A stretch of DNA of 64,000 bases, from NCBI GenBank assembly GCA_964497535.1, contig CAZCCG010000002.1, forward strand, positions 234,972-298,971. Reading direction: 5' to 3'. Source of the DNA: an uncultured Gammaproteobacteria bacterium (GTDB lineage: Bacteria > Patescibacteriota > Microgenomatia > Levybacterales > UBA12049). Shown piece after piece: positions 1 through 64,000 of this stretch (position 1 is the stretch's first letter; each line of letters opens with the position of its first letter). The position numbers and the translations under genes are program-made. The notes under the pieces are model-generated. The model was given only the letters and a program-made list of their open reading frames with translations. It had not been told where the DNA came from and ran no database searches.

Positions 1-1327
1 GACCCTCATCGATCGTTGTCCTCCCATATAATCAAAAAATTTACCTGAGAAAAACGGAAAACTATAACAAATAATTGCGATACAAATTAATCCGTATAAA
101 AAATATACCTTATAGATATCTTTTATTTTCAATCGCTGTAGAACATAATCAATCATAATCCCTATGAGTACTGCATATGAAAACCATAGTGCCGGAGCAA
201 ATTTATAAAAAGGTGTACGAAATGCCAAAAACCCTGGAATAAAATTAACCATAAGAATATAAAAGATCCCAAAGGGAGGATGCGAACCTCCAATAAAAAT
301 CATTGAAAAAAGTGCGAGAAACGCAAAAAACAATATAAGAGTCCGTTTTTGTTTATCTTTTATAAGATACAACGGTAGAAATGCTACTACCGGCAGCATA
401 TAGCTGACAAAAATCAAAAAGGGATTTTGAAGATAACTATTTGAATATGGATGACCCGGGTTGTTATACCATTCAGGAATACCTTGTAACCGGAATAGAT
501 TAATTAAAGAACTGTCTTGACTGATATAACTTAACCAACCCAGTACTCCTCCAATTCCTCCTGCTTGAGTTACTGCTTTTGCAAAGGAGGTTTTTACGAA
601 ATAAATCATGGGAATAATCCAGTATGAATTCAAAACCAGACTTAATATCCCAACAGTAATTCCCAGTTGAATGAGGCGTACTATTCTTTTGAAAGAGAAT
701 TCTTTTATGAGATAAAAGATTGCAAAACAAAAGAGAGAAACCAGAAGCCCTCCATAGAGAGGTAAACTTCCTCCGCCATTGAGCAAGAATATGGTTAGGG
801 AAATAAGAATCCCTGTCAATAACGTATTTTTTTTACTATCTTCCCAATCCATTAAAAATGCGAAGATAAGCGGTACGGCTGCATAGAGAGAAAATTTGGT
901 GCGTTCAGCAATAAACCATCCCTGGAGAAGAAAATGATTAAACATAAAAAGGATTGACGCAGGCAAAGCAAAGTATTTTAACTCGAATCTTTTCTCCAAT
1001 TTGGAAGCAAAATAATACATGGCAAGCCCCGGCAAGAGGAACCAGAAAACGAATGTGATTTTTTGCTCGAGCTGAAGCGAAGCTCCAAAAGATGATACAA
1101 GAGCTTCAAGACCATGAATGGGAACTACCGGAAGAAAGATTGATTGATCTGTACCAAATCCCAGGCGGTCTGTCCAGGCAAGAATCCTGTCTTGAAAATG
1201 GGTGATTGGATCAAGTGGTAAACCAGTATCATGCCCTTGGATTACATAATTACCGTTAAACCACAACAGTGGAGTCAAGCCGATCAAGCAAATAATAATA
1301 AGTTCCACTACTTTACGCTTGTTCATA
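1..1327 (-). CDS. Polytopic membrane protein, partial (N-terminal 442 aa; C-terminus lies beyond window start). Not in the supplied ORF track, presumably because no stop codon falls inside the window. Possible GT-C-like/DUF3367-like transferase, family uncertain.
   Basis: Manual translation of the minus strand from ATG at 1325-1327 gives MNKRKVVELIIICLIGLTPLLWFNGNYVIQGHDTGLPLDPITHFQDRILAWTDRLGFGTDQS..., continuous to position 1 with no stop. Multiple hydrophobic segments. TATAAT-like box about 20 nt upstream. Confidence 0.6.
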
Positions 1328-1383
1328 TTCCTATAGTACTCATGCAATTATAGCAGGTTCTTTTTTCATAATATATTATTGTT

Positions 1384-3600
1384 TTAAAGGTAAGCCATTG
1401 TTTGAATAACCTTTTCAATCACCGAATTGTAATCTTCCGTACCATCCTCATTCATTTTTCGCTCAAAACCAGGCCCGGTGGCATAGATCTCAAGCGTTTT
1501 GTCATTTGTCTTATATCCTAAAAAATACATAGGATATTTACTGTTAGTTACATATACGGCGGTTTGGACATCGCTGTTGAACTGGGTAACAATACGAAAT
1601 GTAAAATGTTCCTCAATTGGGATATCTTCTGTATTGGATAACCCCGATGCAAATGTTGATACACCCATATTGTCAATCTTTTTATACAAAATTACATGTA
1701 TTTGGGTATCGTTATCGGGATCTGCTATGGTAACAGTTCGAATAACGGGACTATCTGGCCCTTGATCCAGATCCTGTTTTATCACCATATCAGGCGGGAA
1801 ACGGAAAGAAAAACCATATTTAGCATCTTTATAACTCTTCCATTTATTCATTTCTTGTAAAGTACCTAACCGGTCATATGCTTTTTTCCTGATCAGGTCT
1901 GTTACTTCGGTAATTTGATTCTTATTTCCATCCCAGGCAAATGCATAGACATCTGATGGATCTATTTTATGAGCCAAAATTTGATCCATCAGATGCCGCT
2001 CATCCAGATAATATCCAAATCCTTTCATACCGATTTGCTTATATCCTTCACCGGCAATCCCGCCTTTTGTTAAGTAGTTACTTGTAATGAATGCTAAAGA
2101 AAGCTGTTTTTTTTGATAATAAATAATAGTTAATATCTGCCCTAAATTTGTTTGGAATGGCGGAATAGGAGGAAAACCGTAGTAACCGAAGTTACTATTT
2201 ATATAAACGATTTTTTTATTTTGAGTCAAAGGCACCGTTTGTGTAATTTTATCAATAACAGTCCTGCGTTGATATCCTGTTATTGCTTCCGCAGTAAGCT
2301 CTTTTTGCAGGGTTATATAATTCAAAATAATCCAACTGACCACAAACAATATCAAGATAGCTTTCTCAGAAATCGGAATCAATCGGGATACCTTCTTTGA
2401 TGCCCACTGGCTGAAAGTAATACTTGCTAACGCCAGAAGAAGAACTCCCCCTACTGAGGCTTGATGAATATGACGTGAATCTATATAGGTAACATACCCC
2501 CATGAAGGTATAACAAATGCAATGGGGATTAATACTAAGGATGAAAGAATAATGATAAGAAATGAGAATAAGATTGTGATTCTTGTTTCTCTTCTTGAAT
2601 GAATATAAGCAACGATTGATACAACAATTATTATCGCTGCTAAGGAATAAATTATAGTATCGCTCCCTGCAGTTTGAGTAAATGTCAAATAATTAATACC
2701 TCCGATAGCTTTTTCTGCAGTATATTGTGGATATGCAAGGGTAGTAATGCTTTCCACAAAACCCAGTATCCAAGGGCCGGGAATAAAAACTTCAGTTACC
2801 ATTTTCAACGGATATGTAACTGCTCGAAATAGCAAAATATCCCAAGATAAAAGATGAAATGAAGCTGAATTATTTGTAGTTCCACTTACTAACAGGAATA
2901 TCTTTGGTAATAAAAAACGATAGGGAAGATATATGATAACGACCGGTAGATAATATTTGATGATTGAGATAAATTTTGTTTTTTTTATCTTAAGTATTGT
3001 AAGTATAGGAATAATAACAAACAAAATTGCTGTTGATTCTTTTGTTAAAAGTCCACAGAACATAAAGATTGCCGAATAAATCAGATTTCTTTTTTGTATC
3101 TCCTTTTCTTCAAATGCTTTGAAAAAATGTATAAGACAGAGAAGCAGGAATGCAAGAGATAACCCATTATATATATATGTCATTGCCCAGGTAATTGCTT
3201 GCTGGTGGACAAATGAACAGGCAAAAAAGATAGCGGATATAACTGCAACCTTCTCATTATTTCGGACTATTTTTTTAGCAAAAACGTATACGAGAATTGT
3301 ATCCAACATGTGAAGAATTAATCCACTAAGCGCATACAGCCAATAGGTAAAAGAGAAAGATTGAACGCTGAGAAAAAATAAGAGATTCGTTATGGGGGTA
3401 AGATGAGCACCTGCAGATATTGTATATGAATCTGCAACACTTTTGTACAAAATGATTAAGGGACCAAACCATGTATTAGTATAAGGTAAGGTTTGAATAA
3501 AGTAGTACCATTCATCTCCTTGGAAGTAGAGAACAAAGCTTCTCCAATAAAAAATAAGAATAAGAACTAGTAAGGCCAAAAAAAAATGAGGCTTTTTCAT
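1384..3600 (-). CDS. Large membrane protein (738 aa): N-terminal polytopic domain (about 12 TM) plus C-terminal soluble domain of about 330 aa. Putative GT-C-type glycosyltransferase, family unassigned.
   Basis: Long ORF. Hydrophobic N-terminal two-thirds, hydrophilic C-terminal third. 4-nt overlap with the upstream GT2 gene (3597-3600). Confidence 0.6.
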   Translation of the reverse strand: MKKPHFFLALLVLILIFYWRSFVLYFQGDEWYYFIQTLPYTNTWFGPLIILYKSVADSYTISAGAHLTPITNLLFFLSVQSFSFTYWLYALSGLILHMLDTILVYVFAKKIVRNNEKVAVISAIFFACSFVHQQAITWAMTYIYNGLSLAFLLLCLIHFFKAFEEKEIQKRNLIYSAIFMFCGLLTKESTAILFVIIPILTILKIKKTKFISIIKYYLPVVIIYLPYRFLLPKIFLLVSGTTNNSASFHLLSWDILLFRAVTYPLKMVTEVFIPGPWILGFVESITTLAYPQYTAEKAIGGINYLTFTQTAGSDTIIYSLAAIIIVVSIVAYIHSRRETRITILFSFLIIILSSLVLIPIAFVIPSWGYVTYIDSRHIHQASVGGVLLLALASITFSQWASKKVSRLIPISEKAILILFVVSWIILNYITLQKELTAEAITGYQRRTVIDKITQTVPLTQNKKIVYINSNFGYYGFPPIPPFQTNLGQILTIIYYQKKQLSLAFITSNYLTKGGIAGEGYKQIGMKGFGYYLDERHLMDQILAHKIDPSDVYAFAWDGNKNQITEVTDLIRKKAYDRLGTLQEMNKWKSYKDAKYGFSFRFPPDMVIKQDLDQGPDSPVIRTVTIADPDNDTQIHVILYKKIDNMGVSTFASGLSNTEDIPIEEHFTFRIVTQFNSDVQTAVYVTNSKYPMYFLGYKTNDKTLEIYATGPGFERKMNEDGTEDYNSVIEKVIQTMAYL

Positions 3601-4646
3601 TCTTTGTATCTATCTAAATGTCCCGTAAATAGATAATAGTAGTAGGAAAGTCGAACATGCCATGTAAGCTTGGGTAAAAATTCAGAATCAGGAATTTTTC
3701 TCATCGTAGTTTGTATTACTTTTCTTTTTGCCAGTGTTTCATTCAAGTGGATAATATTCCAGAATATTGCTTTTTGGATCCCCCATGACTCATTAAATTT
3801 AAACTTCGCCAAATATCCGAAGCTCGTAACTTCACAAAATATGAGATGTAGAGGTAAAACTGTCAAAATATTTTGTACTTCAAAGTTTTTTATATACGTA
3901 GCTATTCTATTTTTGAATGAGTTATATTGAATCCAGGCATAATTGATTCTTTTGGAAGTCCTTCCTCCTTTATGATAAATAGCTGTAGATGGCTCACACA
4001 ATACTTTATATCCACTCAGCCATACTCTATGACAAAGATCAGTTTCTTCAAAATATGCGAAATAATCTTTGTCAAAAATTCCAAGTTTTCCCACTTTTTT
4101 AATAACTTCCTTTTTGAAAAGCATACATGCCCCTTTCATAGAAAAAATTTCCTGTTTTTTGTTGAATTGTTTTTGATCTTTCTGATCATGACCATAATGA
4201 TAGAGAAATCCGCTGTTAAGGAAAAAAGATCCTACTGAATCAATTTTTTCTTTTTGAGGATATTGCAATATTTTCGGCATAACTGCACCTATAGTTGAAG
4301 AACTATAAAGTGTTTTTATAAGAATATCTATTACGTTTTTTTCGACTAATGTATCGTTACTGAGGAATAATATAGCATCACCTTTTGCTTGTAAAAACCC
4401 AACATCATTTCCTTCAGCAAATCCTAAATTCTCTTTATTTATAACAATTCTTGCAGAAGGATAATTTTTCTTAACGTATTCTACTGAATCATCTTTCGAT
4501 GCATTATCTACTACAATTACTTCTTTATTCTTGTAGGTAGTTTTATATACGGATTTCAAGCAATCTTCCAGGAGTTCTTTTCCGTTCCAGTTAACAATAA
4601 TAACGGATACAAGAGGATTAACCATGTTTTTGGATATATTTGTCAA
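3597..4646 (-). CDS. Glycosyltransferase family 2 (GT-A fold).
   Basis: N-terminal motif VSVIIVNWNGKELLEDCL...VIVVDNASKDDS...NLGFAEGNDVG, typical of the GT2 nucleotide-sugar binding domain. Confidence 0.85.
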   Translation of the reverse strand: MTNISKNMVNPLVSVIIVNWNGKELLEDCLKSVYKTTYKNKEVIVVDNASKDDSVEYVKKNYPSARIVINKENLGFAEGNDVGFLQAKGDAILFLSNDTLVEKNVIDILIKTLYSSSTIGAVMPKILQYPQKEKIDSVGSFFLNSGFLYHYGHDQKDQKQFNKKQEIFSMKGACMLFKKEVIKKVGKLGIFDKDYFAYFEETDLCHRVWLSGYKVLCEPSTAIYHKGGRTSKRINYAWIQYNSFKNRIATYIKNFEVQNILTVLPLHLIFCEVTSFGYLAKFKFNESWGIQKAIFWNIIHLNETLAKRKVIQTTMRKIPDSEFLPKLTWHVRLSYYYYLFTGHLDRYKE

Positions 4647-5949
4647 AAATTGAGGTTACATATTCAATATGTTTGTCTGTTAATCCTGGATATACTCCAA
4701 TAAAAAATGTGTTGGTAAAGGATAAATTTGAATTTGCCAGATCACCAATTTGTCTATGAGCTATATTTTTATATCCGGGTTGTCGCAAAATATTCCCTGC
4801 AAATATTGGTCTTGTTTGTATCATATGCTCTTCTAAAAATTGTGTTATTGCAAATCTATCAAAAGGGGCATCTGGACGAATCGTCATAGGGAAAGCAAAC
4901 CAACTGGGATCTGATTTTGGCATAGCCTCGGGTAAAATAAAATATTTTTCATACTTTTTGAAGAATTTCTTATAATGAGCAAAATTTTTCTTTCTTGCTA
5001 TAACAAACTCCGGAAGTCTTTTGATTTGGACCAAACCCATTGCTGCCTGTATTTCAACCGGTTTTATATTATAGCCAATATGTGAAAATATATATTTATG
5101 GTCATAGGGAATCCCATCGATATTATAGTTAAATCGGACACCGCAAACTCCATTTGTCCCTCCTCCTGAAGCTCCACACCAACAGGATCTTCCCCATTCC
5201 CTAATTGATTGGACAATTCTTTTCAGCCTTAAATTGTTGATAAAAACTGCTCCCCCTTCTCCAGCTGTAGTCATATGATGAGCGGGATAAAATGACTCTG
5301 CTGATAAAATTCCGAAAGATCCTGTCTTTTTCCCATTGTAGGTTGATCCTAATGCGTCACAGTTATCTTCCAAAACCAAAAGATTATTCCTATTTGCGAT
5401 TTCCATTATCGGATCCATGTCATTGGGATTACCCAACGTATGAACCAAAAAAATCATTTTTGTTTTTTTACCAATTGCTTTTTCTATATCTTCAGCTTTA
5501 GGATTCAAGGTATGCAGGTCTACATCTACAAAAACAGGCTTTAGTCCATTATGGACTAAGGCTGCAACAACGGCCGGAAACGTACAAGCTGGGGTTATTA
5601 CTTCGTCTCCTGGATTCAAATGCTCGGTAAACTGATACGACATTAAAGAAGCAACAGCTAATAAATCTGCAGAAGATCCAGAGTTGGTCAGATAAGCATG
5701 TTTTGCCCCCATATACTCGGCAAGTTCTTTTTCTAACTGTTCTCCCGCTTCACCCAAACCAAACCACCCCTTCAACATTACATCAACCATTGAGTTAAGT
5801 TCTTCACTTCCATAAACTGCTCCAGCATATCGTACCAAGCTTTTTCCGGGAATAAATTCTGGTTGGTCGATAGCCATATATTGCGAAATGGCTTTGTGGA
5901 TGGATTTAACCAGCGTATCTTTCTTTAAAGAAGAGTTCATAATAAACAT
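4618..5949 (-). CDS. rfbH: PMP-dependent 3-dehydrase of the DegT/RfbH family. Resembles CDP-6-deoxy-D-xylo-4-hexulose-3-dehydrase (E1/RfbH/DdhC). True start probably the internal Met at about 5940.
   Basis: 443 aa, longer than ordinary DegT aminotransferases. Active-site region SFYPAHHMTTAGEGG has His where transaminases have the PLP-binding Lys, as in E1/ColD. Cysteines C197, C256, C258, C269 form C-X58-C-X1-C-X10-C, close to the E1 [2Fe-2S] motif C-X57-C-X1-C-X7-C. LVHTLGNP motif also present. Confidence 0.6.
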   Translation of the reverse strand: MFIMNSSLKKDTLVKSIHKAISQYMAIDQPEFIPGKSLVRYAGAVYGSEELNSMVDVMLKGWFGLGEAGEQLEKELAEYMGAKHAYLTNSGSSADLLAVASLMSYQFTEHLNPGDEVITPACTFPAVVAALVHNGLKPVFVDVDLHTLNPKAEDIEKAIGKKTKMIFLVHTLGNPNDMDPIMEIANRNNLLVLEDNCDALGSTYNGKKTGSFGILSAESFYPAHHMTTAGEGGAVFINNLRLKRIVQSIREWGRSCWCGASGGGTNGVCGVRFNYNIDGIPYDHKYIFSHIGYNIKPVEIQAAMGLVQIKRLPEFVIARKKNFAHYKKFFKKYEKYFILPEAMPKSDPSWFAFPMTIRPDAPFDRFAITQFLEEHMIQTRPIFAGNILRQPGYKNIAHRQIGDLANSNLSFTNTFFIGVYPGLTDKHIEYVTSIFDKYIQKHG

Positions 5950-6033
5950 TTGTTATTGTACACCATTCCCTATATGTTGTAAATAATATGTTGAGGTTGT
6001 TGTTTGCGGTAGCTGAATTCTTGAGTTATAATA

Positions 6034-6993
6034 ATGTTAGATATGGCAAAGAAAAACTACATGGTGACTGGTGGACTTGGTCTTATTGGCTCAGCAATTG
6101 TTAATTCACTAACCGATCCAACCACTATCGTAACACGTTCAACCCGCAGAATGGACCGGTTAAAAAGAAAAGATGTAAAAATTATTGTAAAAAATATTAA
6201 TGATCTGACTCTTGAAGATCTAAAAGGTATTGATATTATTTACCACTGTGCAAGTAAACCCACAAATTATAATGTTCTTTCAGATCCATATATAGATATA
6301 CAAACAGATTTGGTTGGTACTGTACATATTTTAGAATTATGCAAGAACCTGAAAAAAAAACCACTTTTCATTTATTTTTCGACCTTCTTCGTATATGGAC
6401 ATACCTATGATAATACAAAAACTCCTATTAATGAGGAAAGTAAGACTGACCCACTTGCAATTTATCCTGCAACCAAACTCTGTGCGGAAAGCATCGTAAG
6501 ACTCTATGGAAAACTTCATCAAATGCCATATCTTATTTGTCGATTAACCAATGTATATGGAGAGCTTGAAGATTACAATAATAGTCAAAAAGGCGCATTA
6601 AACCTTCTGATTATGAAAGCAATCAAAGGTGAAGAATTAAAGATATATAATAATGGCAATTTCTATAGAGATTATATTCACGTTGATGATGTTGTCTCAG
6701 CCGTACGTTTTCTTGAAGAAAAACAACAATATGATACTCTCTATTTAATTGGGTATGGAAAACCGATCTTATTTAGTGAACTTATTCATACCATTAAAGA
6801 GCTAACTCATACTACTTCCGAAATCCATGCTGTAGAACCTCCTCCTTTTCATAAAGTTGTTGGTATGAACAATTTTGTCGCAGATACATCGAAGATTAAT
6901 AGATTGGGTTGGAAACCTAAGGTTACTCCAAAGGAAGGGATAGAAAAAATAGTAAAACAATATAAAGATCTTCTTACAAAAGATGTTGAATAA
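6034..6993 (+). CDS. NAD(P)-dependent epimerase/dehydratase (extended SDR). Possibly a nucleotide-sugar 4-reductase/epimerase partnering the RfbH-like enzyme.
   Basis: N-terminal Rossmann motif VTGGLGLIGSAIV. Catalytic YPATK (YxxxK). Divergently transcribed from the RfbH-like gene. Confidence 0.75.
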   Translation: MLDMAKKNYMVTGGLGLIGSAIVNSLTDPTTIVTRSTRRMDRLKRKDVKIIVKNINDLTLEDLKGIDIIYHCASKPTNYNVLSDPYIDIQTDLVGTVHILELCKNLKKKPLFIYFSTFFVYGHTYDNTKTPINEESKTDPLAIYPATKLCAESIVRLYGKLHQMPYLICRLTNVYGELEDYNNSQKGALNLLIMKAIKGEELKIYNNGNFYRDYIHVDDVVSAVRFLEEKQQYDTLYLIGYGKPILFSELIHTIKELTHTTSEIHAVEPPPFHKVVGMNNFVADTSKINRLGWKPKVTPKEGIEKIVKQYKDLLTKDVE

Positions 6994-8011
6994 GCCGATG
7001 ATAGGTATCCGGTTTTAAATAGGACTTAGCCTGATTAGCCGACCTTTCCAGCACTACTTTTCTGATTTCTTTTATAATAGGCCTGGGTAAAATTACTAAG
7101 CCAGTATATACGTAAAACATTGGATTGAATAACAACCTCTTATCGAGTGACACCATGCTCCATGCAACATGATAAGCATTTTCTATCGAAGTGAAATAAC
7201 GGATGTTGGTAATAAAAAACAAATTAGTAGTCAGATACTTTAATCTGAACTCTTCAAATGATGTTTTGTTTCTTATTTCTTTGTACGCTAACTCAATGAA
7301 ATCCCTCATGAAAAAACTCCCGTGTTTTTTGATATCAAAGTAAACAGGAAGCATTTCGAAACTCAGCCTTGCGATAATATATAAATCCGGGATATAGACG
7401 CACCCTTTTTTCTGGATGACATCAAAAAGTACAGGAAAATAAACAAACCCCATATGGTTTATCAGTTTTTTCGTATCTACAAATTCTTTTCTGAAAGTTA
7501 TTCCGGAAAAAAACCCAAAGTTAAAATCAAGCATGTCTAACAACACATTATGAGAAGCGCTGGGTTTGCGGGTTGTAACTTTTGTGAAATGTATAAATGA
7601 TTTCACTAGTGTATGTATATCGGTATCATAAGAGAATCCGCCAATTTTTCCTATTCCTACTCTTGTCTCATCCATAATTGTTTTAATTTTCTCAAATGTA
7701 TCGTCATATAAGATAAAATCATCATCTCCCAACGTGAAAACATAGGTTCCTTTCGCCACTTCAAATCCTTTAATTACTTTCAATGGATACCCCAAGTTTT
7801 TCTCGCTTTTATAATAACGAATATTTTTATTTTTGAATTTTTTTGTCAGGATTTCTATTGCATCAGTCTTTGTGTCATCCACAATGATAATTTCATAGGA
7901 TACGTTCTTCTGCGCGAGTACTGATTTTATTGCAATTCCTAAGTATTCCGGACGATAAGCAGGTATTATAACGCTAAAATCGACTCTTGAATCTCTTTCT
8001 TGTTTATTCAT
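6974..8011 (-). CDS. Glycosyltransferase family 2 with C-terminal extension.
   Basis: FSVIIPAYRPEYLGIAIKSVLAQ...YEIIIVDD GT2 signature. 345 aa. Confidence 0.8.
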   Translation of the reverse strand: MNKQERDSRVDFSVIIPAYRPEYLGIAIKSVLAQKNVSYEIIIVDDTKTDAIEILTKKFKNKNIRYYKSEKNLGYPLKVIKGFEVAKGTYVFTLGDDDFILYDDTFEKIKTIMDETRVGIGKIGGFSYDTDIHTLVKSFIHFTKVTTRKPSASHNVLLDMLDFNFGFFSGITFRKEFVDTKKLINHMGFVYFPVLFDVIQKKGCVYIPDLYIIARLSFEMLPVYFDIKKHGSFFMRDFIELAYKEIRNKTSFEEFRLKYLTTNLFFITNIRYFTSIENAYHVAWSMVSLDKRLLFNPMFYVYTGLVILPRPIIKEIRKVVLERSANQAKSYLKPDTYHRLIQHLL

Positions 8012-9161
8012 ATACGTCTAACTGCTTTAGATAATTTGAAAGTAATTCAGACATGTTATATTCATTTGCAAGTGCTATAGCGTGTTCTCTCATTTTCTGA
8101 TATTTGCCAGGATTATCTAAAACCATTAATAATTTTTCATATATATCCTTTTCGCTTAGGTCAACCTTCACTCCTGCATTTTTTTTCTCAAGTTCGTCTC
8201 CGATTCCGCTATTGCCTGAAATAAAAGCTGGTAAACCGGAAGCTAAATAATCTCTAACTTTCATAGGATCACTGAAATATCGAAAATGGGTTTTATCGGA
8301 ATTCTCATAAAATGCTATACCGATTGCACAACGAGTTATTAATTTAAACATATCATTATGTGATAATACTCCAACAAATTGAATTGTATTCTCCAACTTT
8401 TTTTCTTTTACATATTCTTTGAGAGTTCCTTCCAAACTACCGGTTCCAATAAGAACTAATGTTACATCTGGCAGTTTTTGTTTTAATTTTGCAACAACAT
8501 CGAACAATAACTCGAAAGCTATTCCTTTTTCCAACGCAGACACCAAGACTAATGAATGCTTTTGTATTTTACCGTAGGGGAACCGTTTTACTTCGTCAAA
8601 AAATGGCGCATTAGGAAGCAGTAAATTTCTTCCATTGTCTAAACCATTTTCTTTTCTATATAATTGTATTCTCTTTGATACACTCCAGGTTTGGTTAGAA
8701 TCCAACATTGCTTTCTTATCCAACCATAAATAAAAATTATTTAACATACTATTGGGAAACCGCAGGAGAGCAAAATCAGCGCTAAAGTAAATAGTTTTTC
8801 CCACAATTCCTATAGTTTTCAAGACATTTCCAGCAAATTCATTTAATGGATCGACACCGATAAAAAGCTGACATCTTTTGGCTTTTGATACTACAATCCA
8901 ACTGGTAATAAGAAACTCGTAAAAATATTGTAGAAAGACTAACCCTGCAATATTTTTTATATTTTCTGTCTTTGTTTTCTTACCATTCTTATAATACTCG
9001 ACAACTGAAGGACCAGTTCCATACAAGTTATGTTTGATAAATATATGTGTTATTTTCTTTTTGTTGAGAAAGAGAGATACAGCGTGAGGAGGTCCATAAA
9101 TATCTTTCCCATGGAGAAAAACCGCATGTGTAACAATTACTATCATTAAATCTCCTTCCAT
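8004..9161 (-). CDS. GT-B fold glycosyltransferase (GT4-like). Probable real start at the internal Met at about 9146.
   Basis: Length and C-terminal region (DYLASGLPAFISGNSGIGDEL) resemble the nucleotide-sugar binding half of GT1/GT4 enzymes. Weaker than the other GT4 calls. Confidence 0.55.
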   Translation of the reverse strand: MEGDLMIVIVTHAVFLHGKDIYGPPHAVSLFLNKKKITHIFIKHNLYGTGPSVVEYYKNGKKTKTENIKNIAGLVFLQYFYEFLITSWIVVSKAKRCQLFIGVDPLNEFAGNVLKTIGIVGKTIYFSADFALLRFPNSMLNNFYLWLDKKAMLDSNQTWSVSKRIQLYRKENGLDNGRNLLLPNAPFFDEVKRFPYGKIQKHSLVLVSALEKGIAFELLFDVVAKLKQKLPDVTLVLIGTGSLEGTLKEYVKEKKLENTIQFVGVLSHNDMFKLITRCAIGIAFYENSDKTHFRYFSDPMKVRDYLASGLPAFISGNSGIGDELEKKNAGVKVDLSEKDIYEKLLMVLDNPGKYQKMREHAIALANEYNMSELLSNYLKQLDVYE

Positions 9162-10072
9162 GCCGTATCAGAAAGAGGATGCATTTTAAAATGAATAAGC
9201 CCCTTTTGTACTTCTAATGGAATAATCTTTAATACTTGTTCCATTTTTGTTGTTACAAAACACGTGTTTTTAGGACGGGGAACAAAATTTTTGAAAAAAT
9301 CCAAAGTAACAGGATATAACATAGTACTATCTAATCCGAAAATCTCAGCGATATGTTTTGAAAAATCATATCTACTCATACATTCTTTTCCCGCAATATT
9401 AAAAGTTTCATCAATTTTTTCAAGCTCTATTGCTTTCCAGATGCTTTGTGCTGCCGACTCAACAGATAAGAAATTATTATACATATCGGTAACCATATTC
9501 ACGGGTGTTTTATTTTTCCCCATTATTTCCAAAAGCCACGTAAGAGGATTTTGCCGCTCATTCGGATTATTCCACCCATACATGGTAATAAGTCGAATAA
9601 CAATGTATGAAATTCCTGCGGACTTTGTCATCTTCTCTCCCTCATATTTGGTATATCCATAATAGTCAATTGGTCTTGGCTCTGCTTGTTCATCATAGGG
9701 AGCGTGCTCTCCATCATATATGCCATTGGTGGTGATATAGACCAGAGAACTTCCATATTTTTTACAGGCTTCGATAATGTTTTTTGTTCCGGTAATATTT
9801 ACTGCCTGCGCTTCATCTTTGTGTTTGTCACAATAATCGGGAGTTGCAATTGCCGCAGTATGGATAACAATATGGGGCTTAAATTCCGCAATAGCTTTTT
9901 CAACCATTGACTGATTTGTTATATCTACATGAAAGTACCTACAATCAACGTTTGGAACCAAATTGTTCTTATTATAAGAGGCGGCAAGCGTCACTCCTTG
10001 TGGAGCACTTCGTAAAAGTGTACTTCCTAATAACCCTGTAGATCCTGTTATAAATACTTTCATTGCAGACAT
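9146..10072 (-). CDS. dTDP-4-dehydrorhamnose reductase-like (RmlD-type) SDR.
   Basis: N-terminal KVFITGSTGLLGSTL Rossmann. YGYTKYEGEK matches the RmlD YGxTKxxGE catalytic motif. 308 aa. Confidence 0.6.
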   Translation of the reverse strand: MSAMKVFITGSTGLLGSTLLRSAPQGVTLAASYNKNNLVPNVDCRYFHVDITNQSMVEKAIAEFKPHIVIHTAAIATPDYCDKHKDEAQAVNITGTKNIIEACKKYGSSLVYITTNGIYDGEHAPYDEQAEPRPIDYYGYTKYEGEKMTKSAGISYIVIRLITMYGWNNPNERQNPLTWLLEIMGKNKTPVNMVTDMYNNFLSVESAAQSIWKAIELEKIDETFNIAGKECMSRYDFSKHIAEIFGLDSTMLYPVTLDFFKNFVPRPKNTCFVTTKMEQVLKIIPLEVQKGLIHFKMHPLSDTAWKEI

Positions 10073-10099
10073 GCCTCTTATTGTAGCATATGGATTTTA

Positions 10100-11917
10100 T
10101 CACTCAATAGATGAACTTTCCGGTATTTTCAGCCCACTCTTTTTTTCCAGTACTTTTGCAACTTCTGCTGTAAATGTGCTCAGTTCTTGTTGATCTACTT
10201 TCTTTTCCTTTTTATAAATAGTAATTTTACTTTTATCAAGAGGAACGTATATTCTTTTAATCATCTTAAAACTTGATAATAGATGATTGTCTTTGCCAAG
10301 TGACTGGAAAATTCCATCAAGTAAGGCATAATTTTGTGGGCCAAAATGATTATCTATAACAATGCCTGATTTGATTACAATGTAATTAGCATTTTCAAAA
10401 GAATGCTGTACCCGTGCAGTAACGACATCATAATTTGTGTAATTTGCTCCTACAAAATTATCGATTTGTATAGGTTTTAATCTATGGTATTCATTGAGAG
10501 AATACATTCCCAAATCTACCGGTCTATAACTAAATACTGTAACTACTAAAGGATCTTGAATATGAGATTTTTTGCTATCTTGCTCTATGAATCTGAGTAA
10601 TTCTTGTCCTTTGGCAACATTTTGTGTCGGCGCCCATACAACAGGCGCAAAATGAATCGTACGGGCATGTCCAAGTGGCATGGGAACTACCACAGAAGCA
10701 AGGCCACGATTCATAGGACCCACAGCCCATACTCCTCCCAGGAAATTACAAATACCATATACAACAATGAAAAAAACTATACTTATCCGCACTATTTTTT
10801 GTGGGATTACCAGGAAAATACTTGCTGATAAAATAGCTAGTATTGGGTACAGAGGAACAATGTAGCGGTCATCTTTTATGATTGTCCCGAATGAAAAAGC
10901 TAAATAGGGAAGCAAAAATGCTAAAAGGATGAATAACATTTTCTTCCAATGGATTATACTTGCGATAAAACCTGCTACAAAAAGGGCGAAAAAGAAAAAT
11001 GTAAGCTGCTCAAATACTTTAAAATAATAAGCAGCAGATTGCAATGAAAGATGATGCTGATAAGGCTTGGGTACCACAGTCCACAGTACTCCTCCTAATG
11101 CTTGGGACTTAAAATAATCACCAAAGAAAGTAGAAGCATTTAATACATAAGGTATAGAACCTGGAATAATTCCCAAAAGAATAATTAAAATTATATTATT
11201 AAAGGATTTGTTCCGTTGCTCTTTTGTTTGCCGGATTACCTGATATAAAACAAATATCAATGGTCCACCTACAAAAAGTGGTGTAACCCACCGAACAAAA
11301 ATTCCATATCCGAATGTTAATGCGAAGAGAATACTATAGTTGCGTCGGGTAAATAGCTTTGATTTCGCCAAAAAGAGCAATGACATAGTAACAAAACATG
11401 TGGTAGCAGTCTCAGAATAGGTGAAATGCAAATAGAACAGACTCCATCCATATGTTGTGAAAATAAATGATGCCACAAGTGCCCATTTTTTCCCCAAGAA
11501 TTCTTTTGCCAGAAAATAAACTCCCAGAATTGTTGTTACATACAATAACCCATTTACCCATAATCCCCATTTATACGAATTATCCAAACCAAATACTATG
11601 AGAAACGGCAGAATGATAAAGGAATATCCAGGTTGCCGAAAGGGTATAAATTCAATCATCTTCACAGGGGTATCTGTCGAAGGATTTTGAAGAAGCTTGT
11701 AAAAGCCAGTCGCCATCTCCATATAATGTTGTTCATCCATTTCAGGAGTCTGGTATGTCTGAAAGATATAGAGTGTATGACTTATTAGAATTATAAGAGA
11801 AATTAATAGAACTATACCAAGATATCGATCGAAGTGAGTAAAATATAAGTTTTTTATCTTTGCACTAATAGTTTCTTTTTTGATTCTTGCCTGGATTTGT
11901 TGTTTCTTCTTTTTCAT
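10100..11917 (-). CDS. Polytopic membrane protein with C-terminal soluble domain. GT-C-like (ArnT/PMT-type, DE motif in first loop).
   Basis: 605 aa. PEMDEQHYMEMATGF (DE motif) after TM1. About 11 hydrophobic segments. Hydrophilic C-terminal domain of about 180 aa. Confidence 0.6.
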   Translation of the reverse strand: MKKKKQQIQARIKKETISAKIKNLYFTHFDRYLGIVLLISLIILISHTLYIFQTYQTPEMDEQHYMEMATGFYKLLQNPSTDTPVKMIEFIPFRQPGYSFIILPFLIVFGLDNSYKWGLWVNGLLYVTTILGVYFLAKEFLGKKWALVASFIFTTYGWSLFYLHFTYSETATTCFVTMSLLFLAKSKLFTRRNYSILFALTFGYGIFVRWVTPLFVGGPLIFVLYQVIRQTKEQRNKSFNNIILIILLGIIPGSIPYVLNASTFFGDYFKSQALGGVLWTVVPKPYQHHLSLQSAAYYFKVFEQLTFFFFALFVAGFIASIIHWKKMLFILLAFLLPYLAFSFGTIIKDDRYIVPLYPILAILSASIFLVIPQKIVRISIVFFIVVYGICNFLGGVWAVGPMNRGLASVVVPMPLGHARTIHFAPVVWAPTQNVAKGQELLRFIEQDSKKSHIQDPLVVTVFSYRPVDLGMYSLNEYHRLKPIQIDNFVGANYTNYDVVTARVQHSFENANYIVIKSGIVIDNHFGPQNYALLDGIFQSLGKDNHLLSSFKMIKRIYVPLDKSKITIYKKEKKVDQQELSTFTAEVAKVLEKKSGLKIPESSSIE

Positions 11918-12009
11918 TCTGAGTGCATACTGCTCGGCAATTATACTATATTTTATGAGCTTGTTCGTATTGCAATTAAAAACGTGCTCAACTATAATTT
12001 CCTCAACAG

Positions 12010-13503
12010 ATGAATTTATTATTAGCTTTTCTCATCCCAATTCTAAGTTTTATTCTTCAATCCTACCCACGATTATTTAATAAATTGTTCGGCGTAGATG
12101 TATGGACTAGACTTCTGGAAACAGAGCATATTCGAAAAAATCACCATACTGTTCCCAATTACAAACTTGAAGATCAATTTATTATTGATGGATATTTTGA
12201 TTATCCACCCGTATTCCCTACGCTTCTTTCTTTTTTCCCCAAAAAAACCTTACTTCATATCCAGGGATTTGTAGCTCCATTTTTTGATGCGCTTCAAGTA
12301 CTCTTGGTTTATTATGTGACCTATTACCTAACCGGTAATGTTCAAGTATCACTTCTGGCACAACTGATGTATATGATGACCCCCATGATTGCTATTGAAA
12401 ATAGCTATCTTACTCCCCGGTCTTTGGGATATCTCAATTTTACACTCGCGGTTTTACCTCTGGTTTTGTACTACTATAGTCATCAACCGATATTTTTCCT
12501 TCTTGGAATTATCTTTACATTTCTACTTTTTTTGACTCATCGCTTTGCTATTCAATCATTCTTTTTTATCATGATATTCTTTACGTTCTTCCTTAATACT
12601 CCCATCTTTTTCCAAAGCTTTGTAATTGGTTTTGCGCTCGCGTTACTTATTACAAAAGGCTATTACCTGCGAGTTCTCAAAGGTCATTTATACAATATCT
12701 ATTTTTGGGTAAAGAATTTGGATTACCGGTTTGCCCATCAGATCCGTGGTATCTCCAAAAAAAGCGCAAAAAAGGATTTGATTGAAAGAATATACCAGTT
12801 CCTCACAGTGTTCTCACCGATTGCGGTTTTTGGGCTCAATCCCTGGAGCTTAAGCGGATTTCTTATTCCTCTTGCATTTTATTTTGCGCTCTTACCTGTG
12901 TCTCCAATTCTTCTGACCCTTGCTGCTTGGATTCTTTTCTTTTATGTATTAGGAGTCGTTGTATTAAAAACCAAACAGCTCATGCCAATCGGCGAAGGAC
13001 AACGCTATATGGAAATGGCAACTGTTCCCTCCTCAATTCTCTCTTCATATATATTCTTCCAACTATTAAATACGCAATTTAAAACTCCGGCCGTTATTAT
13101 TCTAGTTGCATTACTACTTTTCACTTTTGTACTGATTATCGTTATCCAAATTAAAGGTGTCATCAAGGATCGTAACAGAAGTATTACAGAAGACTTGGTA
13201 AACATATTTGAATATATTAATAAACAAAAAGATACGATGCGCATCGTATGCATCCCTCACCAAAATACAACAATGACTGTCTATCATACCAAGGCACAAG
13301 TGTTAGTAAACGCAGATAACCCTGGGCTTATGAGGATTCAGGATGTGTATCCGATTTTAAGAATGCCGGTTAAGGAACTTGCCAAGAAATATCATCTTAC
13401 CCATGCATTAGTCAAAGAAAGCTTTGCCACGCTTAAGGAATTAGGCCTATCTCAAAAAGATGTAATTTTTTCATCAGGGGATGTCCTCCTTGTTCAACTG
13501 TAA
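12010..13503 (+). CDS. Polytopic membrane protein (497 aa) with C-terminal soluble region. Function unknown. Shares a YMEMAT motif with its divergent neighbour.
   Basis: Long ORF, many hydrophobic segments. GEGQRYMEMATV near residue 330. Confidence 0.55.
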   Translation: MNLLLAFLIPILSFILQSYPRLFNKLFGVDVWTRLLETEHIRKNHHTVPNYKLEDQFIIDGYFDYPPVFPTLLSFFPKKTLLHIQGFVAPFFDALQVLLVYYVTYYLTGNVQVSLLAQLMYMMTPMIAIENSYLTPRSLGYLNFTLAVLPLVLYYYSHQPIFFLLGIIFTFLLFLTHRFAIQSFFFIMIFFTFFLNTPIFFQSFVIGFALALLITKGYYLRVLKGHLYNIYFWVKNLDYRFAHQIRGISKKSAKKDLIERIYQFLTVFSPIAVFGLNPWSLSGFLIPLAFYFALLPVSPILLTLAAWILFFYVLGVVVLKTKQLMPIGEGQRYMEMATVPSSILSSYIFFQLLNTQFKTPAVIILVALLLFTFVLIIVIQIKGVIKDRNRSITEDLVNIFEYINKQKDTMRIVCIPHQNTTMTVYHTKAQVLVNADNPGLMRIQDVYPILRMPVKELAKKYHLTHALVKESFATLKELGLSQKDVIFSSGDVLLVQL

Positions 13504-13507
13504 TAAT

Positions 13508-14227
13508 CTAACCAAGGTCAGTCCAGCGAAAAGTTAGGTGCGAATCTACAATTTTAAATCCACACGTTCCATAAGCTCTCAAAGCAGGAATATTCCCCAT
13601 TTGTGTTTCTATAGTAAGTTTTTCTATATTCCACTTTTTAAAATACGCAAAAGACTCCTGGATAAGTTTTTTTGCGGTTCCTTTTCCTCTGGCATCTTTT
13701 GAAACAGCTATTAATGGAATATGACCGTTTCTTGAGAGTGTCAAAAATCCCAAAATAGTATCTTCTTCTGTATATATCAAAACAGTATCTGCTGCTTCAC
13801 CTTTTATGGAATTCTCAATCCACTTACCGTAAAGCTCGTCTGCTTTTTCTTTTTGAATTACAGAATCATTGTAGAATCTATTGAGTTCAAATGATGTTTG
13901 CGCAATGTGCTTGAGCTTTTCCAAATCTTCCAGGCTGGCCGGATGAATATACTCCGATTTGGTTTTTGGAGCCTCAAATTGTGTTAACTCCAAACTAATC
14001 AGACCATCAACCAACCGAAACACATGATCTTCAAGGCTATGAATCAGTTTAAAATCATTTGCATGGACTCGATATGTCGCGTAGCGGACGTGCTCTTTTT
14101 TTAAATTCTCAACTAACTCCGAAATGGTAGCGTCAACATCTCCTAAAGATTCTATAGTGGTTATTTTTGCAACAGCAAAACCAAATAAGGTTGTGTCAAA
14201 TAACTGAGGTTCAAATGAATAGTTCAT
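13508..14227 (-). CDS. GNAT-family N-acyltransferase, WecD/TDP-fucosamine acetyltransferase-like (N-terminal domain plus C-terminal GNAT fold).
   Basis: C-terminal IAVSKDARGKGTAKKLIQES...NIPALRAYGTCGFKIV matches the GNAT acetyl-CoA binding motif (R/Q-x-x-G-x-G/A). 4-nt overlap with the upstream aminotransferase gene. Confidence 0.75.
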   Translation of the reverse strand: MNYSFEPQLFDTTLFGFAVAKITTIESLGDVDATISELVENLKKEHVRYATYRVHANDFKLIHSLEDHVFRLVDGLISLELTQFEAPKTKSEYIHPASLEDLEKLKHIAQTSFELNRFYNDSVIQKEKADELYGKWIENSIKGEAADTVLIYTEEDTILGFLTLSRNGHIPLIAVSKDARGKGTAKKLIQESFAYFKKWNIEKLTIETQMGNIPALRAYGTCGFKIVDSHLTFRWTDLG

Positions 14228-15378
14228 TTGCGATATTTTTTAACTAAAGCGCCGATTGTCTCGATAATATAGGTAACATCATCCTCACTCATTCCAGGAT
14301 ATAGAGGCAGAGAAATCAACCCTTCAAAAGTCTTATCGGTAACAGGGAACATCTTTTTGTCAATATCAAAATTCTTTTTGTAATACGTGAATAAATAGAG
14401 AGGGATGTAATATACTGTGGCACCGATTCCTGCCTCTTTTAACTCTTCCATAAAAGCATTTCGGTCAATCTTTAGCATGCTTGTCTCCAGTTGAATCGAG
14501 TAAATATTGCGTGCATGTTTTATATTCTTCCCAACATAGGGAGTTATAATCTCAGGAATTTGGGAAAATGCTTTATCATATAGTGCTGCATACTTCTCTC
14601 TGGTTTTTATAAAACCATCCAATTTGGCAAGTTGATGAATTCCCAAGGCTGCCGAAATATCGGTCATATTATATTTAAAACCTGCATCCACAATATCATA
14701 GAGCCATGACCCTGCTGCTGAATGTCTTTTCCACGCGTCTTTACTCATGCCATGCAACCGAAGCTCCGACAATCTCCCAGCATACTGCTCGTTGTTTGTG
14801 GTAACTACTCCTCCATCCCCTGTTGACATATTTTTGACAGGATGAAATGAAAAGCAGGTTAAGTCGGATATTGCACCAATCTTTTTCCCTTTATATTCTG
14901 CTCCGATTGCAGTTGCAGCATCTTCAATAAGAATAAGATTATGTTTTTTTGCAATTTTGCGAAGCTGGTCATAATTACACGGTTGTCCTCCATAATCCAT
15001 TGGCATAATTGCTTTTGTGTTTTTGGTAATTTTTGCTTCGATCAAATCGGGATTTATATTAAGCGTTTGTGGATCAATATCGACAAATACCGGAGTAGCA
15101 CCGCTATGGATGATTGTGTTGGGAGTAGCAGCCATTGTAAATATTGTTGTGATTACCTCATCACCTTTCTCAATTCCTGCTGCCAAAAGAGAGATATGAA
15201 GTGCTGCTGTACAGGAAGTTACAGCTATAGCATATTTGGATCCAACATATTTTTTGATTCGTTCTTCAAAATCCTTTGTCCTTGGGCCGAGTGTTACCCA
15301 TCCTGAATCAAGAGCTGCCAAAACCTCATCTTTTTCTTCTTTTCCAAATACCGGCTGAGCATAATGAATATATTTCAT
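14224..15378 (-). CDS. DegT/DnrJ/EryC1/StrS-family PLP-dependent sugar aminotransferase (nucleotide-4-keto-6-deoxyhexose transaminase type).
   Basis: QPVFGKEEKDEVLAALDSGWVTLGPRTKDFEERI N-terminus. SFHPVKNMSTGDGGVV with the canonical PLP-Lys. 384 aa. Confidence 0.85.
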   Translation of the reverse strand: MKYIHYAQPVFGKEEKDEVLAALDSGWVTLGPRTKDFEERIKKYVGSKYAIAVTSCTAALHISLLAAGIEKGDEVITTIFTMAATPNTIIHSGATPVFVDIDPQTLNINPDLIEAKITKNTKAIMPMDYGGQPCNYDQLRKIAKKHNLILIEDAATAIGAEYKGKKIGAISDLTCFSFHPVKNMSTGDGGVVTTNNEQYAGRLSELRLHGMSKDAWKRHSAAGSWLYDIVDAGFKYNMTDISAALGIHQLAKLDGFIKTREKYAALYDKAFSQIPEIITPYVGKNIKHARNIYSIQLETSMLKIDRNAFMEELKEAGIGATVYYIPLYLFTYYKKNFDIDKKMFPVTDKTFEGLISLPLYPGMSEDDVTYIIETIGALVKKYRK

Positions 15379-16466
15379 AGATTTTCCAAAACTTGAAGGG
15401 CAATTCGTGCTGTATTATCCCAATTATACACTTTTGCTAAAACGATTGCATTATGTTGTAATAGTTGATAAAGATTTTTATCTCGTAATAATCGTACTGT
15501 TTTACTAGCCAGATCTGATGGATTCTTATAAGCCAAAAGTCCTGTCTTTTCATCTTGAATAACATCTCGACTGCCGGATACATCATATGCAACTGAAGGT
15601 GTCCCCATATATCCTGCTTCAGGAATTACCAAACCCCACCCTTCATGAACAGATGGCATCAAAAGGATATGAGCCTTACCTAATAATTCAAACTTTTTCT
15701 CTTCAGATACGAATCCCCAAAAGACGGTATCATTTTTCATGTTTAAGTTCGTAACTTTATTTTTCAAATACTCTAAATAATCTTTCTGTCCTGACCCAAC
15801 AAGCCACAGTTTTGCAGATGAAATTTCTAAATGGATTTTTGAAAACGCATCAATAACATCCTCAACACCTTTTTGTTTATTCATCCTTCCTAAATAAATA
15901 ACAGTAGGATTTTTCTCTTTTTTTTGTAGAGATATTCCCTTGGGAAGAGACAATCCCATTGGGATAACGGTTATATTTTGGGCAGAAAAACCTTCTCCAA
16001 CAAGATCCTTCTTTGTTGAATCCGAGATAGCTAATGTTGGGACATTTCTATAATAAGATACATATATTTTTTCAATTGATCTCCAAAATGCAGAAAGAGG
16101 AAAGGAAAAGATATTAGGAAAAAGATTTTTTGCCACCTCGCATGCAAGTAGTACTGTTTTTTTATTGTAAACTTTACTGAAAAATGGAAACCAATGTACT
16201 TCATCTATTACAACATCAGTATTATTTTTCAAACTAAGAAAGTAGTAAAAAAATGCCAGAATATGTACATTCCACCATTGACCTTTTCTGATAAATCGTA
16301 CGCCATCGATTATTTCATTCTCTTGTGCTCCTGGAAATTTTGAAGAGAATTGAGTAACTCTATTTCCCCATTTTACCCATCGCTTTGCCATCTCGTGAGT
16401 GAGTATCTCTGCACCTCCACCTGCTGGATTTTTGATATCGCGCCAATTAAGAATTAAAATATTCAT
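15375..16466 (-). CDS. Glycosyltransferase family 4 (GT-B).
   Basis: PSVHEGWGLVIPEAGYMGTPSVAYDVSG is a classic E-x7-E motif region. Confidence 0.85.
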   Translation of the reverse strand: MNILILNWRDIKNPAGGGAEILTHEMAKRWVKWGNRVTQFSSKFPGAQENEIIDGVRFIRKGQWWNVHILAFFYYFLSLKNNTDVVIDEVHWFPFFSKVYNKKTVLLACEVAKNLFPNIFSFPLSAFWRSIEKIYVSYYRNVPTLAISDSTKKDLVGEGFSAQNITVIPMGLSLPKGISLQKKEKNPTVIYLGRMNKQKGVEDVIDAFSKIHLEISSAKLWLVGSGQKDYLEYLKNKVTNLNMKNDTVFWGFVSEEKKFELLGKAHILLMPSVHEGWGLVIPEAGYMGTPSVAYDVSGSRDVIQDEKTGLLAYKNPSDLASKTVRLLRDKNLYQLLQHNAIVLAKVYNWDNTARIALQVLENL

Positions 16467-16472
16467 AAGAAG

Positions 16473-17276
16473 TTACGGAAGGTTAACTTTGAAGTTCAGC
16501 TCGGGATCATATTTCCATTTCCTGTTATTTTTATCATCATAGTAATGTAAGATACGAAGACGATAAAACACTGCCATTGTATCCCATAACATATGGAAAA
16601 TAGTATTCCAAAACCCTTTTTGGGTAATTGATGAGACGCCTGAGAAATCAAGCTCAACAGGTGCTTCAAAGATACGATTATATCCCAGATAATTTGACAC
16701 TGCCAGTATTTCTATATCAAATGCATATGTTTTTACCAGAAGTCGAGGTGATACATCTTCCAGAACCTTTCTTCTAAAAAATTTCATTCCAACCTGTGTA
16801 TCGCGAATTGATAATCCAAATAAGACTCGTACTAAAAATCGATATCCCCATGATAGAATTTTACGAGTAATTGGATACTGGACTTTTGAAACAGGATGAA
16901 GCTTACTGCCGACAATAATATCGGCATTATACCATTCAAAATGCTCCAAAAGCATTGAAAGTCCATTGGGATTAATATCCATACCAGCATCAATGAATGC
17001 GACAATATCTCCTTTGGAACGTGCCATCCCAAAACGAACCGCATGCCCTTTCCCATGATTATGAGGATATCCAGTTACCAGAATATTAGGTGCTTTTACT
17101 TTTTTAGCGTTTTTTTCTGTATTATCCAGCTCTCCATCTACAACAACAATAATTTCATACGGATAGCGCATTTGATCCATAACATCTTTGATACGAGTAA
17201 GATCTTTTTCAATGGTTTTTTCTTGTTTATAAACGGGGATTATAAGCGAGACAAGACGAGGATTTTTTTCGTTCAT
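16473..17276 (-). CDS. GT2 polyprenyl-phosphate glycosyltransferase-like (DPM1/GtrB/ArnC type).
   Basis: LVSLIIPVYKQEKTIEKDL...YEIIVVVDGELDNTE. 267 aa. Confidence 0.8.
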   Translation of the reverse strand: MNEKNPRLVSLIIPVYKQEKTIEKDLTRIKDVMDQMRYPYEIIVVVDGELDNTEKNAKKVKAPNILVTGYPHNHGKGHAVRFGMARSKGDIVAFIDAGMDINPNGLSMLLEHFEWYNADIIVGSKLHPVSKVQYPITRKILSWGYRFLVRVLFGLSIRDTQVGMKFFRRKVLEDVSPRLLVKTYAFDIEILAVSNYLGYNRIFEAPVELDFSGVSSITQKGFWNTIFHMLWDTMAVFYRLRILHYYDDKNNRKWKYDPELNFKVNLP

Positions 17277-18532
17277 TTTATTTTTTTTGTGCCGATCTTC
17301 CCAACAGCATAAGGGTAGTATAACAAAAGTGTTAAAAGAAGTAAAAATGTAATAACCGTGTTTATGGTGATTAGTTGAATAATAGTACTGTGGAATAAAT
17401 AAATGCCTATGATTTGAGTTATTGCAGCAACAGCAACGATATACATTATAAAAGTTTTATGAATTGATAGAAAAAAATTAGCCAGGAGATAACTGAGAGA
17501 ATACAGTGCTATAAATATCCCAAATATCCCCAGATAGGGAACAATCTGTATATATCCTTGTCCAAAAAGTAAGTGTACCATCAAGCTTGGGAAGAGGAAA
17601 TAAATGAGAAGGACACAAGCGGAAGCCGCAAAAGTAAGGCCAAAACTAATAAAAAGAAAATGAGAATAACGCTGCCCTCTGGCATGGTGTTCTGATACAA
17701 AAGGGAACATAACCAGCATGATAGGTGATACACCAAAGAAAATAATCTTTCCAAGTACGGACAATGCTGCATAGTCACCAGCATTGGAAGCAGGAAGAAA
17801 GTGCCTTGCGAGTATTACATCGGTGGTTATTAACGAAGTTATTGAAAGGGTTGTTATAAATGCTGGAATACTAAAATGAAAAATTTGTTTATGCTGCGTA
17901 AATCCTTTATCATGCAGATGTAACTTGTTAATAAAATATAAAGCAATAAGGTATCCAATGAAAGCTCCAATTGTTACCGCTCCAAACGCGCCTTCTACTT
18001 TGTAGCCTAGGAAAATGAGACAAATAGCAAGTAATAACTTGCTAAAGGTTTCTATTAAGTTAGTTACTGAAAAACCAAAAAAATCAGATATTCCCTGGAG
18101 AACACTTTTATTCAGTATCGACAATAATCCTACAAAAAAGTTAACTACTAATAACAGAACCAATATTGGAGATGACAAATGGAGAAAAGAGGAAATGAAA
18201 GGAGAAAAAAGAAAAAGCACACCACTTGTAATACCTCCAACTATAATTATTTTGGTTCTGAGGAAATGATACATCTTTGATATTCCTGAAATATCACTTT
18301 TCCCTTTATAATCTGATACGAATTTTACTATGATTATAGTAAGTGTCATCATTGGAATTGAGAAGATATAAAGCAAAGATATAAGGCTTTCCAATTCTCC
18401 ATATCCACTTTTCCCAAGCATTCTTCCGGTAACCACATGGTAGAGATAGTTACCAATGTTGAGAAACCCTGTGCCGACAAACATCCAAAAGCTTGCCCGA
18501 ATAAACTTGAATTGCAATATTTTTTTGATCAT
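17273..18532 (-). CDS. Oligosaccharide/polysaccharide flippase (Wzx-like, MOP superfamily).
   Basis: 419 aa, about 12 TM. N-terminus FIRASFWMFVGTGFLNIGNYLYHVVTGRMLGKSGYGELESL typical of PST-family flippases. Confidence 0.7.
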   Translation of the reverse strand: MIKKILQFKFIRASFWMFVGTGFLNIGNYLYHVVTGRMLGKSGYGELESLISLLYIFSIPMMTLTIIIVKFVSDYKGKSDISGISKMYHFLRTKIIIVGGITSGVLFLFSPFISSFLHLSSPILVLLLVVNFFVGLLSILNKSVLQGISDFFGFSVTNLIETFSKLLLAICLIFLGYKVEGAFGAVTIGAFIGYLIALYFINKLHLHDKGFTQHKQIFHFSIPAFITTLSITSLITTDVILARHFLPASNAGDYAALSVLGKIIFFGVSPIMLVMFPFVSEHHARGQRYSHFLFISFGLTFAASACVLLIYFLFPSLMVHLLFGQGYIQIVPYLGIFGIFIALYSLSYLLANFFLSIHKTFIMYIVAVAAITQIIGIYLFHSTIIQLITINTVITFLLLLTLLLYYPYAVGKIGTKKIK

Positions 18533-19719
18533 GATACGAAATATCCCTGGCTAAAAAACCCAAGGAGAGCAATATGGAGTAGAGCAAAAATAAGCAGTAG
18601 TATCCACTGAAGGTATTTATTTTTAACTGCACCCAAGGAAATAAAAATACTGAGTGAGAGTAATGCATATCTGGGAATGGAAGAAAAAGTACCCGTAAGG
18701 CTTGGAACAATAATTTGCGAAAGAGAAAAAAGGGTTAACCCCAAAAGAAATGCAAATTTTTCTGTCTTTTTCTTTCTGATAAGTTGTATCAATTGATAAC
18801 ACAGGATAAAAAAAACAAATGTGAAAATAATACATTCTATAACTGAAATGAAATATTGAAATGACAGATCAGATTGTAAGAATATTTTTGCGTAGCGGTA
18901 ATAAACCTGAGGGAGAATAATAAGAGAGGTCGAACGGTGTGCACCAAAAGCAGATTGAGCATGGAAGAAGAACAAAGGATCACCGGTAGTCTTTAATAAA
19001 TACCACGCATAGAGCATAAACCCAAGTATTGGCGCAGCGATAGTTATAATTAATTTCTTTTCTATTTTTTTTGACTTTTTAAAATCACCCAGTACTACCA
19101 GAAAAATCTGAAACGATACAAAAATACCCATAAGCCGCGTTAAAGCTGCCAGAAACGACGAGATAAAAAGAGAAAAAGCTTTTGTATGAATTACATTGTA
19201 GAGAGAAAATGTAAATAAGAAGAAAAATAAACCCTCAGTATATACTGCAGAGAGAAAAAATGAGGTAGGAAAGGCAAGAAATAAGATAAGTGCAAAAAAA
19301 ACGTTCCGTTTATCACTCAGGCAATACTCAAGGATTCTTGTGAAATAATAAAGACCTCCAAAAGCTGCTACATTTGAAATTATTATTCCTGCCAGTAAGT
19401 AATTCTGAAGGAATAACGGAGCAATCAACCTCATCAGTAAGGGATATAGCGGAAAGTATGCCTGGTTGTAATTATAGTAACCATCTCTTGCGATAATAAT
19501 ATAATGTGCTCCATCAAAATTTGCTAAAGATGAGAGAAGATGAGGCAAATGTGAAGCTATAAGTTCTTCTTTATAGGGAAAGAATCCAAGATAGGGAATA
19601 AAATGGGGAGTAACCAGAACAATAATGAAATCAATAATTTTAAAGCCAAGAAACAGAAGGAAAACTGTTTTGAGCGAAATAAAAGTATTTTTTCCAAGGA
19701 TAGGAATTGTTTTTTTCAT
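18529..19719 (-). CDS. Polytopic membrane glycosyltransferase, PIG-V/Mannosyl_trans2 (GT76)-like.
   Basis: FDGAHYIIIARDGYYNYNQAYFPLYPLLMR resembles the conserved wD..hyl.IA..GY...AFfPl.P motif of GPI mannosyltransferase-2-like proteins. 396 aa, multi-TM. Confidence 0.5.
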   Translation of the reverse strand: MKKTIPILGKNTFISLKTVFLLFLGFKIIDFIIVLVTPHFIPYLGFFPYKEELIASHLPHLLSSLANFDGAHYIIIARDGYYNYNQAYFPLYPLLMRLIAPLFLQNYLLAGIIISNVAAFGGLYYFTRILEYCLSDKRNVFFALILFLAFPTSFFLSAVYTEGLFFFLFTFSLYNVIHTKAFSLFISSFLAALTRLMGIFVSFQIFLVVLGDFKKSKKIEKKLIITIAAPILGFMLYAWYLLKTTGDPLFFFHAQSAFGAHRSTSLIILPQVYYRYAKIFLQSDLSFQYFISVIECIIFTFVFFILCYQLIQLIRKKKTEKFAFLLGLTLFSLSQIIVPSLTGTFSSIPRYALLSLSIFISLGAVKNKYLQWILLLIFALLHIALLGFFSQGYFVS

Positions 19720-20768
19720 TCTCTTTTTATAGCTTTATAAACCTCTATTGTATTGCCGGCAGTTTTTCTCCACGAGAATTCCTTTACTCTCTCTTGTCCT
19801 TGTATGGAAAGTTTTTTTCGCAATTGGCTATTTTTGAAAACTTCATCAATTCCTTTCGCAATATCATTCGTATCATATGGATTGACATAATATGCCGCTT
19901 CACCCGCTATTTCGGCAAGAGAACCTTCCTGTGTTGTGATAACCGGACACCCACATGCCATTGCCTCCAAAACCGGTAACCCAAAACCCTCATATAAGGA
20001 TGGCATAACAAATACTGTAGCAATATTATAGAGCCCCACCAAATCTTGGGTAGGAATAAATCCTAAAGCGTGTATATTCCTACTGTCTGCAATCTTTTCC
20101 TGGACAATCATTCGATCCTTATTCCAGGGATTTTTTTTATCAAAATCATTTTCTGTAATAGCTTTTCCTACTAAAACCAGTGGCAGACCGATCTGCTCTA
20201 TTGCTTCAATCAGCCGGGGGATATTTTTGTTTCCGGTGATATCTCCTACATACAAAACAAAATTCTGCGGTAGAGAATATTTTTTTCGTAGATATTGCAC
20301 TGATTGGGAAGACAATTTACGGAAGGATTCATCCGCAGCCAGGTACACAACATGAATTTTTGAAAGAGGGATATGTGTTAATCTATTGATATCTTTTTTC
20401 GAACAGGTTGAGTCGGTAATAATTCCATCGACAAAGCTGAGAAGAAATTTCTGAAGGCTCCATTTTAAAATTCCTCTGATCCCGCTGGGAAATGTATCTT
20501 TGAATATGATTGGTATTAAATCGTGTATTGTAACAACTGTTGTATATTGTTTTACAAATGGTAGTGATAAAAAGAATGGCTCAAAATAAGGAATATGTAA
20601 AATATCACTATCTGCCGGAAGAGATCCCGTAGCGTCAAAAAAAGTATAGTCGTTATCCGGGAAATATTTCTCCAAAGATTTCCGTAGATTGGATATATAA
20701 AAACCCGCACCTCGAACTGTATGCTGGGAATCGGAAACAAGAGGGGAAATATCAAATGCAATTTTCAT
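19716..20768 (-). CDS. Glycosyltransferase family 4 (GT-B).
   Basis: MPSLYEGFGLPVLEAMACGCPVITT is a canonical GT4 E-x7-E motif. Confidence 0.85.
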   Translation of the reverse strand: MKIAFDISPLVSDSQHTVRGAGFYISNLRKSLEKYFPDNDYTFFDATGSLPADSDILHIPYFEPFFLSLPFVKQYTTVVTIHDLIPIIFKDTFPSGIRGILKWSLQKFLLSFVDGIITDSTCSKKDINRLTHIPLSKIHVVYLAADESFRKLSSQSVQYLRKKYSLPQNFVLYVGDITGNKNIPRLIEAIEQIGLPLVLVGKAITENDFDKKNPWNKDRMIVQEKIADSRNIHALGFIPTQDLVGLYNIATVFVMPSLYEGFGLPVLEAMACGCPVITTQEGSLAEIAGEAAYYVNPYDTNDIAKGIDEVFKNSQLRKKLSIQGQERVKEFSWRKTAGNTIEVYKAIKRE

Positions 20769-21745
20769 TGATTCTTATGACCATTGATATGCCACTTCCA
20801 GGCTGTTTGTACAATAGTCTCAATATCTGAATGAGCAGGAGCAAATCCCAGTTCATTTTTAATCTTAGTAGAATCAGCAATTAATGTATCAGCATCGCCG
20901 GGACGTCTGGATACTATCTTTACAGTAAGCTTTTGTCCAGTAACCCGTTCTACTGTATCAATTACTTCTTTATTGGAATAACCATTTCCTGTCCCTACGT
21001 TGTAGATAAATGATCCCTGGTCTTTATCAATCTTACCCAAAGCGAGAATATGTGCTTCTACCAAATCTAATACATGGATATAATCCCGAACGCATGTTCC
21101 GTCTTTTGTTTTATAATCATCACCATATAACGTGAAATCAGATTTATTCAAGATTGACCGAATAATACTTGGGATTAAATGAGATTCCGGCTCATGGTCT
21201 TCACCCATTGAACCGTCAAGTGCGGCTCCTGCAGCATTGAAATATCTCAGACATACGGAGTTTATTCCATGTATATCCCCATACCAACGAAGAATTTGTT
21301 CAACCATTAATTTACTTTCACCGTAGGGATTCGTGGGCTTTTTTGAGTGATCTTCAGTAATAGGTATTTTAGTAGGGTTTCCATATACCCCGGCTGTTGA
21401 AGAAAAGATAAATTTCTTAACCCCTTTTTCTTGCATTTTATCCAATAGTTTCACCGAAACCATTGTATTATCAAGAAAATACATACCCGGGTTTTCCATG
21501 GATTCTCCCATCGATATAAAACCGGCAAAGTGAATTACTGCATCAAAATAATGATGACCAAACAAACTCGTGAGGAATTGTTCATCAGAAAGATCCCCAA
21601 CTTCAAGCGGCGCCCGCTTATCAACAAAAGCTCTATGTCCTCGAACCAGACTATCTGCAACGATAACCTGATGCCCCTCATCAAGCAAGCGTTTTACCAT
21701 GAAACTACCAATATATCCGGCTCCTCCTGTTAGAAGTATTTTCAT
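20765..21745 (-). CDS. galE: UDP-glucose 4-epimerase.
   Basis: KILLTGGAGYIGSFMV Rossmann. NPYGESKLMVEQIL is near-identical to the E. coli GalE SPYGKSKLMVEQIL catalytic region. 326 aa. Confidence 0.85.
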   Translation of the reverse strand: MKILLTGGAGYIGSFMVKRLLDEGHQVIVADSLVRGHRAFVDKRAPLEVGDLSDEQFLTSLFGHHYFDAVIHFAGFISMGESMENPGMYFLDNTMVSVKLLDKMQEKGVKKFIFSSTAGVYGNPTKIPITEDHSKKPTNPYGESKLMVEQILRWYGDIHGINSVCLRYFNAAGAALDGSMGEDHEPESHLIPSIIRSILNKSDFTLYGDDYKTKDGTCVRDYIHVLDLVEAHILALGKIDKDQGSFIYNVGTGNGYSNKEVIDTVERVTGQKLTVKIVSRRPGDADTLIADSTKIKNELGFAPAHSDIETIVQTAWKWHINGHKNQ

Positions 21746-21766
21746 ATACTCTCCCTCTATTATACC

Positions 21767-22345
21767 TTATTTCGCACAAAAATAAGCAGTCGTACCCAAA
21801 GCTGTCACATAATAAAGGACAGCAATAATAACTGTACCCAAAAGTGTAAGAACAACAACGCGTGTATTTTTTTTCTGGAGAAAATTCCACCACCCATAGG
21901 CAGATATGATAAGAAAGACACCCGTAAGTACTACTCTGGAAAACATATACGAAGCATTGGGAAATAACACTATAACTATCGGTAAAAGAACAATTGCGGT
22001 AAAACTAAATTTAATAGTATTTCTTTTCTCCTGGAGGATGTACCAAAAGGCAAATAAAATACCTACCAGTCCTAGAATTGAGACTAAATCTATAATAAGT
22101 CTAAAATCCCATAACAATATATATTTCTTTATAAGGTCGCTGACCCCAAGAGTAAGTTTATTATGAAAAAAGCGAATAATAACAAAAGGGACACCTTCAT
22201 CATTGTGAATAACATCATCAAGCTGAAGCGCTAGATCAGAGAAAGAGAATGGAGTAATAAATTTAAAATTGCTACAAGCTTTCCACAAAAATTGTGAAAG
22301 CAGCTCAAAACATATAATAAAGGGAATAAATATCTTTTTATTCAT
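21767..22345 (-). CDS. Small membrane protein (about 192 aa; N-terminal soluble segment plus 3-4 TM), function unknown.
   Basis: ORF inside the operon. Start placed at MNKKIF, which gives an 8-nt ATGAATAA overlap with the upstream gene's stop. The track's longer start, 22366, is also possible. Confidence 0.5.
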   Translation of the reverse strand: MNKKIFIPFIICFELLSQFLWKACSNFKFITPFSFSDLALQLDDVIHNDEGVPFVIIRFFHNKLTLGVSDLIKKYILLWDFRLIIDLVSILGLVGILFAFWYILQEKRNTIKFSFTAIVLLPIVIVLFPNASYMFSRVVLTGVFLIISAYGWWNFLQKKNTRVVVLTLLGTVIIAVLYYVTALGTTAYFCAK

Positions 22346-23900
22346 AGAGCGTCCAGAATTTAGCAAATGGGTCTTTATTCAAATTCTTGAAATAAACCGT
22401 ATCTATAAGTTTTCCATGGGCTCGGATTGCCGCATTTCGGACCCATAATATCTGTTTTTTATCCAAATTCATGGGAGGTACCCATGTGATCGATACATAT
22501 TCAGGATGGATAGTTTCATCATAGAATTTAACATAAATATCAGAATCTCCCAATGATTGATCAATAACAATGTATTTATATTTATTTTTATACTGTCCAA
22601 TTTTTTGTATTGTTTCTTTATACCCTGCCCCCCAATCCAGACTGTTATTCTTGGGGTAATGGATATAATAAAAATGAAAGTATGACAATACTTCATACAC
22701 AGCACATAACAAAAAGCATACTATTAAGATTTTTCTGATTTTTCCTTTTGACAAAAAGAAAAGATACATCATTGAACAGGATACAAAGATAGTACACGGA
22801 ATAACTGCAAGCAGAAAACGAAGAGAATGAGGACTTGGCTGAGCCAGCGAACCCGGCACAGCAGCAAGAAATAAGAGATAGAAAAGAAGAATACTGTTCT
22901 TATTTGAATTTTTAAGACATACGTAGATTCCAAAAATAAGGAATGGCAATTCCCATATATAGAGCAGCCCAAAATTTGGTATCTGATGTCTCCCAATCCC
23001 GTCTCCCGATATAAATAAAAATTGCATAGAATAGAACGAAATAAAGTTTTTGACATAGACAGCGGGATATACTGTTAGCTTTCGGGTTGTAGATATCTTT
23101 TGATGCTGCGTAAAAGTTGAAGTCTGAGAAAAACGTCGTTGTCCAGCATCGGTAAGACTAAACTGAATCATTGGTAGTGACAGTACAAATGCAATAATAA
23201 ATACAAAAAGAACATTTTTCCATTGTCTCTCCTGCCAAAAAAGGTATCCCATCATATAAAAAAGCGTGAATGGAGTAATAACTCGATATGCAAAATAAGC
23301 GTACATAGCAAGTATCACAAAAAATACTGAGAAAAAAAGAATTGCTATATTTTTACGCTCGGCAAAATATAAGAAAAAGGTTAATCCTACCAGAAAGAAA
23401 AATAATGCAAGCGTTGCCTCAAATCCTCCCCGTGAAAATTGTAAATGCCATGGAGTAATGCTCAAGACAAATGAACTAAGTAACGCCACATATTCTTTCT
23501 TCTGGGTAAGAATATTTTTCTTTTTACCTTTTTTTGTAGACAATAATTTTTCTACAAAAAAGTATAAAGCCAATACCGTTAAAGATCCTGCTATGGCAGA
23601 GGGTAGTCGTACAGCAACTTCAGTTTTGCCAAATACCTTCATAGAAGCCGCAACAGAATAGATATAAAGGGGTAATTTATACTCTCCGAACGCCTTAAAG
23701 AATACCGGATGAGGAACTGAATATTCATCTTTCCCGGTAGTAAGAACTTTGTAGGCATTATATCCAATAGATGCCTCATCAAGATATAATCCGGGAGGAT
23801 TTACGTCAATTTTATAAATACGAAGAAACCCGGCTAACAAAACGATTAGCAATAACAAAATGTACCGATAATGAATAATCTTATTACTTATTTCGTACAT
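22338..23900 (-). CDS. GT39/PMT-like (COG1807, ArnT/PMT family) GT-C glycosyltransferase, paralog 1.
   Basis: First-loop signature LYLDEASIGYNAYKVLTTGKDEYSVPHPVFFKAFGEYKLPLYIY...GKTEVAVRLPSAIAGSL (DE motif, KPPLY-like, RLPSA). 520 aa, multi-TM. Confidence 0.8.
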   Translation of the reverse strand: MYEISNKIIHYRYILLLLIVLLAGFLRIYKIDVNPPGLYLDEASIGYNAYKVLTTGKDEYSVPHPVFFKAFGEYKLPLYIYSVAASMKVFGKTEVAVRLPSAIAGSLTVLALYFFVEKLLSTKKGKKKNILTQKKEYVALLSSFVLSITPWHLQFSRGGFEATLALFFFLVGLTFFLYFAERKNIAILFFSVFFVILAMYAYFAYRVITPFTLFYMMGYLFWQERQWKNVLFVFIIAFVLSLPMIQFSLTDAGQRRFSQTSTFTQHQKISTTRKLTVYPAVYVKNFISFYSMQFLFISGDGIGRHQIPNFGLLYIWELPFLIFGIYVCLKNSNKNSILLFYLLFLAAVPGSLAQPSPHSLRFLLAVIPCTIFVSCSMMYLFFLSKGKIRKILIVCFLLCAVYEVLSYFHFYYIHYPKNNSLDWGAGYKETIQKIGQYKNKYKYIVIDQSLGDSDIYVKFYDETIHPEYVSITWVPPMNLDKKQILWVRNAAIRAHGKLIDTVYFKNLNKDPFAKFWTLYE

Positions 23901-24645
23901 ATTTGATATAACTTACAGGAAACCGCAGTCCTGAGAAAAAAGCGAAAATAAAACCTTGCCAGCCGTCCATAAAACCTTTATGCCTGAAATAAATCAAGAA
24001 AAACCACCAGAACGGCGATACCAGTAAATAGCTGAAGAATGTACCCACATGTATCGTAGGCTCTTTCTCGGCAAGTTGCCGTGCCATAAGACTGGTATAT
24101 CGTTGCCATCTCAGAACATAGCGGGAAAAACTCGGATCTGCAATATGTATTAAAGGATTTTTTAAGTACCCTACTTTACCATCAACAATTGCCTGTTCGT
24201 GAACATCTTTTTGTGGCAATCGTCCTTTCCCCTTCTTATATAACCTGAGGGTATAATCCGGATACTGTCCCCCTTTCATCAAAAATCTTCCAAGGAACCA
24301 ATTTTTACGCGGCATCCAATATCCATTTATCTTTGCATCAGGATGAGCAAGAATATGCTCAATTTCTTTCCCAAGCTCTCTTGATACTCTCTCATCCGCG
24401 TCAAGCTGCAAAATCCAATCAGACATTGCCATATCAATAGCTTTTTGTTTGTTGATATGAAATACGGGAGGGTTATCAGTTATGACAACTTTTGCTCCGT
24501 ATTTTTTGGCAATCTCAACAGTTTTATCGGTTGAAGTCCCATCAACAATTACTATTTCTTTGGCAATATCTTTAATAGAATCCAAACAAACGGGTAGATT
24601 TTTCTCCTCGTTAAATGTGGCCAGCACTACTGATACAGTTTGCAT
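23884..24645 (-). CDS. Glycosyltransferase family 2 (paralog of 39568-40320).
   Basis: VSVVLATFNEEKNLPVCLDSI...IVIVDGTSTDKTVEIA...DADERV. Confidence 0.85.
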   Translation of the reverse strand: MQTVSVVLATFNEEKNLPVCLDSIKDIAKEIVIVDGTSTDKTVEIAKKYGAKVVITDNPPVFHINKQKAIDMAMSDWILQLDADERVSRELGKEIEHILAHPDAKINGYWMPRKNWFLGRFLMKGGQYPDYTLRLYKKGKGRLPQKDVHEQAIVDGKVGYLKNPLIHIADPSFSRYVLRWQRYTSLMARQLAEKEPTIHVGTFFSYLLVSPFWWFFLIYFRHKGFMDGWQGFIFAFFSGLRFPVSYIKYVRNK

Positions 24646-24665
24646 AAAACTCCCTAAATAGCATG

Positions 24666-26171
24666 TTATCGACCTTGTCTTTTTTCAACAGTAATATTTC
24701 CGGTAAATACTTTATCCCATGTTACAGTTCCTGTTTTAATTACTGTTTCTTTCCATCCTTTTGGAGCTAATGGACGCTCGGGATCAGGTTCGATTATGAG
24801 ATAGAACAATCCATCTTTACTTTTTCCCGGGACATAATTATACATTCGTGTGCCTGCCCACCAAAACAAATATTGATATGCATAATCATATACGGGAGGC
24901 GTATATACGAATACGCTAAACGGCTTTCCTTTTGCATCTTTATAAAGATAATTGATAACATTCATTTCATTTTTAAATATTCCGGTTCCCTGGTCATCAT
25001 ACACTGGAAATGTATGATATGAATTAATGGTAATTACTGCCCACAAAATAAGGAATAGAAAAACACTAGCCTTGAGGAATATATGGAGTCGGGCAATTTG
25101 AGATAACGAATACGCAACAAAAAAGTAATAAGAGACTTGGATGCCTATCCAATACCAAGCCCATGCAGGTCGAGGGAAAAAAATGAATAAGCTATAGTAC
25201 AAAACAGGAGCGATTAAAAACAGAATAAGAATTCTCAAATGGTCTGTTTGTTTTTTTACAATAGTATATGCAGTGTATAAAACACCACTTATCAGAAAAA
25301 GATATGCAATCAATTGATTGTTGGATAAGGCAAATACTGTTGCCCGCAAAACCTCATCCAACCGAAGACTCAACCGTATATTGAAAGGAATAACCGCCCC
25401 CAGACTCTGATTTTTACCTTCAAATAAAGCAACAATTGATTGTGTCATAAGAAACTGATGACGAAGATCAAATAATACTTGTGGAAGAAATAGTACTCCA
25501 TATACGACTCCTCCAATATAAAACCACTTATTCAAAAATGCTTTTCGATCCAAAATCAGGTAGGATACTACCAGAACTGGAAGCATCCATAACCCGTCTG
25601 CAACCTCAAGCTGAGCCATCAGTCCTGCAAAAAACCAAGTGGCAACAAGATATTTTTTATTACCATATATACTTTTGTAAAGAGATATATAGAACAATAT
25701 CATAAGAAATGGAATCCAATGAGGATTCCAAAAATGCTGAGAAAAAGCAATAGAAGCAGGCGCGATAGCAAAAAAAAGTGCTGCAATAATGCCAAATTGC
25801 CGGCTAGCAATTTGTTTACCAAACATATAACAGATAATAACCCCCACTACTCCTAACAGCGCCATAAATACGGTTCCTGAAGCAGGATGGCCATTCCCAA
25901 TGATTGAGGCAATTGCAAGAAGATAATAATGATAGGGACCTTGGAAAACTCCCTGGATACCGGTAAATGGTCCAATGAGTGTTGGTTTATGATCCACAAT
26001 AATTTTATTGACATCTAGAAGATCTCTACCGTGATCAAAAAGGAATGGAAAATTTCCGGTAACAATTGGGGTAAAACGCACTACTGCTGTCAGGATAACC
26101 AATACTAACACAAGGAGATAATCAACCTTATGATTTTTAATTTCTTTTTGGATATGTTTAAATAATTTCAT
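24666..26171 (-). CDS. 'Family B' polytopic membrane protein, paralog 1. Probable divergent GT-C glycosyltransferase, unassigned family.
   Basis: 501 aa, about 12 TM. N-terminal loop FDHGRDLLDVNKIIVDHKPTLIGPFTGIQGVFQGPYHYY is shared with 29469-30956 and 32689-34182. Confidence 0.6.
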   Translation of the reverse strand: MKLFKHIQKEIKNHKVDYLLVLVLVILTAVVRFTPIVTGNFPFLFDHGRDLLDVNKIIVDHKPTLIGPFTGIQGVFQGPYHYYLLAIASIIGNGHPASGTVFMALLGVVGVIICYMFGKQIASRQFGIIAALFFAIAPASIAFSQHFWNPHWIPFLMILFYISLYKSIYGNKKYLVATWFFAGLMAQLEVADGLWMLPVLVVSYLILDRKAFLNKWFYIGGVVYGVLFLPQVLFDLRHQFLMTQSIVALFEGKNQSLGAVIPFNIRLSLRLDEVLRATVFALSNNQLIAYLFLISGVLYTAYTIVKKQTDHLRILILFLIAPVLYYSLFIFFPRPAWAWYWIGIQVSYYFFVAYSLSQIARLHIFLKASVFLFLILWAVITINSYHTFPVYDDQGTGIFKNEMNVINYLYKDAKGKPFSVFVYTPPVYDYAYQYLFWWAGTRMYNYVPGKSKDGLFYLIIEPDPERPLAPKGWKETVIKTGTVTWDKVFTGNITVEKRQGR

Positions 26172-26207
26172 AGTCGAATTGTAAGCAAACCCTGCAATAA
26201 AAGCAAC

Positions 26208-27851
26208 TTACTTTCCAGGTGCAATGACCATAGCAGGTTTACCATTCAAATAATTTATTATTTCTACCGACATAACGTCTTTGGGAAATTCATCAACACT
26301 TCCTACATACAGAGTGTCCTTTTGTGAATCTGCATAGTTAAATGCTTTAAATTCATACTTTGAGAAGGAGTGATTTGATCGTTGTTCCTGTTGATATTTC
26401 AAAGGAGGATATTTAAGATAATAGAGAAAAAAGATATATGATTGATCCAATGGCTGTTTATCCGAGATTATAATATGATTGTATTTGCCTTGGATATTGT
26501 TTACCTGACCAACCACCTGTTGATATCCATACTGCCAGTCCTGTGAGCTAAAGTAATTATACTGGACAAAATATTGCAACATATAATAGATTATATTCCC
26601 TACAATGAGAGTAACGAAAACTGCTCCGATACCTTTTACCACCACTGCTTGCTTCCCTGTGCTTTCTTTTACCCATAGTGCAGTTTGGAATGCTCCCAAA
26701 GCTATAAGAATTTGTACCATGGGAAGAAAATTAAGAACTCTCACGGCATTGGGTACATCCCAGGTTACAGATGAAGCAATTGGGGTAATAAGAATCCAGC
26801 CGAATATGATATATTTTGTCTTCCTATCTACCGTTATAAAAAGCAGCATATATATCCCGATCAAAAGGAAGGGTAATTCAAATAAATAGAGATGGCCCAT
26901 AAAAGGCGGTTGATGTCTTCCAGTCTTATCCCCTACGATAAATAACCAATTTGGGTCAAAGTGGGATAAGTAGTTTCCAATAATAACGGGGATATAAGAA
27001 AGTTTTTGGCTACTGAGTATTTCTCCGATACCATTGCCTTCCTGTTTATTTATAACCTGACGTTTAGCTATCCGCTCAATTGTTGCATTTGGATTATTAA
27101 AAATACTTACTCCTGCAGCTCTTGAAAAAGCATTGGGATTTGAAATAACAAAAAGAAGCATTGGAAGAAGAATAATAATTCCCGACAAAATAACGAATCC
27201 GAGCGTTTTATGGGAGACTTTCAACAATTGTTTCCCATATAGATACAAAAGCAGAACTCCAACAAGAGGAATGAAAATCTTTTCACTCTGATATGCATAA
27301 ATACTGAGTGCAAAAAATATGATAGACGGCAAAAGGAAAACAGATCGCTTGAGACCTTTGAGAAAAAATAGTAATCCAAAAACATTTAAAGATAATCCAA
27401 TATTAGATTCAAATGCCACACGGCTAAACTGAATATGCCAGGGAGATAGGGCCAAAAATAGAGCACTGAACAAAGCCAGAACTTCCCCACGTTTGTATTG
27501 TTTTAAAGGAAATAATTCCTTTACCAAAAAATATGTTGCCAAAACAGTCAAAATGCCAAAGATTGCAGACGGTAAACGTACAGCAGTTGTCGTAAGCCCC
27601 AGTATTTGGACGAAGGGTATTGCTAAATAGGTATATAAAGCAGGTTTGTAATCTCCAAAGGAACGCAAGACTACCGGTAAAAAGGTTCCGTATTCATCTT
27701 TTCCCGTCTGGCTGATTGAATAAGCGTTGTATCCCAGCGATACTTCATCCCAATCAGGAGATATAGGTATGCTACCCAATTGATAGAACCTCAAAATTGC
27801 AGCTATTACAAGAATACATCCCAGAAATAGAACGGTTACCTTTTTATTCAT
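26208..27851 (-). CDS. GT39/PMT-like GT-C glycosyltransferase, paralog 2.
   Basis: PDWDEVSLGYNAYSISQTGKDEYGTFLPVVLRSFGDYKPALYTY...TTAVRLPSAIFGIL. 547 aa. Confidence 0.8.
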   Translation of the reverse strand: MNKKVTVLFLGCILVIAAILRFYQLGSIPISPDWDEVSLGYNAYSISQTGKDEYGTFLPVVLRSFGDYKPALYTYLAIPFVQILGLTTTAVRLPSAIFGILTVLATYFLVKELFPLKQYKRGEVLALFSALFLALSPWHIQFSRVAFESNIGLSLNVFGLLFFLKGLKRSVFLLPSIIFFALSIYAYQSEKIFIPLVGVLLLYLYGKQLLKVSHKTLGFVILSGIIILLPMLLFVISNPNAFSRAAGVSIFNNPNATIERIAKRQVINKQEGNGIGEILSSQKLSYIPVIIGNYLSHFDPNWLFIVGDKTGRHQPPFMGHLYLFELPFLLIGIYMLLFITVDRKTKYIIFGWILITPIASSVTWDVPNAVRVLNFLPMVQILIALGAFQTALWVKESTGKQAVVVKGIGAVFVTLIVGNIIYYMLQYFVQYNYFSSQDWQYGYQQVVGQVNNIQGKYNHIIISDKQPLDQSYIFFLYYLKYPPLKYQQEQRSNHSFSKYEFKAFNYADSQKDTLYVGSVDEFPKDVMSVEIINYLNGKPAMVIAPGK

Positions 27852-29472
27852 ATATTATAAGGGTATCTCTTTCATTTTTTAGATCAATTGATTTACGTAT
27901 GTTAACTCCTGCCGATTGTTTGCCTTTTAAATCAACATAGAGATTTTTTCCTGATATTGGAGATGGACTAGAATCAAGGAAATGATACTTCCCTACTTGT
28001 GATACGGTGACGAATCCATAGGTATCGCGCGTTACTTTGGAATCATTCCTCAAGGTTTGAGGATTTAACTTAAGATAAAATAAATAATAGATATAGGGTC
28101 TGCCTAAATAGGAAGAGATATAAATGGTGCGATATTCTCCCTGAACTTTCTGTACATACGCAATTGCTTGTTTGTATCCATATTGCCACTCGGATGCGTA
28201 CTCATTACTATAGTACGTATAATAGTTATACAAAAAATAAAAAACATTTACTGCTAATATCACTCCTATAATCCCACGTATAACTGTTACTTTCTTTTTT
28301 GGAAGCCACGCGGACAATGTATATACCCCATAGGCTATCAGTATTTGGAACATTGGTACTGTTGCCTCTGTACGAAGTGCGTGGGGAGTTTCACGAGCTG
28401 TGGCAGCCGGTATTATACCGATTACAATCCAGATAGGAATCAACCACCAATATCCTTCCCTTTTTCTAAAAAGAACTAGTATGCCGATAAGAAGAAAGGG
28501 TAAATCCCACAGATATAACTGCCCAATATCTTGTGTAGAGAATTTTGGATTCATATCCCCATGAATAAAAAGATAGGTGGGATTGAAATGGTCGAAATAA
28601 TGTTTGAGATATTCAATTGAATATTGTAATCGTCTGTTATAAATAATTTTCGAGTACAATGAATTATTGTCATTTTGTATCTCCTGATTGCTGCGTTCTA
28701 TTACATCAAGATTTGAAAAAATATTAACTTCACGGAATCTTAAGCTTGCTTGTGGAGAAAGGAGAAACCTTACAGTAGGAGCAATAACAATCAACCCCAG
28801 TAAAGCAGCGACTATCACTTGTTTTTTCATAAACCATAATTTTTTATAAAAACCTATTGTCAAAACAAGAAGAAGTATCGGTACGACAATACGAGGAGTA
28901 TTAAAAGTGTAGAGAGATAAAACAAAAAAGAGTGCTGAAATTACGATACTCCATTTGTACCCATTGATGCTTCTCAAAAAAAGCCAGACGCCAGTTACTA
29001 TAAGAAATGTTGCGATATTCGCTTCAAAAGCAGCACGGGATAACATAATATGCCAGGGAGACAATGCTAATATTCCCGCTGCAATCAACCCTAGATATTT
29101 CCGTTTTCTTTTTTCTATCTTTGGGAATAACTCCTGCATGAGGAAAAATGTAATCAAAACTGTTAACGTACCAAAAAACGCTGAAGGAAATCGTACGGCA
29201 AATTCTGTCAAACCAAACAACTTAATAGGAATAATATCCAGATACGCATACACCGGCGGTTTAAAATCACCAAACGATTCCAAATAATCATACGGCAGAA
29301 ATCGGCCAAACTCATCTTTTCCATCAATTCCTAACGTATATGCGTTATATCCCCAGGCAACCTCATCCCAGGTAAGAGAAGGAGGTATCGATCCTAATTG
29401 ATAGAACCGGAGCAACCCTGCAACCAAAACAATACCAATCAAAATCCACTTTATTTTGTCCATATAATTCAT
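27844..29472 (-). CDS. GT39/PMT-like GT-C glycosyltransferase, paralog 3.
   Basis: LTWDEVAWGYNAYTLGIDGKDEFGRFLPYDYLESFGDFKPPVYAY...FAVRFPSAFFGTL. 542 aa. Confidence 0.8.
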   Translation of the reverse strand: MNYMDKIKWILIGIVLVAGLLRFYQLGSIPPSLTWDEVAWGYNAYTLGIDGKDEFGRFLPYDYLESFGDFKPPVYAYLDIIPIKLFGLTEFAVRFPSAFFGTLTVLITFFLMQELFPKIEKRKRKYLGLIAAGILALSPWHIMLSRAAFEANIATFLIVTGVWLFLRSINGYKWSIVISALFFVLSLYTFNTPRIVVPILLLVLTIGFYKKLWFMKKQVIVAALLGLIVIAPTVRFLLSPQASLRFREVNIFSNLDVIERSNQEIQNDNNSLYSKIIYNRRLQYSIEYLKHYFDHFNPTYLFIHGDMNPKFSTQDIGQLYLWDLPFLLIGILVLFRKREGYWWLIPIWIVIGIIPAATARETPHALRTEATVPMFQILIAYGVYTLSAWLPKKKVTVIRGIIGVILAVNVFYFLYNYYTYYSNEYASEWQYGYKQAIAYVQKVQGEYRTIYISSYLGRPYIYYLFYLKLNPQTLRNDSKVTRDTYGFVTVSQVGKYHFLDSSPSPISGKNLYVDLKGKQSAGVNIRKSIDLKNERDTLIIYE

Positions 29473-30956
29473 TTTTTATACCAATTCTGTCCTGAATTAT
29501 AAATTCCTTGAGGCGTTACAGACACCCACTTCTCTTTTTTCAAATTTGGGGGAAGCTTTTGCATATCAATCAACAAAAAACCTCCTTCATATCCCGGTAT
29601 GAGATATTGTTGGAATCTCCCTTTCTCAGAAAGGTCAGCATACCCTACCGCAAATCCTTTATCATTTATCTTGTTTGCTGCATCCAAATATAGTGATAAT
29701 GCCTGACTGTATGCGGAAGTATGAAATTGATAGTCATATATTGAGAACTTTTTGCCGGGATATTTCTTTAGTAAAAACTGCATTTGGGAGTCTGCTTGCT
29801 GGGGATTTACATTAAATGTATCTTTTGATATCTCACCACTATCTCTATATATACTTAGAATTATTATGAAGAGAAACAGCAGAATTCCTATAATTTTTTT
29901 CCACTGATATAGATAAAAAATAACCCAAGCGGTAATAAGAAGTATAAAGACATGAAGGAACACATAAAAGCTATCAAAAAGAGGTGTACGAGTGTATCGT
30001 AGAATTATAAACATAACAGGAACGCTGGTAAAAATAATCAGCCATTCTTTCTCTAGTTTCTTTTTATAAGAAGCATATCCGATAACCAAAATCGAAAGAG
30101 GAAATAATACATAACCCAATGGTAAAAAGCCTCCGATAATTGCCGACCAGGCAGTTGGGATAAATATGCCTATGAAGTTTTTCCAATTCCTACCCAATAC
30201 CTCAAAAGACGCTTTATTTTTCTCAAAAAAGTAATAATAAATCATATTATGGGTATTTTGGAAATTTCTTCCACTGTCTGAATAAAAAACAGGTGTCCAT
30301 GGTAACAAAAGTCCTACTCCTGCCAATAATAATCCCTTTATGCCGGGAAATTGGAAGATAATAATAGCCAAAAGCAACGGCATCAGTGCGATTCCTTGTA
30401 AATGAATCGAAGATGCAATCCCAATACTTAATGCTATGAAGAAAAAGTAACGCAGTTTTTTTGTTTTGATATATAAAACCATACAAAATACTGCAATAAA
30501 CGCAAACAAACTAATCGGCGATTGATTAGATAAATTCGCGGCTTGTGTAATTTGCGCAGTTGAAACTGCAGATAACCCTCCAAGAAGTAGTCCAAATGTT
30601 TTTCCTTTTAATTGAACTCCTAATAGAATCATTCCCACAATAAATAAAACATAGATACCAGTCAGAAATACCCACGGTGCAACTACCCATCCCATATTCC
30701 AAAATGCTCCAGTCATGACAAACCAATACCATTCTCCCCCGGTTTGAAACGGTCCGGCAGAAGAAAAGGGACCTAACAGGGGTAATTGAAATGACTCCAA
30801 AGCATATCGAGCCTCCAAAGCAAAATGAGCTTGATCTCCTCCCAAAACCCATCTATTACTATAGTTGTAAAAACGAAATAATAACCCTAAAAGGGTAATG
30901 ATAAAAGAGCAGAGGAAAAACCAATGTTTTTTAACACGTTTCAAAATCATATCCAT
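29469..30956 (-). CDS. 'Family B' polytopic membrane protein, paralog 2.
   Basis: 495 aa. LGGDQAHFALEARYALESFQLPLLGPFSSAGPFQTGGEWYW aligns with the loop of paralogs 1 and 3. 4-nt overlap with the downstream GT39 paralog. Confidence 0.6.
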   Translation of the reverse strand: MDMILKRVKKHWFFLCSFIITLLGLLFRFYNYSNRWVLGGDQAHFALEARYALESFQLPLLGPFSSAGPFQTGGEWYWFVMTGAFWNMGWVVAPWVFLTGIYVLFIVGMILLGVQLKGKTFGLLLGGLSAVSTAQITQAANLSNQSPISLFAFIAVFCMVLYIKTKKLRYFFFIALSIGIASSIHLQGIALMPLLLAIIIFQFPGIKGLLLAGVGLLLPWTPVFYSDSGRNFQNTHNMIYYYFFEKNKASFEVLGRNWKNFIGIFIPTAWSAIIGGFLPLGYVLFPLSILVIGYASYKKKLEKEWLIIFTSVPVMFIILRYTRTPLFDSFYVFLHVFILLITAWVIFYLYQWKKIIGILLFLFIIILSIYRDSGEISKDTFNVNPQQADSQMQFLLKKYPGKKFSIYDYQFHTSAYSQALSLYLDAANKINDKGFAVGYADLSEKGRFQQYLIPGYEGGFLLIDMQKLPPNLKKEKWVSVTPQGIYNSGQNWYKK

Positions 30957-31008
30957 GTAAATAAACTCATGATTATTATAGCATTCTTATTTTTAGTATG
31001 GTACTATA

Positions 31009-32688
31009 TTGAAAATTATGAGAAGGTCGATTATTGTTGTTCTATTAATTACCATTACCCTTCTAGCGGCACTTCTCAGATTCCCCGCTCTGGATAAAAT
31101 TCCTTCAGGATTTGCGATTGACGAAGCTGCTTTTGGCTATAATGCCTATTCGATCTTAAAAACAGGCAGAGATGAATATGGAATACCATTCCCTCTCAAT
31201 CTAAAATCATTCGGAGATTACAAAGCTGCCGGCTATGCTTATTTTGCGATTCCGGCAATTGCGATTTTTGGCCTTAGTGAATTTACAACTCGTCTTCCCT
31301 CAGCAATCTTTGGAACGCTCTTTGTATGGGTAGTTTATTTCCTTACTAAAAAACTGACCAAAGATATAAAGATATCCCTGATTGCTGCTGCTCTTACAGC
31401 AATCTGTCCTTCTCTTATTTTTCTCTCACGGATTCAAAGTGACCCACTGGTATCAGCATTTTTTGTGGTGCTAGGCATTTATTTACTATTACTATGGAAG
31501 GACAATAAGAACATATTTTTCTTTCTGCTATCTTTCTTCTCTTTTTTGATAAGTATGCTTACCTATCAGTCACCTCGAATTTTTGTTCCGCTTTTTCTTG
31601 TGGCATTTTTCTTGGTTTATCGGACATCGCTCTCAAAAAAACAGGTACTTTTCTCTCTGGGTGGATTTATAGGCTTAGGAATACTCATAGCCTTTCTTAT
31701 GTTCTCCGGCGGAGCACGGTATAAGCAAGTCAGCGTATTTTCTCAACCTGAGATCCGTTTGGTGCTTGAAGAAGAACTTCGGGAAGATGCAACCACCAAA
31801 CCGATTATTACACGCCTGTTCCATAATAAACCGATTGAATATGGAAGATATCTTGTTGAGAACTTTTTCAGGCATCTAGATTTTGACTTTCTTTTTTATC
31901 AAGCAAATTCCCCCATCCGGGAACGTGTTCCCAATACTGGAGTACTATATCTTATCGATTTACCTTTTCTAATATATGGTGCTTATTTAATACTTCATAA
32001 AAAGGTACGATGGGGATATATCCTTTTGGTATGGATTTTGCTACAAGCATTTTCCCTGTCTTTCACCTTTGACGAATCACCCAACATCCATCGTTTTATA
32101 GCGGCAACCATTCCTCTTGAAATAATTATAGCTTTTGGTATTACCCGATTTCTTCAGAATTTCAAAAAAAGGCCATTTCTCCATATGGGACTCCTGGTTC
32201 TTATTCCCTTTCTCTATTTCTATAGCGTTATTTATTATTTCCATGAGCTCATCGTACACCAACCGGTTCATCAACCATGGTTTAGAAATTCTGCCTATAA
32301 AGAGATGGTTACAGAAATCAATGAAAAATACGATACATCCAAAAAATTTATTATCACCAATACGGAATCAAATCCCTATATGTTTATATTGTTCTACAAT
32401 AAATATGATCCAAGAAAGTATCAAGAGTCCGGCTCTAATGGTAACGAAAACTACAAAGGTTTTGATAAATATGTTTTTGTCCCTCTGAATTGTCCGCTCT
32501 ATAGTGGTAATTCTATAGACCCAGCCACGGGAGATCCGGAAATAGTGTATATCGAACGAGGAAATTGTAATAATCCTCCAAATGTGAAAATTACCTATCT
32601 TAGATGGGGAGATAAATCATCAGCCTTTAAAATGATGAAACTTATTCCAACAGCACCACAACCAACCACTTCAACCAACCAAGAATAA
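31009..32688 (+). CDS. GT39/PMT-like GT-C glycosyltransferase, paralog 4 (plus strand).
   Basis: FAIDEAAFGYNAYSILKTGRDEYGIPFPLNLKSFGDYKAAGYAY...FTTRLPSAIFGTL. 559 aa. Confidence 0.8.
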   Translation: MKIMRRSIIVVLLITITLLAALLRFPALDKIPSGFAIDEAAFGYNAYSILKTGRDEYGIPFPLNLKSFGDYKAAGYAYFAIPAIAIFGLSEFTTRLPSAIFGTLFVWVVYFLTKKLTKDIKISLIAAALTAICPSLIFLSRIQSDPLVSAFFVVLGIYLLLLWKDNKNIFFFLLSFFSFLISMLTYQSPRIFVPLFLVAFFLVYRTSLSKKQVLFSLGGFIGLGILIAFLMFSGGARYKQVSVFSQPEIRLVLEEELREDATTKPIITRLFHNKPIEYGRYLVENFFRHLDFDFLFYQANSPIRERVPNTGVLYLIDLPFLIYGAYLILHKKVRWGYILLVWILLQAFSLSFTFDESPNIHRFIAATIPLEIIIAFGITRFLQNFKKRPFLHMGLLVLIPFLYFYSVIYYFHELIVHQPVHQPWFRNSAYKEMVTEINEKYDTSKKFIITNTESNPYMFILFYNKYDPRKYQESGSNGNENYKGFDKYVFVPLNCPLYSGNSIDPATGDPEIVYIERGNCNNPPNVKITYLRWGDKSSAFKMMKLIPTAPQPTTSTNQE

Positions 32689-34182
32689 TTATCGTACCAT
32701 CAGGTGTCTTACTTCCAGGATTCCATAGGAAAAGGATGACGTTGTTTTTCCCCACCTACTAACTGTTTTTTCAAGCCATTCTTTTTGATATAAAGGACTA
32801 CTGGTATCTTTTTGAATAATAACAAAGAGCATATTTGCTCCCTGGACAGGGGTCTTTTTATGATCCTCCGTTGCGGTATGCCAGAATAAATATTCCCAAG
32901 CCTGCTGTGACCAATAAGGAATTGTATAGGACTGTATATCAAATGGTTTTCCATTAGACTCTGCAAAGATTCTTTTTATTACAAATTGTTGATCCCGATA
33001 ATATAAATCAGGTTGAGCAGCTTGAAATGTTACGTGTCGGTTCGTCAGTATACTGCTTTTCCAAAATAGAACTTGTGATAACAATAGAAAAGATAAAATA
33101 AGATATCCCAATACATAATTTCTACCGATAAGATATGAAATAAAGTATGCAATAAGTACTATATATGCACCCGCTGACATCAGAAATAAATGTTCAAGTG
33201 AATCATGTCTCAAACCGATCAAAACTAAAAGGGGCGTAAATAGCCATAAATAGAGAAGCACTCCTTTATCCGTTTTTTTGTATTTTCTTATAAAAATCAC
33301 CAGACTTAACACCAACAAGATAAATGCTATTACAAAACTATTTGGATATACAAAATAAGACCATATCACAAAAAACGTCTCCAGTGCTTTCATAGCTGCC
33401 TGAGGGTAAGATAAATAAAATCCTGACTTACCACCTGCTAGTGCCAATAAACTATTTGTAATAAGCCATTGATGACGAAGATCAAACAAAAGAAAATTCA
33501 TTACAGAAGAAATAAGAGCAATAGCAACAGAACTTAGAAGAATTAATTTTGGCGTTGATAACAACCGTTGCCGATAGATAATTATAAGGAGCAAAATAAA
33601 TCCTCCATAAAAAAGAAAGTTAATAAATTCTGCTTGGCCAAGCATTCCAAAGGTTATAGCAACCAGTAATAAGTATTTTTTATTGCCTTGTAAAAATCGC
33701 CAGGTAAATAATGCAAAGAGAATCCCAAGAGGCATGGATAACGGAGGATTGGATAACCATCTGGCGTATACAATGGCACCCCAGGAAAAGGAGAATAAGA
33801 CCGCGGCAAGTATCCCAACGGTTTTACCAAACATCTCTTTTCCCAAAAAGTATAAAGCAATTAAAGAAAGTGATTGAATTGCTATAAAAAAGGCTGAAAC
33901 AACCAATGGGTCTCCCCTACTGATCAAAAATGGTATAGCTGCAACATAGTAAAATAACGGTCCGTGAAATACTCCTTCGATATCGGTTTTAGAACCGATA
34001 AGAGTCATCTTGTGATTTTGAACAATGTCTCGGATAACCAGAAAATCCCTTCCTTGCTCAGGACCAAAAAAAAGATTTGAAGGCATCACATAAAATCTTA
34101 GAAAAAAAGCCAGGATAACAAAAATCCCAAGTAAAACTGCTGCAGGTAAAATAAGCGTTCTCTTTTTTAATTTTTCATTCAT
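32689..34182 (-). CDS. 'Family B' polytopic membrane protein, paralog 3.
   Basis: 497 aa. FFGPEQGRDFLVIRDIVQNHKMTLIGSKTDIEGVFHGPLFYY. Its stop codon directly abuts the stop of the convergent GT39 paralog 4. Confidence 0.6.
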   Translation of the reverse strand: MNEKLKKRTLILPAAVLLGIFVILAFFLRFYVMPSNLFFGPEQGRDFLVIRDIVQNHKMTLIGSKTDIEGVFHGPLFYYVAAIPFLISRGDPLVVSAFFIAIQSLSLIALYFLGKEMFGKTVGILAAVLFSFSWGAIVYARWLSNPPLSMPLGILFALFTWRFLQGNKKYLLLVAITFGMLGQAEFINFLFYGGFILLLIIIYRQRLLSTPKLILLSSVAIALISSVMNFLLFDLRHQWLITNSLLALAGGKSGFYLSYPQAAMKALETFFVIWSYFVYPNSFVIAFILLVLSLVIFIRKYKKTDKGVLLYLWLFTPLLVLIGLRHDSLEHLFLMSAGAYIVLIAYFISYLIGRNYVLGYLILSFLLLSQVLFWKSSILTNRHVTFQAAQPDLYYRDQQFVIKRIFAESNGKPFDIQSYTIPYWSQQAWEYLFWHTATEDHKKTPVQGANMLFVIIQKDTSSPLYQKEWLEKTVSRWGKTTSSFSYGILEVRHLMVR

Positions 34183-34183
34183 A

Positions 34184-34906
34184 TTATGAGAAACGCAAAG
34201 TTAAAATTGTTTTCAGGGAATCAATACCATCCCGAACAGTATGCAGTTTTTTCCCTTCTGCATGATCCCGAGGTATAGTTCTAATAGGTAATTCGACTAT
34301 TTTATATCCTTTTTTTATCAGCTTTATTGTTATCTCAGGGTCGGTACTGAATCCATTTGCCGCAAGCTTTTCGTTTTTAAATACAATGGTCGGGAAAATC
34401 TTATAACAAGTATTCATATCTGTTATCCATTGTCCGTACAGCATACTTGTAATAAGACTCAATGCTCTATTTCCAAAATAATGCAGGAAAAAGAGTGGTT
34501 TTTTTTCATCTTTTGACAAATTCGGAAGGCGATTTAAACGAGTACCATATACTACGTATGCGGTACCATCTTTTATTGGTTTCAAAAGAATTGGTAAATA
34601 AGAAGGACTATATTCCAAATCAGCATCTTGTATTACACAATAATCACCGGTAGCATTTTCAATTGCCGTACGAAGAGCAGCCCCTTTTCCTTGGTTTTTT
34701 TTATGCTGAATAAATGTAATATGTGATTTATCCTTAGATGTTTTGAGATAGGATAAAATCTTTTCAGCCGTAGCATCTGTTGAACCATCATCTACCAAAA
34801 CGGTTTCTTTCTCAAATCCAGGCAACTTTACTTCAGATACTCTTTTGATAACTTCAATGACAGTTTTTTCCTCATTAAAAACCGGTATAAGAATTGATAA
34901 TTTCAT
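34184..34906 (-). CDS. GT2 polyprenyl-phosphate glycosyltransferase-like (GtrB/ArnC/CsbB type).
   Basis: KLSILIPVFNEEKTVIEVIKRV...VLVDDGSTDATAEKI. 240 aa. Confidence 0.85.
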   Translation of the reverse strand: MKLSILIPVFNEEKTVIEVIKRVSEVKLPGFEKETVLVDDGSTDATAEKILSYLKTSKDKSHITFIQHKKNQGKGAALRTAIENATGDYCVIQDADLEYSPSYLPILLKPIKDGTAYVVYGTRLNRLPNLSKDEKKPLFFLHYFGNRALSLITSMLYGQWITDMNTCYKIFPTIVFKNEKLAANGFSTDPEITIKLIKKGYKIVELPIRTIPRDHAEGKKLHTVRDGIDSLKTILTLRFS

Positions 34907-35859
34907 GTTCTAAATTTTTGAATAATTTCCCAGTCAGATCTTTTACGAAGTTTTCGAAATCTGAGATTCCATTTTATACTATTTTTAAGCTTTAGAAAAG
35001 CCTGGCAAAAACCGACAAGAAATGGCATGTTTCGTTGCATTAGTGCTCCCGCCAAATGATAAGGAGCCCAAAGAATATGGGAAAATAGCAAATTCGAATC
35101 GGTTATATTGTTCCATACAAATAAAAATTGGTTTCTATAGGAAATAACCTGTATCTCGTAATTAGAATACCTTATTTTAATTGACCCTTCTTCATGATAA
35201 TGGGTAACAACACTCTCTTTCTCAAAAAGAACAGTATAGCCGGCTTTCCACGCACGATATGAGAGATCAATATCTTCCCAGTAGAATGGGTTATAGAGCT
35301 CATTCATACCCTCTAATTGATCCCAATATATCTTTCTGAAGGCACTACTGCCTCCGCTTGCCCACAACGACTCTTTTTTATCAAGTTTACCGGCCGAGTG
35401 CAATAAAAATCCCCTGTGCCATCGTCCCAACCCCCGTCCCCGTTCAACTACCGTATCTTTTTCTACACTTTTATCCAAGCACCCTACTCCAAAGACCTGT
35501 TGATCTTCAAAGTTTTTCAAAAGAGGTTCCAAAAATCCAATTTTCGGTTGTACATCGGTATTGAGTAACAAAACAAAATCACCGGTTGCTTTTTTTACTC
35601 CGTTATTCACAGTAGTTGAAAACCCGGAATTCTTTTCATTCTTTAAAACATGCAGGGAAGTATTTTTTTTCCTTGCAACAGAGATAAAGTCATGTAAAAT
35701 CTCCAGTGAATTATCGGTTGAAGAATCATCAACTACAATTATTTCTGCTTGGGTTTGGCTTTTTTTTATATATTCGCCCACAACCTCAAGAACAACAGGA
35801 AAGTTTTTCTTCAACAAAAGCTCCCCATTATAATTAGGCATAACGATACTTATTTTCAT
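34903..35859 (-). CDS. Glycosyltransferase family 2.
   Basis: KISIVMPNYNGELLLKKNFPVV...IIVVDDSSTDNSLEIL. 318 aa. Confidence 0.85.
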   Translation of the reverse strand: MKISIVMPNYNGELLLKKNFPVVLEVVGEYIKKSQTQAEIIVVDDSSTDNSLEILHDFISVARKKNTSLHVLKNEKNSGFSTTVNNGVKKATGDFVLLLNTDVQPKIGFLEPLLKNFEDQQVFGVGCLDKSVEKDTVVERGRGLGRWHRGFLLHSAGKLDKKESLWASGGSSAFRKIYWDQLEGMNELYNPFYWEDIDLSYRAWKAGYTVLFEKESVVTHYHEEGSIKIRYSNYEIQVISYRNQFLFVWNNITDSNLLFSHILWAPYHLAGALMQRNMPFLVGFCQAFLKLKNSIKWNLRFRKLRKRSDWEIIQKFRT

Positions 35860-35861
35860 AG

Positions 35862-38165
35862 TTATAAAAGAGAATTACTAAAAACTACCCGGTGCTCCCC
35901 CGCGGGAATGATAACACCTCTGAAGTTATAATCCGCCCGTACAATTGTACCTTGTTTTCCATCAATGAGTACTGACCAAGTCGGATAGTATGTCTCTGTG
36001 AGAACGAGGAAACCTTCATGAGTATTACTTGTTGTAACAACAACTGAATTATCTCTATATGATGAGATATGCGCAGATCCTGGTGTAAAGCTTTTACTAC
36101 TCAGGTTATATTGCTCAACTACTGCTGATTTTTTCGGATCAAAAGAAGAAGACAGTATCGTATTTATAGCAGATTGCTTATCATGAGTAGGTATAACATT
36201 TGTTACAAAAAAAGCCCGTTGCACTACCTGTTTATTTTCATAGATCCGGGTCTGACCTTCCTGAAAAACTTTCACCAGCTTTGGTGACTGTATATCATGA
36301 AGGCTTAAGATATATTTAACTCCAAGCAGATCAATAATGGAAGATTCAAAGTTATGAGGAGTAATAATTCTGTTAAATCCAAATGGCCCTGAAATGTCAG
36401 CTTTTTTCCGCTCCGAAGCAATAATAAGCTCTCCATATCGCTGCAAATATAAAGGGTCGTATCCTTCAACTGACTGCAATTTATACATGAGTTGGAAATT
36501 GGGAGGCAAAATCTGATCATCAACTGCCATAATTCTGTAATTATTAGTATTATGTTGCAAAAATGAGATCGAGCGAGTCGTTGGGAAAAGATATATTCTG
36601 TCAGTAAACGGAGTAAATTTCTGGGCAAAACGGAATAGGTCAAAAATAGTAATGCCAATAATACATGCAATAATAATATTTCGCATATTTTTATTCTTTA
36701 AAAAAAGATTTGCAAACAAAATAATAACCGCTATACCAGAAAGAAGTGTCGGTATATAAAGATTCCGTTTTGCTGTTATTACATTTTCCATCAAAATATC
36801 TACCCCAACTTTTTCTCCAAAGATTATGAAACTCCATAAACCTGCAAAAATAAGCACAAAAAGTAGTAAAACCGGAATAATAGTTTTTTGGCTGGTTTTG
36901 AGATAGTAATCCATTCCAAATGCAGCCAACACGGCTAAGGCAAAATCCACAAGAAAAATCAGCCGTGTAGGTTGAGATGTGGATAACAAAGGAACATGTA
37001 ACAGAAAGGGGATTTGCGCAAAAATAGTCGGGAAAGCAAATAAAAATGCTCCAATAAGGACGAGTCCAAAAAAAAGCGTTTTCTTATCCCGTCTGAAAAA
37101 TAATGCAAAAATAGCAAATAATAAAGGGATGATACCGACATACCCTACGAATTCAGCATAATTCCATACTCCCCAGTAATTACCTGTGGCCGGATTTCCA
37201 AAAAAATCAGGGGCAATAAATTGGATACTATTTTCCCAGGGGATAAACCACCCTGCTTTTTGCCAATCCTGATCTATATTTCGGGCTGAAAGAGAAACAA
37301 GCTGAGCTGAAGGAATCCACTGGACAGCAGTAATAATAGCAAAAAGGAATAAACAAATAATAAAACCAAAGAGTACTTTTGCAGGTGGTTTTAATTGTAT
37401 AAATCGAGCAATTATATATGCCAGGCATACCACAAAAAGATAAAAGAATGTCTGCACGTGCCCCGCCAAGAAGGAACAAACCAATGAAAGTATAAAAACG
37501 AGCGACCAAACTAAGTTTTTCCGGACTCTTATTTGTTTATTTACTATTTGATATTTGATATTTGATATTGCTTTACTTGTTGAAAATATAAACATCTTGT
37601 CTATAGACAAAAGCACCAAAGGAAGCCACAAGGCAACATGCAGAACCGTTCCCCATTCCAACCATGCCACAAAAAATCCACAGAAGCTAAAAGACAAAGC
37701 ACCTAGTATTGATGCCCAGGGATTTAACCTTAAATTTCGCAAATAAAGATAGAGGAATAACCCTGCCAGAATAGGTTGTACAATAATCAAAAGACTCCAA
37801 CCTGCCTGAAAGGGTATGAGAAATAAAATGATATTCAATGGATAGAAGGCTGCCGATTGTCCATTCGCAAGCAAGGGAATTCCCGCCATTGCGTAGGGAT
37901 TCCACAGAGGAAGCTCAAATGCTTTTTGGGCAGTAACACTCACCCATCGCCATGGATACTGCTGACGTACAGGGTCGGTAATAAGAAAGTTTTTAAATGG
38001 AATGCCATTGGGATAGTCTTTTGCATATAAATCCCTGAAAGGATGATATAACCCGATGATTGTATCTGCAGGAATAGGCAATTTATCATGAATAAAAAAT
38101 GGGGCAAAAAATGCCACCACGATTATAATCAGAATGAAGATCGGAAGAAGAACGAGTTTTCTCAT
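35862..38165 (-). CDS. YfhO-family-like large membrane glycosyltransferase (GT-C), 767 aa.
   Basis: N-terminal region GLYHPFRDLYAKDYPNGIPFKNFLITDPVRQQYPWRW...LPLWNPYAMAGIPLLANGQSAAFYPLN matches conserved YfhO N-terminal loop features. At least 13 TM plus C-terminal soluble domain. Confidence 0.6.
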   Translation of the reverse strand: MRKLVLLPIFILIIIVVAFFAPFFIHDKLPIPADTIIGLYHPFRDLYAKDYPNGIPFKNFLITDPVRQQYPWRWVSVTAQKAFELPLWNPYAMAGIPLLANGQSAAFYPLNIILFLIPFQAGWSLLIIVQPILAGLFLYLYLRNLRLNPWASILGALSFSFCGFFVAWLEWGTVLHVALWLPLVLLSIDKMFIFSTSKAISNIKYQIVNKQIRVRKNLVWSLVFILSLVCSFLAGHVQTFFYLFVVCLAYIIARFIQLKPPAKVLFGFIICLFLFAIITAVQWIPSAQLVSLSARNIDQDWQKAGWFIPWENSIQFIAPDFFGNPATGNYWGVWNYAEFVGYVGIIPLLFAIFALFFRRDKKTLFFGLVLIGAFLFAFPTIFAQIPFLLHVPLLSTSQPTRLIFLVDFALAVLAAFGMDYYLKTSQKTIIPVLLLFVLIFAGLWSFIIFGEKVGVDILMENVITAKRNLYIPTLLSGIAVIILFANLFLKNKNMRNIIIACIIGITIFDLFRFAQKFTPFTDRIYLFPTTRSISFLQHNTNNYRIMAVDDQILPPNFQLMYKLQSVEGYDPLYLQRYGELIIASERKKADISGPFGFNRIITPHNFESSIIDLLGVKYILSLHDIQSPKLVKVFQEGQTRIYENKQVVQRAFFVTNVIPTHDKQSAINTILSSSFDPKKSAVVEQYNLSSKSFTPGSAHISSYRDNSVVVTTSNTHEGFLVLTETYYPTWSVLIDGKQGTIVRADYNFRGVIIPAGEHRVVFSNSLL

Positions 38166-39232
38166 GAAATAATAGTATGTATTTTCTCACAAAAATGTTC
38201 TTTATTAAACTCTTGAGCTCGTTTCTTCGCATTTTTACTCAATCGCGTTACAAACTCAGGATTATTCATCAGCTCAGTACTTTTTTGTATCAGCTCTTCC
38301 GGAGTATTCCACACGAAACCACTCACTCCATCCTCAACAATTTCTTTTTGTCCTCCTGCGTTAATAACCACAGGAACTGCGCCGCATATCATTGCCTCCA
38401 CTGTGGATATGCCAAAATGTTCGGCGCGATCAGGATGTTTTTCCAAATCCTGCCCATACCCTGATGCATGCCAATATATTGTAGCTTTTTCATAGTGCTC
38501 CCACAAAACATCTGACCCGGGGTTTACAATAAATTCTATTGGGTACCCGGATGCTTTCTTTTGTAGTTTTGAAAGCGCGTTTCGGTCTTGATCCATAACG
38601 CTGGTAATAAGCACAAACTTCCAGTGTTTGAGTCCCTGTTGCACCATTTCAATATAGGTATCAACCAACATATCCTGCTTTTTATAACTAGACCCTGCCT
38701 GATTAACACCAAAACGGCCAACGTTAAGAATTATATTTTCTTTTTTGAATGGCTTTACATTGCTGGGAATTTCAATGGGAGGATATAACACAAGACTATC
38801 TACCCCAAATGTTTTGTCTATAAATGATTTAGTAAATCTTGAATTGCAAATAAATTTGTTTACTCGAAATAATTTCAGCCTATTTTTAAACGCGGCTCCA
38901 TTCACCCACTGCATTGGAGATTGAAAATGCACATATAATTTAGACGCAACAACAGGAATACTTCCATCACTCAAAATTATAATTGCATCAAATTTACCGG
39001 ATTCAATGACGCGGGATAGTGAACTTACGGATCTGGCAAAAATATTTTTAGTAAATGTTATAGTATCTAAGGAGAAACCAAAGCGGTAAGCTGCACTTTT
39101 TCGTATACTTTGCTCATCATCCCAAAATAGAGAAACGGTATTATTCTGTGAAAGACACATGGCCATGGTAAGCATGTATTTCTCTCCCCCAGCCATGGTA
39201 TCCAAATACGGATCATAAATTCCAATTTTCAC
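38162..39232 (-). CDS. Glycosyltransferase family 4 (GT-B).
   Basis: RAEHFGISTVEAMICGAVPVVINAGGQKEIV E-x7-E region. 356 aa. Confidence 0.85.
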   Translation of the reverse strand: MKIGIYDPYLDTMAGGEKYMLTMAMCLSQNNTVSLFWDDEQSIRKSAAYRFGFSLDTITFTKNIFARSVSSLSRVIESGKFDAIIILSDGSIPVVASKLYVHFQSPMQWVNGAAFKNRLKLFRVNKFICNSRFTKSFIDKTFGVDSLVLYPPIEIPSNVKPFKKENIILNVGRFGVNQAGSSYKKQDMLVDTYIEMVQQGLKHWKFVLITSVMDQDRNALSKLQKKASGYPIEFIVNPGSDVLWEHYEKATIYWHASGYGQDLEKHPDRAEHFGISTVEAMICGAVPVVINAGGQKEIVEDGVSGFVWNTPEELIQKSTELMNNPEFVTRLSKNAKKRAQEFNKEHFCEKIHTIIS

Positions 39233-39291
39233 CTTTTAATTTTACCACAACTATTTAATTTAGTTGACATGAGCCACCTTTTGACCTTTTT

Positions 39292-39546
39292 ATGAAAGCA
39301 TGCTATTCTTTTGATATGGATTATTCCAACCCTTTTGCCCATGTCTCTCCGGTTCTGCTTGTCATACTTTTGACGTGGTCGTATGTATGGAAAGGTCTTG
39401 CACTGTGGCATGCAGTAACAAACAAACAAAAAGTATGGTTCTTGTTTCTCTTAGTTTTAAATACCTTTGGAATTTTGGAGATTACATACCTGTTCTTTTT
39501 CTCAAAAAAGAAGTTCAAATTAGAGACACTAAGACTCCGGAAGTAG
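39292..39546 (+). CDS. Small 2-TM membrane protein (84 aa), conserved-hypothetical type (WKGLALW...NTFGILEI motif, DUF5652-like?).
   Basis: Plus-strand ORF occupying the only gap inside the minus-strand operon. Two hydrophobic helices. Motifs WKGLALWHAV and LNTFGILEITYLFF. Confidence 0.5.
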   Translation: MKACYSFDMDYSNPFAHVSPVLLVILLTWSYVWKGLALWHAVTNKQKVWFLFLLVLNTFGILEITYLFFFSKKKFKLETLRLRK

Positions 39547-39567
39547 AAAAGTTAGCTCAAATTACAT

Positions 39568-40320
39568 TTATTTATCCTTATGTTTTTGCTCCTGCAATTG
39601 CCAGAGTTGTGCATAAGTTATAAAGATACTAAATGCCTGATACATACTTTCAATAAGTCCTACTGTTCCTACGCTATAACCTTTTTGCCGTATATAATAA
39701 TCAAAAAATGTAGGAATCATAACACGGGGAAATCTCCACCAGGTCATTTTAGGATGATTTGCTTTAAAGCGAAGCTCTGCTTCAATCTGAGACCATTGAA
39801 TTGTTTTTTCAACCATCATGGATAAATTTCGCCGTGTATAGTGAGTAAGATATCCTGATAACTGCCCTGCCTGACCTTGAATCGAAGGACTCTCATGTAG
39901 TTTCCCATACCATCCTTTGAGTGAGTCTTTCAGAAACAATCGCTCCATTGATTCCATAACCGGCCACTCGTGATTACCAAAATAAAAATTCTTGCGAAAC
40001 ACTTTGTAAAAATCGAATTCCGTTTTTGGAGAAGCAACAACTGACTGTATTTCTTTTGCAAGATCTGACGATACCCGTTCATCAGCATCAATATAAAAAA
40101 CCCAGTTTCCTTTTGCTTTTAAAAGCCCTGCATCACGCATTTTTGCAAAGCTATCAGTTGTAACTCCCACAACTTTTGCTTTCATACGCTGGGCAATCTC
40201 AATTGTCCGATCAGTTGAACCTGAATCAACTACAATAATTTCATCGCAGAAAGAAAGAGAATCCAAACAATCGGCAATCATTTTTTCTTCATTTTTTGTA
40301 ATAACAATTGCGCTTATCAT
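39568..40320 (-). CDS. Glycosyltransferase family 2 (paralog of 23884-24645).
   Basis: ISAIVITKNEEKMIADCLDSL...IIVVDSGSTDRTIEIA...DADERVSSDLAKEI. Confidence 0.85.
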   Translation of the reverse strand: MISAIVITKNEEKMIADCLDSLSFCDEIIVVDSGSTDRTIEIAQRMKAKVVGVTTDSFAKMRDAGLLKAKGNWVFYIDADERVSSDLAKEIQSVVASPKTEFDFYKVFRKNFYFGNHEWPVMESMERLFLKDSLKGWYGKLHESPSIQGQAGQLSGYLTHYTRRNLSMMVEKTIQWSQIEAELRFKANHPKMTWWRFPRVMIPTFFDYYIRQKGYSVGTVGLIESMYQAFSIFITYAQLWQLQEQKHKDK

Positions 40321-40321
40321 A

Positions 40322-41875
40322 CTAAATATGAAATCCTTTATTGTGTAGTATCTTTAATTGTACCGCATTCATCTCTTCTAATTTAGTCTTTTTTATCAAT
40401 AGACAGGTTGGTTTCGTAGTAAAGTATACCTGAATATATTTCTTTTTAATATCCTCTTCTATTGATGATTTTGCAAGGGGTGTATTACATACATTCACAC
40501 TATAATAAAACGACGGCGCATTCTTTTCAAACATACTTCGACGCTCTGAGTTGAACGTGTTAAGTGAAAATACTACTGGGTAAAATATATTATATTGATA
40601 ACTGGAGGGTAACTTTGCTTCTTCATAAACCAGACTATCCCATCCTTCCACAAAAAGGGTATCTCCTCGAGCTGACAAAGATTTTATTAAGCTTCCCATA
40701 CTGGAAAACTGTGCATAGTTATAGTTGAAGTCCTTATTTCTATCTGTTTTTTGAATCAATAGCTGAAGTGGGCTTACCAATACAATAATACTCACCAAAA
40801 TACCCAGAATGAGAAATATCTTTTTATCTTCGACATATTGAAGGAGGTAAACGCAACTTGTTATTAAACATCCATACCATATCATCATATGGAAAGCTTC
40901 ATAAAATTGTATTCCTGGTGTGATGATTCTGATACCTGCCAGTGCTAATACTACCAGTATGAAAAGTATAAGTTTTAGCTTATTTTTAAATAGGATAGAA
41001 ATCTCGCAGAGGAAAAATGCAGATAGAGCCATTGTAGTAACTCTAAAAAGATTTAATTTTCCTTCGATAAATATAACAAGTGGATAAAAAATGATCTTTA
41101 AAATTCCCACTCCGAAAATATTACTGCTTCTTGCTTCCGCAGCTGCAATAGTCTCTGAATTAAGTATTATGACCTGATATACAAAATCAAGGGAATCTAC
41201 TGATAGGAATGTACAGAGAGATAAGAAGAAAAATGTAATTATAGAAATAATTTTTTCCTTTTTATTATTCTTATTAAAAAGTATGAAGCCGTATAAAATA
41301 AGAGCTAACGGTATATAAGGTTCTCTCATCCAAATTATAAACCAGACGAAAATTCCACTCAGAATATAATCAAAATTTTTCAATTTAATAGAGTCAAGCT
41401 TAAGTAAATTCAGATAAAAAAGATAAATTACAGAATATACAATAAGTGATTCTGCCAAAAAAAGATTACCAAAAAGATAATATTTAATTGATTCAAATAG
41501 TATAAAGATAACCAGACCTTTAAATCGAAATCGATACGTCAGAAGTCCTGCCATTACTGTTGAGAAGAAAATAACAAACAGTCTATGGAATAAAATCAAT
41601 TTATATAAATTATGCGGATCTAGAAACTTTTGTATCAAAAAACTTATATACACAATAAGAATTTGGTGATTAAAAAATATGCTGGAATATAACTTCTCCC
41701 CCTGCAGAAGAAAATATGCGGCAATAATATTGTTCCATTCATCGATGAAACTAAAAGAGACACTTTTTTTGAAATAAATGTATCCAAAGAAAACTGAGAA
41801 AACAATCCAGAGAAGAAATAAAATTGCTTCTTTTTTTTTGGCATGATTTATAATTTTTTTTATAGAATTATTCAT
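40322..41875 (-). CDS. Polytopic membrane protein (517 aa), GT-C-like with DE motif after TM1.
   Basis: SFSFIDEWNNIIAAYFLLQGEKLY. About 13 hydrophobic segments. Confidence 0.55.
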   Translation of the reverse strand: MNNSIKKIINHAKKKEAILFLLWIVFSVFFGYIYFKKSVSFSFIDEWNNIIAAYFLLQGEKLYSSIFFNHQILIVYISFLIQKFLDPHNLYKLILFHRLFVIFFSTVMAGLLTYRFRFKGLVIFILFESIKYYLFGNLFLAESLIVYSVIYLFYLNLLKLDSIKLKNFDYILSGIFVWFIIWMREPYIPLALILYGFILFNKNNKKEKIISIITFFFLSLCTFLSVDSLDFVYQVIILNSETIAAAEARSSNIFGVGILKIIFYPLVIFIEGKLNLFRVTTMALSAFFLCEISILFKNKLKLILFILVVLALAGIRIITPGIQFYEAFHMMIWYGCLITSCVYLLQYVEDKKIFLILGILVSIIVLVSPLQLLIQKTDRNKDFNYNYAQFSSMGSLIKSLSARGDTLFVEGWDSLVYEEAKLPSSYQYNIFYPVVFSLNTFNSERRSMFEKNAPSFYYSVNVCNTPLAKSSIEEDIKKKYIQVYFTTKPTCLLIKKTKLEEMNAVQLKILHNKGFHI

Positions 41876-43827
41876 GGTAGTACTTGCAAGATCGTCACTG
41901 CGTTATTTGAAAAAACTTTTTTAGTAAATTGGTTGTTCTCCTTTGCCTTGAGTGATGAATGAGCGGTAAGATAAATATAATGAATTGAATTTTTCAATAA
42001 CAATGACTGAACTTCGAGAGAATTTCGGTCAGAAAATATATGTTCGGAAATCATTTTTTTTGATTGTGTGTCTACTCCTCTATCCCCCGGTTCTCCGCCG
42101 TTGCATACAAACAGAGGCCTTTTTGAAAAAATGCTAATGTAATTACACGTTGCGCTAAAGCCTAACCCTACCTCATCAGTGACGATCAGAGAATCGACCG
42201 GGGTATGGTTCTTGAGAAAATTGAGTGCTTGAATTTCTTGATTTTCAATTACAAAACCCCGATGATTTATAATCTCTTCAATAGTAACACTTTCTGAGAT
42301 TAGCATCCTGGGAAGCGTAAGAACTACCACCATTATAACTATAATTGGCCTCATTCCCGAAGGTAGTTTTGGAATCCAGTAGGAATAAGCACAAGCAGCA
42401 TATAACGACAGGACAATAAAAATTGTAATAATAAATTGAGAGGAATTTGAACCTCCTGTTTTTTGAATAAAGAAAAACCCAAGAAATGCGCTTATAACGA
42501 TTCCTGAAAGTAAGAATATATTGAGTTCTTTTGGAAAGAGTGTTAGTGACCGCTTGGTTTGAAAAAAAGAAGCACACAATGTGCCAAAGATTGTAATACC
42601 ATATAAAAGACTATAGATACCATCATATGATAAAACACGAAGCCAACTATGATGCGCCACATATACCATACGCGCCAGTTCAAATTTTCCCAGATTAAAA
42701 ACAGGTTGAGCGATATAATTTTCTACTCTCCAAAATCCGGTAAATATTAATCCTCCGGCATCCGCATTTACCGGTATATACAAAGCAAGGCCTATTATTC
42801 CCGCAATAAAAAGCGGTACCAATGCTCTATACCCTCTTCGTAGTAAAAAATAAAATCCTAATATCACCAAACCTCCCAAAGCGAAAATTCCCATATATGT
42901 TTTAATACTGATCAAACTTCCGAAAACGAAAGCCATAAGTATACCCTGATATATATTTTTTTTCGAAATCCACAAGACCAGCAAGCTCAAACCCGTGAAA
43001 AAAATTGGAATAGCAAGTGCACGAGAAGGACTAATCCATAATTGCGATGCATTGTATAAGAAGAAGAAATCTAAATTGAGATGCCTGGTAAGTATAAGTA
43101 TAAAGAGATAAATAATATCACCACTGAAATATAAGAAAAATAACAGGAAACTAATAAATAGTTTCTTTGCTTTGATAAGTTGACAGAAAACCACGGCGGT
43201 AGCTCCGATACCAACAGTAATTAATAAGGAGAAATACTGATAAAATGTAGATAAAAGGGGCAGTGAAAAAACCCGTACCATATCGGCAACAACAATATTG
43301 GTAAAGAAGTGATAATTTTTTAAAGCAACTCCATATATTCCCGGTTCCTGTGGCGGAAATGAATGTACCAATTCATTGGTTAATGCCAATTGATATAACG
43401 TATCAGGAATACCACAACAAAAATATATCCCTTCTTTCGTAAGTAAGCCATTGGGCCAGATAAATGCCAGTTGAGCAAGCGAACCAACTAGAATAAGCGC
43501 TATGATCCCTTTCTTTTGTTGAGTCCTCTGTGGATTTTTTAACCTATTGAAAATTTCTATTAATTGAAAACGGTAAAACCGCAGCCATAAAAAAAATGAT
43601 AAAAAAACATATATATAACTAATCCAGCGGATATGGAAAAAACCACCCACCTCTCCTACCAACCCCCATACTACTAATCCTAAGAATGTGCCAATAACCA
43701 GCTTTTGGAACAAGGTTAAAGATATTTTTCTGAGGAGAAATTGGCCGGGTATAGTAAATATGAGGTATGCAACAACGAAAAATAAAACAAGATTGAACCA
43801 AAAAAACGGGTCAGTTAATGTAAGCAT
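41872..43827 (-). CDS. Large membrane protein (651 aa) with C-terminal soluble domain of about 150 aa. Function unknown.
   Basis: Long ORF. 4-nt overlap with the downstream gene. Many TM segments. Confidence 0.55.
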   Translation of the reverse strand: MLTLTDPFFWFNLVLFFVVAYLIFTIPGQFLLRKISLTLFQKLVIGTFLGLVVWGLVGEVGGFFHIRWISYIYVFLSFFLWLRFYRFQLIEIFNRLKNPQRTQQKKGIIALILVGSLAQLAFIWPNGLLTKEGIYFCCGIPDTLYQLALTNELVHSFPPQEPGIYGVALKNYHFFTNIVVADMVRVFSLPLLSTFYQYFSLLITVGIGATAVVFCQLIKAKKLFISFLLFFLYFSGDIIYLFILILTRHLNLDFFFLYNASQLWISPSRALAIPIFFTGLSLLVLWISKKNIYQGILMAFVFGSLISIKTYMGIFALGGLVILGFYFLLRRGYRALVPLFIAGIIGLALYIPVNADAGGLIFTGFWRVENYIAQPVFNLGKFELARMVYVAHHSWLRVLSYDGIYSLLYGITIFGTLCASFFQTKRSLTLFPKELNIFLLSGIVISAFLGFFFIQKTGGSNSSQFIITIFIVLSLYAACAYSYWIPKLPSGMRPIIVIMVVVLTLPRMLISESVTIEEIINHRGFVIENQEIQALNFLKNHTPVDSLIVTDEVGLGFSATCNYISIFSKRPLFVCNGGEPGDRGVDTQSKKMISEHIFSDRNSLEVQSLLLKNSIHYIYLTAHSSLKAKENNQFTKKVFSNNAVTILQVLP

Positions 43828-43848
43828 AGGTTCTCTAAGGATTAATTT

Positions 43849-44766
43849 TTATAGACTGCCTTTCCCCCATTTTCCCCGGAAAAAATCGATTATTCCTTTT
43901 TTTTGGTTTTTCCTCCCTATAAATAAGTACATACATCCTTGTTTTAACAATGCTATTTTTGCTCTGGTTGATGCATAGGTAATACCAAAAAGCATCCGAT
44001 TGCGGGTTATAAAGTAATCTTGCAACTGCGACCCCGATCCTCCCGTCGAACCCGCATTTTTGTGCCAGATAATTGACTGAGGAACATACTCAACTTTGAA
44101 ACCTCCATTTTTAATCCGCTTGGATATATCATTGTCTTCATAATACAAAAAATATCGCTCATCAAATAACCCGATTTTTCCAAGCACTTCCCGGGTAAAT
44201 AGAATACAACACCCTGTTAAAAAATCTGTCTCCATCTGCATATCATATTGACCATGGTCTACTTCATCTACACCACGATGAGAAGCCAAAACATTTTCCC
44301 AATCCATAACTCCTCCAGCGTACCAAATAACCTTCCCTAATTCTTTTTCGTCATATCGATCTGCATGGAATTCATATCCTTTGGCAAAATAGATTTTGGG
44401 GCTAACGGCCCCAATAGTATTATCTTTATCTATCGCAATTATGAGCTTTCTTACAAATCCCGGATCAACATAGGTATCGTTATTCAACACCATAATATAA
44501 TCATTCCCATTTTTTAGAGCGGCAGTAATTCCGGTATTCATTCCTCCGGCAAATCCAAGGTTTTTTGAATTATTTATTATTACAATTTTTTCTTTCAGTT
44601 TATTTCTCTTCAAATGATCAATATCAAAAGCACCTTCTAAGGTATTGTTAACAATATACAGAGTAAGTTCGATTCCTGAGGTATCAATATCCTGCAAAGA
44701 GTCAAGACATTCTAACGTTTGGTTTTCAAATTTATAATTAAGAAGAATTATTGCGACTTTTTTCAT
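43849..44766 (-). CDS. Glycosyltransferase family 2 (WbbL/rhamnosyltransferase-like).
   Basis: VAIILLNYKFENQTLECLDSL...YIVNNT...NLGFAGGMNTGI. Confidence 0.85.
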   Translation of the reverse strand: MKKVAIILLNYKFENQTLECLDSLQDIDTSGIELTLYIVNNTLEGAFDIDHLKRNKLKEKIVIINNSKNLGFAGGMNTGITAALKNGNDYIMVLNNDTYVDPGFVRKLIIAIDKDNTIGAVSPKIYFAKGYEFHADRYDEKELGKVIWYAGGVMDWENVLASHRGVDEVDHGQYDMQMETDFLTGCCILFTREVLGKIGLFDERYFLYYEDNDISKRIKNGGFKVEYVPQSIIWHKNAGSTGGSGSQLQDYFITRNRMLFGITYASTRAKIALLKQGCMYLFIGRKNQKKGIIDFFRGKWGKGSL

Positions 44767-44767
44767 G

Positions 44768-46225
44768 TTACTTTTTTAAATTTTCTTTAATGAATTTAAT
44801 ATCGGCTATAATTTGGTTTTTGCTGAAGAGAAATAAGGTACCTAGGTAAACTAACCCTCCACATGCGATCATCAAGACCAATAAATAAATATTGTGTATT
44901 ACCAAAGGATTGAGTATATACAAAACGACACCCATAATAATGGTACTCAGAAGTGGACTTTTGATAGCAGATACTATATTAAAATCCACATATCGTTTGG
45001 CTATTAAGATAAGCGGAATTACCGATACATTAATTATAGCTGTAATGGCAGGAAAGGCATTGAAACCATAGAGATGAATTCCAATGGGGGTAGCAATCCA
45101 AATAAAGACAGTCCAACCAACCATAAAATATAACGTAATTTTAATTTTTCCTATCGCGTTGAGTAAATTTGTGATTGGTATAAGCATAGCAGCAAGTAAA
45201 ATATTCATACCGAAAAAGATAAAAGCCAAAAGAGCCGGCTCCCATTTATGATATTTGGGAATAATTGCAATGATATAGGGCACGATTAATACTAATCCCA
45301 CTACTCCGGGGAATACAAGAGCAGTACTGGCAAAAAGAGACTTTTCAAGTGCAGCCCCCAGCGCTTTTTTGTCATGCTGAAGTCTAGCAAATGAAGAAAA
45401 GGTGATACGGGTAATATTATCTGTGACGATTCGAAGAGGAACATACGTCCACTTCTGGGCAAAGGAGATATATCCGAGCTGATAATCGGGGAGAACTTTA
45501 CCTAAAAATACTGAAGTGAATAAATTATCTTTTATCAATGCTAAAATACTATTAGTCTGAAAAGGAACTCCATAAGAAAGTAAATGCCTCAGTGCCTTAA
45601 TAGAAAAACCAGGCTTAATTGTCCATGGAAAGATAATATACATAGCAATCAGCCCCGAAACTGCACGAACTAATACCGCAATAGAAAAACTATTAATCCC
45701 AAACCCTTTATAAGCCAAACCGACAAGCACCACTGTATAACAAATCGTCTCTACAACTTGAGGAATAACAAATTTATCATATTGCAAATTCCGTTCCATC
45801 AAAATAGAAGGAATTGTCTTAAGCGTTGAGATAAAAAAAGCAATTACAAAAGCTTGCAGTAAAAAGATAGCTTCCTGAGGAAAATGATAAAAATCCCTGA
45901 TTTGATTGGATAATAGAAAAACAAGAACTACTATGACCAATACAATTCCTTCCTGAACTACAAAGGTCGTAGAAAGCTCTTCATCCGTAATAGGATCTTT
46001 TTTTTGGATAAGAGCTCCTCCGAGTCCGATATCTGAAATATATCCTAGAATGCCGACAAATCCTTCTACAATAAAATAAACGCCATAGATAGCAGGAGTC
46101 AAAAGTGCCGCGAGTATCGCATCTCTGCCGAAATTAACCGACTGTATAAATATAGAGCGAGAAACGAATGCAGCTATTCCTTTAATAGAACGACGCGCAA
46201 CCAGTATTGGATCAAAGTCATCCAT
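44768..46225 (-). CDS. Polysaccharide biosynthesis protein / Wzx-like flippase (MOP superfamily), second copy.
   Basis: 485 aa, about 12-14 TM. SRSIFIQSVNFGRDAILAALLTPAIYGVYFIVEGFVGILGYISDIGLGGALIQKK typical of PST flippases. Confidence 0.7.
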   Translation of the reverse strand: MDDFDPILVARRSIKGIAAFVSRSIFIQSVNFGRDAILAALLTPAIYGVYFIVEGFVGILGYISDIGLGGALIQKKDPITDEELSTTFVVQEGIVLVIVVLVFLLSNQIRDFYHFPQEAIFLLQAFVIAFFISTLKTIPSILMERNLQYDKFVIPQVVETICYTVVLVGLAYKGFGINSFSIAVLVRAVSGLIAMYIIFPWTIKPGFSIKALRHLLSYGVPFQTNSILALIKDNLFTSVFLGKVLPDYQLGYISFAQKWTYVPLRIVTDNITRITFSSFARLQHDKKALGAALEKSLFASTALVFPGVVGLVLIVPYIIAIIPKYHKWEPALLAFIFFGMNILLAAMLIPITNLLNAIGKIKITLYFMVGWTVFIWIATPIGIHLYGFNAFPAITAIINVSVIPLILIAKRYVDFNIVSAIKSPLLSTIIMGVVLYILNPLVIHNIYLLVLMIACGGLVYLGTLFLFSKNQIIADIKFIKENLKK

Positions 46226-46976
46226 AAGTATGATTCATTTTAGATTTCCTTAGGTTTTCCCAGGGTCTTGTTTTCAACAAACGCCCCATTGTGGCAATAT
46301 CACCGGTAATAGTTGATAATAACCGTACGGTTGAACCGGGATTATCTATCCAATGCACGGGTTCTTCATATATTTTATACCCGCTTTTTTCCGCAACAAT
46401 TAAAAGTTCTCCATCAAAAAACCAGTCATTATCCAAAATCTTTGGGATTAAATTATCCACCACATTTTTGCGTACGGCTTTAAACCCACACTGAGCATCG
46501 GTAAAATGAGTATGGAATAAAAGTTGAATAAAAAAGAAATTAAGTATTCGGGAAGTGAACTCTCGAAGAGGTGTTCTTCCTTCCACATGTGCTCCCTTTG
46601 CAAGCCGTGATCCAATAGCAATATCATACTCTTTTTCAAGCTTTTCCAATAGTTTTGGCAGGTGCAACAAATCAGTAGAAAGATCTAAATCCATGTATAC
46701 GCAAAAATCGCTCAAAGATTGGCTCCATGCCCGTTTGATTGCCCTCCCTCTCCCCTTTTGCTCCAATCGTAACAGAGATAAATGGGGATTTTTTTTCGTC
46801 AGCGTTGCCGCAATAACCGGAGTATTATCGGACGAGGCGTTGTCCGCAATTGTTATGTGCCAATCGTACTGTTTTAAATGCTTGGTGCAAAAATCAATCA
46901 AGGTTGTAATATGCTGTTCAATTTCTTTTTCTTCATTATAGGTAGGTATAGTAATTTCCACAGTCTTTTTTTTCAT
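46218..46976 (-). CDS. GT2 polyprenyl-phosphate glycosyltransferase-like.
   Basis: VEITIPTYNEEKEIEQHITTL...ITIADNASSDNTPVIA...YMDLDLSTDL. Confidence 0.85.
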   Translation of the reverse strand: MKKKTVEITIPTYNEEKEIEQHITTLIDFCTKHLKQYDWHITIADNASSDNTPVIAATLTKKNPHLSLLRLEQKGRGRAIKRAWSQSLSDFCVYMDLDLSTDLLHLPKLLEKLEKEYDIAIGSRLAKGAHVEGRTPLREFTSRILNFFFIQLLFHTHFTDAQCGFKAVRKNVVDNLIPKILDNDWFFDGELLIVAEKSGYKIYEEPVHWIDNPGSTVRLLSTITGDIATMGRLLKTRPWENLRKSKMNHTYG

Positions 46977-48703
46977 TTGATATGTTTCTTTTTTGTTACT
47001 AGAAAAATTGTATAGATCAAAACTGAAATCAATGCAAGAAATGTAAGAATGTTACCGGTTCTTCTATATAACGTATCAGTAAATTTCGCTTCTATGTTAT
47101 ACATCCCCGGAGACAGATTAATAGTGATGAGCTTGAGTTTATTATTGCTACTATATTGTATTTGTTTTCCATTTGCAAATACAACCCATCCTGGAAAGGT
47201 ATAGGTATTTAAGCTGACTGTACCGGGACTATGGACTGTCATTTTATATTGTTTTGTTTGGGGATTATTTTTTAAAACATCTACATCTATATCACCTGAC
47301 AAAACCGTATATGCCGCTGTGGCAATTTGATCTTGTCTTACATCAATTACAGAATTTCCAATATCTGATTTTTTAGTGGCAATACCTTTGGGGGTATATT
47401 CAAAGGCCATAATACTGGTACGCCACCGTAATACACTCTGGCTGATATAGCTATTATCTGTAACCTCGGACAAATACTTGCTCGGGACAAAAAATTGCTG
47501 GTTTACTGCAATAATCAATACTATCGCAACTGCAATTCCCCATAATCGATATGTGCGTTTCAAGGGCAACAATTCTATAGATGCAATTAGAAACGAGAGA
47601 GTAAATGCCGATAATACTAAAAAGCGCCAGGGAAATTGGATATACGAAAATGCCTGCAAGATATCCCAAATCGGCTTCGAATAAACAGTTTGAATGAATA
47701 AAGAAAATAAGAACATTCCCCAAAAAATGACCAAAACAGTGGCATACTTCTTTTTTTTAAGAATCGTGTATAAAGTAGCAACTGCCGCCACCACACCCAA
47801 AACCAGCTGAACCTTTCCTACCTCAAATGACAACCCATCATCACAATTATAAAGAGACCCTCCATACCCCCAGGGAGAATTAAAAAACTGTTTGACACAG
47901 ACAAAATGAAGATTATAATCTGCTAATTCTGTAGTCAATAAATCAACCATAGTAAACTTTTTCTCCATCACTGCCGGAAGCAAAAAATAAGCACTCAGAC
48001 AAAGTGCCAGAATACCGCTTACCAATACTCCAATGACAAATTTTTTCTTTTGTTTTGTTGTGATCCAAAGAAAAATAAGATAGATCCCGATAAAAAGGAC
48101 GCTCATCATCATAATCAGGTTATGGGCAAGTACAAAAGAGGCTAAAGCAACTCCTGCTGCGATAGCCCAATAGAACTTCTGGGTATGATAAAACCGGGTA
48201 TATGCCCAAAAAACCAATGGAATTGCTACAAAAGACCATGCTTCGGGAAATGCCCCTCGTACATAAATATCTACGGAATGATAGGGTGCATATAAATAGG
48301 CAACAGAGGCAAGAAGTGACCCTGCTTTTCCAAAGTATTCCCGACAGAATAAATACATGAAGATCGCGGAAAGAATAAAGCCAATACCTACCATTATTTT
48401 TATCGACCAGATATAGGAGACCCCCATGAGCCTGAATAGTTCAGCAATGTAGTATACGAGTGGTGGATAAAAATTAAAGAGCGGATAATCGTAGCCAAAC
48501 CCTAAATCTTGAGCTAATCTGGGAGGAATATGCCCCGCGCGAACATCCTGGTCAATTTCATATAACCTCCCCACCTGCTCATCATCGTGGATAGGAAAAA
48601 ACCCTACATGAAACAACGGTTGTATAGTAAAAAAAGATATAAGAATAATAAGGAGGTACATGATATATTCCTTCTGTTTGATAAAAGAAAAAATATTTTT
48701 CAT
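46973..48703 (-). CDS. PTPS-related (PF10131-like) polytopic membrane protein, paralog A. Start placed at the internal ATG that forms an ATGA overlap with the upstream paralog.
   Basis: FPIHDDEQVGRLYEIDQDVRAGHIPPRLAQDLGFGYDYPLFNFYPPLVYY is the family-typical HD..E / PPR / GYGYPLFNFY signature. The ORF track starts at 48790, but MKNIFSF at 48701-48703 gives the classic 4-nt coupling overlap. Confidence 0.65.
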   Translation of the reverse strand: MKNIFSFIKQKEYIMYLLIILISFFTIQPLFHVGFFPIHDDEQVGRLYEIDQDVRAGHIPPRLAQDLGFGYDYPLFNFYPPLVYYIAELFRLMGVSYIWSIKIMVGIGFILSAIFMYLFCREYFGKAGSLLASVAYLYAPYHSVDIYVRGAFPEAWSFVAIPLVFWAYTRFYHTQKFYWAIAAGVALASFVLAHNLIMMMSVLFIGIYLIFLWITTKQKKKFVIGVLVSGILALCLSAYFLLPAVMEKKFTMVDLLTTELADYNLHFVCVKQFFNSPWGYGGSLYNCDDGLSFEVGKVQLVLGVVAAVATLYTILKKKKYATVLVIFWGMFLFSLFIQTVYSKPIWDILQAFSYIQFPWRFLVLSAFTLSFLIASIELLPLKRTYRLWGIAVAIVLIIAVNQQFFVPSKYLSEVTDNSYISQSVLRWRTSIMAFEYTPKGIATKKSDIGNSVIDVRQDQIATAAYTVLSGDIDVDVLKNNPQTKQYKMTVHSPGTVSLNTYTFPGWVVFANGKQIQYSSNNKLKLITINLSPGMYNIEAKFTDTLYRRTGNILTFLALISVLIYTIFLVTKKKHIK

Positions 48704-50430
48704 ATAGTATGCTTTTTTCGGTTGAACCGCTTTACTGCTTCTGTCTTTAACGTAAGATTTGGTTGAAACTTTCCTGGCAGGAATAACCAAATCAATAAAA
48801 ATAGTATTCCCAAAAGTGTTACTACATCAGCTGTCATACGAAGCGGTGTTTCCGTAAACTTAGCCTGAATTGTAGAACTCCCACTACCCAACGGAATTTC
48901 CATAAGACCCTGGCTATTATTATAAGAGATAGGGACACTTTTTCCATTGACCCAAATTGTCCACCCCGGATAATAAATAGTATTGAAACGCACGGTACCA
49001 GGATGATTCATGGATGATTGGAAAGAAATATTTTTTGAATTAAAAACAACATGGGAGATATTCCCGTTTCCATTGATTAAAAATACTTTTTCTTTCGGCC
49101 AGTTAGTTGGAAATTGCTTGACCCAAAGCGGCATAAATTCAAAAGAAGCAGTAGTTGTAGCATCATTAGTACTGTAATAAGAATCATCCCGTGTAGTAAA
49201 TGATATGGGTTTGGTGTATGGCAAAACAAAAAATACTCCTGCCAACGATATTCCCATCACCAGATATCGCAACTTCGGTATTGTTCCCAAATATCCGGCT
49301 CCGAGTGAAACCAAAAAGCCGATAATACCAAGCATGGTCCAAGGAAAAGTTATATCTTTCATAATGGGAATAATTTTCCATAAAAAGTTTGATGGTGGAA
49401 ATAGGAAAAATATAAAAATGAGGATCAAAATTGAAAAAAACAAACTCAAACGAAATGATACGGTTGTTTTCTTTTTTTTATTTTTCACAAAAATTATAAT
49501 AAGTGTAATGATTCCTACGATATATGCAATAAGTTGAGTAATACCAAGCTGATAGGTAAACCCATCTTTTTGAGAAGGACTTCCATACCCCCAGGAAGGA
49601 AGAATAAATTGCTGAATTGAAACAAAAAAATTATCCCGGACCGCGATGGGAATTTTTGCAAAAAGAACATTATTTTTTTCAATCAGTGCCGGAAGCCAAA
49701 AATAACAGGACAAAATAATTCCAAATACCATAGTTAGTATCAACGAAACCGCACTTTTATTTTTTCCTGAGACAAAGAGTGCCGCAATCGTGATAACCAT
49801 TGCCATAGAGAAGTATAAAAACATAATATTATGGGTAAGAACTAACGCTCCATACGAAAAAGCGGATATCAAAAGAGGGATTTTAGAAAAGGGCTTTTCG
49901 TACTGTTTTACCATACCCCAGGCAATTAGAGGGAATAATATAAAAGCAACCGATTCACCCAAGGATCCTCTTACATAAAGATCCACAAATCGATAGGGTA
50001 AAAAAACAAACAAAAACATGCTGATAAATCCTGCATAGGTACTTTTCCATAGTGCTTTTGAAGCACAAAAGATAAAGTAAGCTGAAAAAACCATACTGGC
50101 AATAAAGAGTATTTTTATACTATTTATGAATCCGAAATGTATTACATGTAAAACCGTTGTAAGGTAGTAAGGAAATGGATACGCAAAGTTAAAAAGCGGA
50201 TATCCATATCCATGATTGAGCACCCCGGAATAACGGGGAGGAATTTGCATATCTTTTATCTCCCGATACATATCTGCTGCACGGACTACTGCCCACTCGC
50301 CATCATGGGTTGTAAAGTACCCTTCCTGAAAAAACGGAAGCAAAAGAGGAATAGATATAATAACTGCAATAACAAAAGCAGCAAGGTAGAGGTATATCCC
50401 TGTTGTATATTTCAAAACTTGTGTTTTCAT
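48700..50430 (-). CDS. PTPS-related (PF10131-like) polytopic membrane protein, paralog B.
   Basis: FQEGYFTTHDGEWAVVRAADMYREIKDMQIPPRYSGVLNHGYGYPLFNFAYPFPYY. 576 aa. Collinear with paralog A, including the C-terminal soluble domain. Confidence 0.65.
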   Translation of the reverse strand: MKTQVLKYTTGIYLYLAAFVIAVIISIPLLLPFFQEGYFTTHDGEWAVVRAADMYREIKDMQIPPRYSGVLNHGYGYPLFNFAYPFPYYLTTVLHVIHFGFINSIKILFIASMVFSAYFIFCASKALWKSTYAGFISMFLFVFLPYRFVDLYVRGSLGESVAFILFPLIAWGMVKQYEKPFSKIPLLISAFSYGALVLTHNIMFLYFSMAMVITIAALFVSGKNKSAVSLILTMVFGIILSCYFWLPALIEKNNVLFAKIPIAVRDNFFVSIQQFILPSWGYGSPSQKDGFTYQLGITQLIAYIVGIITLIIIFVKNKKKKTTVSFRLSLFFSILILIFIFFLFPPSNFLWKIIPIMKDITFPWTMLGIIGFLVSLGAGYLGTIPKLRYLVMGISLAGVFFVLPYTKPISFTTRDDSYYSTNDATTTASFEFMPLWVKQFPTNWPKEKVFLINGNGNISHVVFNSKNISFQSSMNHPGTVRFNTIYYPGWTIWVNGKSVPISYNNSQGLMEIPLGSGSSTIQAKFTETPLRMTADVVTLLGILFLLIWLFLPGKFQPNLTLKTEAVKRFNRKKHTI

Positions 50431-50434
50431 GAAG

Positions 50435-51949
50435 CTACTTGGCAGGAATAATCTGATAGATGTTGAGATAATTATTCGAGTCTCCCTTTTTAATACTCAA
50501 TACGTTCTTTACCGGCCAGCTAAGAGGCGCAACACCAAATCCCTGACATGAAGGACAGGGTTGATAAAATAAAAAGTATGTTGGCATTTTCTTGGCAATT
50601 GTCATAACATCTGCCGGAGGAACGTCTTGAGTCGGCCAGTATCCTTTGATTGTAACATTCGGATCAGATTGGAAATACATCTCCAAAGCAAATGGCATCA
50701 ACCCAAAAGTACCCTGAGTTGCTATATAGATCGGCCCGTTTTGAGATTGCTCTTTAAAAAACGTAATTGATTCTTTCACTCCGACACCTGCCGGCCAACC
50801 GACAACAAATTGATCCAAATCAGTTTGGGGAATTGGTGCGCGAGCAAGATTCGTTATAATGAAAAAATCTGCATAGAGATACCACAAGAATAAAATGCCG
50901 ACAATAAATGCTTTTGCTTTTAACTTTTCTTTAAGTTTGACTATGACAAAAGCCATAACTGGCAACAACGGCAGCGTCATCAAAAGAATATGCCGAGGAT
51001 AAATGACTTTCCCGAAAAATGCAAAATATGTGATAGGAATACCAAAAGCGAGAAAACAAAATAGGATTTCTCTCCAGTGCTTTTTGCCATAGAAGAAAAC
51101 TCCAACCAAAAGAATAAGGGGAATTGACATATAGATAGCTAACCAATTCAAAAGCCCTTTTGTGTTACCAAACACAAATGCAAATGGTTCATGTATCCAA
51201 TCTTTTATCGGATACACAAATGTGGTATTTTTCTCATCAATGATATGGAAAAAAGGAGAAAGCCGCAGAACCGAATAATATACATATGCCAAAACTGAGG
51301 CAATAACCGCATACGTAATCCACTGTCGTAACCTCTTCCCTCTTTCTTTTTCTTTCCAATCAAATAATAACAATGTAAACGGTAAAAAGGCGCTCGTAAA
51401 AAATGCATTAGTTTTGGTAAGCATACCTCCACCCAAAACGAGAGCTAATATAAAGGAGATATCCAGACGCACTCTTCGTACCAAAAGCACTTCAACATAC
51501 AATCCCCATATATAAAATGCCCCCACCAGACTGTCATACAAAGCCATTCGATCATACACCAGCCCAAAGGGATAAATGAGGTAGATTCCGGCAGATATAA
51601 TACCAACCCATTTATTTTTAAAAAGCTCTTTCCCGAAAAAGAATAATCCCAGCATGGTTCCAAATCCGGCAAAAACAGAAACAATTCTTCCGGCAAATAA
51701 CGGATCATGGAAGATTTTAAACATAGGCATCATCAGCCAAATGAAGAGTGGCTGTTTACCATCAGTAAGGGAAATAAATCTCCATGCCGCATCATTAGCC
51801 GCAATTTGTCCCCAACGAATGTAAATCGCTTCATCCGTAAAAATAGGAAGAGCAGTCAAGTTATACAAACGGGTAAGAAAATAAATAACGGTAAATCCAA
51901 GAAGAATGAGTGTTTCTGTTTGATATTTCTGAATGAGTTTATTGATCAT
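50435..51949 (-). CDS. ArnT-like (GT83/COG1807) GT-C glycosyltransferase.
   Basis: LPIFTDEAIYIRWGQIAANDAAWRFISLTDGKQPLFIWLMMP (DE motif plus KPPLf-like motif). 504 aa. Confidence 0.65.
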   Translation of the reverse strand: MINKLIQKYQTETLILLGFTVIYFLTRLYNLTALPIFTDEAIYIRWGQIAANDAAWRFISLTDGKQPLFIWLMMPMFKIFHDPLFAGRIVSVFAGFGTMLGLFFFGKELFKNKWVGIISAGIYLIYPFGLVYDRMALYDSLVGAFYIWGLYVEVLLVRRVRLDISFILALVLGGGMLTKTNAFFTSAFLPFTLLLFDWKEKERGKRLRQWITYAVIASVLAYVYYSVLRLSPFFHIIDEKNTTFVYPIKDWIHEPFAFVFGNTKGLLNWLAIYMSIPLILLVGVFFYGKKHWREILFCFLAFGIPITYFAFFGKVIYPRHILLMTLPLLPVMAFVIVKLKEKLKAKAFIVGILFLWYLYADFFIITNLARAPIPQTDLDQFVVGWPAGVGVKESITFFKEQSQNGPIYIATQGTFGLMPFALEMYFQSDPNVTIKGYWPTQDVPPADVMTIAKKMPTYFLFYQPCPSCQGFGVAPLSWPVKNVLSIKKGDSNNYLNIYQIIPAK

Positions 51950-52017
51950 ATTTTATTCTTCGAACGAAGTGAGAAGTAAATCGTAATAGTTCTCGCTGAC
52001 ACTCGAACAATATGTAC

Positions 52018-53229
52018 TTATTTTACCACTTTTGATGAGCGTAAAGCCAACATAGAAACTCCTGTTGTAAACACAGAAATAAGAATAGAAACGACCAGCA
52101 GTATCTGCATAATCTGCGGAATGGGGGGATCATAATTACCGGTATAGAAAAAGGGGATATATTGAAACAGTGCCAAAAAAGTAATAGTTATAACCCCAAC
52201 TGCAACAATATATTTATTCGCGACCAAAGCAGCAATAGGCACCAGGAATAGGAGGTACCACGGCTGAAATGTAGTACGGAGTGAAGCAAAGACTACCGGG
52301 AGAACCATAAGATAGGTAAGGATGATAAAAAACTGTTCCCATTGTATTGATTTTGATCGAGATAAGACAAACAAACCGATTGCCGCAACAACCAATACGG
52401 CAATATGAATAGGCACTGGAATTGTATCTGCTGCTATTTTAACTCCATAAAAAAGGACAAAGAAAATCCACGCGGCTATATAGTTTTTTTTGACAACAAA
52501 AAACAAAGATACTACTGCAAAAAACATCATAACAATATCGTTGTGAGCTGAGACCAAACCTTCAATGATAACAAAAGGATTGAGTGCAAAAAAAGCAACA
52601 CCTAACAACTGTTCTTTTGGCCGAACTGTTTTTAGAATTTTTCCGATAAAATATGCTGTGCCTATATAGGCTGCTAATGCGATGAATTTAAATAAGAAGA
52701 ACGTCGGCACGAAATACCCCCAACCAATAAAAGAAGCTGGAATTGTAATACCAAGCCACACTGGACCATAGGGATATGTCCGATGTGTCCAATGCATAAA
52801 GGAAAGCATAGGATCACCGGGAAAATCCAAAGCCTTGTGATCGTAGGGATTAAGATGATAATGGGTGACAATCTTTGCGTCAAAAATGTAGTTGAAAAGA
52901 TCATAAGAAAATGCATTATAAGAAACTGCCCCAACCAACGCAGTAATAAAAATAAGTGTCCAAATGGTTTTTGATGAAAATTTTTTAATGTTTTTAAGAA
53001 TCAGCAGGTAGGAAATTAATAATAGAGAAAAAACAGCAATAACTAGAACTGCAGATAAAGGCCGATTAAAATAGCCGATATATTGAAATGATTTTTCCAG
53101 ACTTTGGATAATGGAACTGCGCGAAACGGTAAGACTGAGGTCAATTTGAGTGAAGGAATAAAGAAATAACCCTCCCAAACTAAATAAATATAACCCAATA
53201 AGAAGTTTTTTAAATTTGAAATTTGACAT
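52018..53229 (-). CDS. DUF2029/GT87-like polytopic membrane glycosyltransferase.
   Basis: DLFNYIFDAKIVTHYHLNPYDH...RTYPYGPVW...NPFVIIEGLVSAHND resemble the D..F / NPY / YPP / HND conserved positions of the DUF2029 (PimE-like) family. Confidence 0.5.
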   Translation of the reverse strand: MSNFKFKKLLIGLYLFSLGGLFLYSFTQIDLSLTVSRSSIIQSLEKSFQYIGYFNRPLSAVLVIAVFSLLLISYLLILKNIKKFSSKTIWTLIFITALVGAVSYNAFSYDLFNYIFDAKIVTHYHLNPYDHKALDFPGDPMLSFMHWTHRTYPYGPVWLGITIPASFIGWGYFVPTFFLFKFIALAAYIGTAYFIGKILKTVRPKEQLLGVAFFALNPFVIIEGLVSAHNDIVMMFFAVVSLFFVVKKNYIAAWIFFVLFYGVKIAADTIPVPIHIAVLVVAAIGLFVLSRSKSIQWEQFFIILTYLMVLPVVFASLRTTFQPWYLLFLVPIAALVANKYIVAVGVITITFLALFQYIPFFYTGNYDPPIPQIMQILLVVSILISVFTTGVSMLALRSSKVVK

Positions 53230-53253
53230 TTGAAATTGGTATTTATTGAAAAT

Positions 53254-54015
53254 TTACTTGTATACTCCATTCAAACTATTCATCTTAATTTTCAAAAGAT
53301 CCAGTACCCCATCAATAGAATCGGTAATGGGATTTACCCGGCGTGTCTCAACATATAACCAGCTGACCGGTACTTCTTTTATTTTGTAGCTCATCTTTTG
53401 TGCCAGATACAATAGTTCAATATCAAATCCTGAAGTAACCGATGAACCTGAGATTGCAGCAAATCCATTATGGATATTTTTGATCTTTGAAAATAATGTA
53501 TGCGCGGCATCCTTTGTAAAAGCTTTGAAGCCACACTGAGTATCTGATAAATCAGGCAATCCTACTATTAATTTTCTCAGTACTATTGATGAACGGGAAA
53601 TAAAAAGACGAATTAGGGGCGCGCCTTTGCGTCGGGTACTGCGTGATCCGATTACCACGTCATATCCTTGATTAAAGTATGGCAGTATTTTTTCTACTTC
53701 TTCAATAGGAGTTGCCTGATCCATATCGGTAAAAAGGATATACTCACCTGTGGCAGCCAGGACTCCGGTTGTTACTGCGCCGGCTTTGCCGGTATGGGAA
53801 TTTTTGATAAGCTTGAAATGTGGATTTTCTTTGACGAACTTCTCTACAAACTCTATACTGCCGTCTTTTGACCCATCATCAACCACAATTACTTCATATG
53901 AATAGCTTTGTTTACCCAGATAGTGATCAACTTTATCCAGAACGCCTTTTTGCAGATTCGCCATTTCGTCATAGGAGGGAATTACAACCGAGAGGAATAT
54001 TGTTTTCACACTCAA
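53254..54015 (-). CDS. GT2 polyprenyl-phosphate glycosyltransferase-like. First gene of the 32.7-54 kb operon.
   Basis: LSVVIPSYDEMANLQKGVLD...YEVIVVDDGSKDGSIEF...FTDMDQATPIEEV. Confidence 0.85.
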   Translation of the reverse strand: MSVKTIFLSVVIPSYDEMANLQKGVLDKVDHYLGKQSYSYEVIVVDDGSKDGSIEFVEKFVKENPHFKLIKNSHTGKAGAVTTGVLAATGEYILFTDMDQATPIEEVEKILPYFNQGYDVVIGSRSTRRKGAPLIRLFISRSSIVLRKLIVGLPDLSDTQCGFKAFTKDAAHTLFSKIKNIHNGFAAISGSSVTSGFDIELLYLAQKMSYKIKEVPVSWLYVETRRVNPITDSIDGVLDLLKIKMNSLNGVYK

Positions 54016-54078
54016 AATTATACTAAAAATACCCGTGCGTTACAAACGGCAGAGATACCTATCGCCTTGTGATTGAAG

Positions 54079-54099
54079 CTGTATTGAGGTAAAATACAG
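54079..54099. other. Perfect 7-bp stem / 7-nt loop hairpin (CTGTATT-gaggtaa-AATACAG) immediately 5' of the tRNA-fragment element.
   Basis: Inverted repeat read directly from sequence. Confidence 0.4.
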
Positions 54100-54106
54100 A
54101 GGCCAC

Positions 54107-54184
54107 GGCCCCATCGTTCCCGATGGCTTACAGCCATCGAGGATCCTCGATGACAACGATCATCGGGACTAGTGGCCTAGGACA
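54107..54184 (+). other. Partial 5' duplicate of tRNA-Glu (positions 1-11 and 12-27) interrupted by a 51-nt nested-palindrome insert at the D-loop position. Likely pseudo-tRNA or structured RNA.
   Basis: GGCCCCATCGT (54107-54117) and CTAGTGGCCTAGGACA (54169-54184) are identical to the 5' 27 nt of the intact tRNA 321 nt downstream. Insert TCCCGATG...CATCGGGA contains the perfect palindrome ATCGAGGATCCTCGAT, a GGCT-tac-AGCC hairpin and a CCATCG/CGATGG pair. The whole element is additionally closed by AGGCCAC (54100-54106) / GTGGCCT (54172-54178). Confidence 0.5.
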
Positions 54185-54190
54185 AACGGA

Positions 54191-54442
54191 ATGTATACTT
54201 ATATTCTGAAAAGTCATCAGAATGGGAAATATTATATTGGTAGTACTACTGATATAAAAAATAGAGTTAAATCCCATAACAAAGGTTATTCTAAATACAC
54301 TAAAAGCAGAGGCCCATTCGATTTAATTTACAAAGAAGAATATAATACACTATCAGAGGCAAGAAAAAGAGAAAGTTATCTGAAATCACTCAAAAGTAGA
54401 AAAGCACTTGAAAAAATAATTAAAAACGGCCCCATCGTCTAG
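54191..54442 (+). CDS. GIY-YIG nuclease family protein (small, domain-only, 83 aa).
   Basis: YILKSHQNGKYYIGSTTDIKNRVKSHNKG...EARKRESYLKS matches the GIY-(x10)-YIG motif, catalytic Arg and conserved Glu. The last five codons (NGPIV-stop) are templated by nt 1-15 of the tRNA-Glu gene. Confidence 0.75.
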   Translation: MYTYILKSHQNGKYYIGSTTDIKNRVKSHNKGYSKYTKSRGPFDLIYKEEYNTLSEARKRESYLKSLKSRKALEKIIKNGPIV

Positions 54443-54500
54443 TGGCCTAGGACATCAGGTTCTCATCCTGAAAACTTGGATTCGAATTCCAATGGGGTCA
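54428..54500 (+). tRNA. tRNA-Glu (anticodon CUC).
   Basis: Manual cloverleaf: acceptor GGCCCCA/TGGGGTC (one G-U), D-arm, anticodon stem TCAGG/CCTGA with loop TTCTCAT (CTC at 54462-54464, U33, A37), variable loop AAAC, T-arm TTGGA-TTCGAAT-TCCAA, discriminator A. CCA not encoded. Strong similarity to bacterial tRNA-Glu D-arm (TCGTCTAGTGGCCTAGGAC). Confidence 0.85.
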
Positions 54501-54508
54501 CTAAAATT

Positions 54509-54781
54509 TTAAACTTTTTTATACTTCCAATAGAGATATTTCCCTATAATTAGGATCCATGCAAGTCCATAAAAAAATACAATTGTTGTTATATAAAACC
54601 AGGAATTAAGTGGCGCTAAAATTACTAAAGGGAAAAATAAAGGAATAAGAAGTAAAATGATAAATGCTATTGTAGCGCCTATTAAAAATTGCTTATTAGT
54701 AGTTAATTTACCTTCAGTATGGAAATCAGAATATTTAGTAATAGGTTCTTTAAGAAAATTTCCAAATGAATAATATTTCAC
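54509..54781 (-). CDS. Small 2-TM membrane protein (90 aa), paralogous to 55012-55296.
   Basis: N-terminal NFLKEPITKYSDF motif followed by two hydrophobic helices. Confidence 0.5.
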   Translation of the reverse strand: MKYYSFGNFLKEPITKYSDFHTEGKLTTNKQFLIGATIAFIILLLIPLFFPLVILAPLNSWFYITTIVFFYGLAWILIIGKYLYWKYKKV

Positions 54782-55011
54782 TACTTTAACTTTAACATAT
54801 TACTAGATAGTTATGAAATATTTTTAGTAAATAAATGAAAATACTTCACAAGATCAGGTATAACAAAATTCCGACCCTCGACCCTTTGGGTCGCTCAAAG
54901 CTATATTTTCTCTCGTGTGAAAACTTATCCGTTTTTCGAAGCTAAAATTGTTCGAAATACACTTTGGTTGTTTCCCTTGACATAAGTTCTAAAGTTTGAA
55001 ATGCTCTAATA

Positions 55012-55296
55012 GTGAAAAAGAAATATACAGTTATTGATTATTTAAAAGAACCACAAACTTTTTATGAAGGGTTTTCCCCTTTTAAAGCTCCTCCCTGGCG
55101 TATAATTCTCTATTGGCTCTTATTTGTATGTGGAATAACTTGGATTATGTTGAATTATGCAGATACATGGATGTTAGACACTTATAAACCTATAATCGTA
55201 TATGGAACAATCTTTATTATTATATATAATGTTCTCCGTTATTTTTATAGAAGACAACAAGTTTTGAGTAATACAAAAAATAAAAAACGATTCTAA
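55012..55296 (+). CDS. Small 2-TM membrane protein (94 aa, GTG start), paralogous to 54509-54781 and divergently oriented.
   Basis: DYLKEPQTFYEGF motif plus two hydrophobic helices. Its stop codon lies inside the 13-mer GATTCTAATACCC that opens direct repeat 1. Confidence 0.5.
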   Translation: MKKKYTVIDYLKEPQTFYEGFSPFKAPPWRIILYWLLFVCGITWIMLNYADTWMLDTYKPIIVYGTIFIIIYNVLRYFYRRQQVLSNTKNKKRF

Positions 55297-55395
55297 TACC
55301 CTATGGTAGTAAGAACTGAAGAAGAACTTGCCTCAGAATAAATTACACTCTTCCAAGCTTCCAAAGAACCCCTTATCTGGTTCCAATTCTGAATA
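55291..55395. repeat. Imperfect direct repeat copy 1 (about 100 bp).
   Basis: Shares GATTCTAATACCC ... ACTGAAGA ... CCAA-GAAC-CC--ATCTGGTTCCAATTC with 55861-55950. Confidence 0.55.
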
Positions 55396-55474
55396 CTAGC
55401 GTCACTGCAAGGCCGAAGATTCGGCCAAGATACATGAAATAATCTCAGGCAATGATCTACTCACACAATGAACG

Positions 55475-55771
55475 TCACGATTCTAGTTCCTGATCGGTAA
55501 GCCCCAGAGCTTTGCCCAAAGCGATCGAGTCAGCCAAAGTTTGCTCAGGAGTACTCTCTTCAATAGCGTTCGTATCAACACCCAGTTTCTTAGCTAATGC
55601 GATCGAGTCAGCAAGCGTTTGTTGTGCTGTTGAAGTCGGTTCTAAATCTCGAGTTGTAGGTAACCCGAGCGTCCCCTCCAATCGTCCGATGTGGTAAACC
55701 AATTGCTGCTGTGTTCGATTCAACGACTCGCCAAGCGGTTGCTCAGGAGTAGATAAAGATCCTTTTTCCAT
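55475..55771 (-). CDS. Small hydrophilic protein (98 aa) containing an internal tandem repeat. Function unknown.
   Basis: Strong SD (AAGGAGGTG) 8 nt upstream of ATG. TTGACT-17-TAATAC promoter-like element upstream. Internal repeat PEQTLADSIALAKKLGVDTNAIEEST / PEQTLADSIALGKALGLTDQELES. G+C visibly higher than neighbours. Confidence 0.6.
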   Translation of the reverse strand: MEKGSLSTPEQPLGESLNRTQQQLVYHIGRLEGTLGLPTTRDLEPTSTAQQTLADSIALAKKLGVDTNAIEESTPEQTLADSIALGKALGLTDQELES

Positions 55772-55860
55772 ACATTATTCACCTCCTTATTCCATTAATA
55801 TCATGAACCATGTTGCTCAAGTATTACATTACTGATAACTGCAAGTCAATAATTGATAAG

Positions 55861-55950
55861 ATTCTAATACCCGTACTGAAGATGAAATAGGTTCAGGTTG
55901 GATAATACTTATTGCTCCAATGAACTCCGAATCTGGTTCCAATTCGAAAG
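55861..55950. repeat. Imperfect direct repeat copy 2 (about 90 bp).
   Basis: See copy 1. Exact 13-mer GATTCTAATACCC and 15-mer ATCTGGTTCCAATTC shared. Confidence 0.55.
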
Positions 55951-55968
55951 AATTAGGACCACAGGAGA

Positions 55969-56688
55969 CTAAAATAGAGTTTGTTTAAACCAATTTACTG
56001 TTGCAGATCTAAACTCTTCTCTCCAAGAATCTTGAGATAAGTCATGAGTTGCTCCTTTTATTTCAATCAATTCTTTTCTCTTCGGATGAACAGGTGCATT
56101 AAGAAATGCATTAATCATTTTAGCAGGGATTATAGAATCTTTCTCCGACTCAATAATTAATATATCTCCAGTAAAATTTACTAGACTTCGGATAGCAGGG
56201 GTATTAGTAATATCCGACATATTATTAAATTTATCTTTTTCTATTTGCATAAGTTGTGTAAGAGTCAAACCCATCATAGAATCAGTGTAAGTTGCAGGGG
56301 CACGAAGAACTAAACTTTTAACTTTCCTCTTGTTGCTTACATATGCTGAAATACCTCCTCCAAAACTAGCACCACACATTCCTATCCTTTCATCATCAAT
56401 AGACTCATTTTTTACTAAATAATCATAAGCTTGCAATCCATCTAAAAAACCGTCGTGGACTTTAAAACTATTCCCTTCCGTATTTGATACAGCATGACCA
56501 CGTAAATTAATAGTCAAAGTAATTATTCCAATTTCTGCTAATCTCTCCCCGAGTGGAATATAGTTCTTTTCACTACTACTGAATCCATGAATTAGAATAA
56601 CGCCTGGATTTTTATGTCTTACTGTTTGAGGCAGAATAAGCGTACCTTGTATAACTTTGCCCTTACTACCAAAATTCACTTTCTGCAT
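55969..56688 (-). CDS. Alpha/beta-fold hydrolase (dienelactone hydrolase / S9 peptidase-like).
   Basis: GVILIHGFSSS, nucleophile elbow GMCGASFGGG (G-x-S-x-G), C-terminal His region KGATHDL. 239 aa. Confidence 0.7.
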   Translation of the reverse strand: MQKVNFGSKGKVIQGTLILPQTVRHKNPGVILIHGFSSSEKNYIPLGERLAEIGIITLTINLRGHAVSNTEGNSFKVHDGFLDGLQAYDYLVKNESIDDERIGMCGASFGGGISAYVSNKRKVKSLVLRAPATYTDSMMGLTLTQLMQIEKDKFNNMSDITNTPAIRSLVNFTGDILIIESEKDSIIPAKMINAFLNAPVHPKRKELIEIKGATHDLSQDSWREEFRSATVNWFKQTLF

Positions 56689-56709
56689 AAATCGATTATA
56701 ACATCTCTT

Positions 56710-56757
56710 TTGACTTCAGTATTATCCTCTAGTATAATCTCCTCCGTACATTGATAG
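56710..56757 (+). promoter_or_regulatory. Sigma70-like promoter A: TTGACT-17-TATAAT followed after 7 nt by the conserved 12-mer GTACATTGATAG.
   Basis: -35 at 56710-56715, -10 at 56733-56738, 12-mer at 56746-56757. Drives the four-gene plus-strand cassette. Confidence 0.6.
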
Positions 56758-56789
56758 GTGCAGAAGAAGTATCCGAAAGGGGAACGGCA

Positions 56790-57212
56790 ATGCAAAAACA
56801 CCGCTGGGATGACACCACAATTGGTACCTACTGGACATGGGAGATGCCAGAGTTAGCTCGTGAGCTTCCAATCCTGCTTCAGAAAGCAGGCCGAGTCGAG
56901 ATTCTTTCAGAACCTGACTTCCTCACGCGAGTTGTTATCAGGGTGCATCTTCATCAACCAGCAAAGGTTATCGATTGGGGGCAAAACTGGGGAGACGGCG
57001 TAGCAATCAACTCCGCCACCTATGCATGTTTTTCCCGTGGCTTCTCGGCCAACATGAAGCGACTACCTCGCGAGGGAGATACAGTCATCGAACTCGATAT
57101 CGAGCTGGAGATGAGGACGTTTAAAGAGGGACAGGAAATCACACTCGATGACATGCGTAAAGCGCTTCATGAATTCGCTGAACAGATAACCAAAACATGG
57201 TACTATCACTAG
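56790..57212 (+). CDS. Hypothetical protein (140 aa), first gene of G+C-rich cassette. Start placed at ATG with SD AAAGGGG (the track's TTG start at 56751 is less likely).
   Basis: MQKHRWDDTTIGTYWTWEMPELAREL... No recognisable motif. About 50% G+C. Confidence 0.55.
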   Translation: MQKHRWDDTTIGTYWTWEMPELARELPILLQKAGRVEILSEPDFLTRVVIRVHLHQPAKVIDWGQNWGDGVAINSATYACFSRGFSANMKRLPREGDTVIELDIELEMRTFKEGQEITLDDMRKALHEFAEQITKTWYYH

Positions 57213-57262
57213 CACTCACGCAGTTCATCACTGCAATGCTAGTAGCTCAGAAAGGGGCAACC

Positions 57263-57658
57263 ATGACTACCGATCCCCCAGTCCCTGAAGGAATGGAATG
57301 GGTACGCAGGTCAACTGCTGTTTATCGTCTGGGAATATCCGAGAGAGCGATATCCCAACGGGTAAAGACGGGAAAACTACTCAAACGTGGTGGTCCTAGA
57401 ACTGGTCAGCCTGCGGAAGTGCTAGTTCCCATCCAGATGCAAGACTCTGTTCTTCAACAGTATAGTAAAGTGCTAGAGCAGGGCATCGAATATGGCAAAC
57501 TTCTGCAACAACGCGACCATTTACTCACTCGTCTAGGAGAAACAGAACGCCGGGCGCAAGATGCAGAAGCCAAACTCAGTCAAGCAATGTCAAAGTTGGC
57601 TCAGTATGAAGTGCTTATGAGTACCATAGCTCAATTGATTCCATCGCACCTACGATGA
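57263..57658 (+). CDS. HTH DNA-binding protein (excisionase/MerR-like N-terminal helix-turn-helix plus C-terminal coiled coil), 131 aa.
   Basis: SD AAAGGGG before ATG. WVRRSTAVYRLGISERAISQRVKTGKL is a typical HTH. C-terminal heptad-rich QQRDHLLTRLGETERRAQDAEAKLSQAMSKLAQYEVL. Confidence 0.55.
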   Translation: MTTDPPVPEGMEWVRRSTAVYRLGISERAISQRVKTGKLLKRGGPRTGQPAEVLVPIQMQDSVLQQYSKVLEQGIEYGKLLQQRDHLLTRLGETERRAQDAEAKLSQAMSKLAQYEVLMSTIAQLIPSHLR

Positions 57659-57669
57659 CTATTCTACTC

Positions 57670-57700
57670 GGGCACCCTTCGGGGTGCCCTCTTTCGTTTA
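57670..57700 (+). terminator. Rho-independent terminator: GGGCACCC-TTCG-GGGTGCCC followed by TCTTTCGTTTA.
   Basis: Perfect 8-bp GC-rich stem with TTCG tetraloop and U-rich tail, 12 nt after the HTH gene stop. Confidence 0.7.
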
Positions 57701-57733
57701 TCCTTCTTCAACCTCTCAAAAGATTCAATTACC

Positions 57734-57781
57734 TTTACTTCTTCCCTACTCTTTCCTATAATGCCATCTGTACATTGATAG
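57734..57781 (+). promoter_or_regulatory. Sigma70-like promoter B: TTTACT-17-TATAAT followed after 7 nt by GTACATTGATAG (identical 12-mer and spacing as promoter A).
   Basis: -35 at 57734-57739, -10 at 57757-57762, 12-mer at 57770-57781. Confidence 0.55.
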
Positions 57782-57866
57782 CGAAAATATACCGCTCTGG
57801 CATTATCTTTATAAGTTTGCTTGTAAAAATGATGCTGGGGCGGCAGCAGAAAGTGAGGAACCCTAT

Positions 57867-58139
57867 ATGGGTCAAGGATATACACCTACCTTGGAAGGAT
57901 GGCCTGAGTGCCTGAGCACAGGAGGGAGTCGAGAAACTCTCTTACGACGGCTTGAGAGCGACAGGCAGCTTTACTGGATACGGCCACACCTGATCCAACG
58001 ATTTGGCAGTCTCGAAGCATCGCTGGACTTTATCACTACTCCCCGCAACGACCTGGATGGAAGGACGCTTTGGCAAGCGTTTGGATCGTTTCGGCCAGGA
58101 GAAGTGTTGGTAGTCCAGGATATCCTCAGGCGTCAGTAG
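57867..58139 (+). CDS. Hypothetical protein (90 aa).
   Basis: SD GAGGAA 8 nt upstream of ATG. MGQGYTPTLEGWPECLSTGG... Same strand and composition as the rest of the cassette. Confidence 0.5.
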   Translation: MGQGYTPTLEGWPECLSTGGSRETLLRRLESDRQLYWIRPHLIQRFGSLEASLDFITTPRNDLDGRTLWQAFGSFRPGEVLVVQDILRRQ

Positions 58140-58199
58140 CGAAATGATTCGTAGGGAAACCGCCTTCTTCCCTGCACATCGCCGAAAGGAATAAGCATC

Positions 58200-58796
58200 A
58201 TGGCCGACGATCAGACTAAGGCACATCAATGCTCTTTGTGCAAAACACCTGAAGATCAGGTAAAACTTATAGCTTGCCCCGAAGGCAGCTACTTCTGCGC
58301 CATCTGCGCTCAAAAATGGGCAGACGCCGCGATGGATTTGATCGGCGAAGACCCAATACAGCTTACAGACGCAGATATCGACGAGATCAGTCTTCGTATG
58401 CTCGCTGGGGAATCTGGCCAACCGCTTGAACTCGATGCACTTGGTATGCCTCGAGGACTACGGATCTCTGAAGATAGCTGGAGGGAAATCAAGCAGCACG
58501 TAAACGAAGTACTAGCAAGGAGTACGCCGATGGAACCGCAGGTATGCAAGTCTTACGAAGAAGCCAATCGGGTCAAAGACCGCCACCTACGAGAGCTCGT
58601 AGTACCTTTGACACTTACCGTGGGCGTATACAGCCGCTCCCGGGAAGAGGGAGACCCCGAACAATGGGTAATCGTAGTAGGACTCCGCAGGGAACCTACA
58701 GACCAAGAGCTGCAAGATCTTCCCATGGAGCTTGAAGGCATCCCTGTGCTGTATGAAAGAGAAGGGAGATCACAAGCAGCAAAGAAATCTGTCTAA
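58200..58796 (+). CDS. Cys-rich zinc-ribbon/zinc-finger protein (198 aa), function unknown.
   Basis: SD AAGGAA before ATG. N-terminal CSLC-x11-C-x6-CAIC cluster (C11, C14, C26, C33, C36). Acidic C-terminal half. Confidence 0.55.
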   Translation: MADDQTKAHQCSLCKTPEDQVKLIACPEGSYFCAICAQKWADAAMDLIGEDPIQLTDADIDEISLRMLAGESGQPLELDALGMPRGLRISEDSWREIKQHVNEVLARSTPMEPQVCKSYEEANRVKDRHLRELVVPLTLTVGVYSRSREEGDPEQWVIVVGLRREPTDQELQDLPMELEGIPVLYEREGRSQAAKKSV

Positions 58797-58816
58797 CTAT
58801 CAACGCAACCTACACC

Positions 58817-58852
58817 GCCCCCGAGGCTTCAGCTGAGGGGGCTTTTTTTATT
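58817..58852 (+). terminator. Rho-independent terminator: GCCCCC-(14 nt loop)-GGGGGC followed by T8.
   Basis: GC stem 58817-58822 / 58837-58842 plus TTTTTTTTAT tail, 20 nt after the zinc-ribbon gene stop. Confidence 0.7.
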
Positions 58853-58877
58853 TACAGATTCAAACTATAAAGCTCTA

Positions 58878-61010
58878 CTATTGATCTGAATTTGAAACTG
58901 GAAGAGTAATGTCTTCTCCAGTTCTTGCCGTATGGCTCACTAAAACCCGAGTGGGAATACCGTCTTTCTTCATCACCATACTTCCTCCATTAGAACCGCT
59001 GAGTTTGGCATCATATTTTTGTTCTATTCCTTCAACAGCATGATATGTCGTGCTGCTATATATTTTGCTACAACATTCATCATAAAAAGTGTTTTTCAGC
59101 GCTCCACTACTGATGCTACTTGCAGGGTCATATATTCTGCTGATTGTTGTGCTCAGTTGTAATCCCGGAAATGTTTGTAGTTTTGCTTTAAGCTCCGGGG
59201 TCAGAGGAAGAAATGTAGTCCCAATTGGTACAAATGTATCGGGTATGACATTTTCAAGATATACATTTTGTAGGTATGAATTTCGTGAATCATTGGTAAT
59301 CCCCAGTATTACTTGTGCAAGTACAGAGAGCATTTCATTCTCTCTTTTCGTATCAATTTTATTGGGATTTATAGAAATGAGATACCCGTTTGTATCCTGG
59401 ACTATTTTTTGCCCTGTAGGAGAATAGAGTGTTCCTCTTTTTCCTACCTGAGAAGTATAGGTAAAAGTAGTACCGGGAGTGAATTTATGCAGTAATAGAT
59501 CCCAATCCCACACAATTTTCCATTGTCCGTTTTCATTGACCAAGTTCATTGTTTTATCTTCTGAAAATGCACCAAGGTCTTGTGTTTTATAGATGACATG
59601 AAACTGTACTGATCCGTGGTTTCCAAAAAGAGGAATGGTTCGCTTTTTTTCAGAAACGGTTATATTTTTTACAGTAGCATTGATCAGTGCATTTTGTGCA
59701 ATTTTTCTAAATTGTTCTTGTGTCAACCCATTTTTGCTTGTCTGGGAAATATCTTCTGCATAGATGTCATGGAAATATTGATGGGAAAAATTATAGTAAT
59801 AATCCTGTATCGTAAATGGCTGGGTCGTTACCAGAAGCCAAGTAGTATAAAACAATCCCCCGCATGCCACAATAACAAAAAGAACTAATCCCACAGGTCG
59901 AAGCAGATACTTTTTAAATGCCTGCGCAAAAAGTAAATAGAGGATTGGAACAAAAAGAATTGTATAGCGGACATAAAAAGGAATATTGGTATAGATAAGA
60001 AGAGTTACTAACAAGAAAACGCATATTCCTTTGAGGAAAATATCTTTCTTTCGAGTTATGAGAGTTTTAACAGCAACACCAATACCTGCTACTGTAACAA
60101 TCGGCAGAAAAATCCACCATTCCCTGATCTTCTGAAAGGCTCCAGTAACAACATCTGGAAAATATCCAATAAGAATAGCATCCCATACAGACAAACGAAA
60201 CAATTGATTCTTGCCGTTGTAGTAAACCGATGCCATGTACTTATGCAGCTTGAGATAGTCCAGGATGGTATGACCCATAGCAAAATATCGAAAGTAAGGA
60301 ATAAATACTCCAACCACAAATGTAGCTAAAAATACTATGATAAAAATAAATCTCTTTTTGTAGAAAAGATAAACCAACTCCAAACAAAGAATTACAGGAA
60401 CCAGAAGCGGCGGCTTTGTTTCTGTAAAAAATCCCAGACTCAATCCGCTGATCCCAATCCATAGATACCTTATTTTGTGATTGGTATCGGTAACTGCATA
60501 GAAAAGAAAAAGAAAATTAATAAGGAGAAAAAGAAGCTGCAACAGATCCAGAGTGGTAGTCGTAAAATGAGTATAAACAAACGGCTCAACTACCAGTAAC
60601 GTTGTAGTCATCAGAGCTATTTTTTTATTTTTTAGTAATGCTTTGGCAAAAAAATAGAATGCTACAATAGTACCTATTCCAGTCAAAAATGCGAAGTAAA
60701 TGGGATTATGCAATAGGATAATACTTATGCCGATTAAATAGATTCCAACAGGAGGTTTATTGGCATTTGTCGTTTCGATACTGTCTCCCTGCATCATGCG
60801 ATATCCAGCATAACTATAAATTCCATCATCACCGATGATGCGTTGGGACAAAGGCAATGTCCACTGAGAATGTTCCATTCTATCTTTCCAATAAGAAACG
60901 TTATACTCCTGCAAAAAAAGATATCGGTTAAAATATAGTAATTGAAGAAATTGAAGAATAATGATTGCGAGGCAAAATAAGAAGAGCCGATTTTTTGTAA
61001 TAAAAGTCAT
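58878..61010 (-). CDS. Large membrane protein (710 aa): N-terminal polytopic GT-C-like domain (GDDGIYSYAGY loop motif) plus C-terminal soluble domain of about 330 aa.
   Basis: Long ORF. About 12 TM in the first 390 aa. IGDDGIYSYAGYRMMQG after TM1 resembles the acidic first-loop motif of GT-C enzymes. Confidence 0.55.
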   Translation of the reverse strand: MTFITKNRLFLFCLAIIILQFLQLLYFNRYLFLQEYNVSYWKDRMEHSQWTLPLSQRIIGDDGIYSYAGYRMMQGDSIETTNANKPPVGIYLIGISIILLHNPIYFAFLTGIGTIVAFYFFAKALLKNKKIALMTTTLLVVEPFVYTHFTTTTLDLLQLLFLLINFLFLFYAVTDTNHKIRYLWIGISGLSLGFFTETKPPLLVPVILCLELVYLFYKKRFIFIIVFLATFVVGVFIPYFRYFAMGHTILDYLKLHKYMASVYYNGKNQLFRLSVWDAILIGYFPDVVTGAFQKIREWWIFLPIVTVAGIGVAVKTLITRKKDIFLKGICVFLLVTLLIYTNIPFYVRYTILFVPILYLLFAQAFKKYLLRPVGLVLFVIVACGGLFYTTWLLVTTQPFTIQDYYYNFSHQYFHDIYAEDISQTSKNGLTQEQFRKIAQNALINATVKNITVSEKKRTIPLFGNHGSVQFHVIYKTQDLGAFSEDKTMNLVNENGQWKIVWDWDLLLHKFTPGTTFTYTSQVGKRGTLYSPTGQKIVQDTNGYLISINPNKIDTKRENEMLSVLAQVILGITNDSRNSYLQNVYLENVIPDTFVPIGTTFLPLTPELKAKLQTFPGLQLSTTISRIYDPASSISSGALKNTFYDECCSKIYSSTTYHAVEGIEQKYDAKLSGSNGGSMVMKKDGIPTRVLVSHTARTGEDITLPVSNSDQ

Positions 61011-61020
61011 AAATTCTAGT

Positions 61021-61461
61021 TTAAACTAAATCTTTTACCTGCTCTCCTCTATTTATATATATTTCAATAATTGCTTTGTGTCCGGGTAAAATATTTTGAG
61101 GTAAATGTTCAAAAGAGTACCACTCCCATCCTTTGCATTTTTCAGGTTCTTTATTTTCAGGCTCTCCAATTACATTTTTTGCCACCATACCGAAGTGGAT
61201 AAAATTATAGCTATCTTGTAATTCTCTAACTACCCCAACATATTCCAATTCCTCTATTGCCAATCCGCATTCTTCTTCCAATTCTCTTTTTGCCGCATCC
61301 GTAATGGCCTCTTGAAGTTCTATCCTTCCTCCTGGCAACCCAAACCACCCTGCTCTGTAGGCATTGATCCTTTCACCCAGCAAAACCTCCCCCTGCGAAT
61401 TTGTAACAATAACTGCAACTCCTATATGTTCTTTTTGAGTAGAAACTTGTTCCTCTGCCAT
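61021..61461 (-). CDS. NUDIX hydrolase.
   Basis: Perfect Nudix box GGRIELQEAITDAAKRELEEECGL (G-x5-E-x7-REUxEExGU). 146 aa. Confidence 0.85.
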   Translation of the reverse strand: MAEEQVSTQKEHIGVAVIVTNSQGEVLLGERINAYRAGWFGLPGGRIELQEAITDAAKRELEEECGLAIEELEYVGVVRELQDSYNFIHFGMVAKNVIGEPENKEPEKCKGWEWYSFEHLPQNILPGHKAIIEIYINRGEQVKDLV

Positions 61462-61510
61462 GTGGACAATTATATATGATGATGAATTGAAAAGGTAGAA
61501 GGGACTGTGT

Positions 61511-61540
61511 CAATCTCAACCTAAAAACCCAAGCACTGTA
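61511..61540 (-). terminator. Weak candidate intrinsic terminator for the stress-protein gene (CCAAG-cactgta-CTTGG, then GTTTTT on the minus strand).
   Basis: Short stem, modest U tract. Low confidence. Confidence 0.25.
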
Positions 61541-61574
61541 CTTGGATCTTTAGGAACAACCCACCAAAACGAGG

Positions 61575-62266
61575 TTAAGAAATTTTCTTCCTGCGCTTTC
61601 GTGAGCGTGTTGTTCCGCCCTTTGCTCCCATTGTCATATATGAACCTTTATCAAATCGGGATCTCGGAACATAATTCTCATCGATATCTGCATCAACTTC
61701 TCGTCTCATAAATCGATCCATAGGTTGAGTTACGGAATTGATATCGGTTGCACCATTTTGTTCCATGATATTCCATACTTCGTCTTCCCGATCGGCATAT
61801 GTTGGTACCGCCAGAAGAATCGCACCTTCACGAATTTTGCTTTCATATACTTCTGCCTGTTCCCGTGGAATTCCAAAACCCATAAGTGCTCCGATAATTC
61901 CTCCTGCTACTGCTCCTGTCGCGGCACCTGATACGGTAGTTGCTGCTGCTCCGGTAAGACCAAGCGCTGCTGCCAAAGGACCACCAATGAGAATCCCTCC
62001 AATGCCAGGAATTGCTATGGTACCTACTCCTACTAATAAACCTGCAATACCACCGACAACTGCCCCTGTGGTAGCACCGGTAACTGCTCCCTCTGCAACA
62101 TCTACTCCGGTTGTATCGGAAATATCATGCGCTTCATCTGTATCACGCATAACAAGGGAAATATCTTTGGTGCGATATCCTGCAGTTTCCAGATCGGAAA
62201 TGGCGTTTTCCGCATTATCACGATTTGTATAAATACCAAATATTGTTTTTGCAATTTGCATCATAT
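61575..62266 (-). CDS. General-stress-protein-like (YflT/DUF1269-type N-terminal domain) with Gly/Ala-rich glycine-zipper membrane segment. About 230 aa.
   Basis: Start set at ATGATG with SD AGGAGGTG 5 nt upstream (the track's start at 62288 lacks an SD). N-terminal IFGIYTNRDNAENAISDLETAGYRTKDISLV. Central GAVTGATTGAVVGGIAGLLVGVG...GGIIGALMG repeats. Confidence 0.55.
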
Positions 62267-62384
62267 TCACCTCCTTTAAAACTCTCATTCCATTCTAAAA
62301 AAGGGAAATAAAATCTAAACAATAATTACGTAAGAGTTAAGAAAGAGTACGTCTACGGCCAAGTGCTTTACGCTTTACGCTTAA

Positions 62385-64000
62385 TTAGTCTGCTTTATAT
62401 GGGGAGGGTGCGTGAAGTACAGGACGTTGAGAAGCATGTGACTCATGTCCCTTTATTACTAATGGTTTTTTGAAAGCAACAGGTAATATTTCATCCATAT
62501 GGCTTACGAATACAAATTTGAGATCCCGCAATACTTCTTTTGGCACATCTTCCAAATCTTTCTTGTTTTCTTTCGGCAGGATTATAGTCTTGAGCCCTGC
62601 CCGATGAGCTGCTATTACTTTCTCTTTTACTCCTCCAATTTCTAAGACCCGTCCGCGAAGGGTTACTTCCCCTGTCATTCCTACTTTGCGATTCACAGGG
62701 ATTTTGGTAAGGGCCGATAAAATCGCGGTGGTTATTGCCCCTCCTGCTGAAGGACCATCTTTGGGAACAGCACCTTCCGGTACATGAACGTGTACATCGA
62801 GCTTATTATAAAACCCTTCTGCCAAACCAAATTGCTTTGCTCGTGCACGAATATATGAAAGTGCCGCTTGGCATGATTCCTTCATAACATCTCCCAGCTG
62901 TCCCGTAAGAAGCAGATGTCCATGTCCGGGCATCAGAGCTACTTCTATAAAAAGGATATCTCCGCCTGCTTCAGTCCATGCAAGGCCGGTGGACATACCG
63001 AATTCGTCCTTCTTTTCAATTAGTGTAGAACGATACCGAATGGTTCCCAAATATTTCGTGACATCGGATTCAGTTATAACGGTCTTACCTTTCTTCCCTT
63101 CAGCCACTTTTCTGGCAACTTTTCTAAAAAGTGTAGCGAGTTGTCGTTCAAGATTTCGTACCCCTGCCTCACGGGTGAAATGATTAATAACAAAGCGGAC
63201 TGCGTCATCGCTGACTTCTACCTTACTATCTGAAAGGCCATGCATTTCCATTTGTTTTTTGACAAGAAAATTTTTGGCTATCTGGAATTTCTCATCATGG
63301 GTATATCCGGCAAAATGGATAATTTCCAAACGATCACGGAGAGCAGGAGGAATGGTATCCAATACGTTGGCTGTTGTCACAAACATAACATTTGAGAGAT
63401 CAAATGGTGCTTCCAGATAATGATCTGAGAATTGACTGTTTTGCTCAGGATCAAGTGCTTCCAACAGCGCTGATGAAGGATCACCACGAAAATCTGTACC
63501 AACTTTATCTATTTCATCAAGCATAAAAACCGGATTTTTGGTTCCTGCGTCTTTGATGCCTTGGATAATGCGTCCCGGAAGGGCACCTACATAGGTTCGT
63601 CTATGTCCTCGAATTTCAGCCTCATCACGAATTCCTCCCAGTGATACTCGAACAAATTCACGACCCAATGCGCGCGCAATTGATTTCCCAATCGATGTCT
63701 TTCCTACTCCTGGTGGTCCGACAAAACACAAGATGGGTCCTTTCATTTTCCCGGAGAGTTTGTGTACTGCCAGGTATTCCAGAATCCGCTCTTTTGCCTT
63801 TTGCAATCCATAATGATCTTCATCCAATGTCTTTTCGGCTGTCTTAATATCAACACTATCTTTGCTTTCCTTACTCCAGGGAAGACTTACTAACCATTCC
63901 AGATAATTCCGAATATAACCGGCTTCCGGATTGAATTGATTCATTTGAGCAAGTTTGCGGACTTCCTTACGTGCTTTATCTTCTACTTCTTCAGGCATCC
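62385..64000 (-). CDS. lon: ATP-dependent Lon protease (La), C-terminal about 540 aa. N-terminus lies beyond window end.
   Basis: Walker [16 protein letters not shown]. Walker [10 protein letters not shown]. Proteolytic domain [20 protein letters not shown] (catalytic Ser) and downstream Lys. Strong collinearity with Lon. ORF runs to the window edge. Confidence 0.9.

Follow-up and report, generated by a model that had tools for sequence, protein, structure and literature searches.

What are four small, G+C-rich genes doing on a G+C-poor chromosome, and do they belong together? The window studied here is a stretch of 64,000 nucleotides from an uncultivated bacterium with a chromosome of about 36% G+C, and the genes sit on a 2.15-kb piece of it that has a hydrolase gene on one side and the gene of a membrane protein on the other. 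The G+C content of positions 56710 to 58860 is 0.496, versus an average of 0.358 ± 0.018 and a maximum of 0.437 for the other 2150-bp windows (z = 7.6). With moderate confidence, we explain the stretch 56710–58853 as an islet of orphan genes that was acquired horizontally and that, much like a moron, is what remains of an integrative mobile element or a fragment of its cargo. We do not regard it as a conserved four-gene system.

All four genes of the islet are small and lie on the plus strand, and they are arranged in two self-contained operons (Table 1). Promoter A is followed by orf140, HTH131 and a terminator, and promoter B by orf90, Zn198 and a terminator, with intergenic gaps of 50 nt and 60 nt inside the units. 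The four ORFs described in an earlier note are present as claimed, and a Shine-Dalgarno site can be read before each. Five ATG-initiated ORFs of at least 90 aa are observed versus 0.62 expected in shuffles. Homologues confirm that orf140 and Zn198 are genes. HTH131 and orf90 are taken as putative genes only from the length of the ORF, the Shine-Dalgarno site and the place in the operon. Codon positions give an indecisive signal for orf90, whose coding status is plausible. HTH131 is alternatively annotated as a protein of 153 aa from a start at 57197 that has no Shine-Dalgarno site.

Table 1. Predicted features of the islet and of the neighbouring cassette (positions in the window; SD, Shine-Dalgarno site).
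Feature	Position	Strand	Description
orf98m cassette	55393–55859	−	One-gene unit with foreign composition like that of the islet; has a promoter, SD and terminator of its own
orf98m	55475–55771	−	Cassette gene; G+C 0.48
Promoter A	56710–56738	+	−35 TTGACT 56710–56715, 17-nt spacer, −10 TATAAT 56733–56738; 11/12 match
12-mer, copy A	56746–56757	+	GTACATTGATAG; 7 nt past −10; putative shared operator or mRNA 5′ end
orf140	56790–57212	+	140 aa; alpha+beta protein of a rare five-member family; SD AAAGGGG 56776–56782
HTH131	57263–57658	+	131 aa; putative N-terminal HTH, C-terminal helical/coiled-coil region; SD AAAGGGG 57251–57257
Terminator A	57670–57699	+	8-bp G+C-rich stem, loop of 4 (hairpin itself 57670–57689), then T-rich tail; −18.6 kcal/mol, fold z = −5.3
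Promoter B	57734–57762	+	TTTACT-17-TATAAT; 10/12 match
12-mer, copy B	57770–57781	+	GTACATTGATAG; 7 nt past −10; exact repeat of copy A
Leader hairpin	57792–57843	+	Near-perfect, ~23 pairs, no T-run after; in ~100-nt 5′ leader of unit B
orf90	57867–58139	+	90 aa; orphan ORF; SD GAGGAA 57855–57860
Zn198	58200–58796	+	198 aa; mosaic protein; SD AAGGAA upstream of 58200
Zn198 zinc finger	58221–58343	+	Residues 8–48; ClpX-type C4
Zn198 acidic linker		+	Residues about 50–107; modelled with low confidence
Zn198 small alpha/beta domain	58521–58787	+	Residues 108–196
Terminator B	58823–58853	+	Hairpin 58823–58845 plus seven-T run; fold z = −2.7

The two units with near-consensus promoters and terminators, as the earlier note had proposed, are borne out, and both terminators are strong; the bracketing itself is a prediction from sequence only. 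Consensus alone is not evidence for a promoter, since matches of at least 10/12 are no commoner in the window than by chance (36 observed versus 40 ± 7 expected). Promoters A and B gain credibility from where they stand and from an identical 12-mer, GTACATTGATAG, at an identical offset from both −10 boxes. Promoter A and the TGnTATAAT that serves the divergent hydrolase gene are arranged back to back, and the first 48 positions of the two promoters are identical at 33, including TTkACTTC and the 12-mer. The repeat was absent from the earlier note and is newly noticed here. The 64 kb contain no exact copy beyond these two, and the sequence is not palindromic. It is probably a shared operator or a shared mRNA 5′ end, and it could work at the RNA level instead. 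A search of IMG/VR for TATAAT-N7-GTACATTGATAG gave one match, in an AT-rich coding part of a viral contig of 214 kb and without a −35 box, which was judged to be chance. The leader of unit B folds at −36.1 kcal/mol (z = −4.15), and none of 200 shuffles is equally stable. Its hairpin has no match in Rfam, and no other Rfam match is found in or around the islet. The end of terminator B lies 25 nt before the stop codon (58878) of the convergent gene for a 710-aa membrane protein.

The proteins resemble little that is known. Searches of Pfam, PHROGs, PADLOC and NCBIfam with all four gave nothing significant, the ClpX zinc finger staying below threshold, which agrees with the earlier impression that they match no known system. 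HTH131 had been read as an excisionase/MerR-like HTH protein. The HTH part of that reading holds in so far as several weak matches converge on an HTH that spans residues 5–50 or so, and a DNA-binding role is still plausible. The family assignment does not stand, with every match sub-significant at E 0.07–0.25 (KorA 0.12, a PHROG transcriptional regulator 0.072, a small terminase 0.074 and a MerR-like protein 0.25). No HTH family profile such as MerR or HTH_17 reaches significance, and NCBIfam and PDB give no match. A search for shared words and close relatives in a database of 5.8 billion proteins found no homologue of HTH131, and its sequence has no relative in IMG/VR. HTH131 and Zn198 show no similarity on comparison. 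orf90 likewise has no homologue by this kind of search, and it matches nothing in the protein families, PDB, the phage and plasmid records or IMG/VR. Were orf90 a shortened paralogue of orf140, the two units would be a duplication; this reading is rejected by an hhalign probability of 0.4%.

The zinc-ribbon protein with a CxxC...CxxC motif, noted before, is confirmed in Zn198. Its cysteines (C11-x2-C14-x18-C33-x2-C36) have the ClpX spacing CxxC-x18-CxxC, which is also found in the repeats of two other proteins, P0009 and P0015 (PF06689, E 1e-66 and 5e-49). Against PF06689 (zf-C4_ClpX) Zn198 scores 20.9 bits, under the Pfam gathering threshold of 27. The zinc-binding domain of ClpX forms dimers and serves as a docking site for adaptors and substrates. 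Zn198 shares the cysteine spacing of this N-terminal domain (PDB 2ds5), and its own zinc binding, dimerisation and docking of adaptors or substrates are putative. Unlike ClpX, it has no AAA+ module, and its finger is followed by a linker and by a C-terminal domain that is unrelated. A literature search on stand-alone ClpX zinc fingers found nothing useful. Residues 51–93 are repeatedly but weakly similar to He_PIG Ig-like repeats, over the first half of the repeat. Eight repeats match a single stretch of Zn198, which inflates the E-value, and the Pfam He_PIG profile does not match Zn198. The small C-terminal domain weakly resembles the pro-regions of S1 proteases (alpha-lytic, PDB 2pro; the N-terminal region of NAL1), with scores typical of generic small alpha/beta folds and no match at sequence level. 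Unlike in these secreted proteases, no protease domain follows it. The domain is also found as stand-alone proteins of 90–107 aa, and the Zn198 profile has no relative in IMG/VR.

Whether the four genes belong together can be asked of orf140 and Zn198; HTH131 and orf90 have no homologue by the shared-word and close-relative searches, and so co-occurrence cannot be asked for either. The sample is small, with DNA around orf140 relatives, sought by the same two kinds of search, at five loci and around relatives of the Zn198 domains at three. Four homologues of orf140 are found in four unrelated contexts, none with any other islet gene, and no HTH131 homologue stands beside them. In L007 the gene after the homologue encodes an unrelated HTH protein, and next comes a large phage-type serine integrase (phrog_95, E 5.6e-50) directly beside tRNA-Pro. 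The spacer of its promoter is identical to that of promoter A at 10 of 17 positions (p about 0.006). In L004 the homologue adjoins a Bro-N/Ant-like, anti-repressor-like phage protein (phrog_15286, E 8.5e-87), and in L006 it lies amid ParE/CopG and PIN toxin-antitoxin pairs. Homologues of the zinc finger and of the C-terminal domain of Zn198 are likewise separate proteins in unrelated contexts. The genes had been suggested to travel as one module. This is not supported: the homologues of orf140 and of the Zn198 domains are dispersed and never co-localised, which is the pattern that the earlier note itself had named as a refutation.

This dispersal weighs against a new four-gene functional system for anti-phage defence, anti-defence or addiction, in which HTH131 would be the regulator and the other three proteins would cooperate. 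No two of the four genes co-occur elsewhere, and two of them either stand alone among 5.8 billion proteins or were detected nowhere else. No PADLOC-DB v2 family matches any of the four at E ≤ 1, and none contains an enzymatic, toxin or nucleotide-binding domain. Such a system is thus improbable, even with a compact one-strand layout, shared promoter and 12-mer control of both units, and foreign composition in its favour. It would also be in keeping with the accessory or toxin-antitoxin-rich surroundings of some orf140 homologues, and with one locus (L015) where a distant tandem ClpX-ZBD protein stands beside TIR/SIR2 and NB-ARC genes.

We consider it unlikely, too, that orf140/HTH131 and orf90/Zn198 are two pairs of the type II toxin-antitoxin kind, each autoregulated from its own promoter. 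Like such operons, the islet has small two-gene units, one with a putative DNA-binding protein, and an operator-like 12-mer that overlaps the transcription start; the L006 homologue lies within a toxin-antitoxin cluster. Unlike them, its genes are separated by wide gaps and do not overlap, they match no toxin or antitoxin family in Pfam, NCBIfam or PADLOC, and no pairing is conserved elsewhere, the homologues in L004 and L005 having no partner gene at all. A supposed likeness of orf90 to the C-domains of Xre/MbcA/ParS (DUF2384) antitoxins is not detected by Pfam, NCBIfam or PDB searches. There is no evidence for the addiction or anti-phage role suggested by the earlier note, given the lack of a PADLOC match and of a toxin or enzymatic domain, and the gaps of 50–60 nt. 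A more specific reading is distinctly unlikely: a previously undescribed, self-regulated mobile module in which Zn198 would mimic the zinc-binding domain of ClpX and so dock onto or poison the ClpX of the host, or else bring a pro-region-like inhibitor domain to a protease. The orf140 family would then represent a new class of mobile accessory protein, and HTH131 and GTACATTGATAG would form a dedicated switch.

The composition of the islet departs from its flanks at all codon positions. The genes might be native and owe this to amino-acid content or high expression rather than to transfer, as the likewise raised GC1 (0.57–0.65) and two other host regions at 61.7–63 kb with a G+C of 0.42–0.44 would allow. 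We find this very unlikely. GC3 is 0.39–0.52 across the four genes versus 0.31 in the host, and their synonymous codon choice differs from that of 39 host ORFs. The trinucleotide distance to the host is 0.42, far beyond the host range (0.098 ± 0.021). The orf140-family gene exceeds the G+C of its own contig in four of five cases (GC3 0.52–0.65 versus contig G+C 0.36–0.45), being compositionally foreign in three other contigs too. A scan of 185,579 species-representative genomes gave no match to the family, and a metagenome scan returned only an already known contig. Foreign composition, claimed earlier and now computed, argues for horizontal acquisition. A chimeric assembly or a contaminant fragment joined into the contig is hardly credible, whatever the sharp compositional borders and metagenomic origin of the sequence may suggest, since three assemblies from three separate sequencing runs are 100% identical over both junctions, and the borders fall neatly between genes, 21 nt from the start of one and 25 nt from the stop of the other.

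We return to the acquired islet of orphan genes. The donor would be richer in G+C, and the element a prophage or something similar. We infer the mobile-element origin only from the contexts of the four orf140 homologues, because the islet and its proteins have no match among 50,697 phage and 72,556 plasmid records (tblastn/blastn), and the islet has no similarity to IMG/VR contigs; the orf140 family profile has no relative in IMG/VR either. From these contexts, the orf140 family appears to move with integrative elements, and orf140 is best explained as a putative mobile accessory gene. Phage morons, known from lambdoid phage genomics, are autonomous promoter-gene-terminator cassettes of deviant composition between prophage genes. 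Like them, the islet has its own sigma70-type promoters and intrinsic terminators and a G+C content unlike its flanks, is set precisely in an intergenic gap, and has a cargo from which its carrier draws no obvious benefit. The L007 homologue inside an integrase-bearing element adds to this likeness. Unlike morons, the islet has no recognisable prophage around it and no homology to any sequenced phage, and it consists of two tandem units with shared promoter and 12-mer and an internal putative regulator.

A comparison with tRNA-linked islands gives a similar picture. The islet is compositionally foreign, is located downstream of tRNA-Glu at a distance of 2.2 kb, and has a repeat-flanked mini-cassette nearby. 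Unlike these islands, it is just 2.15 kb long, has no integrase or att-like repeat of a tRNA 3′ end, and is separated from the tRNA by host-like genes. No integrase, transposase, att-like border repeat or phage structural gene is found within 44–64 kb, and no direct or inverted repeat marks the borders. No relative of the flanking 710-aa gene, and with it no empty-site genome, was found among the species-representative genomes scanned; the borders are therefore set by composition only. The mini-cassette carries orf98m, which has no homology to the four islet genes, and an imperfect direct repeat, about 105 nt long, brackets the cassette (55289–55392 and 55860–55946). It suggests a second acquisition, on the far side of the host-like hydrolase gene.

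We propose HTH131 as a regulator of both promoters, with GTACATTGATAG, placed at about +1 to +12 of both transcripts, as the candidate site. HTH131 would bind there and repress promoters A and B, so that the islet would probably regulate itself and be expressed without need of host signals. Zn198 would most likely work by binding other proteins, a host protease or ClpX being possible targets, and not by acting on DNA.

No known system is understood differently from these results, which reveal no new mechanism; they are worth an entry in the catalogue and give a modest lead for experiments. orf140 adds a rare protein family of five members to the catalogue, and Zn198 is a new architecture for a ClpX-type zinc finger outside ClpX. 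The putative regulator and the exact 12-mer at two promoters make a testable pairing. The islet as a whole is a clean, well-bounded instance of genes gained recently by an uncultivated bacterium of low G+C.

The G+C-rich stretch at 56710-58853, here called the islet, is clearly non-random in composition. Its G+C content is 49.6%, against 35.8 ± 1.8% in other 2150-bp windows (maximum 43.7%; z = 7.6), and its trinucleotide distance from the host average is 0.42, compared with 0.098 ± 0.021 for host windows. The G+C shift is present at all codon positions (GC3 0.39-0.52 in the islet genes vs 0.31 in the host), and the synonymous codon choice of these genes fits the host more poorly than that of every neighbouring gene. 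Calculation thus bears out the foreign G+C reported in the earlier note, codon usage is shifted as well, and the islet is of foreign origin. An assembly artefact at the junctions is ruled out, since contigs assembled independently from three sequencing runs span both borders and are 100% identical to the window.

ORF analysis, a consensus scan and terminator folding establish, at the level of sequence prediction, that the islet is composed of two autonomous transcription units, as had been proposed: unit A (promoter A, orf140, HTH131, terminator A) and unit B (promoter B, orf90, Zn198, terminator B). The ORFs lie where the earlier note had placed them. Five ATG-started ORFs of at least 90 aa are found in the islet against 0.62 in shuffled sequence. 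A purine-rich Shine-Dalgarno site can be read directly 5-9 nt before each islet ORF (AAAGGGG twice, GAGGAA, AAGGAA).

Features of the islet, its surroundings and loci with related genes
Feature	Position	Strand	Remark
Promoter A, TTGACT-17-TATAAT	56710-56738	plus	11/12 consensus match
orf140	56790-57212	plus	ORF
HTH131	57263-57658	plus	ORF
Terminator A, hairpin + T	57670-57689	plus	fold z = -5.3 vs shuffled sequence
Promoter B, TTTACT-17-TATAAT	57734-57762	plus	10/12 consensus match
Unit B leader hairpin	57792-57843	plus	long, stable; z = -4.15
orf90	57867-58139	plus	ORF
Antisense ORF, 159 aa	57942-58421	minus	covers orf90 end, gap and Zn198 start
Zn198	58200-58796	plus	ORF
Terminator B, hairpin + T	58823-58845	plus	fold z = -2.7 vs shuffled sequence
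tRNA-Glu 5' part, exact duplication	54105-54501		ACGGCCCCATCGT and CTAGTGGCCTAGGACA
GIY-YIG ORF, 83 aa	54191-54442		Pfam E 3e-17; stop codon within intact tRNA-Glu
Intact tRNA-Glu	54428-54501		
Imperfect direct repeat, ~105 nt	55289-55392 / 55860-55946		~78% identical; brackets orf98m cassette
orf98m	55475-55771	minus	48% G+C, foreign-looking; across hydrolase gene from islet
alpha/beta-hydrolase gene	55969-56688	minus	34% G+C, host-like
Hydrolase extended -10, TGnTATAAT (TGTTATAAT)	56689-56703	minus	ends 6 nt before ATG
710-aa PMT/PBP_dimer membrane protein gene	58878-61010	minus	stop codon 25 nt beyond terminator B
Conserved box and leader hairpin ahead of orf140 homologues	L004:9860-10003; L005:470-614; L006:80-226		box TTTGCAC...TTGCGGAA
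Integrative element end	L007:576-3448		near-consensus promoter, orf140 homologue, 167-aa HTH protein, 552-aa large serine integrase
P0009 locus	L015:6001-9936		P0009 directly upstream of TIR/SIR2-domain protein and NB-ARC/AAA-like protein

The promoter consensus by itself is not distinctive at 10/12 or better: the window has 36 such matches, and a first-order random model expects 40 ± 7. Promoters A and B are credible because each lies in an A+T-rich gap immediately ahead of the gene that opens its unit (there are no other such gaps), because both have a 17-nt spacer and a perfect TATAAT, and because the same 12-mer, GTACATTGATAG, begins exactly 7 nt past each -10. Nowhere else in the 64 kb does the 12-mer occur as an exact match, and 33 of the first 48 positions are identical between the two promoter regions. 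Both units have a common promoter architecture, with the identical 12-mer at about +1 to +12. HTH131 is the proposed repressor, as the only candidate DNA-binding protein of the islet. It would recognise the 12-mer and repress both promoters by occluding the start sites, which would make the islet self-regulated; we offer this scheme as a tentative one. Alternatively, the 12-mer could be the common 5' end of the two islet mRNAs.

The proposed repressor HTH131 plausibly carries a helix-turn-helix. Several independent, sub-significant profile matches place it at residues ~5-50 (PHROG transcriptional regulator, E 0.072; small terminase, 0.074; KorA, 0.12; MerR-like, 0.25). Of the excisionase/MerR-like fold suggested earlier, the matches agree on the helix-turn-helix, and the MerR-like match is among the sub-significant ones. 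The C-terminal half gives weak matches to long helical proteins. No homologue was found by word-indexed search and none in the PDB. A Shine-Dalgarno site precedes the start at 57263 but not that of the longer, 153-aa version found in public records. For orf90, no match of any kind was obtained among family profiles, the PDB, defence models, phages, plasmids and IMG/VR. Its frame is not separable from an antisense frame by the codon-position test, and it is marked as a putative gene by its length, its Shine-Dalgarno site and where it lies. The 159-aa antisense ORF is most likely a shadow ORF, as the Zn198 frame is confirmed by homology.

An exhaustive HMMER search reveals that Zn198 is a mosaic protein, in which a ClpX-type zinc finger is fused to a small, independently occurring domain. 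Residues 8-48 match P0009 and P0015, proteins made up of ClpX-type C4 zinc fingers in tandem, three or four per protein (Pfam zf-C4_ClpX, E 1e-66 and 5e-49), and all three proteins have the ClpX spacing CxxC-x18-CxxC. The zinc ribbon noticed earlier is thus a ClpX-type C4 finger; it is the only islet feature assignable to a known family, and its profile score is sub-threshold. The stand-alone proteins P0011, P0012 and P0018 (90-107 aa) share 34-39% identity with residues 108-196, which are modelled as alpha-beta-beta-alpha-beta (mean pLDDT of 10-residue blocks 74-94). Residues 51-93, modelled at low confidence, show repeated but weak alignments to He_PIG Ig-like repeats from giant surface proteins, covering the first half of the repeat. 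Their significance reflects the number of repeats that match a single stretch of Zn198, and the Pfam He_PIG profile does not match the protein. In ClpX, the zinc-binding domain serves in dimerisation and in the docking of adaptors and substrates. By analogy, Zn198, with its free finger fused to a pro-region-like domain, might work by protein-protein contacts and could bind ClpX or a protease; our confidence in this is low. P0009, which has four tandem fingers, lies in a defence-island-like neighbourhood (L015).

orf140 is a real gene. Four homologues are 49-54% identical to it, with 48 invariant columns and striking Trp/Tyr-rich motifs, including TIGTYWxWEMPE, QPAKVIDW, WGDGxAINS and TKTWYYH. 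The family is very rare: a search of 5.8 billion proteins gave five members, JGI metagenomes yielded a single contig with the gene, and neither 185,579 species-representative genomes nor IMG/VR contained any. The AlphaFold model from five sequences, of reasonable confidence, is an alpha+beta sandwich (pLDDT 77, pTM 0.71), and Pfam matches are weak and below threshold (DUF7700, E 0.0045; Imm1, E 0.02). In four of five hosts the gene has a higher G+C than the contig around it (GC3 0.52-0.65 vs contig G+C 0.36-0.45); the exception is L004, where its composition looks native. Ahead of the homologues at L004, L005 and L006 we observed a conserved box together with a leader hairpin, also conserved, that spans ~60 nt with ~23 pairs and shows compensatory changes at four pairs among only three sequences. 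The hairpin has no Rfam match and might be a cis-regulatory RNA not described before, or else an inverted repeat in the DNA. Box and hairpin are both absent from the orf140 copy of the window.

On the available data, the four genes do not travel together: by tblastn, none of the five loci fetched for the four orf140 homologues encodes a relative of HTH131, orf90 or Zn198. These loci represent four distinct contexts. The homologue lies between dnaJ and a Bro-N/anti-repressor-like phage protein (phrog_15286, E 8.5e-87) followed by nusA (L004), between secY and a methyltransferase (L005), among ParE/CopG and PIN toxin-antitoxin pairs (L006), and at the end of an integrative element (L007), whose integrase (Resolvase + Recombinase; phrog_95, E 5.6e-50) overlaps tRNA-Pro(cgg) with its 3' end. 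The order of orf140 and then an HTH gene recurs once, at L007, with a partner unrelated to HTH131. The L007 promoter spacer is identical to that of promoter A at 10 of 17 positions (p about 0.006), so the orf140 gene and its promoter may have moved together. Among the relatives of the Zn198 C-terminal domain, P0011 stands alone near dnaG/rpoD, and the contig with P0012 is 928 bp long. One run series (SRR22387783-SRR22388091) is the source of several of the orf140 and C-domain homologues, which may point to a gene pool shared within one environment.

A divergent hydrolase gene and a convergent gene for a 710-aa membrane protein flank the islet, which takes up the space between them. The hydrolase ATG and the -35 of promoter A are separated by 21 nt, and the two promoters stand back to back; the position of the hydrolase -10 and the lack of a Shine-Dalgarno site suggest a leaderless mRNA. 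The 710-aa protein is an unusual fusion, with weak Pfam matches to a PMT-type membrane glycosyltransferase region and MecA_N and with a PBP_dimer domain; a pattern scan of species-representative genomes found no relatives. The 44-64 kb region encodes glycosyltransferases, polysaccharide-export and PMT_2 proteins, NUDIX, YflT and Lon, and contains no integrase, transposase or phage genes; no repeats were found at the islet borders. A tRNA-Glu lies 2.2 kb upstream of the islet. The upstream copy of its 5' part is split by a 51-nt palindromic insert, followed by the GIY-YIG ORF, which looks like a gene inserted at, or duplicated with, the tRNA-Glu 5' half. Position 54429 is exactly where two independent assemblies break. 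The orf98m cassette has its own TTGACT-18-AATACT promoter, AAGGAGG Shine-Dalgarno site and terminator, and its flanking repeat includes an exact 15-mer and an exact 13-mer. orf98m has three internal peptide repeats and yielded no homologues or family matches. Evidently, the locus has taken up foreign DNA more than once.

In membership tests the islet fell outside known defence systems, toxin-antitoxin modules and conserved multi-gene systems, and the addiction or anti-phage module proposed earlier is not upheld. In its behaviour it resembles phage morons or small genomic islets. It is a horizontally acquired islet of orphan genes, and we lean towards seeing the whole as moron-like, a remnant of an integrative element or its cargo, rather than a dedicated system. 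A small experiment would be worthwhile on the pairing of promoter and 12-mer, on the orf140 family and on the new architecture of the ClpX finger.

Follow-up and report, generated by a model that had tools for sequence, protein, structure and literature searches.

Organization of the island

The window, the whole 64,000 nt stretch of DNA that was analyzed, contains one large compositional anomaly, an island at ~56.7-59.0 kb with a GC content of 49% as compared with 36.4% for the window overall. The island is ~2.1 kb in size and carries four ORFs in two bicistronic units (Table 1). All four ORFs are encoded on the + strand, whereas the host genes lie nearly all on the − strand. As both its composition and its gene orientation differ from those of the host, the island is judged to be foreign DNA acquired by horizontal transfer. 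Unit 1 spans 1024 bp (56746-57769) and unit 2 ~1105 bp (57770 to ~58875), and each of them ends in a terminator.

The island lies 2.2 kb from a tRNA gene showing other insertion scars and is flanked by a gene for a 710-aa PMT/PBP-dimer protein. The best homologues of this protein, which are ~53% identical, are found in MAGs assigned to the 'Patescibacteria group' and to Levybacteria, and based on these homologues we read the host as a Patescibacteria (CPR) bacterium. An empty site was sought via the 710-aa gene and none was obtained, as its best homologues are not syntenic with the locus and no relatives were found in JGI metagenomes. Three independent Logan assemblies, one of them covering the host flanks on both sides, give the locus in identical form (100%), which rules out an assembly chimera. 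There was no strain variation among the three Logan contigs, all of which are 100% identical to the window. Neither an integrase nor a recombinase or transposase was found in or near the island, terminal inverted repeats were not found at its ends, and the island DNA gave no phage match.

The four ORFs are each preceded by a GAAAGG-type Shine-Dalgarno sequence, and the GC content of the island ORFs at codon position 1 exceeds that at position 2, which is the pattern of coding sequence. ORF A has an alternative in-frame TTG start at position 56751, which falls within the first copy of the 12-mer described below. In searches against Pfam, PHROGs, PADLOC, NCBIfam, PDB sequences and Rfam, the island genes gave nothing above threshold. 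ORFs B and D have no homologue but themselves among 5.8 billion proteins, and for ORFs A and C, no relatives were present in plasmid or viral collections. An exhaustive HMMER search with ORF D yielded domain-level remote matches only, whose gene contexts were uninformative; its C-terminal ~85 residues resemble unannotated proteins of 90-107 aa. For ORF C, the structure model had low confidence, and a fold search with it gave no match. A suspected likeness of ORF C to the DUF2384 antitoxin domain was backed by neither Pfam nor this model and was set aside. In operon 2, ORF C is preceded by a leader of 97 nt, which is predicted to be strongly folded (MFE of −36.1 kcal/mol, z = −3.7 versus shuffles). 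When the window was scanned with Rfam, tRNA-Glu alone passed the gathering threshold, and no known structured leader was found.

Table 1. Positions of the island features, counted from the first nucleotide of the window
Feature	Position	Strand	Description
Promoter P1	56710-56738	+	−35 TTGACT (56710-56715), 17-nt spacer, −10 TATAAT (56733-56738); 11/12 in consensus scan
12-mer copy 1, GTACATTGATAG	56746-56757	+	At left compositional edge of island; predicted +1 to +12 of transcript 1
ORF A (140 aa)	56790-57212	+	Orphan; preceded by SD-like GAAAGGGGAAC; coding signature GC1>GC2
ORF B (131 aa; 153 aa from ATG at 57197)	57263-57658	+	Predicted N-terminal winged helix and 70-residue helix; candidate DNA-binding regulator
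Intrinsic terminator, operon 1	about 57670-57699	+	GGGCACCC-TTCG-GGGTGCCC followed by T-rich tail
Promoter P2	57734-57762	+	−35 TTTACT (57734-57739), 17-nt spacer, −10 TATAAT (57757-57762); 10/12 in consensus scan
12-mer copy 2, GTACATTGATAG	57770-57781	+	Predicted +1 to +12 of transcript 2
Long hairpin	57792-57843	+	23 bp including G-U pairs; in 5′UTR of operon 2
ORF C (90 aa)	57867-58139	+	Predicted all-helical orphan
ORF D (198 aa)	58200-58796	+	N-terminal ClpX-type C4 zinc ribbon, below Pfam threshold
Intrinsic terminator, operon 2	about 58823-58855	+	At right compositional edge of island
Possible degenerate third copy, CTACTATTGATCT (TAC-T-ATTGAT)	58875-58887	+	Overlaps stop codon of convergent 710-aa host gene

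An identical 12-mer follows both promoters in the same register

P1 and P2 are the top two sigma-70-like sites found by the consensus scan across 55.0-59.5 kb. The 12-mer GTACATTGATAG is present in two exact copies, both on the + strand, and is absent from the rest of the 64-kb window on either strand. Each copy begins 7 nt 3′ of TATAAT, and the −35 box is in each case located 17 nt upstream of TATAAT. The sequence-only reading, which placed an identical 12-mer 7 nt past the −10 box of both cassette promoters, is thus correct as to both the exactness of the copies and their register.

Bacterial promoters commonly initiate at a purine located after a discriminator of ~7 nt. Because the 7-nt discriminator puts the first purine of this favored start window at the opening G of the 12-mer, this G is the predicted start base and the 12-mer would constitute +1 to +12 of both transcripts. 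The 12-mer is a site at a fixed position within the RNA polymerase footprint at two promoters of one element, as expected for an operator. It has neither dyad symmetry nor an internal repeat, and no inverted or extra copies were found in the window within 2 mismatches, nor were any further half-sites found near it. If up to 3 mismatches are allowed, the window has 66 matches as against 66.5 expected, which is the chance level.

Short repeats and −10-like sequences are both abundant in the window, which contains 499 distinct direct repeats of at least 12 nt and 121 TATAAT sites. For at least one pair of TATAAT sites to share a 12-nt run at the same offset, the probability extrapolated from the distribution of run lengths is ~0.1. 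Among the 34 strong promoter-like sites of the window, which form 561 pairs, the next-longest run at the same offset is 7. We simulated the window 400 times with a first-order Markov model, a null into which the close neighborhood (1 kb), the co-orientation and the shared island do not enter; a same-offset run between strong promoter-like sites reached at least 12 in 0/400, at least 11 in 0.5% and at least 10 in 2%. We conclude that the 12-mer shared by the two promoters is real and non-random. The earlier expectation of one occurrence per 16 Mb does not apply here, as it suits a word specified beforehand and not one picked for being repeated in a window that holds so many repeated 12-mers.

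Similarity between the promoters is limited to three blocks

When P1 and P2 were compared in register, 5/6 positions of the −35 box (TTGACTTC versus TTTACTTC for the −35 regions), 6/6 positions of the −10 box and 12/12 positions of the 12-mer were identical, as against 10/24 positions of the spacer and discriminator. In-register identity was 31% for the 120 nt upstream, with the promoter boxes counted, and 17.5% for the 120 nt downstream; when aligned locally, the flanks gave scores no higher than those of shuffles. The flanks are at background, and their description as unrelated in the sequence-only reading holds. Since the similarity is limited to the two promoter boxes and the 12-mer while the spacer and discriminator are randomized, the 12-mer looks selected, whether it was kept intact in promoters of shared ancestry or acquired twice by promoters of separate origin.

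This pattern also bears on the proposal that the repeat is the remnant of a duplicated promoter module. Neutral decay that randomized the spacer would not spare 12 consecutive bases (0.42^12, ~3e-5), and a passive duplication remnant is unlikely because the spacer and discriminator agree at so few positions and the flanks are at background while the 12-mer is fully identical. Of the three options put forward for the shared element, namely an operator, a conserved 5′ leader or processing site, and a duplication remnant, the last is disfavored by the conservation pattern, the second is neither strengthened nor weakened overall, and the first gains indirect support from the predicted winged-helix fold of ORF B described below.

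Matches to the composite motif outside the island are at the chance level

We searched for the composite motif TATAAT-N7-GTACATTGATAG in public collections. The 596 Gb of GTDB species genomes contain 11 matches, which are in unrelated taxa with no two on one contig; most of them lack a −35 box, and the sole match in CPR shows no promoter context. JGI metagenomes gave 14 single matches, none with a good −35 box, and IMG/VR gave 1 match in an AT-rich stretch without intergenic or promoter context. These counts are near the expectation for uniform composition (~17 for the GTDB genomes). Neither the 6.6 kb of flanking sequence from this genome nor the loci of relatives contain a further copy of the 12-mer. 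As far as these sequence searches reach, that is, within GTDB, JGI metagenomes, IMG/VR and the window with its 6.6 kb flank, the composite motif is peculiar to the island. The survey proposed by the sequence-only reading, in so far as it was run on public collections, thus returned only scattered single matches at the chance level; the 12-mer is not common irrespective of promoter context, which had been named as the outcome that would speak against its significance.

ORF B is a candidate winged-helix DNA-binding protein

ORF B has no sequence match in Pfam, NCBIfam or PDB. Its AlphaFold2 single-sequence model (mean pLDDT of 84) consists of a strand at residues 11-15, helices at 16-23 and 27-36, a β-hairpin at 41-56 and a single helix at 61-130. 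The tightest local superposition obtained by Foldseek against PDB was with the Xis protein of mycobacteriophage Pukovnik (probability 0.97, rmsd 1.8 Å, 42 columns; E > 0.1). The other PDB matches were winged-helix regulators and a phage P2 DNA-binding protein, every one with E > 0.1, and the matches in BFVD were mostly proteins annotated as 'HTH DNA-binding', 'MerR-like HTH', 'excisionase' and 'Cox' (E of 0.016 to 0.2). From this model, ORF B is probably, though not certainly, a winged-helix DNA-binding protein of the Xis/MerR class with an oligomerizing helix.

P2 Cox is an Xis/MerR-like winged-helix regulator that reads direct or asymmetric sites. Further members of this class, BldC (PMC5859096) and RdfS (PMC11963761), recognize sites that are asymmetric or arranged as direct repeats and are able to control transcription. 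A monomeric phage repressor that recognizes an asymmetric site has also been documented (PMC9283540). The main objection to an operator role, the lack of a dyad in the 12-mer, is removed because the predicted class of ORF B reads asymmetric sites.

Discussion

The 12-mer may be an asymmetric operator, private to the island, which occupies +1 to +12 of both promoters and is bound by ORF B. We favor this reading tentatively and rate it at somewhat below an even chance. It is based on the exact in-register copies, the absence of such a shared run from all 400 simulations and the conservation limited to functional blocks, and on the fact that the island encodes a predicted wHTH protein while the motif is private to the island; such privacy would fit an operator matched to an orphan regulator. 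The first 12 transcribed positions are a classic location for steric repression by bacterial repressors. ORF B, encoded by the island itself, would bind the 12-mer at P1 and P2 and block RNA polymerase at both promoters, and would thereby autoregulate operon 1 and co-regulate operon 2. In this scheme we infer the start site, the binding of the 12-mer by ORF B and the repression by this binding. Several observations weigh against the operator. All fold matches of ORF B have E > 0.01, and its assignment to DNA binding comes from a single-sequence model. It is unusual for a site to lack both dyad and repeat when the protein has a long and presumably dimerizing helix, and no homologous islands were found across the collections searched. 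Finally, a role at the RNA level would fit equally well with a conserved block that opens exactly at the base predicted to be transcribed first.

The last point leads to the alternative that both mRNAs carry a shared 5′-terminal tag, 5′-GUACAUUGAUAG, which would set the stability or translation of the two operons jointly. Its reader might be an RNase, an antisense RNA or a protein of the island, such as ORF A or the zinc-ribbon ORF D. The conserved block coincides with predicted +1 to +12, the 12-mer is asymmetric as RNA signals are, and the elaborate strand-specific hairpin in the 5′UTR of operon 2 suggests RNA-level control in the island. We nevertheless consider a tag unlikely, as the 12-mer has no common predicted structure in the two leaders, being unpaired in leader 1 and weakly paired at 4 nt in leader 2, the window contains no sequence complementary to it within 2 mismatches, and the island proteins have no identified RNA-binding domain, nor is there an Rfam match. 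A different role at the start of the transcript would be an initial-transcribed element that acts on RNA polymerase itself, through a sigma-70-dependent promoter-proximal pause or by tuning promoter escape in the same way at P1 and P2. Sigma-dependent pauses at −10-like early transcribed elements are well established, for example at lambda PR′, and the 12-mer contains, at +2 to +7, a −10-like TACATT (4/6, key positions A2 and T6 included) and, at +6 to +11, TTGATA, which is −35-like. We give this possibility little credence, since TAnnnT arises by chance in about 1 in 5 stretches of 12 AT-rich bases, a pause element would leave the conservation of 12 positions unexplained, and no Q-like antiterminator was recognized. 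We hold it equally doubtful that the repeat has no function, as a passive remnant of a promoter module or by coincidence. It is true that repeated 12-mers abound in the window and that there are just two elements, in an island too isolated for comparison; the simulations (0/400) speak against coincidence, and the contrast of 10/24 with 12/12 is incompatible with neutral decay after duplication.

The 12-mer could also be an att-like recombination core, in which case the island would comprise two tandem cassettes of ~1.0-1.1 kb beside the 3′ end of the 710-aa gene, and the Xis-like ORF B would serve as the recombination directionality factor. Copy 1 is located exactly at the left GC boundary, and a degenerate TAC-T-ATTGAT lies in the same orientation at the right boundary. 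The pattern TAC.?ATTGAT, which was chosen post hoc, occurs only 4 times in the window, and three of these occurrences mark the left edge, the middle and the right edge of the island. The two units are alike in size and each ends in a terminator, the best structural match of ORF B is an excisionase, and the island is foreign in composition and orientation and close to a tRNA gene with insertion scars. Against this, there is neither a recombination enzyme in or near the island nor a terminal inverted repeat. The third copy, at an edit distance of 4 from the 12-mer and found post hoc, is a weak lead. An att core would leave the identical register of the −35 and −10 boxes upstream of both copies unexplained, unit 2 has no such promoter at its right end, and the three identical assemblies give no sign of excision variants. 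Altogether, we regard an att-like core as distinctly unlikely. A target-site duplication was rejected on similar grounds, as terminal inverted repeats and a transposase are lacking and the in-register promoters would not be explained. More speculatively, the 12-mer might be a private 'address label', either a 5′ tag read at the RNA level by an orphan island protein, or at once an operator and an att-like core of a two-cassette module without a recombinase, in which ORF B would act both as the regulator and as the directionality factor for a helper recombinase encoded elsewhere; we think this improbable.

By analogy, the 12-mer functionally looks like the private operators of mobile-element regulons, and its closest counterparts are the asymmetric, transcription-oriented sites of Cluster A mycobacteriophages. 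The operators and stoperators of these phages (L5 gp71-type; PMC9283540) are likewise short (12-14 bp), non-palindromic and exactly kept; they too have one orientation relative to transcription, overlap promoters and serve the private regulator of a mobile element. The Cluster A stoperators differ in that each genome carries dozens of them and in that they block elongation as well, whereas here there are two copies, both at start sites. The gp71-type repressor binds DNA as a monomer and has an HTH and a stoperator domain; ORF B does not resemble it in sequence and is predicted to combine a wHTH with a long helix. Membership of the 12-mer in the Cluster A stoperators was rejected, because there are just 2 copies in the 64 kb and the 6.6 kb flank, as compared with >20, and ORF B is an orphan.

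P2 Cox, BldC (PMC5859096), RdfS and other RDFs (PMC11963761) belong to the fold class predicted for the ORF B N-terminal domain. Such proteins recognize non-palindromic sites and can both repress promoters and direct recombination. They bind cooperatively to several adjacent repeats, whereas the island has a single 12-mer per promoter and no partner recombinase, and the 70-residue helix of ORF B is absent from Xis and BldC. Classical MerR, with its coiled coil, binds a dyad within a spacer of 19-20 bp, while the site is here located at +1 and the spacer is 17 bp. The KorA/KorB operators of IncP plasmids and the C-boxes of restriction-modification controllers are global operators of element regulons, by which an element-encoded regulator coordinates the operons, as is proposed here for the island. 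As with the 12-mer, one short sequence recurs unchanged at a set position in multiple promoters of a single element. They are palindromic and conserved across related elements, whereas the 12-mer is asymmetric and found in one island only. Integron cassettes are likewise co-oriented units of ~1 kb that make up a foreign array and are delimited by a short core repeat, but unlike integron cores, the repeat here follows a complete promoter in fixed register. An integron array was rejected, as there is no IntI among the neighboring genes, no attC palindrome and no GTTRRRY core, and the units end in simple terminators.

That mobile-element regulons use shared operators is well known, and the island challenges no current concept; the value of the finding is local rather than general. 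To our knowledge, almost no regulator-operator pairs are known in CPR, where genetics is not feasible. If the operator reading is true, the island would represent a compact, self-contained circuit built of orphan parts, namely two near-consensus promoters, an asymmetric 12-bp site and a small wHTH protein. It would then also provide a testable DNA-protein pair in a CPR genome, and thereby a handle on the role of the island.

Reading frames and secondary structure associated with the 12-mers

The TTG contained in each copy of the 12-mer, the sequence repeated 7 nt after the TATAAT of promoters P1 and P2, starts a reading frame. The TTG of copy 1 (56751) is in frame with ORF A of operon 1 and is used by one gene caller, yielding a 153-aa product; that of copy 2 (57775) starts a 47-aa upstream ORF overlapping the start of ORF C in operon 2. 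The predicted products from both TTGs would start with M-I-(G/A). The frames opened in this way are probably incidental.

Downstream of copy 2 and ahead of the Shine-Dalgarno sequence of ORF C, the operon 2 leader (MFE of -36.1 kcal/mol, z = -3.7) harbors a hairpin, whose 3′ arm contains ATGATG. As several of its pairs are G-U, the hairpin is specific to the + strand RNA. An intrinsic terminator was ruled out at this position since no T-run follows the hairpin on its 3′ side.

Features in and around the island
Feature	Position	Strand or orientation	Description
GIY-YIG endonuclease-like ORF	54191-54442		Pfam E = 3e-17
tRNA-Glu(CTC)	54428-54501
Orphan ORF	55475-55771	-	98 aa
Hairpin	57792-57843	+ (RNA)	52 nt, 23 bp; 5′ UTR of operon 2
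CTACTATTGATCT (TAC-T-ATTGAT)	58875-58887	as the 12-mer copies	similar to the 12-mer core

The island edge and the surrounding host genes

CTACTATTGATCT is situated at the island's right edge, where the convergent host gene for the 710-aa protein ends; it overlaps that gene's stop codon. Its sub-pattern occurs only four times within the window (53581, 56747, 57771 and 58876). The likeness to the 12-mer core was spotted post hoc in the sequence, and its significance is marginal.

Host genes at 1-53300 and 58878-61010, almost all on the - strand, form a long series encoding glycosyltransferases, PMT-like proteins and membrane proteins. The 710-aa protein is a fusion of a PMT-like membrane domain with MecA_N and PBP-dimer domains, an architecture kept in its Patescibacteria homologues.

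Further possibly rearranged loci upstream of the island

The segment at 55360-55945, with a GC content of 46-48%, may be a second small GC-rich insert. Its orphan ORF contains internal 78-nt repeats and is flanked by a 30-nt direct repeat (55360-55389 and 55916-55945; 87% identity, 556 nt apart).

The GIY-YIG ORF directly adjoins and overlaps the 5′ side of tRNA-Glu(CTC). Within 54107-54501, two copies of parts of the tRNA lie upstream of this ORF: CTAGTGGCCTAGGACA, an exact 16-nt repeat of the D-arm region (at 54169-54184, against 54439-54454 in the tRNA), and GGCCCCATCGT, which begins at 54107 and duplicates the tRNA 5′ end. Judging from this arrangement, it looks as if the tRNA-Glu gene was invaded by the GIY-YIG gene, which would have carried in a substitute 5′ half. 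Two contigs from Logan assemblies break off precisely at 54429, a hint that strains may differ at this locus.
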